Below are positions 1 through 46,454 of a DNA stretch of 46,454 nucleotides, one piece after another (position 1 is the first letter of the stretch; every line of letters starts with the position of its first letter). The notes beneath the pieces were generated by a model. That model made no database searches. It worked only from the letters and a program-made list of their open reading frames with translations, and had not been told where the DNA came from. The position numbers and the translations under genes are program-made. Source of the stretch: a virus (Duplodnaviria; Heunggongvirae; Uroviricota; Caudoviricetes); IMG/VR virus record IMGVR_UViG_3300043024_000042; one strand, given 5' to 3'.

Positions 1-1
1 G

Positions 2-3000
2 TTCAACTCTGTGGCGGACGAGCTGACGCGCTGTGATTTCCTTGACTATGTATTGGATGATAACATGATTCACTACACGGGCCTCTCCAATTTCTCTTTC
101 TATGCCAATAGTGTGGAAAACCTTGCCGAGCGTATTCAGGCCAATCTCGACAGACTTTACACGGGTGACAAAAAGTGGACCGTAAAGGTGGACCCCTCGT
201 GTGTTACCGCCGACAAGAATATATCCGTCACTTCCATAAGCTGCTTTGACGCGCTCGCCCTTGTGAACAGTCAGTTCTATGTGAACTATACCATCAAGGG
301 CAGGGTAATCACCATCGGAGCGGAAGCGGTGGCGGTAAGCAATGTATTCGGCTATGGCAAGGGGAATGGCTTGTATGACATCAAGCAGACTACCGACCAA
401 GATACGAAAATCATTACCAGACTGCGTGCGTTCGGCTCTACCAAGAATATGCCGTACCGTTACTATAACAAACGTGGTCTCTCGGAGAGCCAGTATTGCC
501 CCAACCTAATGTTGCCTGACTATATTGCCAACGGTCAGGACACCTATATTGATGCGGACGGTTATCAGGATGGTAATGGCTATGTGGAGGCGGAGGATAA
601 AATCAGTCTGTATGGCATCCGTGAGGGCACCGTATATTTTGATGGCAGCGAGGATTTGTTCGGTACCGGTGAGGATAATGAGATTTACCCAACCTTGGAG
701 GGCATGACCTTTGCCGAGGTACAGGCGGCAGGATACACTATTACCGCCCCCATCGGAGATAACGGCAAACTCGATGAGATACTGTCTGCCGAGAACCCCG
801 AGGATGATGGTATCGCTCCGGATGATGGCACAGAGATTCAAAGCACCTTCAAGATTCGCCTCAAGGATTTCGGTGTGGACCTTAGCGAGAGGGAGAATGG
901 AGCATACAAGTATGCGTCCACGGACGGTACTATGACCATTTGCATGAAGAGCGGAATGTGTCAGGGCAGAGAGTTCGAGATTGTGGAGAATGGCATCACG
1001 CGCATTGAAGAGAGTGGATACGTCTGCTATGAACTGGAGTGCAACCGCGTGGAGGATTTATCATTCTACTACCCCTATAATGTGTATAGAATAGAGGCTG
1101 GAGACCAATTCGTTATCACCAACATCCAGATGCCCGATGTGTACGTGGAGGCTGCGGAGCAACGCTTGAAAGCATCCGCGCTGCTCTATCTGAAAGAGGT
1201 GTACGAGACAAAGTATAAGTTTGAGCCTTATCTGGACGAGAAATACATGATCGAGCATCCTGAACTTGCGGAATCAATCTGCGAGGGTATGCTGCTCAAC
1301 TTTTCCGATAGCGACCTCGGCATCGCGGCTTCCGTCACGATTGCGCAGCTGGTGATTAAGGAAGGGGAGGGGCTGACACCCTTGTATGAGGTGACACTTA
1401 ACGATGATGTGGAAAGTTCGACCATCGACAAGATTACCGCGCAAATCGACAAGATTTCATCGGGTCTGACGGATGGTTCCATGGGCATCAACAAGTCGCA
1501 GACCAACTCCCTTATCCAGACTATCGGTAGCCAGTTGTTTCTTAGCAAGACTGATGCGGACACCGCGCAAGGCAAGATAACCTTCAACAAGGGCTTGCAG
1601 AGCAAGGGTGAGACCATCCTCGGTGACAAGTTCGTGGACGGTATGCTGGGCGGCACGGGAGCGAAGTTCGACAATAAGGGCAATGCCATCATGCAGAGCC
1701 TGACTTGTTATGGGCTCATCCAAACCCCCGAACTGCGGTTCAATAGGGTGGACGTCATATCGGGCGAGACATGGAACGCGCCGGGCTTCGGCACGATAAA
1801 GAGCGTGGACACACAAAGACAGATAGCGACCCTGCTGCTTGAAGAGGGCGAGTATGCCAGTGTCAAGCAGAACGACATCTGCCGCGGTATATTCTGCAAC
1901 TTCGGGGAGGGCACGCAGAGCGAAGAGAAGGACGATTGCGGGTTCTACACTATGGTGGGATTCTCCACGGCCTACTTCACCCCCACGGAGATTCTTACAA
2001 ACGAGGCGGGTTCATGCTCATTCAAGTACGCTCTTAAGGCGGGAACGACAGTGCATCCCAGTGTGGCGATGAAGTTTGCCGTTTACGGTTCCTTCACCGA
2101 CAAGGACAGACAAGCGAGTGCCTACGAGACCCGCACGATGGGAAGATATTACCGCAACGTCAACACTTGGGAGATAGACAATGACAAGCACCTCTTCATG
2201 GCTACCCTGGACTTGTCAGACATCACGGTCGGTACCTTGCAACTCGAGGGTTACGGGGTGTACTGTGACAATATGTATATCAAGGGCAGGATTCTCGAAA
2301 TCAGACCCGAGGATTTGGCGGTGCTCAAAGGCGAGGATGCCTATTCGGTGAGCCTCACGGGTGAAGAGGGCCTTGTCCTCGTGAACGACTACGGGGAGAT
2401 AGTGGGCGGCACGGAGGCCTTGCAGAACGTCACCACGCAGGCTTACAACGTCACCAGCGGGGCCTACAACGTGGTGGCCCTCGGATACCGGCTGACCACA
2501 AGGATACAAGCCTTCCGAGGCTCCGAGGAATTGGAATACTCCGCGGAGTACGGGGAGGACAAGTTCATGGTGGCCCTCACGTGCATCGGCTGCTCGGCTA
2601 TGGTGGTGAACGGTGTAATGACGATATTGAGTGTGTCCGATGTGGATGAGTGCTACGTCATTATGACTGTCAACTGCGAGGGAAAATCCGTGTTCGAGAA
2701 GAGATACAACGTCACTGCCGTAAGAAACGGCTCATCGCCTCTGACTGCCGACATTGACAACGAGATGGCTGCTGTGGCCTGCGATTCGGACGGAAACGTG
2801 CTGTTCGGCCTGCCCCTTACCACGAATGTGAGCGTATGGCACGGAACGACCCAACTTGACATTGATTCGATAATCTTGTCCGCCCCCGAGGGAGTGACGG
2901 CCCAGGGGAACCGCAAGCCCGATTTGAATAGCAAATACGGAACGGTCACTGTAACGGACATCACCAAGGAGGCCGAAAACGTCCTACCCATCAACATCAC

Positions 3001-6000
3001 CGTCAAGGCCTCGTATGCCGGTGCGCAGTACGAGAATAGGCTGGTGTTCACGTGCAACAAGCAGGTGTGCGGAGAGAACGCTTTGATTTATCAGTTGGCC
3101 CCATCTGTGAGCAGTGTGAAGATAGACGAAGAGGGTAACTACTCCGATGCGGTGCTCCAGGTGAAGGTAACGCGGTCGGACGGTAAGACCATCACCACTC
3201 CCGACACATTGCCCGACGGGTTGAAGATAACCTCCCAACTCCCCGGCGATACGGAGAAGGAGTATGCTTATAACTCCATCCTCGCCTTAAGCAAGAACCA
3301 AATCACGGGTAACGTGAAGTTCTTCCTCTATGCCGGGGATGTGCTTATCGACCAGGAGACCATTCCCATCCTGGAGGATGGCAAGAGCGTGATCATCGCG
3401 GACATGGATAACGAAATGGATGCGGTGGCTTGTGACGAGGATGGCAACGTCCTTGACGGATTCCTTCCCGTTTCGACCACTTACAAGATGTACGCAGGGT
3501 CCCAGCAACTCGCCCTCACCTCGTTGAAGGTGGACGGGATTTCGGGTGTGACGGCAACGGCAGATGCCGAGACGGGCGAGGTCAGCGTGACGGGTATTAC
3601 CAAGAGTGCGGACGCGACCCTTAGAATCCCCATCACGGGCACGGCCTATTTCGGAGGGATGATTTATTCACGCACGTTGTATTTCACGGTGAACAAGCAG
3701 ATATGTGGTGAAAATGCCGTTATCTATCAGTTGCTCCCTTCGGTGAGTGCCGTCAAGATAGACAAGTCGGGGACGTATATCCCCAAGACGTTGAAATGCA
3801 CGTTGAGATACACCAACGGCAAGACAGCCAGCGACACCTCGACCCTGCCAAGCGGTTACTCGATGAAGGTGTCCTACGGGAGCAATGCCGCCTTGAATTA
3901 TACGATAGGCAGTGCGTTGGACATCACGAATGTTTCCGACAGCGTGACGTTCTATCTCTACTCGGGTTCTACCCTTGTGGACAAGGAGACCGTTCCCGTG
4001 GTCGAGGACGGAGCGGACGGGCAGGTGAGTTTCACCTCGTTCGTGTTCAAGCGGACGAACAGCAAGCCTTCCACTCCTTCGGGAGGCTCGTTCCTTGACC
4101 CCATCCCCTCGGGCTGGGATGATACCATCCCCTCGGGAGAAGAGATAGCGTGGATGAGCAAGAGGATATTCACCTCCGATGGGGAGGCTCCGCAGGAAAA
4201 CGGATGGTCCGACCCTATACAAATGACCGATACGGCAGACTTCGATGTGGACTTCTGCAAAACGGAGACCTACGTCACACCCACGGGACACCCGAACACC
4301 GCCAGCGGATGGAGCAATGATGGTACGGATGCCATTTGGATGGCGACCTCGAGGAAATCCAATGGGGTGTGGACGGATTGGGTCGTGTCGAAGATTAAGG
4401 GGGAGAAAGGCGAGGACGGAGACGATGGCAGCAATGCGGACGCTTTCGAGATTCTTCCCTCCGTGCAGTATATCAAGATTGACGCAGACGGCAACCGTTC
4501 TGTAAAGTCGATAACCGTGGCCGTGAATTATATCTCCGGCACGAATGTAACGAAGGTCACTTCATTTAACAGCAGCAGTTCGATATACACGCATCCCCAA
4601 TTATGCTATCAGATTGACGGAGGAACTATTACGGAGACGAATATCGGCAAGAGCATTGACGTAAGCAAGGCGCAGAGCGTGGTGAAGATTATCCTTTACC
4701 AATACTATGGTTTCAGTAGTTTGAAGTTCGTCCGCACGGAGAAGGAGATTCAGGTCGTGTCAGATGGCACTAACGGTACTGACGGTGAGAATGGTGTTAC
4801 CGCATCATTCTATCGCATTACCCCATCCCATCTGCCCCTCCGTCAGAGCCGCACGGGAACGATAAGCCCGCAGTCCTTTGCGGTGACGTGTCAGAAGGTG
4901 GAGGGGTCAGCGGTAAGCGATGCCACCCCGACAAAATGGAGCGTGGAAGGTTCCACGGACGGGAGTTCCTGGACAACCTATTCCAGCAGCAACTACTCCA
5001 CGAGTGGCGCAACGCTTACCGTCAAGTCCATCAGCACGTCATACACCTTCTACCGCATCGGTGCTTATATTGGCAGCAGTTGGGTATACGCTTATGCAAG
5101 TATGTCCATTGACGGTAGCAATGGTGATGATGGCGATGGTATCGAGAGTATCGTGGAGAAATATGCCACCTCGACAAGCGGGACGACCGCCCCTGCGGAT
5201 AGCGAGTTCAAGACCACCATTCCAACCCTAAACAAGGGTTATTACCTATGGAACCAAGAGGTGATCACCTACACGATAAGCGGTGAGGTGAAGGGTGACA
5301 AGAAGGTTATCGGCTATGCGGGTGAGAATGGTACTGACGGAAAGGGTATTACCAAGGTGGAGGAATACTATTTGGCATCCTCCAAATCCTCGGGAGTGAC
5401 TAATGCCACGAGCGGGTTCACCACGGACTTGCAATCAGTGTCGGAGAGTGCCCCCTATCTGTGGAACTACTCGAAGATAACCTATACGGACAATACCACG
5501 ACCAGTTCGACCGCTGTAATTATCGGTATGTGGGTCAAGGGTGATACGGGTTCCATGCCGAGATATTGCGGTACGTATGATTCATCCACCTACTATACGT
5601 ATGACGCGAATTATCGTGACATCGTGGTTTATGGAGGGTCAGCATGGATTGTGAAGACGTATAACACGAGCAAGAAGGGTCAGACACCTTCCTCATCATC
5701 GAGTTTTTGGGAGGCTGCGACATCCTTCTCCTTCGTGGCGATGGACACCGCACTCATTGACGGGGCGAATATCGCAGGATTCGCGTTCAAGGATAACAAG
5801 ATGATGTCGCGGGACACCAATGGCAACTTGATTTTGGACGGAAAGAATGGTACGCTGGTAGCCAACGACATCACTGCCAATGGCACATTCGTCAGTGGCA
5901 CATCGGGAGGTCAGAGAGCGGAGTTGAGTTCCAATGACCTTGTTATCTTCGATGCGGACGGTAATGAGTGTAACAGATTCACGGGTACGAGCATAGGAAC

Positions 6001-6991
6001 GAGTGCCATTCCGTCAAGCTCATCTGTAAGCATTTCACTGACCACAGCGGCTGACAAAACGAGTGGAAGTACAGCCGCGAAAACGAACCTTACGAGTACA
6101 TTTACCGTCAAATCATCGGGCGTGATAAAGATTACGTATAGCGACCTTAAGGTAAGCGTTACATATACCCAGCCGAGTTCGGGCTTGAAGGCTTTTTGCA
6201 CGGGCACTGTTACGCTGTATTTGTGTGAAATGACGGGTTCATCATCGTCAGCATCCATATCCAGCAAAAAAGTGATAGTGGATGCCGCGGTTCAAGGTGA
6301 TGGAACATCCGGCACAAATACATCAGGTACTGGCAGCGGAACGAAATATATGCAGGTGGAGAGCGGATATTACCGTATCTACGCTTTCATTACCGCCACT
6401 CCAGGCACAACAACATCGCTCACAACGACGGGATATTGGAATCTGACTGCGGTGGAGTTTACGCAGGACGTATTCCGTTCCATCCATTTCAAGCAGGGCA
6501 TCGTCCTTTCGCAGACCACGAAGGATTATGTAGCCATGATGACGGATGGGTCGAACATGATATTCGAGGCGATGAGTAACGGAGTGGGTATCCGGGCGAG
6601 AGGTGGGAAATTGCAAATGACGCGGGATGGCTCCACGTGGGGAACTATGCCGATGTTGCTTTATAAAGGATATGCGAAGTATGATTCTGCGAATAGTAAA
6701 TATGAATTGACTATAAATTTTGCTTATAACGGTAAAACAACTGGCGGAAAAGTTTCTTACAATTCTAAAAATGTAGGGCAGGTGACTATAACTTTCCCTT
6801 CTTCTGTATTCGATGAAGATAGCACGATAGTACACGCTATCGGTGCGAAAAATTTAGGAAACAATGATTCATCGAAGGGGGCTTTTTATGTTACATTATG
6901 GGGTATTACCGAGAGTACACTTACATTCTCCGTTTCGGATGATGAAACTTTAAACAATGGGTCATTCATGTTTGATATTTGGCAAATTTAA
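2..6991 (+). CDS. Giant phage tail / tail-fibre protein, >2326 aa, 5' end outside the window
   Basis: Frame is open from position 2. The N-terminal part resembles Bacteroidales phage tail proteins (RLRAFGSTKNMPYRYY). It is followed by repeated beta-rich modules and short DG/NG collagen-like linkers. It lies directly upstream of the fibre genes and lysis cassette. Confidence 0.8.
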   Translation, partial: FNSVADELTRCDFLDYVLDDNMIHYTGLSNFSFYANSVENLAERIQANLDRLYTGDKKWTVKVDPSCVTADKNISVTSISCFDALALVNSQFYVNYTIKGRVITIGAEAVAVSNVFGYGKGNGLYDIKQTTDQDTKIITRLRAFGSTKNMPYRYYNKRGLSESQYCPNLMLPDYIANGQDTYIDADGYQDGNGYVEAEDKISLYGIREGTVYFDGSEDLFGTGEDNEIYPTLEGMTFAEVQAAGYTITAPIGDNGKLDEILSAENPEDDGIAPDDGTEIQSTFKIRLKDFGVDLSERENGAYKYASTDGTMTICMKSGMCQGREFEIVENGITRIEESGYVCYELECNRVEDLSFYYPYNVYRIEAGDQFVITNIQMPDVYVEAAEQRLKASALLYLKEVYETKYKFEPYLDEKYMIEHPELAESICEGMLLNFSDSDLGIAASVTIAQLVIKEGEGLTPLYEVTLNDDVESSTIDKITAQIDKISSGLTDGSMGINKSQTNSLIQTIGSQLFLSKTDADTAQGKITFNKGLQSKGETILGDKFVDGMLGGTGAKFDNKGNAIMQSLTCYGLIQTPELRFNRVDVISGETWNAPGFGTIKSVDTQRQIATLLLEEGEYASVKQNDICRGIFCNFGEGTQSEEKDDCGFYTMVGFSTAYFTPTEILTNEAGSCSFKYALKAGTTVHPSVAMKFAVYGSFTDKDRQASAYETRTMGRYYRNVNTWEIDNDKHLFMATLDLSDITVGTLQLEGYGVYCDNMYIKGRILEIRPEDLAVLKGEDAYSVSLTGEEGLVLVNDYGEIVGGTEALQNVTTQAYNVTSGAYNVVALGYRLTTRIQAFRGSEELEYSAEYGEDKFMVALTCIGCSAMVVNGVMTILSVSDVDECYVIMTVNCEGKSVFEKRYNVTAVRNGSSPLTADIDNEMAAVACDSDGNVLFGLPLTTNVSVWHGTTQLDIDSIILSAPEGVTAQGNRKPDLNSKYGTVTVTDITKEAENVLPINITVKASYAGAQYENRLVFTCNKQVCGENALIYQLAPSVSSVKIDEEGNYSDAVLQVKVTRSDGKTITTPDTLPDGLKITSQLPGDTEKEYAYNSILALSKNQITGNVKFFLYAGDVLIDQETIPILEDGKSVIIADMDNEMDAVACDEDGNVLDGFLPVSTTYKMYAGSQQLALTSLKVDGISGVTATADAETGEVSVTGITKSADATLRIPITGTAYFGGMIYSRTLYFTVNKQICGENAVIYQLLPSVSAVKIDKSGTYIPKTLKCTLRYTNGKTASDTSTLPSGYSMKVSYGSNAALNYTIGSALDITNVSDSVTFYLYSGSTLVDKETVPVVEDGADGQVSFTSFVFKRTNSKPSTPSGGSFLDPIPSGWDDTIPSGEEIAWMSKRIFTSDGEAPQENGWSDPIQMTDTADFDVDFCKTETYVTPTGHPNTASGWSNDGTDAIWMATSRKSNGVWTDWVVSKIKGEKGEDGDDGSNADAFEILPSVQYIKIDADGNRSVKSITVAVNYISGTNVTKVTSFNSSSSIYTHPQLCYQIDGGTITETNIGKSIDVSKAQSVVKIILYQYYGFSSLKFVRTEKEIQVVSDGTNGTDGENGVTASFYRITPSHLPLRQSRTGTISPQSFAVTCQKVEGSAVSDATPTKWSVEGSTDGSSWTTYSSSNYSTSGATLTVKSISTSYTFYRIGAYIGSSWVYAYASMSIDGSNGDDGDGIESIVEKYATSTSGTTAPADSEFKTTIPTLNKGYYLWNQEVITYTISGEVKGDKKVIGYAGENGTDGKGITKVEEYYLASSKSSGVTNATSGFTTDLQSVSESAPYLWNYSKITYTDNTTTSSTAVIIGMWVKGDTGSMPRYCGTYDSSTYYTYDANYRDIVVYGGSAWIVKTYNTSKKGQTPSSSSSFWEAATSFSFVAMDTALIDGANIAGFAFKDNKMMSRDTNGNLILDGKNGTLVANDITANGTFVSGTSGGQRAELSSNDLVIFDADGNECNRFTGTSIGTSAIPSSSSVSISLTTAADKTSGSTAAKTNLTSTFTVKSSGVIKITYSDLKVSVTYTQPSSGLKAFCTGTVTLYLCEMTGSSSSASISSKKVIVDAAVQGDGTSGTNTSGTGSGTKYMQVESGYYRIYAFITATPGTTTSLTTTGYWNLTAVEFTQDVFRSIHFKQGIVLSQTTKDYVAMMTDGSNMIFEAMSNGVGIRARGGKLQMTRDGSTWGTMPMLLYKGYAKYDSANSKYELTINFAYNGKTTGGKVSYNSKNVGQVTITFPSSVFDEDSTIVHAIGAKNLGNNDSSKGAFYVTLWGITESTLTFSVSDDETLNNGSFMFDIWQI
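2741..4012 (+). repeat. Tandem duplication of a ~213-aa module inside the tail protein
   Basis: ADIDNEMAAVACDSDGNVL...LYAGDVLIDQETIPILEDG is followed by ADMDNEMDAVACDEDGNVL...LYSGSTLVDKETVPVVEDG. Both copies contain (C/V)NKQ(V/I)CGENA(L/V)IYQL. Confidence 0.85.
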
Positions 6992-7002
6992 AACATAAAG
7001 AT

Positions 7003-8703
7003 ATGGCAGAAACAACGAATGAAACATTACCGAACCTCGACATACGGGATTTCACCTCGGTGTCGGGATTGGAGAGCACGGACAATATTCTTCTTGTCCT
7101 TGCAGGTGGCGCGGCAGGACAGATTTCCGTGGGCCTCTTCAAGCGGTCGGTCAGCAAATCCGTCAAGCCATCCATTCAGGACGGGTATTGGTGGATAGGT
7201 GATGAGAACACAGAGGTACAAGCGGAGGGCACGACACCCGAGTTTCAGAAGGGAGAGTTGGGTGTCTATTGGAAGTACACCACCGAGAATGACAGTTACT
7301 GGCGGTTGCTTGTGAACTACACCGACATTGCGATGAAGTTCGAGGATTTGACGGACGAGCAAAGGCAGATGCTCATTCCCCATCTTAGCGATTTGACGGA
7401 GGATGAGATAGCCGAGTTGCAGAAACCCGCCAACGACATGATAGCCGTGCTTAAGCAGACGAACCAGGACGTGTCGCAGGCCGAGAACGCGCGGGCCGCA
7501 GCGGAATCCTCGAGAGTGGATGCGGAGAGCCAGCGTGTGACGGAGTTCGCCACACTTAAGAAGGCCTCGGAGGAAAGCACGGATTATGCCAACGAGGTGG
7601 CCCAGCATCCCACCTACGTGGGTGAGGACAACTACGTCTATGTGTGGAACCATACCACACAGACCTTCGACAAGACCAGTAAGTTGGTCAAGGCGGGCGG
7701 TCTGACCATTGACGTAATCTATTCCTCCGTGGCCGAGTTGGAGGCTGACACCCGTGCATGGAACGATGGACTTTTCGCTATGGTGAACACCAATGACGTG
7801 GAGAACCCCGAGGATGCGCGGTTGTACATCCGCCATTCGGGTAAATGGGATTTCGTCTGTGATATGTCGGGTGCCATCGGTCTGACGGGCAAGACCCCGC
7901 AGTTCTTCATCGGAACCATCTCTTTGGGCAAGAATTTGAAGGACGCTGCGGTATCCTTAAGTTATGCGGGGAAAGACGATGATGGGAATCCCAAGTACGA
8001 CATCAACTACACCATCCCACGACTGACGTATGATGATTTGACCGAAGAGCAGATAGCCGAGTTGCAGAAACCCGCCAATGACATGATAGCGGTGTTGAAA
8101 GCCACCAACGAGGCTGTGACGGATGCCGAGAGCAAGCGCGTCACTGCGGAGGATGCAAGGGCCAAGGCCGAATCATCCCGTGTCACTGCCGAATCGGGCC
8201 GTGTGACAGCCGAGGACAAGCGCGTCACCGCGGAGAACACCCGCGTGAGCCAGGAATCCGCGAGGGTCACTGCCGAGACGGAGCGTCAGAGCAATGAAGA
8301 GGTGCGTAAGTCCAACGAGACGGAGCGACAGACCAACGAGACCACGCGGAAGAACGCGGAGGCCCTTCGCCAGCAGCAGTATCAGAAATGCGTCACGGCC
8401 ACCGATGATGCGGTAAAGGCTGCGGACAAGGCCAACACCGCAGCGACCACCGCCGACACCGCAGCCGCCAAGGCCCAGGATGTGGTCGACCACCCCACGA
8501 AGATGGGCGACAATGGTAATTGGTGGCAGTGGAACGCTGACACCCAGCAGTGGGAAGATACGGGGGTGATGGCCCGTGGCGGTCTGCTCTATCCCACCTT
8601 CTACGTGGATCAAAACTTCCACTTGCAGATGAGCAGCGAGAATGAGATGAACGAGGATATGATAACGCTCGGGAGTGACGGACATTTGTATGTACAATTT
8701 TAA
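7003..8703 (+). CDS. Tail-fibre protein with Ala/Glu-rich coiled-coil stalk (566 aa; likely start ATG 7003)
   Basis: AES-RV-AE heptad-like repeats; two internal copies of DLTE-x2-IAELQKPANDMIAVLK; C-terminal GDNGNWW...YPTF module. Confidence 0.7.
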   Translation: MAETTNETLPNLDIRDFTSVSGLESTDNILLVLAGGAAGQISVGLFKRSVSKSVKPSIQDGYWWIGDENTEVQAEGTTPEFQKGELGVYWKYTTENDSYWRLLVNYTDIAMKFEDLTDEQRQMLIPHLSDLTEDEIAELQKPANDMIAVLKQTNQDVSQAENARAAAESSRVDAESQRVTEFATLKKASEESTDYANEVAQHPTYVGEDNYVYVWNHTTQTFDKTSKLVKAGGLTIDVIYSSVAELEADTRAWNDGLFAMVNTNDVENPEDARLYIRHSGKWDFVCDMSGAIGLTGKTPQFFIGTISLGKNLKDAAVSLSYAGKDDDGNPKYDINYTIPRLTYDDLTEEQIAELQKPANDMIAVLKATNEAVTDAESKRVTAEDARAKAESSRVTAESGRVTAEDKRVTAENTRVSQESARVTAETERQSNEEVRKSNETERQTNETTRKNAEALRQQQYQKCVTATDDAVKAADKANTAATTADTAAAKAQDVVDHPTKMGDNGNWWQWNADTQQWEDTGVMARGGLLYPTFYVDQNFHLQMSSENEMNEDMITLGSDGHLYVQF

Positions 8704-8713
8704 ACTTTAAGAT

Positions 8714-9244
8714 ATGGCGACAGTTACTAAGACAGATGTGGGCAAGGTTGCGGTACGGCCTTGCGGCACACACTCCGAGACGAGGGAGTATGAGCGTCTT
8801 GACCTTGTGTACAAGGGCAATTCATCCTACGTCTCCTTGCAGGACAAGAACATCGGGCACAGCGTCACGGACACCGCGTGGTGGCAGCTCATCGTGGACG
8901 GGGACACCGCCAGCGATGCGGCCTCGAAAGCATCATCCGCGGCCACCAGCGCATCGGACGCGGCCACCAAGGCTACCGCGGCCACCACCACGGCCAAGGA
9001 GCAGGCTGACAGAGCCAAGGCCCTTGCCGACAACCCCAGCAAGATTGGGGAGAACGGGAATTGGTGGACGTACAGCGAATCCGCGGGAGGCTACATTGAC
9101 ACGGGCATCCTGGCCACGGGCGGTGTGGTCTATCCCTCCTTCGATGTGGACGGGGAAGGGCAACTCATCATGTCCTCTGACGATGAGGTGTCCGCAGACC
9201 ACTTCAAGATGGACGAGGACGGGGTTTTGAATTACGAGTATTAA
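8714..9244 (+). CDS. Small tail-fibre-associated protein (176 aa)
   Basis: N-terminal module is shared with 9264..11381 and C-terminal module is shared with 7003..8703; Ala-rich linker between them. Confidence 0.65.
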   Translation: MATVTKTDVGKVAVRPCGTHSETREYERLDLVYKGNSSYVSLQDKNIGHSVTDTAWWQLIVDGDTASDAASKASSAATSASDAATKATAATTTAKEQADRAKALADNPSKIGENGNWWTYSESAGGYIDTGILATGGVVYPSFDVDGEGQLIMSSDDEVSADHFKMDEDGVLNYEY

Positions 9245-9263
9245 CTTTTAATTTATTGAGAAT

Positions 9264-11381
9264 ATGGCAAAAATTCCTTTGGGTCAGGTCTCCATCATCT
9301 ACAAGGGTGCGTGGGACAAGACCAAGACTTATTCGAGGAACCATGCGGTAAGCACATCGGATTCCTCTTATGTTTCCTTGAAGGACAACAACACGGGGCA
9401 TGAGGTCACGGACACGGAATGGTGGTACCCCTCCGCTTTGGGCACGCAGGCCACTGACGCCGCCGAGAAAGCCACCGCAGCGGCTAAGGCCGCCAACGAT
9501 GCCGCCACGACCCTGGCCCCCACCATCGAAGAGTTGCAGGACAAGATCGAGAAGGTGGACGCTTTGGCCAACCTCCAGCCGCGTTATTTCGTGGGCGGAT
9601 GGGTGGATAATAACCTGGATGCCGAGGCCAGCGAGACGCATGGTGACAAGTCGGTGTTGCAGGACTTGTACCGCCCCGTCCTTATCGACCATACGGACAA
9701 CACCGCTGGCGAGTTGAACAAGGCGAGGGTGCTGAAACAGAACAACACCTTCCGCTACGATGATGGCACGTTTGCCCCTGCCGTGGGTATCACGGAGACG
9801 GAGCGTGCGGAGTGCGATGTGGAACTTTACCTGGATGCGGAGGGCGCGAACAAGTACTGCGATGCCGGTGCTTTCGATGCGGAGGCCTTCTACAACGAGT
9901 ATGGTGTCACGCAGAAACTCTACAACGCATCGGGTGAGGAAGTCAGGGTGTTGCGCCCTTGGGAGACCACGCGCACCGACCTCTCCATTATGATTGCGAA
10001 CATCAAGCCCGTGATGTACCTTGGCGATGCCATCGGAAATACGGGCAAGCGTTGGAAGGGTGCGTTCCTATCGGGCACGGATTGGGACGGCATCGACCTG
10101 ACGAAGTGGACGTTGCAGCCTACCGCCTTCTCGCCTACGGGTGTGGGAACCATCAGTGGCAAGACGCGCAGTTTCTTCTTCGACTACGCTATCGGAGATA
10201 CCAACTCGCGCGGTGCGGCAGGCCTTAACTCCGCATGGAAGGTGTTCACGGGTGACGGGTTCTACCCCCGTACCAACGACTGCCAGCAGCCCACCATCAT
10301 GCAGTGGGCGAGGGCGAACAATAGCGATGCCAAGGCCAGTGTGCCGTTTGCCGAGGGCGGTTACTTCGCCTATGATGTGTTCAACGGCATCCACGAGGCC
10401 TTGTATGGTACGAACTATATCCACGACCCCAACCTCTTCTCCAGCGGTGTCTCATCGAACGACACCTGCACGGACGAGGCGACCTGGAAAGCCAACGGAG
10501 GCACGCGCACAAGGGCCGTGGGTACGGAGACCTGGCAGTACAAGAATTGGGGCGAGAGCGGTCAGATGTGGTACTCATCCGCCAAAGGCTCGAATATGTC
10601 CGAGATGCTGAACCAATACTGGGCCAAGGAGAAGGTGAACGAATCCCTCATGGTGGCCTCGTATATCAACGAGACGGGGCAGGCCGAGGGCGAAGAGTTC
10701 GAGTTATACGGCAGCACCTATTATTATAATAAGGTAAGCGGTGCGCTGGGCGATGGTATCAATATGCGCATCTACCGCGTGGTAAGGACGACCCTTTCGG
10801 GTTACACCACCGCGGGTGTGGCGCAGGACTTCGAGGTCGAGTTGATCCTCCGTTTCGGTGTGCTGGACGGATGCAGCCATTCGGGTGACGTGTGGAAGTA
10901 CTGCGGTGGCGGTGCGAGTGCCATCGGTACTTGTGCCAAGACCACGAGCGGTTCTGTGGGTAATCCCGTGGACCTCTATATCCAGCCCGACCAGTCGCAG
11001 TGGACCTACGAGACCGTGACCACGAAGAACAACCTCGGCAAATGGGATTTGGAGGATTCCTATATCTATATGGGACGCTCGTCCACCCTGGGCTATGCTT
11101 GGTCTGCCAAACGTATGGCTTTCACTCCGTGGAACACGAAGAATGGCGGTGGCATCAATACGGGTATGTGCTTTTACGCTTACGCGCTCAACTATTGGAG
11201 TACAACTCTCGACCAGCGCGTTCAAGTCGCTTTGCGTTTTGGCGGTTATGCTCATTATAGTCTTTGCGCCCGCAGGTTTCTTTATGCTAGTTTCGCGTGG
11301 AGTGTTACGTCCCGCGCTTATGGAGGGTTTGCTCAAGTTTTGATTGACCCGCAGGTCGGTGTGAACGAGCCGCAGGCTTAG
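9264..11381 (+). CDS. DGR target protein, probable receptor-binding tail-fibre protein (705 aa) with VR at the C-terminus
   Basis: The last ~50 codons contain VR (QVALRFGGYAHYSLCARRFLYASFAWSVTSRAYGGFAQV). The RFGG...R...GF pattern fits C-type-lectin-fold DGR targets. Confidence 0.85.
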   Translation: MAKIPLGQVSIIYKGAWDKTKTYSRNHAVSTSDSSYVSLKDNNTGHEVTDTEWWYPSALGTQATDAAEKATAAAKAANDAATTLAPTIEELQDKIEKVDALANLQPRYFVGGWVDNNLDAEASETHGDKSVLQDLYRPVLIDHTDNTAGELNKARVLKQNNTFRYDDGTFAPAVGITETERAECDVELYLDAEGANKYCDAGAFDAEAFYNEYGVTQKLYNASGEEVRVLRPWETTRTDLSIMIANIKPVMYLGDAIGNTGKRWKGAFLSGTDWDGIDLTKWTLQPTAFSPTGVGTISGKTRSFFFDYAIGDTNSRGAAGLNSAWKVFTGDGFYPRTNDCQQPTIMQWARANNSDAKASVPFAEGGYFAYDVFNGIHEALYGTNYIHDPNLFSSGVSSNDTCTDEATWKANGGTRTRAVGTETWQYKNWGESGQMWYSSAKGSNMSEMLNQYWAKEKVNESLMVASYINETGQAEGEEFELYGSTYYYNKVSGALGDGINMRIYRVVRTTLSGYTTAGVAQDFEVELILRFGVLDGCSHSGDVWKYCGGGASAIGTCAKTTSGSVGNPVDLYIQPDQSQWTYETVTTKNNLGKWDLEDSYIYMGRSSTLGYAWSAKRMAFTPWNTKNGGGINTGMCFYAYALNYWSTTLDQRVQVALRFGGYAHYSLCARRFLYASFAWSVTSRAYGGFAQVLIDPQVGVNEPQA
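11223..11339 (+). repeat. DGR variable repeat (VR), 117 bp
   Basis: Aligns without gaps to 11734-11850 with 17 mismatches, every one opposite an A in TR. Confidence 0.97.
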
Positions 11382-11508
11382 CGCAGCACGGCGCAGCCGG
11401 ACGCAGTAGGGGCGCAGCCCCGCCCGTGATATAGGAGGCCCGCGCGGGTGGGGCGCAGCCCCTTCGAGGAAAGAAAGGTGCGCAGCACCTTTTACGGCAC
11501 GCAGTGCC
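11346..11508 (+). other. Array of c(GCA)g triloop hairpins downstream of VR
   Basis: Examples: GGGGC-GCA-GCCCC twice (11409, 11450), AAAGGTGC-GCA-GCACCTTT (11474), CGGCAC-GCA-GTGCCG (11494), CGGC-GCA-GCCG (11389), AGCC-GCA-GGCT (11368). Confidence 0.85.
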
Positions 11509-11608
11509 GAAGGGGTATAAGCACTTTGGCTCTCAATCGGTTAGGTCGAAATGGTTCCTTTAGACGGGAGCAAATTAGGATTCTTTAAGGATTTTAATCC
11601 CGTGAATC

Positions 11609-11640
11609 CTTGGCTCGCATTGGTATTTTCCTTACCTTTG
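11609..11640 (+). promoter_or_regulatory. Bacteroidetes-type promoter for the TR-RT transcript
   Basis: TACCTTTG at 11633-11640 matches the TAnnTTTG -7 box; CTTG (a -33 variant) lies 20 bp upstream. Confidence 0.55.
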
Positions 11641-11733
11641 CACCCGTAAAAATTCTTACGTCTGCCGACAAGTTGAACATAGGGATTCATCCTCTGAAAC
11701 GGCAAAGTAAGGTTGGAACAATGAGGCTGTACA

Positions 11734-11850
11734 CAAGTCGCTTTGCGTTTTGGCGGTAATGCTAATAATAGTAATTGCGCCCGCAGGTATCTTAATGCTA
11801 ATAACGCGTGGAGTAATACGAACCGCAATTATGGAGGGTTTGCTAAAGTT
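11734..11850 (+). ncRNA. DGR template repeat (TR), 117 bp
   Basis: Non-coding copy of VR with 10 AAY codon positions and 32 adenines; lies between the target gene and the RT. Confidence 0.95.
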
Positions 11851-11999
11851 GAAATGAGCGGACAATAATAACGACCCGATAAGATGAGTGTACGGAACCA
11901 TGCCCGGAAGTGGCGGAAAAGTATAAGACCAGCACTTGTGATTGGAGAAGTGTGCAAGCATAAACTTGCGAAACGCTCAAAACTTGAATAATTATTAAC

Positions 12000-13373
12000 A
12001 TGATAGAAGTTGAGATTGGTTTTATTTTAAGACAGATTCACAAAGCATCCCTGGGCCGCAGAAAGCGCAAGGATGTGAAGGAGGCTCTGAATGAGATAGA
12101 CCATTACGCGAATATCATTAGGGAAGATATACGAACGGGAAATTACCTCTCCAAACTCCGTTACAAGGTCGGGGAGGTGACGAACAAGAACGGCAAGCAC
12201 CGCATCACCTACCAGCCCGATTTCTATACGCTGGTGGTGATTTACGTGGGGATAGGCTTGATACAGCCGTACTACCAAGAGGTGGACGTGCGCGTGGGCT
12301 TGAACTGCATCAAGCACCGCGGCATCACCGCCAAGGGCAGGAACAACTCGGTTGTCAAGCGAGCCAAGCACGCTTACTTCGACCGCCCCGATTTGACCTA
12401 TGTCCTTTCCATCGACATGAGAAAGTGCTATATGCACTTCCGTCCCGAGGTGGTGAGGAAAGCGTTGAAGGGTATCGGGGTAAGGAAGGAGTTGAACGAC
12501 TTCGTGCTGTCCCTAAGTTTTGTCGGGAAGGTATTCCCGGTGGGCACACCCTTGTCCCCTCTCATCCACCATATCGTATTAAGCAGTTACGACAGAAAGA
12601 TGAAGGGAGAGTGCATGACGCTGCGCTACGCGGACAACGTGTTCTGTTTCTGCAAGAGCAAGGAGCAGGCGCAGAGGTTGAAATGGCGCACGATGAATCA
12701 TTGGTGGTACGAGTTGAAGATTCGTGCCAAGCGTCACGAGATAAAGATAGTGCCCATGAGCGTTCCCCTGGATATTTGCGGATTCATCTTCCATCGCAAC
12801 CATCGGGCCATAACGAGCCACGACAAGGGATATGTGACCGTGAGGAAATCCACCCTAAAGACAGCCATGACTGCCACGGGTAGGAATTGGAGCAGTTACT
12901 TCGGTACATTGCAGAAGGCGGACACCTATTCACTTATGCGAAAAATAGAGCAGCGAATGAAACTGAAACAACTGACTGACAAGATACGAATCAAGCGGAA
13001 TCTCGATGCGAAGGAGATTCATCCCAAAGAACTTGCCGAGACGGGGCAGGTGTTCACCATTTACGATTATGAGATGCGGAAGGATTCCAAGGGCAACGCG
13101 AACTGGATCAAGTGCCTTATCGGTTATCCCGAGATGATAGATGGCGAGCCTACGGGACGGATAGCAGCGCGTGAGTTCCACGGAGGGTTCTCTTGTTTGG
13201 TCGAGTTCCATACGCTGGTCGAGCGGCAGTACGGACAGAAACAGAACTTCCTCCCCATCGAGGATGTTTCCATCGAGAACCACTGCGGCTATGTGTATAA
13301 GGATTCAACGAATACTATTGATTACATCGAAGATGAAAGCAGTGAACAAGATTCAGGTCGCCTCTTCGCGTGA
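12000..13373 (+). CDS. DGR reverse transcriptase with C-terminal extension (457 aa)
   Basis: RT motifs LSIDMRKCY, FPVGTPLSP, LRYADNVF, LDICGFIF; adjacent to the TR/VR pair. Confidence 0.92.
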   Translation: MIEVEIGFILRQIHKASLGRRKRKDVKEALNEIDHYANIIREDIRTGNYLSKLRYKVGEVTNKNGKHRITYQPDFYTLVVIYVGIGLIQPYYQEVDVRVGLNCIKHRGITAKGRNNSVVKRAKHAYFDRPDLTYVLSIDMRKCYMHFRPEVVRKALKGIGVRKELNDFVLSLSFVGKVFPVGTPLSPLIHHIVLSSYDRKMKGECMTLRYADNVFCFCKSKEQAQRLKWRTMNHWWYELKIRAKRHEIKIVPMSVPLDICGFIFHRNHRAITSHDKGYVTVRKSTLKTAMTATGRNWSSYFGTLQKADTYSLMRKIEQRMKLKQLTDKIRIKRNLDAKEIHPKELAETGQVFTIYDYEMRKDSKGNANWIKCLIGYPEMIDGEPTGRIAAREFHGGFSCLVEFHTLVERQYGQKQNFLPIEDVSIENHCGYVYKDSTNTIDYIEDESSEQDSGRLFA

Positions 13374-13728
13374 GACGGACGACAACAAGGGCCTTACCGA
13401 ATGGAAGGACGGAAAGTGCATTTCCCTTGACGAGGGCACGAAAATCAGTTATTATATCGGCCATGAGGTCGTAAGACGCATGGAGGACGAGAAGGAGGTG
13501 GAGGTCACTCTTGCCTTCCCTATCCGTGTGGATAAACCCGCCAAGCGTGACGCGCTCATCAATGCGGCTGAAATGGCCGCGTACAGCCTGCGTACCCCGA
13601 TGGATGTGGCCTCCTTCACGGCCTCCCTCGCCCGCAAGTCACGGGAAAACGCGGACGATGAAGAGGTCAAGGAACATGACGCGTTCATCGCCTGGGTGAA
13701 GGACGAACTGACGAAAATCGGCAAATAA
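13333..13728 (+). CDS. Hypothetical protein (131 aa) overlapping the RT 3' end
   Basis: ATG at 13333 (MKAVNKIQV...); open to TAA 13728; codon usage like neighbouring genes. Confidence 0.7.
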   Translation: MKAVNKIQVASSRETDDNKGLTEWKDGKCISLDEGTKISYYIGHEVVRRMEDEKEVEVTLAFPIRVDKPAKRDALINAAEMAAYSLRTPMDVASFTASLARKSRENADDEEVKEHDAFIAWVKDELTKIGK

Positions 13729-13749
13729 GCATTAAAGTTTGTTAAACGC

Positions 13750-13780
13750 TTTGCAAGTTCGGTTTTTGTATTTATATTTG
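13750..13780 (+). promoter_or_regulatory. Bacteroidetes sigma-A promoter
   Basis: TTTG (13750) - 19 bp - TATATTTG (13773). Confidence 0.75.
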
Positions 13781-13909
13781 CAGCAATTTCTACTATGGTA
13801 GATAAAAGTCGTGGAAATTCCACGTGGATTGAAACGAAAAAGTGATAGGAATGTAGGATTCTTATAAGTCACTGATTGAGCGTTCGGGGCAACTCGGACG
13901 CTCTTTTTT
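13781..13909 (+). ncRNA. Candidate ~125-nt small RNA or leader transcript
   Basis: Bounded by a consensus promoter and a strong terminator; internal hairpins GTGGA-AAT-TCCAC and AGTGA/TAGGAAT...ATTCTTA/TCACT; also contains a 16-codon ORF at 13795-13845. Confidence 0.5.
13878..13909 (+). terminator. Intrinsic terminator
   Basis: GAGCGTTCGGG-GCAA-CTCGGACGCTC followed by T6. Confidence 0.85.
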
Positions 13910-13929
13910 CATGTTTGCCCCTCAAAAAA

Positions 13930-13960
13930 TTTGGTAATTCAAATGTCAATCGTATCTTTG
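13930..13960 (+). promoter_or_regulatory. Promoter upstream of the lysis cassette
   Basis: TTTG (13930) - 19 bp - TATCTTTG (13953). Confidence 0.7.
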
Positions 13961-13989
13961 TGGTGATTGTTTTTCAAGGGTATACGATT

Positions 13990-14460
13990 ATGTTAAGTTC
14001 GATTAAGACATTGTTCGTGAGCATTGTGTCAGCGATAGCGGCATATTTGCATCCGTTGGACGGGGAGATGCAAGCAATTCTCGCCGTGTTCTTCTGCAAT
14101 TTCTTCTGCGGTCTGCTGGCCGACATCATCGGCCATAACGGGGGTTTCAAGTTCAAGAAGGCCTGGCGGTGCGTGGTCGAGTGTACGGTGTTCTTCGGGT
14201 TCGTCTGCTTCATCTATTTTGTGGGCGAGCACAAGGGCAATCCCTCGGGGGCCTTGCAGTGCGTGTCGCTTGTGACCTATGCCATCATTTGGTTCTACAC
14301 CACGAATATTCTTAGGAATTTGGGTATCATCCTTCCCGATGGGACCATCGGCCACAGATGTATCAAGTTCATGTATTATGTGGCATCGGTGGAGTTTGTG
14401 AAGAAGATACCTTATCTGTCGGACTATATCAGCAAGGAGGAAAAGAATGAAAGCAAGTGA
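13990..14460 (+). CDS. Phage holin
   Basis: Several hydrophobic segments and a charged C-terminus; overlaps the lysozyme start. Confidence 0.8.
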   Translation: MLSSIKTLFVSIVSAIAAYLHPLDGEMQAILAVFFCNFFCGLLADIIGHNGGFKFKKAWRCVVECTVFFGFVCFIYFVGEHKGNPSGALQCVSLVTYAIIWFYTTNILRNLGIILPDGTIGHRCIKFMYYVASVEFVKKIPYLSDYISKEEKNESK

Positions 14461-14890
14461 CAAACTTATCTCGAAGTTGAAGGAGTACGAGGGCCTGCGG
14501 CTCAATGCCTACAAATGCCCCGCGGGTGCGTGGACGATAGGCTACGGCCATACCAAGGGTGTCAAGCAGGGTGATGTGATAACGGCACAGCAAGCCGAAC
14601 AATACCTTCGGGAGGATTTGTTCTCCTTCGAGCAGGGAGTGATCGTGCTGGCCGGACAGAAGAAGTTCAGCATGACGCAGGGGCAGTTCGATGCCCTTGT
14701 GGACTTCGCCTACAATCTCGGCCTTGGTGCGTTGCGCTCATCGACATTGGTAAGACGCATCGCGGCCGGTGCGGGATTGGAGGTCATTCAAGCCGAGTTC
14801 AAGAAGTGGGTCATAGCAGGAGGAAAGACCCTGCCTGGATTGGTAAGAAGAAGGGAGTGGGAGGCCCAGCGGTATGCGGAAACTGATTAG
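14447..14890 (+). CDS. Endolysin, GH24 (T4/lambda RrrD-like) lysozyme
   Basis: EYEGLRLNAYKCPAGAWTIGYGHT, QGQFDALVDFAYNLG and GLVRRREWE motifs. Confidence 0.93.
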   Translation: MKASDKLISKLKEYEGLRLNAYKCPAGAWTIGYGHTKGVKQGDVITAQQAEQYLREDLFSFEQGVIVLAGQKKFSMTQGQFDALVDFAYNLGLGALRSSTLVRRIAAGAGLEVIQAEFKKWVIAGGKTLPGLVRRREWEAQRYAETD

Positions 14891-15350
14891 CGTGATGGTT
14901 ATCCTGCTATTGGCCGGATGCAAGACGAAGTACATCCCCGTGGAGGTCAAGGCCACGGAAACGATAACATTAAGGGACACCGCCATCGTGGAGAAACTTG
15001 TGGAGTACCATGATTCGGTGTCGGTGAGAGATACGTCAAGTTACTTGAAGAACGAGTATTGCGAGACGTATGCGAGTTTTGAGAACGGGATTCTCCATCA
15101 CTCCCTGGGGACCTTGAAGGATGCCCATGTGGAAGTGGTGACGCAGGTCAAGGAAATCGAGAAAGTGGTGGAGAAACCTACCATTGTGGAGAAGGAGAAG
15201 AAGGTCGAGGTGGAACGGAAACTCACTTTCTTTGAAAAGGCTTGTATGAATTTGGGCAAAGTGACTATCTTTGCACTGATAATTTTGGTTGTTTACTTAT
15301 TGACGAAAGGAGGTATTCTTGGAAAGATAATAAAATGGGTCGGTTTGTAG
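14874..15350 (+). CDS. Lipoprotein with C-terminal transmembrane helix, probable unimolecular spanin
   Basis: Lipobox LLAG-C at the N-terminus; hydrophobic VTIFALIILVVYLL near the C-terminus; directly follows the endolysin. Confidence 0.7.
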   Translation: MRKLISVMVILLLAGCKTKYIPVEVKATETITLRDTAIVEKLVEYHDSVSVRDTSSYLKNEYCETYASFENGILHHSLGTLKDAHVEVVTQVKEIEKVVEKPTIVEKEKKVEVERKLTFFEKACMNLGKVTIFALIILVVYLLTKGGILGKIIKWVGL

Positions 15351-15437
15351 AAGTTCCCGACCCAAAAGCACAGAGATAACAAAAGTTTTAGATTGCGTCT
15401 GATGAAGTATTAACATTCATCGGGCGCATTTTGTTTT

Positions 15438-15719
15438 ATGGAATACAAGAATTTATTAAGAATAGTGCTGGAGGTCTGCTGCATGACGGAGGCGGACTTC
15501 CACAAGAGTAACCGCCAGGACCACGTGGATGCGCGTGCCATGGTGGTGCATATCCTCATCGAGGAAGGGTATTCGGAGAGGTATGTTTCCAAGGTGACGG
15601 GATTTTCCCAACAGCGGGTCAATTCGCTAAAGAACGGATTCAAGTACCGAAGGAGTTACGAACTTACAACCAACTTACAAGCGGTTCACAAAAGACTGTT
15701 GGAGGAACAAGCGGAATAG
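15438..15719 (+). CDS. Small helix-turn-helix protein (DnaA domain-IV-like)
   Basis: DARAMVVHILIEEGYSERYVSKVTGFSQQRVNSL pattern. Confidence 0.6.
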   Translation: MEYKNLLRIVLEVCCMTEADFHKSNRQDHVDARAMVVHILIEEGYSERYVSKVTGFSQQRVNSLKNGFKYRRSYELTTNLQAVHKRLLEEQAE

Positions 15720-15770
15720 TCGGATATTTGCCATGCAACCGATATTGGTTGTGACTTAAAACTTATCAAT

Positions 15771-16667
15771 ATGGCAGATGAGAAAATGACGGAGAAGGTG
15801 TATTGTTACAATCATCCTTCCCAAGACAATTCGCTGGCCCTTGCAGCGATGATGAACCAAAAGAGTTGTGACCCCGCTATGCTGGCTCTGATGAACCAAA
15901 ACAACGAGTGGCAAAACTCACCTTTCGCGTATATCATGTTTATGATGTTGTTCCGTCAGATGAACGGATGGGGTAACGAAAACGGCCAGGGCCAGCAGAA
16001 CATCGAGATGCAGAACCAACTCGCGGCCATCCGCTCGCAGTTGTCCGACAACCAAAATTCGGGTCTCGTCATGGAGGCTATCAGAGGCAACGCTACGGCC
16101 ATCGGTCAGTTGGCGCAGACCCTCAACTGCGACTTCAACGCTCTGAACAATGCCGTGTGTGACGTCAGAGCGGGTATTGACAAGGTAGCCGGTCAGGTTG
16201 GATTCTCCGCGGAGAGAGTGATTAATGCGGTGAACCTCGGTGATTCAAGTATCGTAAGCAAGTTGCAGGAATGTTGCTGTCAGACCAAGACGGCCATCCT
16301 CGAGATGGGCTATCAGAACCAGTTGGCGAACTGCCAGCAGACGGGTGCGCTCACGAACGCTATCAACGGAGGTGTAAATGCCATTCAGAACAACCTCACG
16401 CATTTGGGTTTCGGGATGCAGCAGGGTTTCACCAACATGGGCAACATCACGCAGCAGGGATTCTCGTCCATCGGCTATGCCACCCAGCAGCAGACCTGCG
16501 AGATTCTGCAAGGCCAGCAGGCATCGACACAGAGAATCATCGACACGCTGAACTGCCATTGGAACCAAGATCTCCAGCAGCGTTACAATGACGCACGATT
16601 GGAGTTGTCGCAGTTAAAGCAGAACGAGACGCTGATCGCTGCGCTCAAAACAACCACCACTGCGTGA
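15771..16667 (+). CDS. Gln/Asn-rich hypothetical protein (298 aa)
   Basis: Long ORF, Q/N/M-rich, with an ECCCQTK motif. Confidence 0.75.
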   Translation: MADEKMTEKVYCYNHPSQDNSLALAAMMNQKSCDPAMLALMNQNNEWQNSPFAYIMFMMLFRQMNGWGNENGQGQQNIEMQNQLAAIRSQLSDNQNSGLVMEAIRGNATAIGQLAQTLNCDFNALNNAVCDVRAGIDKVAGQVGFSAERVINAVNLGDSSIVSKLQECCCQTKTAILEMGYQNQLANCQQTGALTNAINGGVNAIQNNLTHLGFGMQQGFTNMGNITQQGFSSIGYATQQQTCEILQGQQASTQRIIDTLNCHWNQDLQQRYNDARLELSQLKQNETLIAALKTTTTA

Positions 16668-16673
16668 ACTAAC

Positions 16674-16720
16674 GGAGGTGCGGATGCGTTATCCATTCAG
16701 ATGGAGGCCACCGCACCTCC
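16674..16720 (+). other. Intergenic stem-loop
   Basis: GGAGGTGCGG (16674) pairs with CCGCACCTCC (16711) and encloses TCCAT-TCAG-ATGGA; no clear U-tract follows. Confidence 0.6.
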
Positions 16721-16747
16721 TAAATCCAAACGTAAACGAAAGAAGAA

Positions 16748-17224
16748 ATGCAATTCAGAGAAGTAAAGCAAGGCTATTCCGTCTACCTGCTTGACAAGAG
16801 CCTTATGAAGGTGCAGCAGGTAAGGGTTATCGGGGTGGGTGTTCCCTACAACGAGCCGCCCAAGGTGGGCCAGTTATCCAATATCAACCGATTGGTGGAT
16901 GTCACCATCGAGCAGGAGGGGAGGAACCATGTGTATGCCATTCCCGAGACCGCCTGCGTGACGTATGCCGGAGAGACCGTCCTCTCCACGGATGCGGACG
17001 GAATCTTGCGGGAGGTCAAGGCGGTGAAGTCACAGAGCGAGGAAGTGCTGGCCTCGGTGGATGCCCATCGGGAGAAGGTTCTTCGGTGTGAGGAAATCAT
17101 CGGGGAACTTGACACCGCCTACAAGGACAAGAAGGAAATGGATTCCCGATTAAGCAAGGTTGAGGAATTCATGCTCGAGATGAAGGAGGATATCAAGTCA
17201 CTTGTAAGGGAACTGAAAGCATGA
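16748..17224 (+). CDS. Hypothetical protein with C-terminal coiled coil (158 aa)
   Basis: Clean ORF in the same operon-like run as the two upstream genes. Confidence 0.7.
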   Translation: MQFREVKQGYSVYLLDKSLMKVQQVRVIGVGVPYNEPPKVGQLSNINRLVDVTIEQEGRNHVYAIPETACVTYAGETVLSTDADGILREVKAVKSQSEEVLASVDAHREKVLRCEEIIGELDTAYKDKKEMDSRLSKVEEFMLEMKEDIKSLVRELKA

Positions 17225-17313
17225 TCAAGATAGATGAGTTGATAGAGCGCATGGAGTACATGCCGCAGTATGACTTCATGCGCTCTTTGGTTATCGTGTT
17301 ATGGAACCTTTAG
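17221..17313 (+). CDS. Possible 30-aa peptide (MIKIDELIERMEYMPQYDFMRSLVIVLWNL)
   Basis: ATGA overlap with the upstream stop suggests translational coupling; overlaps the integrase 3' end by 15 nt. Confidence 0.45.
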   Translation: MIKIDELIERMEYMPQYDFMRSLVIVLWNL

Positions 17314-18546
17314 CACGAGGTCCAAGACAGCCCGCACTACCTTATCCACCCTGCTCCAGTCCTGGCGCACGTAAACGTCCGTGATTTTGAAAGGGCAGGA
17401 GTGGACGAGGCACATCGCCACATCCTCCATCGGAAAGCCGCAGTCATTGCGTGCGATGGTGGCGAAGGAGTGACGGGCCGTGTACATGGTGAGGTTTTCT
17501 ATCCCCACAAGTTCCCCGATTTTCTTTAACTGTTTGTTGAGTGCTAAGTTAAAACCGCTATAATTAGTATAAAGATTGTTAAAACATAAAAGATGTTCTT
17601 TCAGTGGGTCTTTGTATCTGTCGAGGTATGGCTGCAACTCCGGCTGTATCTCGATAGACATGAAGGATCCGTCCGCACGTTTCTTGCAGGTCTTGCTGCG
17701 GTTGTATTCCACCCGTCCGTCCTTTGCTGGCGCGCATTTGAAAAGGTCCACGGTGTTCATCCCGCACAGCATAAAGGATACGGCATACAAGTCTCGCGCC
17801 ATCTCCATGTGAAGGTTGTGCTCGGGTATCTTGCAGGTAATGATGGAGCGGATTTGTTCGGGAGATAGCGCGCGATGGTTTACCGGATTCTTCTTGGGCA
17901 TGTGATAGTTCACAAACGGATTGCAGCGGACCACAAGCACACCTCTATCCTCGTCATTGTACTTGCGCTTCGCCTCCTTGATAATCTTGGAGAAGATAAC
18001 CATGTATCCGCTGATACCCGAGCCTGTGAGTGGCCTGCCGGAGTGTATGCCTTTCTGCGTATACAGCCAATCCTCGAAGCGCAATACCATGCCGCTCGTG
18101 ATATTGTTGATGGGGCATCTGCGCGAACCAAGGAAAGCCTCGAAACGGTTGAGCATACACTTGTATGTGGTCGCGCGCAGCCTTCCCTCGGCAGTCATTT
18201 CCCCGATGATCCTATCTCCCTCGTCAAAGAAGTCCACGTCAATGGGCTTGTTCTCGAGCATGGCCTTCATGTGGTCGGCAAGGTCCCTGGCGGTGAACAG
18301 CGACACGCTGCGCCCGATTCTCACAAGTTCCTCCCTGATTTTAAGCACCTCCACAGTCACTCTGTCATATATTTTATTGCCTTTCTCCTTTAACGTGAAA
18401 TCCTTTTTGTTGATAAGGTTTTCGGGTACAAAATAGGGTGTTTGCAGATAGGCCGAGCTGCCTTTCTGCGAGATTCGTATCTTTACGTTCCAGGTACCAT
18501 CCTCCTTCATCTGGTGGCGAAGCACCACCGCTTTTACTGTTGCCAT
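17299..18546 (-). CDS. int: Tyrosine recombinase / phage integrase (415 aa; likely start MATVKAVV at 18546)
   Basis: N-terminal arm-binding-like region (NVKIRISQKG); catalytic-domain motifs SFMLCGMNTVDL, ARHSFATIA, LVHS and TDVY. Confidence 0.93.
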   Translation of the reverse strand: MATVKAVVLRHQMKEDGTWNVKIRISQKGSSAYLQTPYFVPENLINKKDFTLKEKGNKIYDRVTVEVLKIREELVRIGRSVSLFTARDLADHMKAMLENKPIDVDFFDEGDRIIGEMTAEGRLRATTYKCMLNRFEAFLGSRRCPINNITSGMVLRFEDWLYTQKGIHSGRPLTGSGISGYMVIFSKIIKEAKRKYNDEDRGVLVVRCNPFVNYHMPKKNPVNHRALSPEQIRSIITCKIPEHNLHMEMARDLYAVSFMLCGMNTVDLFKCAPAKDGRVEYNRSKTCKKRADGSFMSIEIQPELQPYLDRYKDPLKEHLLCFNNLYTNYSGFNLALNKQLKKIGELVGIENLTMYTARHSFATIARNDCGFPMEDVAMCLVHSCPFKITDVYVRQDWSRVDKVVRAVLDLVLKVP

Positions 18547-18585
18547 ATTTTTAACAATTATGTTGTAAAAGTCCGATTCGATTTT

Positions 18586-18800
18586 CGTAAAACATTTGTA
18601 AATGTGATATTCATATATTGCACGATTATCATGCAATATGACATAGATTAAATTTTGCTAAATGTCAGTGCGACTGATTATAAGCTAAATACCACATTTT
18701 CAGTGTTCACGGTATCATAATCTGTTACTTAGTTTCTATTGTATTATAAATCAGTTAGTTGCTAATTTCTTAAAAGTTATCGTAAATCATTTGTAAATGT
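18586..18800. other. Candidate attP
   Basis: 20-bp direct repeats CGTAAA(A/T)CATTTGTAAATGT at 18586 and 18781 (19/20 identical) flank an inverted pair ACTGATTATAA (18673) / TTATAAATCAGT (18744) in AT-rich DNA next to the integrase. Confidence 0.55.
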
Positions 18801-18801
18801 T

Positions 18802-19518
18802 CTATATAACTTCCTCGTCCACCTTGCGCTTTACCTTGTAGATAGCCCGGATGTCGCTGCGCTGCACATTGAACTGCCCGAACTTGGTATTGTCCGATGA
18901 GAGGATCAGCGAGTTGGACGTGAAGAGATTGTTGGCCAGCACACGCTTTATCACCATCTGCTTGCCGTAAACCACAATGACCACTCCACTCACATACTCC
19001 CACATGGATTCAAGAACCCTCTCGGCAAGCACCTTGCTCCCATTCAGGATGGACGGGTACATGCTGTCTCCCGTAACCTCGAACACGGCAAACTCGCCTG
19101 ATTTCAAATCCTCCCCGTGATGGGCCACGATAGGGTAGGTATCATCATCGTGATTCTCCGCTCCGTACAAGCTCTCGACAAAGGTAGCGGATGCCTTTGC
19201 CGTGATGAACTTGATGGGGACGGATGTCTCGAGGGTGGCCTTGGCGGCTCTCTTCTTTATCACCTCCATCACATCGGGAGGGTTCTGGTAATCCCCATTA
19301 CCGATAAACATGGGACCCTCACCCTCCATCAGATATTCCTTGCTTACCTGCGGGAACACCTCGAAGAAGGGACCAAGTTTCCTTAGCGTCAGTTCGCACT
19401 CATTCGCGCTCCACCGGTATATGGTCGCGCGCGAGAGTAGCTTTAGTTTTGCGTGGAGTTCGTACTTGGATATCCCGAGTGCGTCCACAATCTTAAAAAA
19501 CCTTTCATTTCTGTTCAT
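18802..19518 (-). CDS. CI-like repressor (HTH plus S24 peptidase)
   Basis: N-terminal HTH-like region; VTGDSMYP with a downstream VIKRV Ser-Lys dyad pattern. Confidence 0.9.
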   Translation of the reverse strand: MNRNERFFKIVDALGISKYELHAKLKLLSRATIYRWSANECELTLRKLGPFFEVFPQVSKEYLMEGEGPMFIGNGDYQNPPDVMEVIKKRAAKATLETSVPIKFITAKASATFVESLYGAENHDDDTYPIVAHHGEDLKSGEFAVFEVTGDSMYPSILNGSKVLAERVLESMWEYVSGVVIVVYGKQMVIKRVLANNLFTSNSLILSSDNTKFGQFNVQRSDIRAIYKVKRKVDEEVI

Positions 19519-19550
19519 GGCCTATGATTTAGTATTTTTAACTTTTAAAA

Positions 19551-19582
19551 TTTGGCTGTTACATCAAACGGGACTATTTTTG
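19551..19582 (+). promoter_or_regulatory. Rightward promoter divergent from the repressor
   Basis: TTTG (19551) - 20 bp - TATTTTTG (19575). Confidence 0.65.
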
Positions 19583-19635
19583 CTCCCGTTTTCGCTCTGG
19601 TAATCCCAGAATGTTTCACTTTAAAATTAAAGTTC

Positions 19636-20505
19636 ATGGATGGATACGGCAATATAAACGTACCTCTCAAACTGTTGCAGCAGTATTGCAAGGTAAAGAA
19701 AGACAAGGAATTGCTTGCCTTTGCCCTCGGTATGAAGTTGCTATACCGCTCGTCCACCATGAAGGAAGTCACACGTCGCAAGGTCGCCAGCACGTTCCAC
19801 ATCGGAGCGGCCAAAGCGGGACGACTGATACGTTCCGCATACGAATCAGGTCTTTTCCGTCCCCATAACCGCATCCTCACAGCAATATGCTGGAAGGATA
19901 GGCTTATCAAGTGGGCCAAGAACGACTTCATGTACGAGAGCGACATGTGTGTAAAGTTTCACAAACAAGATTTTCAGGAGGGAAATTTCTCTCTTAAAAA
20001 TATCGTCCGGAAAATTGACGAGGCTCTAATCTTACAGCCAATAAACTACCATGAAGTTAGGGACGACGATAACTTTAGATGCTCATACCCAAAAGACAGA
20101 CGTTATGCGGGCATCCCTTATTCTTCATCATACAGGCAGTTGGGTAAGAAGGCTGGGCTTAGCCGTTATTCGGCGAGACGAGTGGTAAGGCGCATGGAAG
20201 CGGAAGGTACTCTTTCGGTACACACTTTCAAGCTGCGCTATGCGCTGCCGGTATGCACGAAGCAATCATTGGATGATTACTTCAAGACACACCATAACTG
20301 CTCGATAATTGTAAACCCGCATGACGGGACCGGTTGGACCAAGGAACCAACCAACTTCAAGATTACAGACGAGAGAGTCCGTGATCTGTACAAGCACGTT
20401 ATCTGGAATAACGAAAGACGCAAGAAACATTATGAAATGTCCGCAGAAGAAAAGCAGACTGAAATCATTCCCGACAGCAATGCCTGGTGGGATAAATTCA
20501 ACTGA
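19636..20505 (+). CDS. Hypothetical DNA-binding protein with two HTH-like segments (289 aa)
   Basis: RRKVASTFHIGAAKAGRLI and SYRQLGKKAGLSRYSARRVVRRM; very basic; start ATG 19636 follows the promoter. Confidence 0.6.
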   Translation: MDGYGNINVPLKLLQQYCKVKKDKELLAFALGMKLLYRSSTMKEVTRRKVASTFHIGAAKAGRLIRSAYESGLFRPHNRILTAICWKDRLIKWAKNDFMYESDMCVKFHKQDFQEGNFSLKNIVRKIDEALILQPINYHEVRDDDNFRCSYPKDRRYAGIPYSSSYRQLGKKAGLSRYSARRVVRRMEAEGTLSVHTFKLRYALPVCTKQSLDDYFKTHHNCSIIVNPHDGTGWTKEPTNFKITDERVRDLYKHVIWNNERRKKHYEMSAEEKQTEIIPDSNAWWDKFN

Positions 20506-20576
20506 TTTTTATGCTCGGTTTCAAATTGCCCCATTAATCTCCCCGCTCTCCTATAAGAGAGAGCATAAAGTTATAG

Positions 20577-20642
20577 GTGCGCGTATACACGTACACGTAT
20601 ATGCACGTACACGATCACGTTGCGTATGTACACGTATACGTG
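20577..20642. repeat. Alternating purine-pyrimidine tract
   Basis: 37 nt of perfect alternation (20577-20613) plus 22 nt (20621-20642), built from TACACG/CACGTA units. Confidence 0.9.
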
Positions 20643-20833
20643 AGAGAGTTGGGAGGGATAATGCTTAAAATTTTGCGCTTTGCGAAAATTGCATAACGAC
20701 ACAACGGTTTGACACTTGCTTCCGCTTAACCCTTTGTAGTAGGAGGTTTGGAGGTAGGGGAGTGGGTTGCCCTTGTGATTGCAGTTACCCCTTTTAAAGG
20801 GATAGTAGTCTTATCCAGTAGTGGGATACAGTA

Positions 20834-20895
20834 ACTCAGTTTGCAGTCATTTGTCCGTGTTTGGATACTACCATGCTGGCTACTCAGTTTGCAGT
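20834..20895. repeat. Direct repeat ACTCAGTTTGCAGT x2
   Basis: Identical 14-mers at 20834 and 20882. Confidence 0.85.
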
Positions 20896-20994
20896 GATTT
20901 ATCCCCCGCATCCTGTATACCTACACTACATGCAGGTTATTATATATACATACTACCCTGCGGGCCGCATTTTAACACTTCATCTTCCAAAACT

Positions 20995-21270
20995 CATTTT
21001 AAGCCGTTTTAAGCGACTTTCTCGCTTGAAATGATAACTTGTACCACTTCATCCTTAAAAATCAAAATTACGGCATTTCTGAAAGCGAGAGAGGTATCCT
21101 TTCGATATGTCAGTCCTCTTACTATTATCATCGGCTGTGATTAGAACTTAAATAAGTCAAAGGGCGCATTAGCGGTTTGGATGGGTCTGAAACGCATTTT
21201 AAGGCGATTTAAGCGACTTTCTGCTCTCGGACGATAACTTGTATACCTTTTGCTCAAAAACTCGAAATTC
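20995..21270. repeat. Imperfect ~75-bp direct repeat with 200-bp spacing
   Basis: CATTTTAAG(C/G)CG(T/A)TTTAAGCGACTTTCT-N10-GATAACTTGTA at 20995 and 21195. Confidence 0.85.
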
Positions 21271-21518
21271 GGGCTTGTTTGAAGTCCTTTCGATTTCAAA
21301 GTCGTATCCACGGCATATTATTCTCTCAAATCGCAATAAATGCCATTCATTCCATTCACTTCCTTTCACCTCTCCTGGATGAACAAAACCCTTTCCGGAT
21401 CGTTACCCAAAACGTGGTCGGAAGTTCCGCATACCCGCGCCATTGTCAGTGTGCTTCCACCCATTTAAATTCCTGATACTTAAAACATGTTGTAAAACAT
21501 ATTATTGTGTCGAACTTT

Positions 21519-21562
21519 GGGATTAAATTATTTGTTTAATCCCGAAAAATGAATTACCTTTG
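21519..21562 (+). promoter_or_regulatory. Early promoter overlapped by an operator-like inverted repeat
   Basis: TTTG (21531) - 20 bp - TACCTTTG (21555); GGGATTAAA-N7-TTTAATCCC (21519-21543) surrounds the -33 box. Confidence 0.6.
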
Positions 21563-21713
21563 TGGTGTTGTTAGGACGGAAAACCGCCCGGCAACGGTGC
21601 GAGACAAATGTGTTACAAAAATAGGATTAATATTTGGGATGGGCAAGTTTTTCCCGCGGGATTTTCGGCTCTTCGGTGTTAAACATTCCATCCCCCTTAA
21701 AACCCGGTTAAGG

Positions 21714-22040
21714 ATGATAGTAGCGATGAACGATGAGATTCTCGGTCGTCTTGTGGACCGGATTTTCCTCCTTGGGGTAAGGAAGGGGGAGATAGACAGC
21801 GGCAAGCGTCCCGCGTATATCTCCAAGAACAAGGCTTACCTCCAGTACGGGAGGGCGAGTGTGGATAAGTGGATTAGGTCAGGCATCGTCAGTGCGGGTC
21901 AGGATATTGAACCCGGAAAGAAAAGGACGATCGTCAGACTGAGTGTGATAGAGCTGGAGGCCGCGGCTGTGAAGTGCAACATCCTTCATGGCCTGTCTCC
22001 GAACGATGAGAGCGAAATCAAGGCTCTCGCAACATTGTAG
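21714..22040 (+). CDS. Small DNA-binding protein, excisionase-like
   Basis: YISKNKAYLQYGRASVDKWIRSG resembles a MerR/Xis-type HTH; first gene after the promoter. Confidence 0.5.
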   Translation: MIVAMNDEILGRLVDRIFLLGVRKGEIDSGKRPAYISKNKAYLQYGRASVDKWIRSGIVSAGQDIEPGKKRTIVRLSVIELEAAAVKCNILHGLSPNDESEIKALATL

Positions 22041-22043
22041 GCG

Positions 22044-22169
22044 ATGAATTTCTCTTGCTATTTTGTAGTCGCCGCGATTAGTTCTTTGGTATACTGGAAA
22101 TATGAGGGTCGGTCGCTTACCCTAATGATGCAAATCTCGTCGAGAGAGGACATAAGCGGCATCGTGTAA
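22044..22169 (+). CDS. Possible 41-aa hydrophobic peptide
   Basis: ATG 3 nt after the upstream stop; hydrophobic N-terminus YFVVAAISSLVYW. Confidence 0.35.
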   Translation: MNFSCYFVVAAISSLVYWKYEGRSLTLMMQISSREDISGIV

Positions 22170-22770
22170 CGAGCGTGTGAAAGGGAGGCTGGCAGATAGC
22201 CACACGTAAAGCACCATGAAAAACAACGTATGTTTAAACTAAGCAGCCGTATGGCGGCTGTAAAGATTATGATAACGCATAGATGCTTAGCATACAACAT
22301 ATTCCCCGTGCCTGCCTTATGAGGTAGGAGTAACGTAAACACCGGAACACGCGCGGGGGCAACCGGCAGGCCACGGCCTTCGTGGTCATTAAGGAGGGAC
22401 GTAACATTAGGAACGAATCTGCCGGGCGAAATTTGCGAGCCACGGAATCGGTGGTCTTATGATAAGCGATTCTGTTTTGACCGTCTCACATTCGTGTGAC
22501 ACTCCTGAAACTTTGGCCGAATCGCAAGGAATTATGGATGATATTAAGTTTGACATTGACGACTTCTTCAAGATTCCGCACGTACAACTCGTGGCAATGA
22601 CCGCTGGAGGTCGCGGAATCACGAACATCGTAAATTATTTCCATTATCAAGCGGCAAGCGGATTCGGGTACGCAGTGTAACGCTGTACGATACGGACTGC
22701 CGCTGGTAAAGTAGAAGAGTGAAAATTATTAGGATTGTGCCTTGTATGGTGCGTGAGCATAGTCGGGCAT
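22170..22770 (+). ncRNA. Candidate structured non-coding RNA region
   Basis: About 600 nt without a convincing long ORF; dense hairpins including TCACA-TTCG-TGTGA, and GATTCCGC/GCGGAATC closing a three-way junction. Confidence 0.35.
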
Positions 22771-22787
22771 TTTATTTGTTTTTATCT

Positions 22788-24044
22788 ATGGTTGAATTAA
22801 GAGACTATCAGATGGAGATAGCGCAGAAGGCATGTGCTACCCTCATCAACCTCGGAATCGTCTATTTGGCGATGGAGGTCAGGACAGGCAAGACACTGAC
22901 CGCGCTGGCAACAGCGGAGATGTTCGGTGCGAAGAGAGTTTTGTTCGTGACAAAGCTCAAAGCCGTTCCGTCCATTCAGGACGACTATACAAAATCGGGG
23001 GTTACGTTCTTCATGGATGTGACCAACTACGAGAGATTGCAGAAATGCTCCGATGATTACGACCTGTTCATTGTGGACGAGGCTCACACCATCGGCGCTT
23101 TCCCCAAGCCGAGCCAGCGCACCAAGATGCTAAAGGAGCTGGTCGGCTCGAAACCGCTTGTGCTTCTTAGCGGCACACCCACCCCGGAGAGTTATTCGCA
23201 GATATTCTTCCAGTTCTGGGTAAGTGACAATTCCCCCTTCAAGGATATCTGCGGGAACGGTACCTTGGCTTTCTACAAGTTTGCCAAGCAGTTCTGCGAC
23301 ATCAAGCAGAAGAAGGTGAACGGATATATAGTCAATGACTACTCTCAGGCCCGCGAGGAAGAGGTCAAGGCGGTCACTGATGCGTACATGATATCCTATA
23401 CGCAGAAAGAGGCCGGGTTTGATGTGTCGATCAACGAGCATATCCTGGAGTGCAAATCCAATTCCGAGACGGAGTATATCTTTAAGAAACTGAAAAAGGA
23501 GCGCTGTGTGAACGATATGTACACGGGCCTTCAAATCCTTGCCGACAAACCCGCTGTCCTGCTTACAAAGCTGAATCAGATAACGGGCGGTACGGTTATT
23601 GACGCGACGGAGACCCCGCGTATCATCGACCCCTTCAAGGCAGTAGCCATTGCCGAGAAGTTCAAGGGCCAGCGCATCGCCATTTTCTACGTATACCAAA
23701 GCGAGAAGAAACTGCTTCTCGACTATTTCAAGGACGAGGTTACGACAGTTCCCGAGGATTTCCAGGAGGGGAAGTCGAGGGTGTTTGTCGGCCAGGTCCG
23801 TTCTGTAAGAGAGGGTGTCCGTCTCGACAAGGCCGATGCCATCATCTATTATTCCATGGAGTTCTCCTACCTTTCCTACGAGCAAGGACGCAACAGACTT
23901 GTATCCAAGGAGAGACAAAAGCCTGCGGATGTTTGGTTCGCGGTCTCGCAGATGGGACTCGAATCAAAGATTCTTGAAGCGGTGCATGACAAGAAGGACT
24001 TCACATTGTCATACTATAACCGACACCAAGACCTGCGTGAGTGA
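22788..24044 (+). CDS. SF2 (SNF2/DEAD-like) helicase
   Basis: MEVRTGKT (motif I), IVDEAH (II), LSGTP (III), YEQGRNRL (VI). Confidence 0.9.
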   Translation: MVELRDYQMEIAQKACATLINLGIVYLAMEVRTGKTLTALATAEMFGAKRVLFVTKLKAVPSIQDDYTKSGVTFFMDVTNYERLQKCSDDYDLFIVDEAHTIGAFPKPSQRTKMLKELVGSKPLVLLSGTPTPESYSQIFFQFWVSDNSPFKDICGNGTLAFYKFAKQFCDIKQKKVNGYIVNDYSQAREEEVKAVTDAYMISYTQKEAGFDVSINEHILECKSNSETEYIFKKLKKERCVNDMYTGLQILADKPAVLLTKLNQITGGTVIDATETPRIIDPFKAVAIAEKFKGQRIAIFYVYQSEKKLLLDYFKDEVTTVPEDFQEGKSRVFVGQVRSVREGVRLDKADAIIYYSMEFSYLSYEQGRNRLVSKERQKPADVWFAVSQMGLESKILEAVHDKKDFTLSYYNRHQDLRE

Positions 24045-24285
24045 GAAAATCTTAGAATCGAAAGTACAGGAGAAAATTGTCAAGAGATACAAGAAGGAAG
24101 GCTGGACAGTGGTGAAAATCATACTGTGCAGCCTTTCCGGTTTCCCGGACCTTATGTGTCTGCGTGATGGAATGGCGCTCTTCATCGAGGTGAAGCGTCC
24201 GGGCGAGCGTCCGCGTCCCTTGCAGATATTCGTCCATGACATGCTCCGCAGATGTGGATTTGAGGTACTTGTTTTGGACGAATGA
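24037..24285 (+). CDS. VRR-NUC domain nuclease
   Basis: LESKVQEKI...GFPDL...FIEVKRPG...RPLQ; GTG start overlaps the helicase stop. Confidence 0.88.
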   Translation: MSEKILESKVQEKIVKRYKKEGWTVVKIILCSLSGFPDLMCLRDGMALFIEVKRPGERPRPLQIFVHDMLRRCGFEVLVLDE

Positions 24286-25250
24286 GGCGGAAGGCGATAT
24301 TCTATGAGACGGGAGGTTACTGGCTGTGCCTTGCCAAGCAAGCGTGCCAGCTCAGATACTACTATTACGATATGGTATGGCTTCCGCGATACTATTCTCT
24401 TTGCATCACTCCCTTTATGGACTTTTGGACGGTAGCGGAGCGCAAGAAGTGCATGGACCATCCTCTCTATCGTGACATTCCTATCCTGGAATATCACAAG
24501 CAGGATGTGGAGATAGCGGCAGTGCTTGCCGCATGGGTGAATTTCGGCAAGAAAAAACTCATGCCGCAGAAATGCGTGGACGTAAGGAAAATCCTTACCG
24601 ATCATCCATACAACTCTCTGATGTGGCAGGACTACCGCTACTGGCGGTACAATGTGCTTGACATCTGCTTTTCCCGGTATATCTATCAAGACCTTATTGA
24701 CCTTTACGACAGGCTTTGGAGAATCTACAAAAAGCACGGAGACCTCGAAACCGCCGTTTCCTTTGCCATGCGGGTAAGAAAAGTGGATCATGTGCAGGCC
24801 TTCCTCCTTCTCTTTGAGGGAATCAAGGGATTCCAGCCGTGCAAGGATACGCTGTACCGCGTCAATATGCTGTTCCGGTGGCTCGTGCTTGGATATAAGG
24901 TGGATCTTGGAATTTGGAAGTGTGTGGATCCGAAAGACCTTCACGTCTGTGTCAAGGCTTCCGATGTCAGATATCTTCCAAAGTTGCCTCCCCTTAAGAA
25001 TCTTAAGCTCGACAGCAAGGACTTGCAGGAGGTTGTGGATAGGACGTCGAGAGATTATTTTCCGCGCTGCCCTTCCATTATGGATTATCTCATCAGGTTT
25101 TATTCCATTGGCGGACTTCTTGGAAAGACGAAGATACCGCACAATGTGGCCAGGAGGTCTTATTCTACTTTCGTCTCAGCTCTTGTTGGCAGGAACGAGA
25201 ATGGAGTCCCCTACAAACCGTACAGACGAATCGTTAGTAATTCCATATAA
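24282..25250 (+). CDS. DUF2400 / TIGR02757-like protein (divergent)
   Basis: DVEIAAVLAAWVNFGK, RVNMLFRWLV, VDLGIWKCVDPKDL; the start may be further downstream. Confidence 0.6.
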   Translation: MRRKAIFYETGGYWLCLAKQACQLRYYYYDMVWLPRYYSLCITPFMDFWTVAERKKCMDHPLYRDIPILEYHKQDVEIAAVLAAWVNFGKKKLMPQKCVDVRKILTDHPYNSLMWQDYRYWRYNVLDICFSRYIYQDLIDLYDRLWRIYKKHGDLETAVSFAMRVRKVDHVQAFLLLFEGIKGFQPCKDTLYRVNMLFRWLVLGYKVDLGIWKCVDPKDLHVCVKASDVRYLPKLPPLKNLKLDSKDLQEVVDRTSRDYFPRCPSIMDYLIRFYSIGGLLGKTKIPHNVARRSYSTFVSALVGRNENGVPYKPYRRIVSNSI

Positions 25251-25319
25251 ATGAACCGACTGTGACGATTTCATAGTATTAAATTCATAGTATTTATAAT
25301 TTAGTTAAGAGTTATTGTG

Positions 25320-25446
25320 CGTCTCCGTCCGTGAGGATAGGGACGTTTTAGTATGGTTGTTGTATTTGTTTATTTGGATTTGAGTCATATAACACAATAT
25401 TAGTTTATGTTGGACCGCTTTGGTTCGTGAGAATAAGGCGGTTTTT
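25320..25446 (+). terminator. Two C-GTGA-G tetraloop hairpins; the second has a T-tract
   Basis: CGTCTCCGTCC-GTGA-GGATAGGGACG and ACCGCTTTGGTTC-GTGA-GAATAAGGCGGT-TTTT. Confidence 0.6.
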
Positions 25447-25482
25447 CTCTTAGTGAATTCTTAGCATTATATATTCTTAGCA

Positions 25483-25680
25483 ATGAAAAACAAGTATCTT
25501 ATTAAAGCTATTCAGGTCGTGTACCCGAACGGTGTGCATGACAAGATTGTTCTCCAGACACCCGTTATGGTGGACGATTTGGAGAAGTTCCGCACCGAGC
25601 AGCGCAAGCTTCATAATTGCTCTGCGGTGAACCTAACCTATACTGAGAAAGATGAACGAAAAACTTCGCAAAGCACTTGA
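25483..25680 (+). CDS. Hypothetical protein (65 aa)
   Basis: ORF after an AT-rich leader, overlapping the next gene. Confidence 0.6.
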   Translation: MKNKYLIKAIQVVYPNGVHDKIVLQTPVMVDDLEKFRTEQRKLHNCSAVNLTYTEKDERKTSQST

Positions 25681-25930
25681 AAGCGAGATAACCGACCTTA
25701 ACAGACAGATAAAGGAAGTCAGGCAAAGACCTGACGGATATCTCGACGACTATGACGATGATAAGGATATGGTCATAGCCAACTTGGAGGCAGACATTGA
25801 GGATGCCGAAAATACGCTCCGACATCTTGATGAGCTGGACGACTGGGATGCCATCGACAAGGCTGACCGGGACGATGCGGATGAGAAAAGAGCCTTTTCG
25901 GTCGGATTCGGTCTGACTCGTTTCTGCTGA
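25652..25930 (+). CDS. Acidic hypothetical protein (92 aa)
   Basis: Coiled-coil N-terminus; Asp-rich. Confidence 0.65.
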   Translation: MNEKLRKALESEITDLNRQIKEVRQRPDGYLDDYDDDKDMVIANLEADIEDAENTLRHLDELDDWDAIDKADRDDADEKRAFSVGFGLTRFC

Positions 25931-25965
25931 TTGACACGATTTGTAAACCTAAACAACATTTACGA

Positions 25966-26532
25966 ATGAAAGAACTGATTGAAATTCAGTCAAAACTGAA
26001 ATCGCCGAAGGCTCGAAGAAGTCTGTTCGGCAATTACATGTTCCGCTCCTGCGAGGATATCCTCGAGGCGGTCAAACCACTTCTTAGCAAGAACGGTTGC
26101 ACGATAACCATTAACGATGCTATCGAGGCAATCGGTGAAAGAGTCTATGTAAAGTCCACGGCAACTATTCGAAACTCTTCGGGTGACACGGAGAGCGCCA
26201 CAGCTTTCGCCCGCGAGCCACTGGTAAAGAGAGGCTTCGATGAGACACAGCTTACCGGTGTCGCCACCTCCTACGCACGCAAGTACGCTCTCAACGGCCT
26301 CCTGGCCATTGACGATAGCGTGGATGCGGATGCGGTACAGAAGGAAAGTGATGCAGCCGAGAAGAAGAGCAAGGAGACGCTTGCCCGTGTAAGAACAGAG
26401 ATAGGCAAGGCGAAAGACCTGAACGTACTTGGAGCCATCTACAAGGAATATATCGGTATGATGGATGAAGGGGACAAGCAGGCGGCCACCGCCCTTCTGA
26501 GCGCAAGAAGAAAGGAGTTGCAAGGTGGTTGA
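25966..26532 (+). CDS. erf: ERF-family single-strand annealing protein
   Basis: IQSKLKSPK...RSCEDILEAVKPLL...SYARKYALNGLLAIDD. Confidence 0.9.
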   Translation: MKELIEIQSKLKSPKARRSLFGNYMFRSCEDILEAVKPLLSKNGCTITINDAIEAIGERVYVKSTATIRNSSGDTESATAFAREPLVKRGFDETQLTGVATSYARKYALNGLLAIDDSVDADAVQKESDAAEKKSKETLARVRTEIGKAKDLNVLGAIYKEYIGMMDEGDKQAATALLSARRKELQGG

Positions 26533-27436
26533 CCTGAAAAATTCCTCTGTTAAATTCGACCAGGAGAGCCACACCTACACCACTGAGGATGGTGTGATCC
26601 TGAGCGGTGTGACCGCCATGCTCTCCGAGATGATATTCAAGAACAAGTATGCGAATGTCCCTGAGTTCATCCTGAACAGAGCCGCGCGTCATGGCACATT
26701 CGTCCATGAGTGTTGCGAGCTTGCGGACACCCTTCATATAGATACGGACTGCCCTGAGCAGCGCGAATATTCAAAGGAGCGGGCGAAACTTGGATTCATC
26801 CATGTGGCGAGCGAGTTTCTTATCTCCGATGAGGAAAATATCGCGTCGAGCATTGACAAGGTGTTTGAGAAGGACGGTGAGATTCATCTTGCCGACATCA
26901 AGACCACTTACAAACTCGATGAGGAATGGCTGTCATGGCAGCTCTCCGTATACGCTTATCTTTTTGAGCGGCAGACCGGAAAGAAGGTGGCGAAACTGTG
27001 GAGTATCTGGCTGCGCGACGGAAAATGCCAGTTCAAGGAGGTGACCCGCAAGCCTGACGCGGCTGTCAAGAAACTCATCAAATGCTTTGTTGATGGCAAG
27101 CCTTTCGAGGATGCTTCCGTGGTACCGGCGCGCAAGGTGTCGGAGCTTCCCGCGCAGTATGCCGAGATAGAGGGCTTCATCGAGGATGTGGTGACGCAGT
27201 GCGCTTACTGGAGCGAGCAGAAGAAGCAGCTTGCCGAAGGAGTGATGAAAGAAATGGTCAAGCGTGGCGATTACAAGTGGGAGGGCGATACGATCACCTT
27301 CATCCGCAAGAAAGAATCCATCCGCAAGACATTCGATACTGAATCCTTCCGCAAGGACCATCCGATGCTGTATGATAAATATATCAAGGAGGTCCCCATG
27401 GTAGGGAGTGTAACCGTTAAAATCAAAAACAATTAA
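26525..27436 (+). CDS. PD-(D/E)XK exonuclease (phage Cas4/lambda-exo-like)
   Basis: SGVTAML, RHGTFVH, SSIDKV, LADIKTT, WQLSVYAYL. Confidence 0.8.
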   Translation: MVDLKNSSVKFDQESHTYTTEDGVILSGVTAMLSEMIFKNKYANVPEFILNRAARHGTFVHECCELADTLHIDTDCPEQREYSKERAKLGFIHVASEFLISDEENIASSIDKVFEKDGEIHLADIKTTYKLDEEWLSWQLSVYAYLFERQTGKKVAKLWSIWLRDGKCQFKEVTRKPDAAVKKLIKCFVDGKPFEDASVVPARKVSELPAQYAEIEGFIEDVVTQCAYWSEQKKQLAEGVMKEMVKRGDYKWEGDTITFIRKKESIRKTFDTESFRKDHPMLYDKYIKEVPMVGSVTVKIKNN

Positions 27437-27440
27437 TATT

Positions 27441-27947
27441 ATGGCATTGACAATGTACGGGCGAATCCTTTCGATAGGACAGACCCTCACCACTCCGTCC
27501 AAGGACGGAACAAAAACCTACACGTCCCGCAGTCTTGTCCTGGACTGCACGACCACAAGTTCTACCGGGCAGGTATTCAAAAGCACCCCGCAGTTTGAGT
27601 TTGACGGGAACCTTTGCCCCGAACTGGATAAGTATGTGGCAGGCCAGCTCGTGGCTATCACATTTGAGTTGCGCGGTGTGGAATACATCGACAAGAAAAC
27701 GAACGCGCCCAAAATCTTCAACCGGATACGTCCGTACAAGATTGAGCCTTACCAGCCAGCAGGATACGGACCGCAGCCCGCGCAACCCGCCATGCAGCAA
27801 TCGGCACAGCCTGCTTACCCACCCCAGCAGCCGGTAGCACAGCCTGCATATCCTCCGCAGCAAGGAGTGCAACCGCCCTATCCGCAGCAGGGATACCAGC
27901 AGCCCGCTTACCCACCGCAGGCCGGTAATGACAATCTGCCCTTCTAA
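27441..27947 (+). CDS. DUF3127-family OB-fold ssDNA-binding-like protein with Gln/Pro-rich tail
   Basis: N-terminal GRIL...SKDG...VAITFELRG; QPAYPPQQ repeats; ends NDNLPF like an SSB tail. Confidence 0.75.
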   Translation: MALTMYGRILSIGQTLTTPSKDGTKTYTSRSLVLDCTTTSSTGQVFKSTPQFEFDGNLCPELDKYVAGQLVAITFELRGVEYIDKKTNAPKIFNRIRPYKIEPYQPAGYGPQPAQPAMQQSAQPAYPPQQPVAQPAYPPQQGVQPPYPQQGYQQPAYPPQAGNDNLPF

Positions 27948-27950
27948 GCC

Positions 27951-28388
27951 ATGATGTACGACCTGAACAATCCCCTAAAGAGGGAGAGTTTCAAGACGAA
28001 GTGCAAGAAATTGTTGGATAGCAAGGCTATTGTCGAGCTGACAGAGAAAAAGGAGCGGAGGTCTATAACGGCCAACGCTTATCTCCACGTGATCCTCTCG
28101 TATTTTGCCGCAGTGACGGGGAATACGATGGATTACGTCAAGATGAACTATTACAAGCTGCATTGCAACCGCGATATCTTTGTGGTGGAGAAGGATGATA
28201 AGTTCCTTGGCAAGACGAGGATGATACGCAGTTCCGCATCGCTGGATAAGGATGAGATGTCCTTGTCTATCGAGCGTTTCCGTAACTTCGCCTCCGAGGA
28301 AGCCGGTATCTACATCCCTTCCGGGGAAGAGGGCAGGCTGTTGCAGCAGTGCGAGATTGAGATTGAACAGAACAAAGAATTTATTTGA
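27951..28388 (+). CDS. NinB-like hypothetical protein
   Basis: RRSITANAYLHV...RSSASLDKDEMSLSIERFRNFASEEAGIYIP. Confidence 0.55.
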   Translation: MMYDLNNPLKRESFKTKCKKLLDSKAIVELTEKKERRSITANAYLHVILSYFAAVTGNTMDYVKMNYYKLHCNRDIFVVEKDDKFLGKTRMIRSSASLDKDEMSLSIERFRNFASEEAGIYIPSGEEGRLLQQCEIEIEQNKEFI

Positions 28389-28389
28389 T

Positions 28390-28848
28390 ATGATGAAACA
28401 ATGGTTTGAAGTCAGCGCCAGTTATTATAAGGTGCTGGAAAACGGAGTGACGAAAAAGGTGACGGAGCCTTATCTTGTAGACAGCCTGTCGTTTACGGAG
28501 AGTGAGGCTACTACCATCGACGAAATATCCGCGTATATCGACGGGGAGTTCACCATCAAGGCCATCAAGCGGTCCAATATCGCGGAGGTCTGGGATGATT
28601 ATGACGGAGAGCAGGATGCAGCCTATTGGCGCATCAAGTGCGATTTCCTTGCGCTCGATGAGAAGAGCGGCAACGAGAAACGCACATCCATGCACATCCT
28701 TCTCAAATCGCCTTCATACGACAAGGTTATCCCGATGTTCCAAAAACGGATGGAGGGCAGCGTATCGGATTACGAGGTGGTTAAAGTTGAAAAGACCGCC
28801 ATCGTAGATGTTATCCGATATAAGGGCGATAAAGAACCTAAAGAATAA
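28390..28848 (+). CDS. DUF4494-family protein
   Basis: WFEVSASYYKVLENGVTKKVTEPYLVDSLSFTESE. Confidence 0.75.
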   Translation: MMKQWFEVSASYYKVLENGVTKKVTEPYLVDSLSFTESEATTIDEISAYIDGEFTIKAIKRSNIAEVWDDYDGEQDAAYWRIKCDFLALDEKSGNEKRTSMHILLKSPSYDKVIPMFQKRMEGSVSDYEVVKVEKTAIVDVIRYKGDKEPKE

Positions 28849-28975
28849 CACTATATTATTTCTGGAAGAGTTTTTACTAATCGTAATAGACTTTTTAATA
28901 CCTATGGCACTGGCGAGTGCCTTCAACTTGCCCGCATGGGAATGTCGGCAAGTTTGTTTAATACCTTAGTCTTAT

Positions 28976-29623
28976 ATGGCAACGAAAAAGAAGAAAATTA
29001 CCCGAACGACATTCACGTTCCGCATATCTTGGTGGCAGACCATGAAGGACTGGCCCGAAGAGCGGAAGCACCGCATCCTTGACCGCATCATCGAATACGC
29101 GGAGACCGGGGATGTCCCTACTGACCTTGACGATGAGGATATGACCACATTCTCCTTCATCCGCTCCGAGATTGATTCGGAGAGCGAGAAACCAAAGCGG
29201 AGAAAAAAGGATGATGGGCCTGCTACCCTTGCGGCAGCAATCGACAATGAGAAGTCGGTCAACATCATAACACAAGGCCGCGAGATATTCTGTATGTACT
29301 ACAAGGAACTGACCGGAGAGGATTACTATTGGACCGCCAAGGACGCAGCCCACATGAGGTTAATCCTCAACATGCTCAGATACTCGCGCAAACAGAAAAG
29401 CCTGCCTGATACTGATGAGGGTGTGATGGAAGCGCTCTCTACCCTGCTCAATTCGATAACGGACAAGTGGATCATCGAAAACATGTCCGTATCTACGGTA
29501 CTCAATAAGTATAATGCCATTGTAGCTAACGCGAGGAATGCAGCGGTTGGGAAAATCAGTTCAGACAAGCGTAGAGCGAATGAAGCGGTCGTTAAGTCCA
29601 TCGCAGGCGACCTACTTGGATAA
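28976..29623 (+). CDS. Replication-initiator-like protein (DUF6291-type N-terminus)
   Basis: FRISWWQTMKDWPEERKHRILDRIIEYAETG...FSFIRSEID. Confidence 0.6.
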   Translation: MATKKKKITRTTFTFRISWWQTMKDWPEERKHRILDRIIEYAETGDVPTDLDDEDMTTFSFIRSEIDSESEKPKRRKKDDGPATLAAAIDNEKSVNIITQGREIFCMYYKELTGEDYYWTAKDAAHMRLILNMLRYSRKQKSLPDTDEGVMEALSTLLNSITDKWIIENMSVSTVLNKYNAIVANARNAAVGKISSDKRRANEAVVKSIAGDLLG

Positions 29624-30200
29624 GGTAAGTTCAAGATTTCCTTCCCACGTCAATAGCGTGGAGGATGTAATGACGGTCTACTCCCCCAAGCAATGGGATT
29701 ACGTCATGCTCAACAAGGATAACGCTTACACTTGCCTCTGTCCTACCGTAGCGGATGTGAGGGAACTGTACGGCAAGGATGCAGCCGCCCAATGGATAGG
29801 CATACAGATTGCCGCTCTCTTCATCGCCAGCGCAAGCCGTGACGAGGGAATGGCCGACAGTATCAAACTATTCTCGGAGAGTTTTGCCGTGGAAACGGGC
29901 GGTTACAAGCTAACCGAGCTGATGTTGTTCTTTTCCAGGTACCGTGCAGGGCGCTATGACGGGTCTTACACGCAGTTTGACCCGAAGAGAATCGGCAACT
30001 GCTTCTTTCGGGAGTTCCTTAACGAGAGAAACTACGAGCTTGACCATATCGAGCGTGAGCAGAGACGGATGGCCGTTGAGCAGCGCAGGTTTGTCAGCAA
30101 GGATGGAAAATCATCCCTCGAGGCCTACCGTGAGGCGAAACGCAAGGCCGCTGAGGGTGACGAGGAAGCGAAGAAACTGCTCGAGGGGCCATGCAGGTAA
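29580..30200 (+). CDS. DUF6633-like protein (possible helicase-loader partner)
   Basis: CPTVADVRELYG...YKLTELMLFFSRYRAGRY...FDPKRI; follows the initiator-like gene; start uncertain (29538 or 29580). Confidence 0.5.
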   Translation: MKRSLSPSQATYLDKVSSRFPSHVNSVEDVMTVYSPKQWDYVMLNKDNAYTCLCPTVADVRELYGKDAAAQWIGIQIAALFIASASRDEGMADSIKLFSESFAVETGGYKLTELMLFFSRYRAGRYDGSYTQFDPKRIGNCFFREFLNERNYELDHIEREQRRMAVEQRRFVSKDGKSSLEAYREAKRKAAEGDEEAKKLLEGPCR

Positions 30201-30370
30201 GGGTTTACTTTAAGACAAGGATTTACGCGGACATCCGAAAGATAATCGAGCGTTTCAACCTCCAACCCGGAGTGTCGGTGAATTACGAGACGCACGGGGA
30301 TGTGAAGGAATCTGACATTTGGCTTCTCGAGGAAACTGCGAGAAGAGGATATATTGAAATAAGGAAATAA
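30191..30370 (+). CDS. Hypothetical protein (59 aa, MQVRVYFKTR...GYIEIRK)
   Basis: Not in the ORF track (below its cutoff); fills the gap between neighbours with an overlapping start. Confidence 0.6.
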   Translation: MQVRVYFKTRIYADIRKIIERFNLQPGVSVNYETHGDVKESDIWLLEETARRGYIEIRK

Positions 30371-30382
30371 ATAAAAGAAGAA

Positions 30383-30784
30383 ATGACGAAAACATCAAAA
30401 ACACAACTTCTTCTATACACTACTTATATAATTGCTGATTTATTGGATACGTATGTATCCGAGACCGCAAGACAGATGGAACGTGAGAAGGTAAAGGTGG
30501 ACTTCGATACGAGGCATACCTTCAATACTCTTACAGCCAGCGCAAGGAAACTCCGCAAGCAGATAGACGGAACACCGAAAGGAACGCAGAGCGACTTTGG
30601 TGACACGTGCGATATGATTACGTCCATCTTTTCCGTCCTGATAGACCGCATTGGTGATAATGAGCGGGCCGCTTTGGATATATACGAGTATATCAAAGGG
30701 AAGCCAAGTTCGCTCGGATTACAGTTCAAGGGGCTTGATGATGCGTTTTTTAAGAAAAGCAATACGGATGAAGTTAAAGAATAG
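30383..30784 (+). CDS. Hypothetical protein
   Basis: Co-directional ORF in a tightly packed run. Confidence 0.65.
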   Translation: MTKTSKTQLLLYTTYIIADLLDTYVSETARQMEREKVKVDFDTRHTFNTLTASARKLRKQIDGTPKGTQSDFGDTCDMITSIFSVLIDRIGDNERAALDIYEYIKGKPSSLGLQFKGLDDAFFKKSNTDEVKE

Positions 30785-30959
30785 TGAAATTAATTGGTTT
30801 GAGAATCATCTGAGGATGATCATAAAGAAGTGCAGGCAGTTCGACTTCGGCAATGCAGGCTGGGAGTTGAATGATATTGCGGCACACGCTCAGATACTTC
30901 TCAACACTATTAAAGGTAAGAAATATGACGGAAGAGGAATTCAGGAACGCGGTGAATGA
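30768..30959 (+). CDS. Hypothetical protein (MKLKNSEINW...)
   Basis: Overlapping start and stop with neighbours. Confidence 0.5.
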   Translation: MKLKNSEINWFENHLRMIIKKCRQFDFGNAGWELNDIAAHAQILLNTIKGKKYDGRGIQERGE

Positions 30960-31233
30960 GATAGAGTGTGAACGCGACAGAAAGTTGAAGGAATTGCGGA
31001 TAAAGTGCGCTAAGTCCAACCAGCGATACAATATCGGTGACATCATTGAGGATTCTATCGGGCGGAGAATACTTATCGACAAGTTGTATATCTCATCGGA
31101 CTTTCACTGCCCCGAGATCTATTATTCGGGGCTGACATTTACGAAGAAGGGTGTACCGAACAAACGCAACGATCGCATCAACGTGTTCAACAATGGTTCC
31201 GTGTTAATCAAGCGAGCTGACGACAAAAAATAA
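30925..31233 (+). CDS. Hypothetical protein (MTEEEFRNAV...)
   Basis: Co-directional packed ORF. Confidence 0.6.
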   Translation: MTEEEFRNAVNEIECERDRKLKELRIKCAKSNQRYNIGDIIEDSIGRRILIDKLYISSDFHCPEIYYSGLTFTKKGVPNKRNDRINVFNNGSVLIKRADDKK

Positions 31234-31239
31234 TATAAT

Positions 31240-31491
31240 ATGACGCTGGAAGAGTTTGGAGAAGTTAAAATGCGTATGGTATCCCATCTTACGCTGGAGA
31301 AGACCTACGTATCAAGTTACGTGACGGATATTAAGGGATTGTATGCCAGCAAGGAGGTAAGACGTAACCACCTTGGTATGCCAACGGGTAAGACCAAGAT
31401 TGTATACATCTATCTCGGCAAGGAATACCGCAAGGTGGAGGATTTACTTAAAGCAATCAACGAGAATGAATCTCAAAATTGTAACAAATGA
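31240..31491 (+). CDS. Hypothetical protein
   Basis: Co-directional packed ORF. Confidence 0.6.
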   Translation: MTLEEFGEVKMRMVSHLTLEKTYVSSYVTDIKGLYASKEVRRNHLGMPTGKTKIVYIYLGKEYRKVEDLLKAINENESQNCNK

Positions 31492-31642
31492 TGGCCGATT
31501 GGAAGAGGTCTATCTAACGCAGGATTACATTTACTATGCGTATCCTTGCGGTGACACTCTGATGGTTGATAAGATATATGACCCGTCTTATTTTTGGAAA
31601 CCTATTGCTCAAAGTCTTATTATAGATCCGACCCGTGGATGA
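31466..31642 (+). CDS. Hypothetical protein (MNLKIVTNDG...)
   Basis: Overlaps the upstream stop. Confidence 0.5.
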   Translation: MNLKIVTNDGRLEEVYLTQDYIYYAYPCGDTLMVDKIYDPSYFWKPIAQSLIIDPTRG

Positions 31643-31774
31643 TTAATATATATGTCTAATTTATAAATATAATGTTATGAGAATTGTGTTTAGTTGGAAA
31701 ACCGTAGATACAAGTAACGATACTCGTATCAGTGCGTGTTATTGTTTTAGCAGATGCGACGTTAATTTCAATTA

Positions 31775-32188
31775 ATGAAGTGTATGATAGATAACGAAAT
31801 GATTATGACTAATTTCGCGTTTTACCTCAATATGCTATTGAGAGTTCTTCACATAGCCTATAAGGTGAATTACGGCGGATGTTTGATGTTGTGCGCTATA
31901 ATTAAGAGGGAAGCGGAGCGCCGCGGGTTGAAATGCGATATAATAAGGAATAAAGGCCTGCATGAAGAATGTCATTATACGTGTAATTTGTCGTATAATA
32001 ATAGCAGTGATTATTCCGTTAATTATTATCCCTTTGCATATTACATCCCAGTTGGTGTGGTTTTCCATGATTGGCAGGATGCCATGAAGGAGTATCAAAA
32101 CGGGAAGTGGTCAGAGGTGTACGAACGGAAATATGACGATGTGATTCAAAGTATTATAACTGACTTTATAAAAAATTATGAATTATGA
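31775..32188 (+). CDS. AT-rich hypothetical protein
   Basis: ORF with lower GC than the flanks. Confidence 0.55.
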   Translation: MKCMIDNEMIMTNFAFYLNMLLRVLHIAYKVNYGGCLMLCAIIKREAERRGLKCDIIRNKGLHEECHYTCNLSYNNSSDYSVNYYPFAYYIPVGVVFHDWQDAMKEYQNGKWSEVYERKYDDVIQSIITDFIKNYEL

Positions 32189-32415
32189 GAAATTTTACAG
32201 ATTTAAGTGATGAATGTATTGAAGAGTTGAACAACGATGGAAAATGGCATGACTTTGACGACCTGCACCCGAATGTTGAAGAATGGTGCTTGTTCAAGGA
32301 TTTAAGGGGCGATATTTACGAAGGCCTTTACACTCAATTTGGTAATTGTATGGGCCAAGAGGAAAATGGAGAATGGTATTTCATTGATGGTGTAGTCCAG
32401 TGGAGATATTACTAA
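32185..32415 (+). CDS. Hypothetical protein (Trp-rich, DUF551-like pattern)
   Basis: KWHDFDDLHP...DGVVQWRYY; ATGA overlap. Confidence 0.55.
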   Translation: MRNFTDLSDECIEELNNDGKWHDFDDLHPNVEEWCLFKDLRGDIYEGLYTQFGNCMGQEENGEWYFIDGVVQWRYY

Positions 32416-32426
32416 TTAATTATATC

Positions 32427-32831
32427 ATGGAAAAAGAAGAGATTACAAAAGGAAAGTATTGGTGGTCAGCGACGGCAGGTGGTTTCTCCGGTTTCGGTCA
32501 GTTCGATACCATCGAGGAATGTATCGAGGATATTGAGGATAGTAGCGACGAGTGGGAGGATTATTATGCTGACCAAGAAACGGATTTGATACCTATCGGC
32601 ATAGCAACTTCTGTTTACAATGTTGGCGACCTTATTGATGTTATAAAGGATCGTATTGCTGATGAAGCGTTAAGTTTCAGTTGTGATAGCGAAGCCTCTT
32701 TTTCAAAAGACTTCGATGAGAAATTAAAGGATTTGCTTATCAATGAGGTAGACTTCGGGGCGCAGGCGGCAATACAAGAGGTCGGATGTTACAATGTTAA
32801 AACGCATGAATTTATAAAAGGGGAGGAATAA
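32427..32831 (+). CDS. Acidic hypothetical protein
   Basis: Co-directional packed ORF. Confidence 0.6.
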   Translation: MEKEEITKGKYWWSATAGGFSGFGQFDTIEECIEDIEDSSDEWEDYYADQETDLIPIGIATSVYNVGDLIDVIKDRIADEALSFSCDSEASFSKDFDEKLKDLLINEVDFGAQAAIQEVGCYNVKTHEFIKGEE

Positions 32832-32837
32832 CTGATT

Positions 32838-33239
32838 ATGGCATCGAAGTTATATACATTCCATCCCGAGATTTACCCTCGGGCATTATGGATCCAAGTA
32901 GGCTTTGACATCCCCGAAGGATTTGAGGGTGTGACAGTGGAGGATAATGATTCCGCTATGGCCGTGGTGAACAAGGCCTACGACAAGAAGAGTAATAAGT
33001 GTGGTTGCATGATTCGCTTTATGAATCTTAAGGCTATTGATTTGCCAAACGTAACCCACGAGAGTATTCATGTAGCGATGGATATTTTCGGGTACTGCGG
33101 CATTGTGCCTGACAATAACAACCAGGAACCTTTATGCTATTTGGCTGGCTGGGTGGCGAAGTGCTGCAAGGAAGTACTTGACGAAGAATATTGCAAGATT
33201 CAGAAACCCTCGCAAGATTCAGATTTGTTATGCGAATAA
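32838..33239 (+). CDS. Hypothetical protein with HExxH-like motif
   Basis: VTHESIHVAMDI...NQEPLCYLAGW. Confidence 0.6.
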   Translation: MASKLYTFHPEIYPRALWIQVGFDIPEGFEGVTVEDNDSAMAVVNKAYDKKSNKCGCMIRFMNLKAIDLPNVTHESIHVAMDIFGYCGIVPDNNNQEPLCYLAGWVAKCCKEVLDEEYCKIQKPSQDSDLLCE

Positions 33240-33254
33240 GTGGTATGAAGCCTT

Positions 33255-33656
33255 ATGATTAGATTGTATAAATTCAGAGGGAAGAACCTCGAAAACGGAG
33301 AGTGGGTGTATGGCAGCCTGATAATGAAATCCTACGATGATGTGCTCATCGTTAATAGCGATGGAGATTTTCAAGTTGATCCTGATACTGTCGGCATGAT
33401 GCTCTTTAAGTGGAGACGGAGAGAGTTCTACGATGGTGATATTGTCAAATACCAGTCGCGTGATGAGAGCGGCCCTTATGTCTATGTGTCTGCATGGCGA
33501 TACGCTTCAACTGATGTGACACATACTGATGGATATATCCAGCATGATGGTAAGGAGCGGTTTTACGTTGATGGGCCTGCAACTTTTAATTTGCAGAATT
33601 GCGAAGTGATAGGTAATGTATATGATAATAAAGAATTGTATGAAGAAATTTCATAA
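33255..33656 (+). CDS. YopX-family protein
   Basis: KFRGKNLENGEWVYGSL...VDPDTVG...YDGDIV...EVIGNVYDNKEL. Confidence 0.8.
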   Translation: MIRLYKFRGKNLENGEWVYGSLIMKSYDDVLIVNSDGDFQVDPDTVGMMLFKWRRREFYDGDIVKYQSRDESGPYVYVSAWRYASTDVTHTDGYIQHDGKERFYVDGPATFNLQNCEVIGNVYDNKELYEEIS

Positions 33657-34057
33657 TGAATAGATATATATGTAGAGGAAAGGAAAAGGGTACCGGACGA
33701 TGGGTGTATGGTTACTTGAACATCTTTAAAGAAACGGTTTTCATTAATGATGCAGACGGGAAAGGTGACGATGAGCCATTAATCTCTCCCGTAGTCGATT
33801 CCAGCACATTAGGACAATACACCGGATTTGTTGATGTTACCACGAAATTCATTTTTGAAGGTGACATTGTTGAAATGGAGGATAGAAGTTACCGCACGGT
33901 CATTTGGTCCAGCTCTGACGCTTGCTTTAAACTTTGCCGTATGGATGGTGATGGAGCGGACGAGGAACTTGGTAAATACAGAATTGGTGGTCTTATAGTT
34001 CTAAGAGCGAAGATTATAGGTAACGTACACGATAAAGTAAAAGGACTGACCGAATGA
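33656..34057 (+). CDS. YopX-family protein
   Basis: RGKEKGTGRWVYGYL...VDSSTLGQYTG...IFEGDIV...IIGNVHD. Confidence 0.8.
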   Translation: MNRYICRGKEKGTGRWVYGYLNIFKETVFINDADGKGDDEPLISPVVDSSTLGQYTGFVDVTTKFIFEGDIVEMEDRSYRTVIWSSSDACFKLCRMDGDGADEELGKYRIGGLIVLRAKIIGNVHDKVKGLTE

Positions 34058-34443
34058 TGAGAAAGATTCGATTCCGTGGCAGAAACAAAGGCGGTGTTTG
34101 GAAGTACGGCCAGTTATTTGACCTCTCAACCACGTATATCTTTGCAAAGTCGAAGGATGGCCCAGGTAATATGTATGAGGTGGACGAATCTACTATCGGT
34201 CAGTATATCGGGAAAAGGGATGTTTCGGGAGCCTACATTTTTGAGGGTGACATCCTCGAGACAGAGCAGGGCCATCATGTAGTAGTTGGATATTCAGAAG
34301 AAAGTGCAGCGTTTGTCCTTCGGGATATACATAATAGTGAAGTATTCCACTCCATCGGGCAGGTAGGTCAGATGAGATTGATAGGCAATATTTATGACAA
34401 TAAAGATTTGGTAAAGGAGGTATGCAATGATATTGATGGTTGA
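34054..34443 (+). CDS. YopX-family protein
   Basis: IRFRG...WKYGQL...VDESTIGQYIG...IFEGDIL...LIGNIYDNKDL. Confidence 0.82.
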   Translation: MMRKIRFRGRNKGGVWKYGQLFDLSTTYIFAKSKDGPGNMYEVDESTIGQYIGKRDVSGAYIFEGDILETEQGHHVVVGYSEESAAFVLRDIHNSEVFHSIGQVGQMRLIGNIYDNKDLVKEVCNDIDG

Positions 34444-34708
34444 AGATGCGTGGGCTGATTCTTATTTCTCAATCGTCCGTCATACGGGCCGTGCGAGAAT
34501 AAACGGGACTGATTTCTACGTGGTAGACAAGTTCGGTCGGACGCTGTTCGAGATAAGTATTCCTCCAGGTGATCCAGCCGACTTGATAGACATCAGTTAC
34601 CTGCCCTTGTACAAGAAGTACGGACGGGAGAAGTTTATCGAGTGTTTGGAGAAGAACCCCGATATTAACTCTGTGCCTGCCATGCGCAAGGCACTTAAAG
34701 CGATGTGA
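34427..34708 (+). CDS. Hypothetical protein
   Basis: Packed ORF. Confidence 0.6.
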   Translation: MILMVEDAWADSYFSIVRHTGRARINGTDFYVVDKFGRTLFEISIPPGDPADLIDISYLPLYKKYGREKFIECLEKNPDINSVPAMRKALKAM

Positions 34709-34709
34709 T

Positions 34710-34904
34710 ATGGGATTGCTGGACGTCATACAATGCTTGATATACGGACATAAGCCATTTACGTTCCGTTGGTATAACATCCTTTATGGTTGCTATAATC
34801 GAAAAGGTAAGAAACATCACCCCTGCAAGGGGAGTTACCGAAAGCGGGTCAATCATTATCAGATTGTTTGCCTGCGATGCGGTAAGGTGTTAAAGAAACA
34901 ATAA
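34710..34904 (+). CDS. Small Cys/His-containing hypothetical protein
   Basis: CLIYGH...CLRCGK. Confidence 0.5.
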   Translation: MGLLDVIQCLIYGHKPFTFRWYNILYGCYNRKGKKHHPCKGSYRKRVNHYQIVCLRCGKVLKKQ

Positions 34905-34915
34905 ATTATGGAATT

Positions 34916-35233
34916 ATGAAAGAATTGGAAGTAAAATCAATGCTGGAAGATAGCCGCATCCCCGAGCAGTACAAGCGTGGAGGTCGGCTGTCAAGTGAGT
35001 TTTTGGATGGCGTGGAGTTCGCAGAGCAGCGCATCATGGAGAAAGGTGTGGAAGTTTAGCTGGCGAGAGATGGCGACAATTCTTTATATCTATCAGAAGA
35101 AAAGCCTGAGCGTCATGGAAAAGTCAGAGTATTCAAATGCGACGGGTTATCGACAATGCTGTCCGATGAGATGTTCCCCGAATTAACCTTTGAAAACTCT
35201 CCCGTCAAGGCGAGAATAATATTGGAGGACTGA
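34916..35233 (+). pseudogene. Hypothetical phage gene interrupted by an in-frame TAG at 35057-35059
   Basis: MKELEV...KGVEV*LARDGDNSLYLSEEKP...FPELTFENSP reads through in one frame; the stop sits where a Trp is expected in the W-x-ARD-x-DG-x-L pattern. Confidence 0.6.
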
Positions 35234-35235
35234 AT

Positions 35236-35475
35236 ATGAATATGAGACAGTTTTGGCAAAAAGTCGGCAATGGGTATAGCATCGACTTTACACTGAAAAT
35301 AGAATCTTTTCAATTACGTAAGAGGCATGGACGAATGACCTTTTCGAGCGGAGAAAGTTGGAGAAGAAAAAAGAAACAGTGTAAAATGATAGCAAAGAGG
35401 GATGGAAGTAAAGTTTTTTTCTTTTTGAGTGAAAGAAACTATGATAGAGCAGCAGGCATGATAGCACCTTGGTAA
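35236..35475 (+). CDS. AT-rich hypothetical protein between 17-bp direct repeats
   Basis: Flanked by TTGGAGGACTGAATATG at 35222 and 35484. Confidence 0.45.
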   Translation: MNMRQFWQKVGNGYSIDFTLKIESFQLRKRHGRMTFSSGESWRRKKKQCKMIAKRDGSKVFFFLSERNYDRAAGMIAPW

Positions 35476-35497
35476 TTAAAATGTTGGAGGACTGAAT

Positions 35498-35791
35498 ATG
35501 GTAATAATTCATTTAATTTTGAAAGCGAAATGGTACGACATGATCCAGTCGGGCGAGAAGAAAGAAGAATACCGCGAGTATAAACCTTATTGGGTAAGAC
35601 GCTTTCTCAAGCCTCATTATCAGATAGACCATGTGATATTCCACCGAGGGTATACGAATAAGCGAACCATGATTTTCCGAGTTGAATCTATCGAAAGGGA
35701 TAGGGGCCGTCCCGAATGGGGAGCGGAGCCTGACAAGGAATATATTGTCATTCGGCTCGGTAAGAAGATATATGAAGTAAATAACGATTAA
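35498..35791 (+). CDS. ASCH-domain protein
   Basis: LILKAKWYDMIQSGEKKEEYRE...VIFHRGY. Confidence 0.85.
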   Translation: MVIIHLILKAKWYDMIQSGEKKEEYREYKPYWVRRFLKPHYQIDHVIFHRGYTNKRTMIFRVESIERDRGRPEWGAEPDKEYIVIRLGKKIYEVNND

Positions 35792-35801
35792 CGTTTGATA
35801 A

Positions 35802-36203
35802 ATGGGAAGAGATAGATTTGAAGTCCTTGACGCAGCAAGGAAATACGTCAAGAAACATACGGAATGGAAAGAAATGGAAAACAGCGTGGGAATACCTCAA
35901 TCCTTAGGGGATGCTACGCGCGAGACTTGGATTGTTGAGAGACCCGGTAGAGAGGAAATGTTTAAAGCTGGAGTTGAATGGGCGGACGCTCATCCGCATT
36001 GGATAAGTGTAGATGAGCAGAAGCCTCCATATAACGAGAGCGTTCTACTCTATGGAAAAGTCTTTGACTATGTCGTAATCGGAGAATTGCTCGAGGAATA
36101 TGGGCGCGACATATACTACGATGATGAAGGCAGTCCATATCACTATGAAAGTATCACTCACTGGATGCCGCAGCCTGCAAAGCCGAAAGGAGGTGAAGAA
36201 TGA
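35802..36203 (+). CDS. DUF551-like protein
   Basis: WISVDEQKP...ITHWMPQPAKP. Confidence 0.7.
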   Translation: MGRDRFEVLDAARKYVKKHTEWKEMENSVGIPQSLGDATRETWIVERPGREEMFKAGVEWADAHPHWISVDEQKPPYNESVLLYGKVFDYVVIGELLEEYGRDIYYDDEGSPYHYESITHWMPQPAKPKGGEE

Positions 36204-36667
36204 GTGTTAATTGCCCGTACCTTTATATGTGCGAATGGTGTACGTATGATGCGAATGGATTTTTCGAGGTAAGTAAGCGTTTTCATGGCGACGATTGCGT
36301 GGGTGTGTTTCCTGACCTCCCTAAATGTGATAATTGCGTGCATATCGAGATTCAGGAAAAGAGGAAGGACTTCGTTTCGAGGTTTAAGAAATACGCTTTA
36401 AATCTGTGCCGCTTTCATTCTACGGCTCTTCAACTCGTTGAAATATACGAAAAGGGGCTTGATGACGCTCGCTACTATCTTGTAGAGAATCATGCTGATG
36501 CAGCGGTAGACTACTTGGCGTCCGAATTTAAAATGCGGATGAAGTATTACGATAGTGATTTACGGAATGAACGTACCATAGATGCGTACAAGCAAGGGCT
36601 TGATGATGGACGTTTCTATGTTTATTGTAAGAAAGGAGGTAGTAATGGGAAAGAAACAGAATCCTGA
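36200..36667 (+). CDS. Hypothetical protein
   Basis: Cys-rich N-terminus; duplicated Y(E/K)(K/Q)GLDD motif. Confidence 0.6.
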   Translation: MSVNCPYLYMCEWCTYDANGFFEVSKRFHGDDCVGVFPDLPKCDNCVHIEIQEKRKDFVSRFKKYALNLCRFHSTALQLVEIYEKGLDDARYYLVENHADAAVDYLASEFKMRMKYYDSDLRNERTIDAYKQGLDDGRFYVYCKKGGSNGKETES

Positions 36668-36821
36668 ATTAAGACGAGACTTATATCGGGATGGAAGCGA
36701 TGATGTTTACGTGCTCGAATGTTTACCCGACATACCTTCCCCTGCGAAGGTGCCGAAAGTCACAAGACCGAGTGAATACGGTCAGATGTTGTTGAATAAA
36801 AGAAAGAGAGGCAAGCGATGA
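36645..36821 (+). CDS. Small hypothetical protein
   Basis: Ends SEYGQMLLNKRKRGKR; overlaps neighbours. Confidence 0.55.
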   Translation: MGKKQNPELRRDLYRDGSDDVYVLECLPDIPSPAKVPKVTRPSEYGQMLLNKRKRGKR

Positions 36822-37168
36822 TAGTTCAGACGCAGCATTGGAATGACAAGGATATTGTCATTGCTATGGAAAAGGATGGTTTTGCCGCAGGTCAGATGAT
36901 GCTCTACAAGGAAGAGCAGAACTTCGGTGGAACGGCATGGATATGGGACTTGTGGACTGACCCCGTAGACCGAAAGCAAGGCATGGCGAGCATGATTCTC
37001 CACAACTTGGAGGCTATCGCCAAACGTGAGGGTCACAAGTCCGTGTTCCTCGAATGGGAATTGAAGAACTCTCCCCGCTGGGTGCTGGAATGGTACGAGC
37101 GGAGAGGGTACGAAGTGAAGGAGTTCGATGGAAGAGACAGTTATTGTTTATTGGAAAAGAAACTTTAA
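36818..37168 (+). CDS. GNAT-family acetyltransferase
   Basis: IWDLWTDPVDRKQGMAS acetyl-CoA motif; WYERRGY. Confidence 0.8.
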   Translation: MIVQTQHWNDKDIVIAMEKDGFAAGQMMLYKEEQNFGGTAWIWDLWTDPVDRKQGMASMILHNLEAIAKREGHKSVFLEWELKNSPRWVLEWYERRGYEVKEFDGRDSYCLLEKKL

Positions 37169-37172
37169 GACC

Positions 37173-37400
37173 ATGATTAAGATTTCGATGCAGGCGGAAA
37201 GCAATACAGCGTCATTGCACTGCGAGTATAAAGGAAAGGAATACGATTCCAAGTTAAAGAGAGAAGGCTTTGCCGTTGATTTAGAATCGAATATTGGCGA
37301 AGCCCCCACGGAAATCCAAGATTATTTGGATGACTTGGAAATGACAATTACCGACATAATGGATGTATTAAGAGAAAAGGAGATATATGGAACCGATTAA
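37173..37400 (+). CDS. Hypothetical protein
   Basis: Packed ORF. Confidence 0.55.
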   Translation: MIKISMQAESNTASLHCEYKGKEYDSKLKREGFAVDLESNIGEAPTEIQDYLDDLEMTITDIMDVLREKEIYGTD

Positions 37401-37641
37401 ATTCAAAGAGCAGAATGTTACCTATGCGGAAAATCAGAAGGAGTACCTTCCCCTTCCCGCATATCGTGACGAGAGTGGACGGGTTGTCACTTGCTGGAAA
37501 CTCAGTCCCGAAGAGTTGGAAGAAATCAGCAAGACGGGTGTTATTTGGCTTGATATGCTGACGTTTAATCAGCCGTTGCAGCCAGTGATGTTGCACGCTG
37601 AATCACCGTTTAACGGTAATGAGGAAGGAGGCGAGGAATGA
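37387..37641 (+). CDS. Conserved phage hypothetical protein
   Basis: AENQKEYLPLPAY...VTCWKLSPEELEEI...TFNQPLQP. Confidence 0.65.
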   Translation: MEPIKFKEQNVTYAENQKEYLPLPAYRDESGRVVTCWKLSPEELEEISKTGVIWLDMLTFNQPLQPVMLHAESPFNGNEEGGEE

Positions 37642-37850
37642 AATGGCTTGATGATACGGTGAAATGGTTTGCAAAAGTACTTGTTGGCTACATGATACTG
37701 ATGTGTCTGACCAAGCTTGTGGGAGTGATTACGCAGTCTGACTATATCCTGCGCACATTGACGCCTCGTGCGATTGAAGTATGCTTTTATGCGGCTCTGA
37801 TTTTTAATGTTTTATTCTTTATACGTTTGTTGTATGGGAAAAGAAAATGA
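37638..37850 (+). CDS. Small membrane protein
   Basis: Two hydrophobic segments. Confidence 0.55.
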   Translation: MKWLDDTVKWFAKVLVGYMILMCLTKLVGVITQSDYILRTLTPRAIEVCFYAALIFNVLFFIRLLYGKRK

Positions 37851-38211
37851 TTTTGACGGCGTAACGATGTATCTGAACGGCAGGCCGGTAGGATTCGGAA
37901 AGCTGGTAGTACCAAGTTACGAGTGTAAAGTTACCGGAGAGGCCGGGGTAAAAGCGCCTGACGGATTCTCTGTAAGTGGCAGTTTTGAAATCAAACGACC
38001 GGTTGACGAAGAACGTGAGTATAAAGAGAAGAACCGCCAGCGTGTGATTCGACAGATATTTTACCATTATCGCAAGTCACGTAAGGCGAAGTCCGATTCA
38101 TTCCGCGCACATCATCTAAGGAGACTTCAGGAGCTTTTTTCGCTCTTGCACTTGTGTAGTTTTAATCCTGCCAAATGGGGATGGCCGCAGGATGAAGTGT
38201 TACTTATATAA
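37834..38211 (+). CDS. Hypothetical protein
   Basis: Packed ORF. Confidence 0.55.
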   Translation: MGKENDFDGVTMYLNGRPVGFGKLVVPSYECKVTGEAGVKAPDGFSVSGSFEIKRPVDEEREYKEKNRQRVIRQIFYHYRKSRKAKSDSFRAHHLRRLQELFSLLHLCSFNPAKWGWPQDEVLLI

Positions 38212-38226
38212 AAGAAAGGAGTTTGT

Positions 38227-39153
38227 ATGCGAATAGGTTTAGTTGATGTAGACGGAAAGAATTTCCCGAACTTCGCTATAATGAAAATCTCATCGTACCA
38301 CAAATCTGTGGGAGATAGCGTTGAGTGGGCCAGTCCAATGTTCGGCGATTACGATAGGGTATATATGAGTAAAATCTTCACCTTTACCCCCCCATATCGG
38401 CAATCGTTTGATTGTGAGGTCATTAAAGGAGGTACTGGATACGATTTGCATAAAAAGTTACCTGAAGAGATTGACGCCATGCTACCTGATTATTCCATCT
38501 ATCCACAAGTTGACGACCGCACGGCATACGGATTCATCACTCGTGGATGTCCGAATAAATGCAAATGGTGTGTAGTGCCAATCAAGGAGGGAAGTGTAAC
38601 TCCATATCGTGATGTGGACGAGATAGCAGAAGAAGGCCGTAGGAACAAGTTGATTCTGATGGATAATAATATCCTTGCATCGGATTACGGATTGAGTCAG
38701 ATTGAAAAGATTGTCATACGTAAGTATCGCGTAGACTTCAATCAAGCATTGGATGCAAGGCTTGTAACCGATGAGATAGCGCAGTTGTTGGCGAAGGTCC
38801 ATTGGCTTAACTTTATCCGTTTTGGATGTGATACTCCAAGGCAGATTAATGAATGTGAACGCGCCATGAAGATGATAGACAGCTATCGCGGACGTCCTGC
38901 CTCCTATCTGATGTACACGATGATAGGACACGACATGCAGGAGGCCTACGAGCGATTGAGCTACTTCCGCGGTTTCCGCAGAGTGCGCGTGGTGGCACAG
39001 CCATTCCGTGACTTCGACAACCCTGAGCAGGTTATTCCTCAATGGCAGAATGATATGGCTCGCTGGGCCATGCGCCGGGAGTTTTGGGCCACATGCGATT
39101 TCAAGGACTTCTCTCCGCGAAAAGGATTCACGTGCCGAGAGTATTTTAAATGA
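38227..39153 (+). CDS. Radical SAM protein (308 aa)
   Basis: TRGCPNKCKWC (CxxxCxxC); LMDNNIL; FNQALDARL. Confidence 0.9.
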   Translation: MRIGLVDVDGKNFPNFAIMKISSYHKSVGDSVEWASPMFGDYDRVYMSKIFTFTPPYRQSFDCEVIKGGTGYDLHKKLPEEIDAMLPDYSIYPQVDDRTAYGFITRGCPNKCKWCVVPIKEGSVTPYRDVDEIAEEGRRNKLILMDNNILASDYGLSQIEKIVIRKYRVDFNQALDARLVTDEIAQLLAKVHWLNFIRFGCDTPRQINECERAMKMIDSYRGRPASYLMYTMIGHDMQEAYERLSYFRGFRRVRVVAQPFRDFDNPEQVIPQWQNDMARWAMRREFWATCDFKDFSPRKGFTCREYFK

Positions 39154-39191
39154 TTATTTATTATCTTTGCATAACCAAAAAAAATAATTCT

Positions 39192-39410
39192 ATGAACGAA
39201 GATAACTTTGACAACATGAGCGCAAATCAGGAAACTGTCTTCTTCCTGATGGCGTTGCTGTTCTGTCCGGTGATGATTGCTTGCAGCATGGCAGACACCC
39301 TGTGGAACATGTTCACAATAGAAGACTTGAAAGACAAGGACCTGCGCTACCGACTCTCCGAGAAGGTCATCAACGCGCTGGCGTCCGTAACTAAAAGATT
39401 TGTAAAATGA
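39192..39410 (+). CDS. Hypothetical protein (likely start 39192)
   Basis: A TATCTTTG promoter box at 39162 precedes this ATG. Confidence 0.5.
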   Translation: MNEDNFDNMSANQETVFFLMALLFCPVMIACSMADTLWNMFTIEDLKDKDLRYRLSEKVINALASVTKRFVK

Positions 39411-39640
39411 GCAAAGCGACAGAAACACAGGTGGGCGGGTCACATTACGACCTGCCCATCCAGCCCATCGAGTTCATTCATAAGAACCATCTCGACTTCA
39501 TTCAGGGCAATATCGTGAAGTACATCGTCCGGTTCCGTAAGAAGAACAAGGACGAGGATTTGAAGAAAATCATCCATTATGCCAAGCTCCTTTTGGAGTT
39601 GGAGTACGGCTATACGGCAGAGCAGCTTGATAAGTTGTAA
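39407..39640 (+). CDS. DUF3310-family protein
   Basis: QVGGSHY...QPIEFI...GNIVKYIVR...EDLKKIIHY. Confidence 0.85.
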   Translation: MSKATETQVGGSHYDLPIQPIEFIHKNHLDFIQGNIVKYIVRFRKKNKDEDLKKIIHYAKLLLELEYGYTAEQLDKL

Positions 39641-39662
39641 TGCGTTAAATTTACGAAAATAA

Positions 39663-39693
39663 TTTGCGTATTCGATTATAACGCATAACTTTG
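39663..39693 (+). promoter_or_regulatory. Promoter for the primase-helicase
   Basis: TTTG (39663) - 19 bp - TAACTTTG (39686). Confidence 0.65.
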
Positions 39694-39719
39694 TGCGCTC
39701 TAATGAATGGAAGACCAAT

Positions 39720-41867
39720 ATGAATAATTTTATCAACGAATCGGAAATACGCCGTTTTTGGGACGTGGAGAAGCGGAACGGCATCCTCACGGAGATAAGG
39801 CTTATCGCCCCGGACGGGAAGATTGCGAGCGGATACTTCAGGAATATAGAGAACCTGTTGGAAGGGCTTCGCAGTTTCCCCGGCTACGGAGTGTACTACA
39901 CCATCAACCGTATCAAGGACGACTGTTACGGCAGAATCCAGTGTGAGAAGTTTGTCATCAGGCCGAAGCAGACCACGACCGACAACGACATCTTGGGCCG
40001 CGATATGGTCGTGATGGATATAGACCCAGTGCGGTCCGCCGGTGTGAACGCAAGCGAAGAGGAACTGAACTACGCCAAGGCGAAGGCCAATGAGATATAC
40101 AAGTTTCTCCGTGATGCCGGATTCTATCCTCCTATCGTGAACATATCGGCAAACGGTGTGCATTTGAAACTCCGTTGCTCGATGAAGAACACCGATGAGA
40201 ATACTTTGGTAGTGAAGAATTTCCTGTCCGCTATGGATATGATGTTCTCCGACGAGAAGGTGTCCGTCGATATTTCTTTGAGCAATGCGGCCCGTATATT
40301 GAAGGTGTGCGGCACTCCGAGCCTTAAAGGCAACGACAATCCCGCAAGCGACAGGCCGCGCCGTATGGCGTACTACGTCAAGATACCCGACGACTGGATT
40401 GAAAATGTCAACACCAACGAATATTTCCAAAAGGTGGCTGCCATGCTGCCCGAGAAGGAACAGCCCACATACAGCAACAACTACAGCACCGGCAACTTCG
40501 ACATCGAGGCCTTCATTCAAAAGCACGGTATCAAGGTAGCCCGTAAGGTGGTAACGGAGCGTATGACGAAGTGGGTGCTTGAAGAGTGCCCGTTCGACGC
40601 CAACCACAAGGCGCCCGATAGCGCCATCTTCCGTATGGCTGACGGGTCTTTGGGATTCTGCTGCCTGCACAACTCTCACAAGCATCTTACGTTCAAGGAT
40701 CTTAGAATCAAGTTCGAGCCGGACGCCTACACCAAGAAGGACTATGCCGAATCCCTACAGCGACAGAACTACTACCGACCGTATGGCCGCCAGCCGTTCC
40801 AGCCAAAGAAGGAAAACGATGATAACGGCAAGAAGTGGAAGACCGCTCTCGACATCCAGCGTGTGGATGTGTCACAGATTCCTGTGGTGAACACCGGTTT
40901 CTTGGAAATAGACAAGTACACGTGGGGCATGTTCATGGGTGATGTGACCATCCTCTCCGGCACCAGCGGCTCAGGCAAGTCATCGTATGTGAACTGCCTT
41001 ATCGCCAACCTCGTGGAGCGTAATGTCAAGGTGGGGCTTGTATCCTGCGAGCTTCAGGACTTCCGTGTGATGAGCTGGCTCTATCAGACCGCCGCCGGCA
41101 AGACCTACGTCAAGAAGAAGGAAGGTTATGAGAACTGGTATTACGCGCCGAAGGACATCTGCGACAAGATAGACGTGTGGCTGGCCGACAGGCTGTTCAT
41201 CTACAACAACAACTACGGCACCAACTTCTTTCAGATATTCAGTGACGTGAACGAGCTGGTGGATAACAACGGGGTGAACGTGGTCATCATCGACAACCTC
41301 GCCACGCTGGACTTGAGTGAGTACGAAGGTTCGGATTTGGAGAAGCAGACCCGTTTTATAAGCGACATGAAGGAGTATGCCAAACGTCGTAACATCCACG
41401 TCATCATCGTCGCCCATCCAAAGAAACTGGGTCAGGAACTCAACCGCAAGGAATCAGTGTCAGGCTCGAACAACCTGACCAACCTTGCCGATGTCGTGCT
41501 CATCGTGAACCGTAAGAGCCTCGACTACCAAAAGCGCCTGATTGACTTCATGGGAGCCGAGAAGGCCAATGAGTACGACCAGTTCGATACGGTCATAGAG
41601 ATAGCCAAGTCGCGCATGTCCGGTCAGATAGACAAGTTCTGTGGCCTGTTCTTTGAAATGGAGTCAAGGCGCCTGAAGAACTACAAGGCCGAGCATATCG
41701 TGTACGGGTGGAACGCAGACCCCGTACAGCAGCGAATGAAACTTGCCGCGCAGGCCGAGGCCGAAGAGAACGGAGAAAATGTTCAGGAGGATGATTACTA
41801 TGCCAACGATGACGCCCTCCCGTTCGTTCCCGAGGACCCGAATGAAGGAGGTGCGTGTCCGTTCTAA
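39720..41867 (+). CDS. Primase-helicase (primpol-like N-terminus, Zn-binding middle, DnaB/SF4-like helicase)
   Basis: VMDIDP, SANGVHL, CPFDANH...CCLHNSH, Walker A GTSGSGKS, IIDNL, IIVAHPKK. Confidence 0.85.
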   Translation: MNNFINESEIRRFWDVEKRNGILTEIRLIAPDGKIASGYFRNIENLLEGLRSFPGYGVYYTINRIKDDCYGRIQCEKFVIRPKQTTTDNDILGRDMVVMDIDPVRSAGVNASEEELNYAKAKANEIYKFLRDAGFYPPIVNISANGVHLKLRCSMKNTDENTLVVKNFLSAMDMMFSDEKVSVDISLSNAARILKVCGTPSLKGNDNPASDRPRRMAYYVKIPDDWIENVNTNEYFQKVAAMLPEKEQPTYSNNYSTGNFDIEAFIQKHGIKVARKVVTERMTKWVLEECPFDANHKAPDSAIFRMADGSLGFCCLHNSHKHLTFKDLRIKFEPDAYTKKDYAESLQRQNYYRPYGRQPFQPKKENDDNGKKWKTALDIQRVDVSQIPVVNTGFLEIDKYTWGMFMGDVTILSGTSGSGKSSYVNCLIANLVERNVKVGLVSCELQDFRVMSWLYQTAAGKTYVKKKEGYENWYYAPKDICDKIDVWLADRLFIYNNNYGTNFFQIFSDVNELVDNNGVNVVIIDNLATLDLSEYEGSDLEKQTRFISDMKEYAKRRNIHVIIVAHPKKLGQELNRKESVSGSNNLTNLADVVLIVNRKSLDYQKRLIDFMGAEKANEYDQFDTVIEIAKSRMSGQIDKFCGLFFEMESRRLKNYKAEHIVYGWNADPVQQRMKLAAQAEAEENGENVQEDDYYANDDALPFVPEDPNEGGACPF

Positions 41868-41892
41868 ATATGTTTTATAACATATAAAATAA

Positions 41893-42016
41893 TTTGGCAA
41901 TCTCGAAATTTTTTTGTATATTTGCAACAGTTTAATAAACGGAATCCGTGACTTCCGGCACCTACTAACAAGACCTCGTTTGGGATGCGTCACGGCTCCC
42001 ATTCGGGGCTTTTTAA
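41893..42016 (+). promoter_or_regulatory. Promoter and structured leader of recT
   Basis: TTTG (41893) - 20 bp - TATATTTG (41917); CCGTGAC/GTCACGG pairing; GCTCC-CATTC-GGGGC-TTTTT terminator-like hairpin. Confidence 0.55.
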
Positions 42017-42020
42017 TATT

Positions 42021-42935
42021 ATGGCAGTGACAAACACACCGCAGGCACAGAGCCAGTCGCAGGCAGGCATCGCAGTCCTGAACCAGCGCCTGAACTCAGA
42101 TGCCATTCAGAAGAAGTTCGCCGACATGCTCGGTAAGAAGAGCGTCGGCTTCCTGACCTCGGTATCCAATGTCGTCACCAACAATGACCTGTTGAAAAAG
42201 GCGGATACCAACTCTATTATCCTTGCCGCCGCACAGGCTGCGGCTCTTGACCTCCCAATCAATCCGAACCTCGGATACGCGGCCATCGTTCCGTTCAACG
42301 ATGTGAAGAACAAACGCTGCATGGCACAGTTCCAGCTGATGCGTGACGGATTCGTGGAGCTTGCTTTGCGCACCGGTCAGGTGGTGGCCCTCGTGAACGA
42401 GGTTGTCTACGAAGGAGAGTTGGTGAAGTGCAACCGCTTCCGTGACGAGTATGAGTTTGACGAATCAAAACGTGTATCCGACAAGGTTATCGGTTACATG
42501 GCCTATGCGAAGCTTTCCAACGGCTTTGAGAAGACCATCTACTGGGATGTAAACCGCTGTAAGGAGCACGCTTTGAAGTACTCACAGACCTTCAAAAAGG
42601 GCTATGGGCTTTGGAAAGAGTCGTTTGATAGTATGGCTCTCAAGACTACATTAAAGCATCTTATCAAAAAATACTTACCAAAATCCATCGAAATGATGCG
42701 TGCGGTAGAGTATGACGGTGCGGCTATGGAGGGCACCATCGAGAATCCCATCATCAAGCACTCGGACGAGAATCCGTCTGTGGAGAACGCCAATTACGAA
42801 GAGGTGAAGGACATTGACCCGGATGCCACTCCGGAGGAAGAAACTCCAAAAGCCCCGTCCGAAGAGAAGGTACAGGGTGAAGAAAGACCGGCAGACCCGA
42901 TTCCTCCCAAGGCTAACGAAGAAGAGGACTTTTAG
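42021..42935 (+). CDS. recT: RecT-family recombinase
   Basis: AAQAAALDLPINPNLGYAAIVPF, QFQLMRDGFVELALRTGQ, IGYMAY, FDSMALKTTLK. Confidence 0.9.
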   Translation: MAVTNTPQAQSQSQAGIAVLNQRLNSDAIQKKFADMLGKKSVGFLTSVSNVVTNNDLLKKADTNSIILAAAQAAALDLPINPNLGYAAIVPFNDVKNKRCMAQFQLMRDGFVELALRTGQVVALVNEVVYEGELVKCNRFRDEYEFDESKRVSDKVIGYMAYAKLSNGFEKTIYWDVNRCKEHALKYSQTFKKGYGLWKESFDSMALKTTLKHLIKKYLPKSIEMMRAVEYDGAAMEGTIENPIIKHSDENPSVENANYEEVKDIDPDATPEEETPKAPSEEKVQGEERPADPIPPKANEEEDF

Positions 42936-42948
42936 TTTGATTTGAGAT

Positions 42949-43200
42949 ATGACAGGTGATGAACTCAAGAAGTTGAAGACATTCCGTGTGATGGAGCGCT
43001 TTGGAATACACCCCGATACGATGGTTGAGGCCGTGGCTTCCAAAGGCTCCGTTCCGGAAGCCGTCTACGCTCTTGTAGGGCTGTTCGACGGAGTGGAAGG
43101 CATGATACTGCAACGCCAGTGCCACATGATGATGGGCGGCGCGTATGAGGGTCTTATCGACGAGTTGATGGCCATTAAAATCGAAAAGCATTACAGATGA
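42949..43200 (+). CDS. Hypothetical protein
   Basis: Packed ORF. Confidence 0.55.
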   Translation: MTGDELKKLKTFRVMERFGIHPDTMVEAVASKGSVPEAVYALVGLFDGVEGMILQRQCHMMMGGAYEGLIDELMAIKIEKHYR

Positions 43201-43481
43201 AGAATGTTAATTTTGAAATCAATGTCAGCACGATTGTGCTCGTTCTTGCAATCGAGAGGATTATGGGTGTCATCAGCCTCTCGTGGTGGATTATATTTTC
43301 GCCGTTCATTTTGGTCGCTGGCCTGCTCGGGCTGCTGCTCTTATGCGGGCTTGTGGCCATCATCGTATCGGAGGTCAGAGGTGAAGTGAACCGTCCCTGC
43401 TATTATGTATTGAAGACCATTCGCGACCTGTGTAACGTAATGGATAAAACGAAGAAGGATGAACAGACCGACACTAAGTAA
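43197..43481 (+). CDS. Membrane protein
   Basis: Long hydrophobic stretch containing SWWIIFSPF. Confidence 0.6.
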   Translation: MKNVNFEINVSTIVLVLAIERIMGVISLSWWIIFSPFILVAGLLGLLLLCGLVAIIVSEVRGEVNRPCYYVLKTIRDLCNVMDKTKKDEQTDTK

Positions 43482-43815
43482 CTTCCGGGATTTGTCAAAG
43501 GTTGACAACAAGCAGTTGAGAAATATCTACGAGACTGCCTGTTGCGAGTACATCAAGCGGCTTTGCAAGATGTACGACTGGGACTATCCGCGCGGATGGT
43601 GGGTGTCTGACCAGCCGGGAGGCGTGTTCTGTACCGATGATATAGAATATTCTCTCGGAATGGATGACATCAAGCTTCTTGTCGATGCGGAGGTCCCGTT
43701 CAGTGTCTTTGAGCAGTGGTGGGATTATAATTCGAGTGAATACATTAAAGACAGTGGCTCTCCCAATATCATCAACCTGCATAGCTGGCTGAATGGGATG
43801 AGGCCCAGACAGTGA
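43459..43815 (+). CDS. Hypothetical protein
   Basis: Ends INLHSWLNGMRPRQ; packed ORF. Confidence 0.6.
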   Translation: MNRPTLSNFRDLSKVDNKQLRNIYETACCEYIKRLCKMYDWDYPRGWWVSDQPGGVFCTDDIEYSLGMDDIKLLVDAEVPFSVFEQWWDYNSSEYIKDSGSPNIINLHSWLNGMRPRQ

Positions 43816-43833
43816 TTAATTAACGCCAAGGAA

Positions 43834-44777
43834 ATGACTCTTACACTTCAGGACTTGAAAGAGCGCCAGTCGTGGACGCTTGAACAGAAGATAGACCATT
43901 CCCTCGCCGTGATAGACGAGTTCGTCCGTGATAGGGGGGGGTAAATAATGTTTACGTTTCGTTTAGCGGAGGAAAGGATTCCACCGTGTTGTTGCATCTT
44001 GTCAGACGGCTTTATCCGGACGTGAAGGCGGTGTTTGTGAACACCACAATGGAATATCCGAGCATTTGCCGTTTCGTGCGTCAGATGCGCGACGATGGTG
44101 CCGACATCGACATCATCATGCCGAAGATGAAGCCAAAGAGGATATGGCAGAAATGGGGATTCCCTCTTATATCGAAGGAAACGGCCAACAAGATTTACCG
44201 CATAAGGTACAATCCCGACAGTGCCGCCGCAGAGAAATGGATGAGGAATACAGGACTGTACAAACTTCCGCTGAAATGGCGATGGTTGCTTGATGAGAAG
44301 TTCTGCTGTGCTGACAACTGTTGCAGGAAGCTCAAAAAAGAGCCTGCGGAGCGATATGAGCGCAAAACTGGCCGTTACCCTATACTCGGTATCCTCGCGT
44401 CTGAAAGTCGCCTTAGAACGCACGAATGGATGCGTCACGGAGGTTGTAACGTACTGGATGGCGTCCGCAAGAAGTCCAAGCCGCTCTCCATTTGGACCGA
44501 CAAGGATATTTGGGATTATATCCACAAGTACAATCTGAAGTACGCCGACATCTACGACAAAGGGATAGGGCAGACCGGATGTGCCTGCTGTGGATTTTCC
44601 ATCAGTTATGAGGATACGTGCAAGTTTGAGGTGTTGTACGAGCTTTATCCGAAGCTGTACAGACATGTACTTGGTTTTACTAACAACGGTGTCACGTTCA
44701 GGGAGGCATTGCGTAAGGTGCTTGACAAGCTCGGACGCAAGTTGCCTGACGAGCGCGACCCGAAAATATTTGATTAG
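43834..44777 (+). pseudogene. PAPS-reductase-family (PP-loop) gene, frameshifted at a G8 tract (43934-43941)
   Basis: Frame 1 reads MTLTLQDL...DRGG then TAA (43942). The -1 frame continues VNNVYVSFSGGKDSTVLLHL...CC...LKKEP...TGCACC to 44777. Confidence 0.85.
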
Positions 44778-44785
44778 GAAGGGTT

Positions 44786-45244
44786 ATGAAAAATGAATAT
44801 TTTATGATACAGACTCCGACGTTCGGATTCGACCGTCCGCACATCGTCGATGATGAAGAGTTCTTTAGGAAATGTTGCAGGCGCATTGGAATCGTCGGTT
44901 TTTTTACAGATGACCGAATGATATTTCCGTCATGTCAGTGGCTGTACATTCCTAAAGGAGAAAAGCTTTTAAATTACGCGCATCGGGATGAGGTATTCCT
45001 GATGTTCGAGAACCACAGGACGCCCATTGACGGCAAACTGGTGTACGAATACGTTCAGAATTACATCATTGATACGCTGATTAAGCCGGCGGTCAAAAAT
45101 CGTTTAAGATGGAAACTCGATTTGGGCGGCGTTAAGTTTTTCGAGCGTCAGATAAGGTATGTGGTGCGCGACGCTTTTCACAGCGCAATGAGAGACCATA
45201 TTTTCTACGACCACGATAAATGGAGGGCGCAACATGGAAAATAA
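44786..45244 (+). CDS. Hypothetical protein
   Basis: Packed ORF. Confidence 0.6.
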   Translation: MKNEYFMIQTPTFGFDRPHIVDDEEFFRKCCRRIGIVGFFTDDRMIFPSCQWLYIPKGEKLLNYAHRDEVFLMFENHRTPIDGKLVYEYVQNYIIDTLIKPAVKNRLRWKLDLGGVKFFERQIRYVVRDAFHSAMRDHIFYDHDKWRAQHGK

Positions 45245-45536
45245 TGCCGTTATGTATTTATTGTCTGTCGCACTGACAATATTCAATCTAATATATATGA
45301 GGTTCCATTATTACCGCAGCATCCACTATAATGCTTGGAGAAGGGTTCGTTATCCGTTGTGGCAATGGTTTCTTATCGCTGTTATAGGGTTTATCCCGTT
45401 CTTTGGCATTGTTGTAGAAACAATGTTCTTTTTCTCCCTTGTCATCAATATGGGACTCGATAGCAGTTATAGCTGGGACCCGTATCATAAGACGCTTCTC
45501 GGGAAAGTAATAAAGGCTTTAAAGAAGGAATACTGA
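45234..45536 (+). CDS. Membrane protein
   Basis: Two to three hydrophobic segments. Confidence 0.6.
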   Translation: MENNAVMYLLSVALTIFNLIYMRFHYYRSIHYNAWRRVRYPLWQWFLIAVIGFIPFFGIVVETMFFFSLVINMGLDSSYSWDPYHKTLLGKVIKALKKEY

Positions 45537-45537
45537 T

Positions 45538-46454
45538 ATGAATATCCGAGTGTTTGAAGCTTTCGCCGGCTACGGTAGTACGGCCATAGCGTTGAAAAAG
45601 TTATCCAAGGATTACCCCCCCCCCTAAATCTTACATTTATAGGGATTTCCGAGATAGACAAGAACGCCGCCAAAGCCTACAAGGCATTGCATGGTGACGT
45701 TCGGAACTACGGCGATATATGTAAGATTAAGTGGAGCAAGGTTCCTGACTTCGACCTGTTCACCTATTCATTCCCATGTACCTCTATATCCAGCATCGGA
45801 CTTCGTGAGGGCATGACAGAGGGTAGTGGAACGCCGAGTTCGCTTATGTGGGAATGTGAACGGGCTATCGAGCTGAAATGGCCGAGATACCTCCTTATGG
45901 AGAACGTCAGGGCATTGGTGAACAAGAAGAATATGCCGCAATTCAAGCGATGGATGGGCAGGCTGGCTTCACTCGGTTATAGGAGCGAGTGGAAACTGGT
46001 CAATTCCTCCGACTACGGAGTGCCACAGAACAGACCGAGAGTGATTATGGTGAGTATCCTTCAGAATGGCAAGCGGGAATCATTCTCCTTTCCCGAAGGA
46101 TTCAAGCTGACGAGAACAATTAACGACATCATCGAACGCGGTGTGGATGCCAAGTACTATCTAAAACAGGTTAAAGTCGATGGCGGAGTCAAGTTCCCGT
46201 TAAGCCGTAGGCTGACCGAGATGTGTGAGTGCGGTAAGGTGGATACCGGAAAGAATCTTTGGATTGACGCCTACAACCGCACGACGAACGATAAGGTATC
46301 CGGTACGGTGCTTACGAGAGTGTCGGCCAGCAATCATTACTTCATCAGTGAGAAAACGGATAGGAATGGTGGATATCGTATCCGTAAGCTGACTCCGTTT
46401 GAGACAGGCCGTCTGATGGGCCTTACCGATGACGAGGTTCAAAGGATGAAGGAT
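45538..46454 (+). pseudogene. C5 cytosine DNA methyltransferase, frameshifted at a C10 tract (45615-45624); runs off the window end
   Basis: Frame 1 has motif I FEAFAGYGS, then YPPP-TAA (45625). The -1 frame carries SEID, YGDI, SFPC (IV), MENV (VI), QNRPRV (VIII) and RKLTPFETGRLMG (IX) and is open to 46454. Confidence 0.88.

Follow-up and report, generated by a model that had tools for sequence, protein, structure and literature searches.

Homopolymeric G and C tracts of variable length as a probable contingency switch of two adjacent, putative DNA-modification genes in a temperate phage

Early in a PAPS-reductase-like gene and early in a C5 DNA methyltransferase gene of a temperate Bacteroidales-type phage lie a G tract and a C tract whose lengths differ among closely related strains, so that both genes are out of frame in one strain and in frame in another. 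We consider it probable, with appreciable room for other explanations, that these homopolymers are hypermutable contingency loci that switch two genes likely to act in DNA modification. The earlier note had read the two junctions as a slippage-controlled switch, and this reading gains support from the polymorphic tract lengths of relatives, from a sister strain with both genes in frame, and from a paralogue in which the tract is conserved.

In the window (the whole stretch of 46,454 nt that was analyzed), the longest G run is a G8 at positions 43934 to 43941 and the longest C run is a C10 at 45615 to 45624, both on the plus strand. A census of runs thereby agrees with the earlier observation. 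The next longest is a C7 at 38387, followed by runs of 5, and run numbers fall so steeply with length (69 G4 and 8 G5; 73 C4 and 12 C5) that the expectation for a G8 or a C10 is far below one. The tracts are 1681 nt apart, matching the 1.7 kb given before, and sit near the 5' ends of their genes: the G8 covers codons 34 to 36 of 314 (Arg-Gly-Gly) of the PAPS-reductase-like gene, and the C10 covers codons 26 to 29 of about 352 (Tyr-Pro-Pro-Pro) of the methylase.

Both runs lead straight into TAAAT. In its zero frame, the PAPS-reductase-like gene reads from ATG 43834 to AGG GGG GGG TAA (36 codons) and the methylase from ATG 45538 to TAC CCC CCC CCC TAA (29 codons); one added nucleotide or, equivalently, a −1 slip repairs either gene. 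The instant stops and the one-base repair had been described from the letters and are read in the sequence as described. Likewise, the frames that begin with the final base of either run are open, for 278 codons to a natural stop in the first gene and for 277 codons to the window end in the second. At the G tract the junction is TAAATAA (43942 to 43948, plus strand), which gives an immediate TAA in the G8 frame, AAA TAA in a G10 frame and (G)TA AAT AAT (Val-Asn-Asn) in the productive frame; in this gene both nonproductive frames thus end 0 to 2 codons on. Each tract is a homopolymer in the 5' part of an open reading frame (ORF) where a change of one base alters the frame, which is the arrangement of a contingency locus.

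The 5' fragment of the PAPS-reductase-like gene (43834 to 43944, plus strand, 36 codons) encodes the conserved N terminus of the family (WTLEQKID), and the downstream frame (43941 to 44777, plus strand, with its stop at 44777) encodes a protein 100% identical to the product of the intact 314-aa gene of the sister strain. This frame matches PF01507 (PAPS_reduct; 3.3e-23, 83 bits, cut-off 22.5) and has a PP-loop, SFSGGKDS, just past the G tract as well as the Cys clusters CCADNCC and GCACCG. With a profile score above the cut-off and an SGGxDS PP-loop, it belongs to the PAPS reductase/PP-loop ATP pyrophosphatase family; it also matches phrog_424 (6.2e-43), while none of the NCBIfam models reached its cut-off with this protein. 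A product re-initiated at GTG 43986 was rejected as a functional form, since it would be devoid of the PP-loop. In the nearest homologues (52 to 55% identical) this Gly-Gly is spelled by mixed codons, and there is no run. A scan of metagenome contigs with the protein returned distant relatives (25 to 55% identical) and no near-identical strains.

The substrate of the PAPS-like protein is possibly DNA or nucleotides. Full-length matches to the DndC, SspD and BrxP families were not obtained; the match to BrxP is partial (residues 23 to 111, 1.3e-19) and that to SspD is weak (3.7e-5). These DNA phosphorothioation enzymes require an adjacent NTPase partner (PMC12914056). No NTPase of the DndD/SspC/BrxC type occurs among the neighbors in the window and in the related loci L004 and L015, which comprise RecT, small ORFs, the methylase, Lactamase_B_2 and DUF1064. 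A literature search on the role of PAPS reductases in phages yielded nothing usable. Its tract control and its state, shared with the adjacent methylase, make the gene a candidate for a partner role in modifying the genome or in counter-defense.

The methylase is likewise split into a 5' fragment (45538 to 45627, plus strand, 29 codons) containing motif I (FAGYGS) and a downstream frame (45624 to 46454, plus strand) in which the window end cuts the gene; the full downstream part, present in locus L015, has 323 codons. This part matches PF00145 (DNA_methylase; 1.6e-49, 169.5 bits, cut-off 22) from profile position 25 onward, which places motif I in the 29-codon head. The intact methylase of the sister strain scores 189.3 bits with TIGR00675 (cut-off 100.65). 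Together with motifs I, IV, VI, VIII and X (FAGYGS, FPCT, MENV, QNRPR and GNS), these scores identify a C5 cytosine DNA methyltransferase whose C tract falls between motif I and GISEID, within a variable loop. A product re-initiated at TTG 45687 was rejected as a functional methylase, as it would have no motif I, and so was a two-piece enzyme, in view of the short head (29 aa) and of the single polypeptide encoded by the sister strain.

Two genes lie between the switched genes on the same strand: orf152 (44786 to 45244), which has no family match, and orf100 (45234 to 45536), which encodes a small hydrophobic protein with a weak match to DUF3817.

Related assemblies that are 96.5 to 100% identical to one another carry different tract lengths, G8 or G9 in the first gene and C10, C9T, C8 or C6 in the second; relatives thus have tracts at both positions, and these are polymorphic. 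Haplotype A (G8/C10) comprises the window, L005/L015, L006 and L012 and, where only the C tract is covered, L016, L083 and L169. Its members are identical or one SNP apart, and at least six assemblies besides the window show exactly the same G8/C10 haplotype. The assemblies as a whole probably derive from a few related sample series; the replicates are independent as assemblies, perhaps not as populations. Haplotype B (G9/C8; L001/4/7, L008 and L009 and, for the G tract alone, L010 and L011) is 97.5% identical to the window strain and has both genes in frame (314 and 351 aa). The G tract of B' (L013) is a G9 and in frame. In D (L080; G8/C9T) and E (L081; C6) the methylase is out of frame. Tract length is constant within each haplotype in every assembly, and the states of the two genes agree in the haplotypes A, B and D (OFF/OFF, ON/ON and OFF/OFF), these being only three. 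A megablast search of positions 43600 to 46454 against the GenBank phage collection gave no match, and variable-length pattern scans of viral contigs for both tracts found the strain B contig only.

Over 6.5 kb, 158 substitutions separate A from B, but the tracts themselves account for the sole two indels. When 7.3 kb are compared (about 180 substitutions), a third indel joins them, A8 versus A6 at 39177, and all three thus fall in homopolymers of at least 8. The C tract has changed at least three times among four haplotypes. This excess of indels is indirect evidence for a tract mutation rate that would be far above background.

The frames behind the breaks are conserved. In the PAPS-like gene, A and B differ at 21 synonymous and 0 nonsynonymous sites, A and D (both G8) at 10 and 0 (binomial P = 1.6e-7), and all comparisons, including those of OFF with OFF, give 0 nonsynonymous and 10 to 23 synonymous differences. 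For the methylase, A and D, both out of frame, differ at 17 synonymous and 9 nonsynonymous sites (P = 2e-6), and pN/pS is 0.15 to 0.24; across both genes the range is 0 to 0.24, OFF-versus-OFF pairs included. The 323-codon frame is intact, without stops or further indels, in all four methylase haplotypes. Judged by these counts, purifying selection acts on the downstream ORFs, also where both of the lineages compared are out of frame. The G8 and the methylase frame are common to A and D despite a synonymous divergence of about 6 to 8%, and the OFF state therefore looks stable rather than rapidly flipping; the shared state would also fit recoding-based expression or recurrent selection of one state.

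A paralogous C5 methylase, P0126 (locus L164), is 61% identical and has TTA-C8-TAAA at the same Tyr-Pro-Pro-Leu codons, while the DNA flanking its tract has diverged. The junction codons are rare, GGG making up 12.5% of Gly, AGG 17.8% of Arg, GTA 15.6% of Val and CTA 2.4% of Leu codons. As expected of a contingency locus, the repeat appears to be kept by selection and the gene kept functional, the grounds being the tract at the same codons of this paralogue, against codon bias, and the pN/pS of 0 to 0.24. The earlier note had stressed a matching TAAAT. It is present at both runs, but the exact 5-mer is partly Leu-Asn/Val-Asn coding typical of the families, and the robust signal is the flanking TA: 9 of 11 long tracts of the phage lineage have a TA-C(n) context (P of about 1e-8), so that the match is better put as the TTA-C(n)-TA context that most of the lineage's long tracts have in common. 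This bias, nonrandom and conserved between paralogues, may reflect a rule at the DNA level that governs the sites or the manner of tract formation.

As a mechanism, we propose that slipped-strand mispairing during replication would add bases to, or remove them from, runs placed early in two co-oriented and probably cotranscribed accessory genes. Strain A would represent the state in which both genes are one base short and end at the TAA directly after the run, and strain B the state in which both are in frame. If selection keeps the tracts and their TA flanks, a lineage could quickly gain or lose both functions, the likeliest benefit being a match to hosts whose restriction systems need or attack the modification. 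Switching may also occur stochastically within a population and hedge against restriction, and it would presumably be reversible. Low-level −1 slippage, whether of the ribosome at GGG-GGG-UAA or CCC-CCC-UAA or during transcription, would yield exactly the in-frame protein, and such a leak may add to the constraint in out-of-frame lineages.

A stronger form of this leak, in which recoding is the main route and gives constant expression of the "broken" alleles at a fixed level, seems to us unlikely but worth weighing. Tract length would then set dose rather than ON or OFF, through a −1 P-site ribosomal slip with TAA in the A site or through stuttering of RNA polymerase. Re-pairing in the P site is perfect at GGG GGG TAA and CCC CCC TAA, as for the slippery run of a −1 frameshift site, and a −1 slip there (CCC-CCT-TAA in D) gives the protein of the in-frame strain. 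The stop directly after the runs costs rare codons and is kept in the paralogue, and A and D, both out of frame, are under strong purifying selection nonetheless. However, the frame needs differ among relatives, with G9 and C8 in frame, C10 and C9T requiring −1 and C6 the opposite shift, which is not the conserved requirement of a −1 site. The 80 nt downstream of either site, searched for a stimulatory structure, fold no better than shuffled sequences (z = +1.10 and −1.54); the length changes are seen directly at the DNA level; and slippage is documented less for G/C runs than for A/T runs. It is similarly doubtful that the run plus TAA is a dedicated "shifty stop," by which genes one base short would, through −1 slippage of the ribosome or of RNA polymerase, still yield a little protein in an amount set by tract length, the tract working like a rheostat and not like a binary switch. 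If true, this would account for full purifying selection in lineages that share the out-of-frame state, and the phage would tune the dose of its DNA-modifying enzymes.

Plain gene loss, by ordinary frameshifts at mutation-prone runs in A and, whether separately or through shared ancestry, in D and E, is less probable still. Both accessory genes would then be decaying without a switching function. Three of four methylase haplotypes are indeed out of frame, tract lengths are fixed within each haplotype, and an integrase gene (17299 to 18636) marks a temperate phage, some genes of which may be dispensable in the lysogen. The neighbors, too, are variable cassettes, with orf152 and orf100 missing from D and a radical-SAM-like gene missing from B. 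Decay is nevertheless hard to reconcile with the absence of nonsynonymous change in every comparison of the PAPS-like gene, with the low pN/pS of the methylase, or with frames free of stops and further indels, and conservation of the tract in the paralogue against codon bias would not be expected of an accidental run. An under-call of one base in a single assembly, of which repair of both breaks by one nucleotide at the two longest G/C runs is the classical signature and which had been raised as a caveat, can be dismissed as highly improbable, because the G8/C10 alleles recur in those further assemblies from two pipelines (JGI and Logan), G9, C8, C9T and C6 are reproducible in other haplotypes, the C alleles of A and B and of A and E are 2 and 4 nt apart, and length correlates perfectly with SNP haplotype.

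Methylases carried by phages are among the chief means of evading host restriction, and type IV systems in turn attack modified DNA. Modification genes flipped by slippage would be a cheap, heritable hedge, with a bearing on the prediction of host range and on the design of phage therapy. PAPS-reductase-family genes are common in phages; here one has the same type of tract control as the adjacent methylase and is in the same state in three haplotypes. Since natural alleles and dN/dS indicate that the "broken" copies are live, annotation pipelines should not drop them as pseudogenes.

Slippage switches in phages are of a kind already known, and the present pair is a further case, to which it adds a PAPS-reductase-like target, a dN/dS test on out-of-frame lineages and a test of conservation in a paralogue. 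In phages T2 and T4, poly-A repeats in agt (alpha-glucosyltransferase) and rIIA are contingency loci with about 1000-fold higher reversion and read-level variants at about 7e-4, as determined experimentally; OFF variants escape modification-dependent restriction while ON protects against another system, which amounts to bet hedging (Gomez, Barrick and Waters, 10.1101/2025.10.21.683753). The agt locus shares with ours a homopolymer in a phage DNA-modification gene in which a change of one base shifts the frame. The T2/T4 loci, however, are A runs in the middle of genes of lytic coliphages and were demonstrated by experiment, whereas the present ones are G/C runs of 8 to 10 at the 5' ends of two adjacent genes, one of them PAPS-reductase-like, in a temperate gut-type phage, where switching is deduced from natural alleles only. 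Campylobacter phages have hypermutable polyG tracts (Sorensen et al. 2021, Cell Rep 35:109214, as cited in PMC12823448), where varying tract length in phage genes reportedly likewise creates phenotypic diversity; by the title of that study the outcome is evasion of bacterial resistance, while the targets here are modification enzymes. In bacterial phasevarions (see, e.g., PMC3936762 and PMC4965091), 5' simple-sequence repeats similarly switch methyltransferase genes by slipped-strand mispairing (type III mod genes of Haemophilus and Neisseria; polyG/C methyltransferases of Helicobacter and Campylobacter). Those genes are chromosomal and regulate host expression or restriction-modification, whereas a phage-borne pair would act on phage (or host) DNA.

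The switch had also been paired with receptor variation by a diversity-generating retroelement (DGR). A DGR reverse transcriptase gene is present at 12000 to 13373; the suggested link between it and the tracts was considered, and nothing beyond their co-occurrence in one genome joins them. Bordetella phage BPP-1 is another DGR-carrying phage with a homopolymer in its methylase gene: the sole G/C run of at least 7 in its 42.5-kb genome is a G8 (coding strand) in bpm, at 29922 to 29929 of AY029185.2. The bpm product is an adenine DNA methyltransferase, and its run lies in the middle of the gene and leaves the frame intact in the record, in contrast to the tract at the 5' end of the C5 methylase gene described here.

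The longest G and C runs of the window in a run-length tally are G8 (43934-43941) and C10 (45615-45624), which lie inside a PAPS-reductase-like (PAPS-like) gene and a C5 cytosine DNA methyltransferase (methylase) gene, respectively. The next-longest G/C run is a C7 at 38387, followed by runs of 5, and the decay of run lengths across the window makes G8 or C10 very unlikely by chance. The head of the PAPS-like gene reads 36 codons from ATG 43834, ending AGG GGG GGG TAA, and a downstream frame of 278 codons extends from the last G of the tract to a stop at 44777. This frame matches PF01507 PAPS_reduct (3.3e-23) and phrog_424 (6.2e-43), with the PP-loop SFSGGKDS just 3' of the tract. The methylase head (29 codons from ATG 45538) contains motif I, FAGYGS, and ends TAC CCC CCC CCC TAA; its downstream frame, from the last C of the tract to beyond the window end (277 codons in the window), matches PF00145 (1.6e-49) from profile position 25 on. 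Run tally and direct reading of the frames bear out the earlier note, which had described these as the longest G/C runs, each directly followed by TAAAT, in two genes that both need +1 nt.

For each of the two proteins, the cluster at 90% identity has truncated as well as full-length members; their contigs were fetched and the tracts tabulated. No haplotype A contig is more than one SNP away from the window; those covering both tracts (the window; L005 and L015, JGI 3300035521; L006, 3300035522; L012, SRR11794512) have G8 and C10 and both genes out of frame, and those covering only the C tract (L016, 3300043108; L083, 3300043109; L169, SRR11794561) have C10. Haplotype B has G9 and C8 with both genes in frame (L001, L004, and L007, 3300035502; L008, SRR11793812; L009, SRR11793810), encoding intact PAPS-like (314 aa) and methylase (351 aa) proteins; L010 and L011, covering the G tract only, also have G9. 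Haplotype B' (L013) has G9 and an in-frame PAPS-like gene, the C tract falling outside the contig. Haplotype D (L080, JGI 3300035516) has G8 and C9 followed by T, equal in length to C10, and both genes are out of frame, while the C6 of haplotype E (L081; G tract outside the contig) places the methylase in the other wrong frame. Over 6.5 kb, 158 substitutions and only two indels, the two tracts, separate A from B; over 7.3 kb the single extra indel is A8 vs. A6 at 39177. Compared for tract length and position, as the earlier note had suggested, related phages have tracts at these positions, polymorphic in length (G8/G9; C10/C9T/C8/C6).

Judged from their substitution patterns, the out-of-frame genes are not dead. 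In the PAPS-like frame 3' of the G tract, 21 synonymous and 0 nonsynonymous differences separate A from B, and 10 and 0 separate A from D, both of which are G8 (binomial p = 1.6e-7 against neutrality). The methylase downstream frame is open over 323 codons in 4/4 haplotypes, with pN/pS of 0.15 to 0.24 across haplotype comparisons, A vs. D included; A and D, both out of frame, differ by 17 synonymous and 9 nonsynonymous substitutions (p = 2e-6). Since distances place the haplotypes in the grouping ((A,D),B),C, the G8 allele and the C10-length frame were probably in place before A and D split. Such constraint leaves two readings: flipping of the tracts frequent enough for selection to act on the in-frame genes, or some enzyme made even when the genes are out of frame.

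The best-supported mechanism is slipped-strand mispairing at a contingency tract, which would change run length and thereby frame; it is favored because a DNA-level length change is seen directly. As a rival or complement to tract switching, a −1 slip at the run with TAA in the A site would yield exactly the strain B proteins and could explain the constraint in out-of-frame A and D, although it is the less likely reading. Programmed frameshifting is unlikely as the sole route because the shift needed is not the same for all alleles, some needing none, and because no downstream structure stood out at either site upon folding. A one-base under-call, the long-read/454 homopolymer error first raised as a caveat, is excluded as the cause of the breaks, since assembled tract lengths are tied to SNP haplotype, are the same in two assembly pipelines (JGI and Logan), and differ by up to 4 nt. 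The locus is a real, well-documented instance of already described phage contingency tracts.

The closest PAPS-like homologues (52 to 55% identical) encode the same Gly-Gly by mixed codons without a run. In this phage the G run requires one AGG (17.8% of Arg codons) and two GGG (12.5% of Gly codons), and the TAA 3' of each run calls for GTA, which makes up 15.6% of Val codons, or CTA, which makes up 2.4% of Leu codons. The loop that holds the C tract, between motif I and GISEID, varies in length. Locus L164 encodes a C5 methylase paralogue (P0126, 61% identical) whose corresponding Tyr-Pro-Pro-Leu codons carry TTA-C8-TAAA, within diverged surrounding DNA; the chance of TAC-CCC-CCC-CTA, estimated by hand from codon usage alone, is ~0.002. 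L164, a 33.6-kb contig of JGI 3300035522, harbors eight G/C runs of 7 to 10 nt in 7 kb (L164:1-7053), mostly in methylase parts. When the 11 long tracts of the window and L164 are all written as C runs, TA is found 5' of the run in 9 (control 8.5%, p = 1e-8) and 3' of it in 5 (control 4%, p = 4e-5). Because TA flanks are enriched around these tracts, the TAAAT behind both runs, noted earlier as a matching junction, belongs to a broader sequence context, TTA-C(n)-TA. One G10 of L164 directly precedes the termination codon of a C5 methylase gene, and its length would set read-through into small ORFs downstream; two more runs occur in a second methylase fragment.

Of some 55 distant homologues of the PAPS-like protein in metagenomes, most are intact. 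Two of the homologues, L055 and L061 (44 to 67% identical), have frame changes at G7-TAAAT (L055:810-821) and G7-TGAAC (L061:834-843; TGA 3' of the run), at a different loop from the window's, residue ~88; in frame, both read Gly-Gly-Val-Asn, as at the window's site. In L060 (55% identical) the frame change is at an A8 run, and a methylase lies directly 3' of the PAPS-like gene, as in haplotype D (L080:1900-1940), which is without orf152 and orf100, the two small ORFs between these genes in the window. Such direct adjacency supports a putative functional pairing of the two genes. Motif reading and profile give the methylase a full set of catalytic motifs. The PAPS-like protein belongs to the PP-loop enzymes and has Cys clusters; its match to BrxP is only partial and that to SspD weak. 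PT systems require a DndD/SspC/BrxC-type partner (PMC12914056), and none was found among the neighbors of the PAPS-like gene; the label “DNA-modification-type” is thus a sensible guess rather than a finding.

The gene order of the window is DGR-type reverse transcriptase, integrase, SNF2-like helicase, radical-SAM-like gene, DnaB-like helicase, RecT, and the tract module. The reverse transcriptase (12000-13373; RVT_1, 7.6e-13), which confirms the DGR assumed initially, and the tyrosine integrase (17299-18636, minus strand; SAM-like domain, 1.7e-10) indicate a temperate phage with a diversity-generating retroelement. PAPS-like homologues were found in Muribaculaceae-type assemblies.

Experiment has demonstrated a phage contingency locus in T2 agt, a DNA-modification gene in which toggling of a poly-A run escapes TgvAB and risks McrBC (10.1101/2025.10.21.683753). 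Like the window methylase, agt is a phage DNA-modification gene with a homopolymer, although its run is poly-A and those of the window are G8 and C10. BPP-1 (L167, AY029185.2) is, like the window phage, a DGR phage with a homopolymer in its methylase: its only G/C run of at least 7 nt (29922-29929) is in bpm (29758-30513, minus strand). However, bpm is an adenine methyltransferase gene with the run in frame, whereas the window methylase is a C5 enzyme and out of frame. PolyG tracts are also reportedly present in Campylobacter phages.

The C7 run (38387-38393; context TTTA-C7-AT) is in frame inside the radical-SAM-like gene (38227-39153; PF04055, 2.3e-6, below cut-off). Strain B (L166) is without this whole gene (window 38202-39159 missing), and two relatives, L103 and L105 (73% identical), have G10 and a frame change near residue 246. 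Strain B has a lysis-type block 3' of the methylase (L004:7418-8301) that is 70% identical to window 14009-14880 and oriented the opposite way; strains A and B thus differ in genome order. A fifth haplotype, L014 (JGI 3300035517; 30 to 36 differences in 834 nt), is represented by a sole contig of 917 nt that ends 2 nt past the G tract, an assembly break that may reflect mixed tract lengths or merely low coverage. The A8 run (39177-39184; A6 in B) lies in a leader, just 3' of a Bacteroidota-type −7 box (TAtcTTTG), with an ATG 7 nt further on, and may modulate how strongly the gene behind it is expressed.
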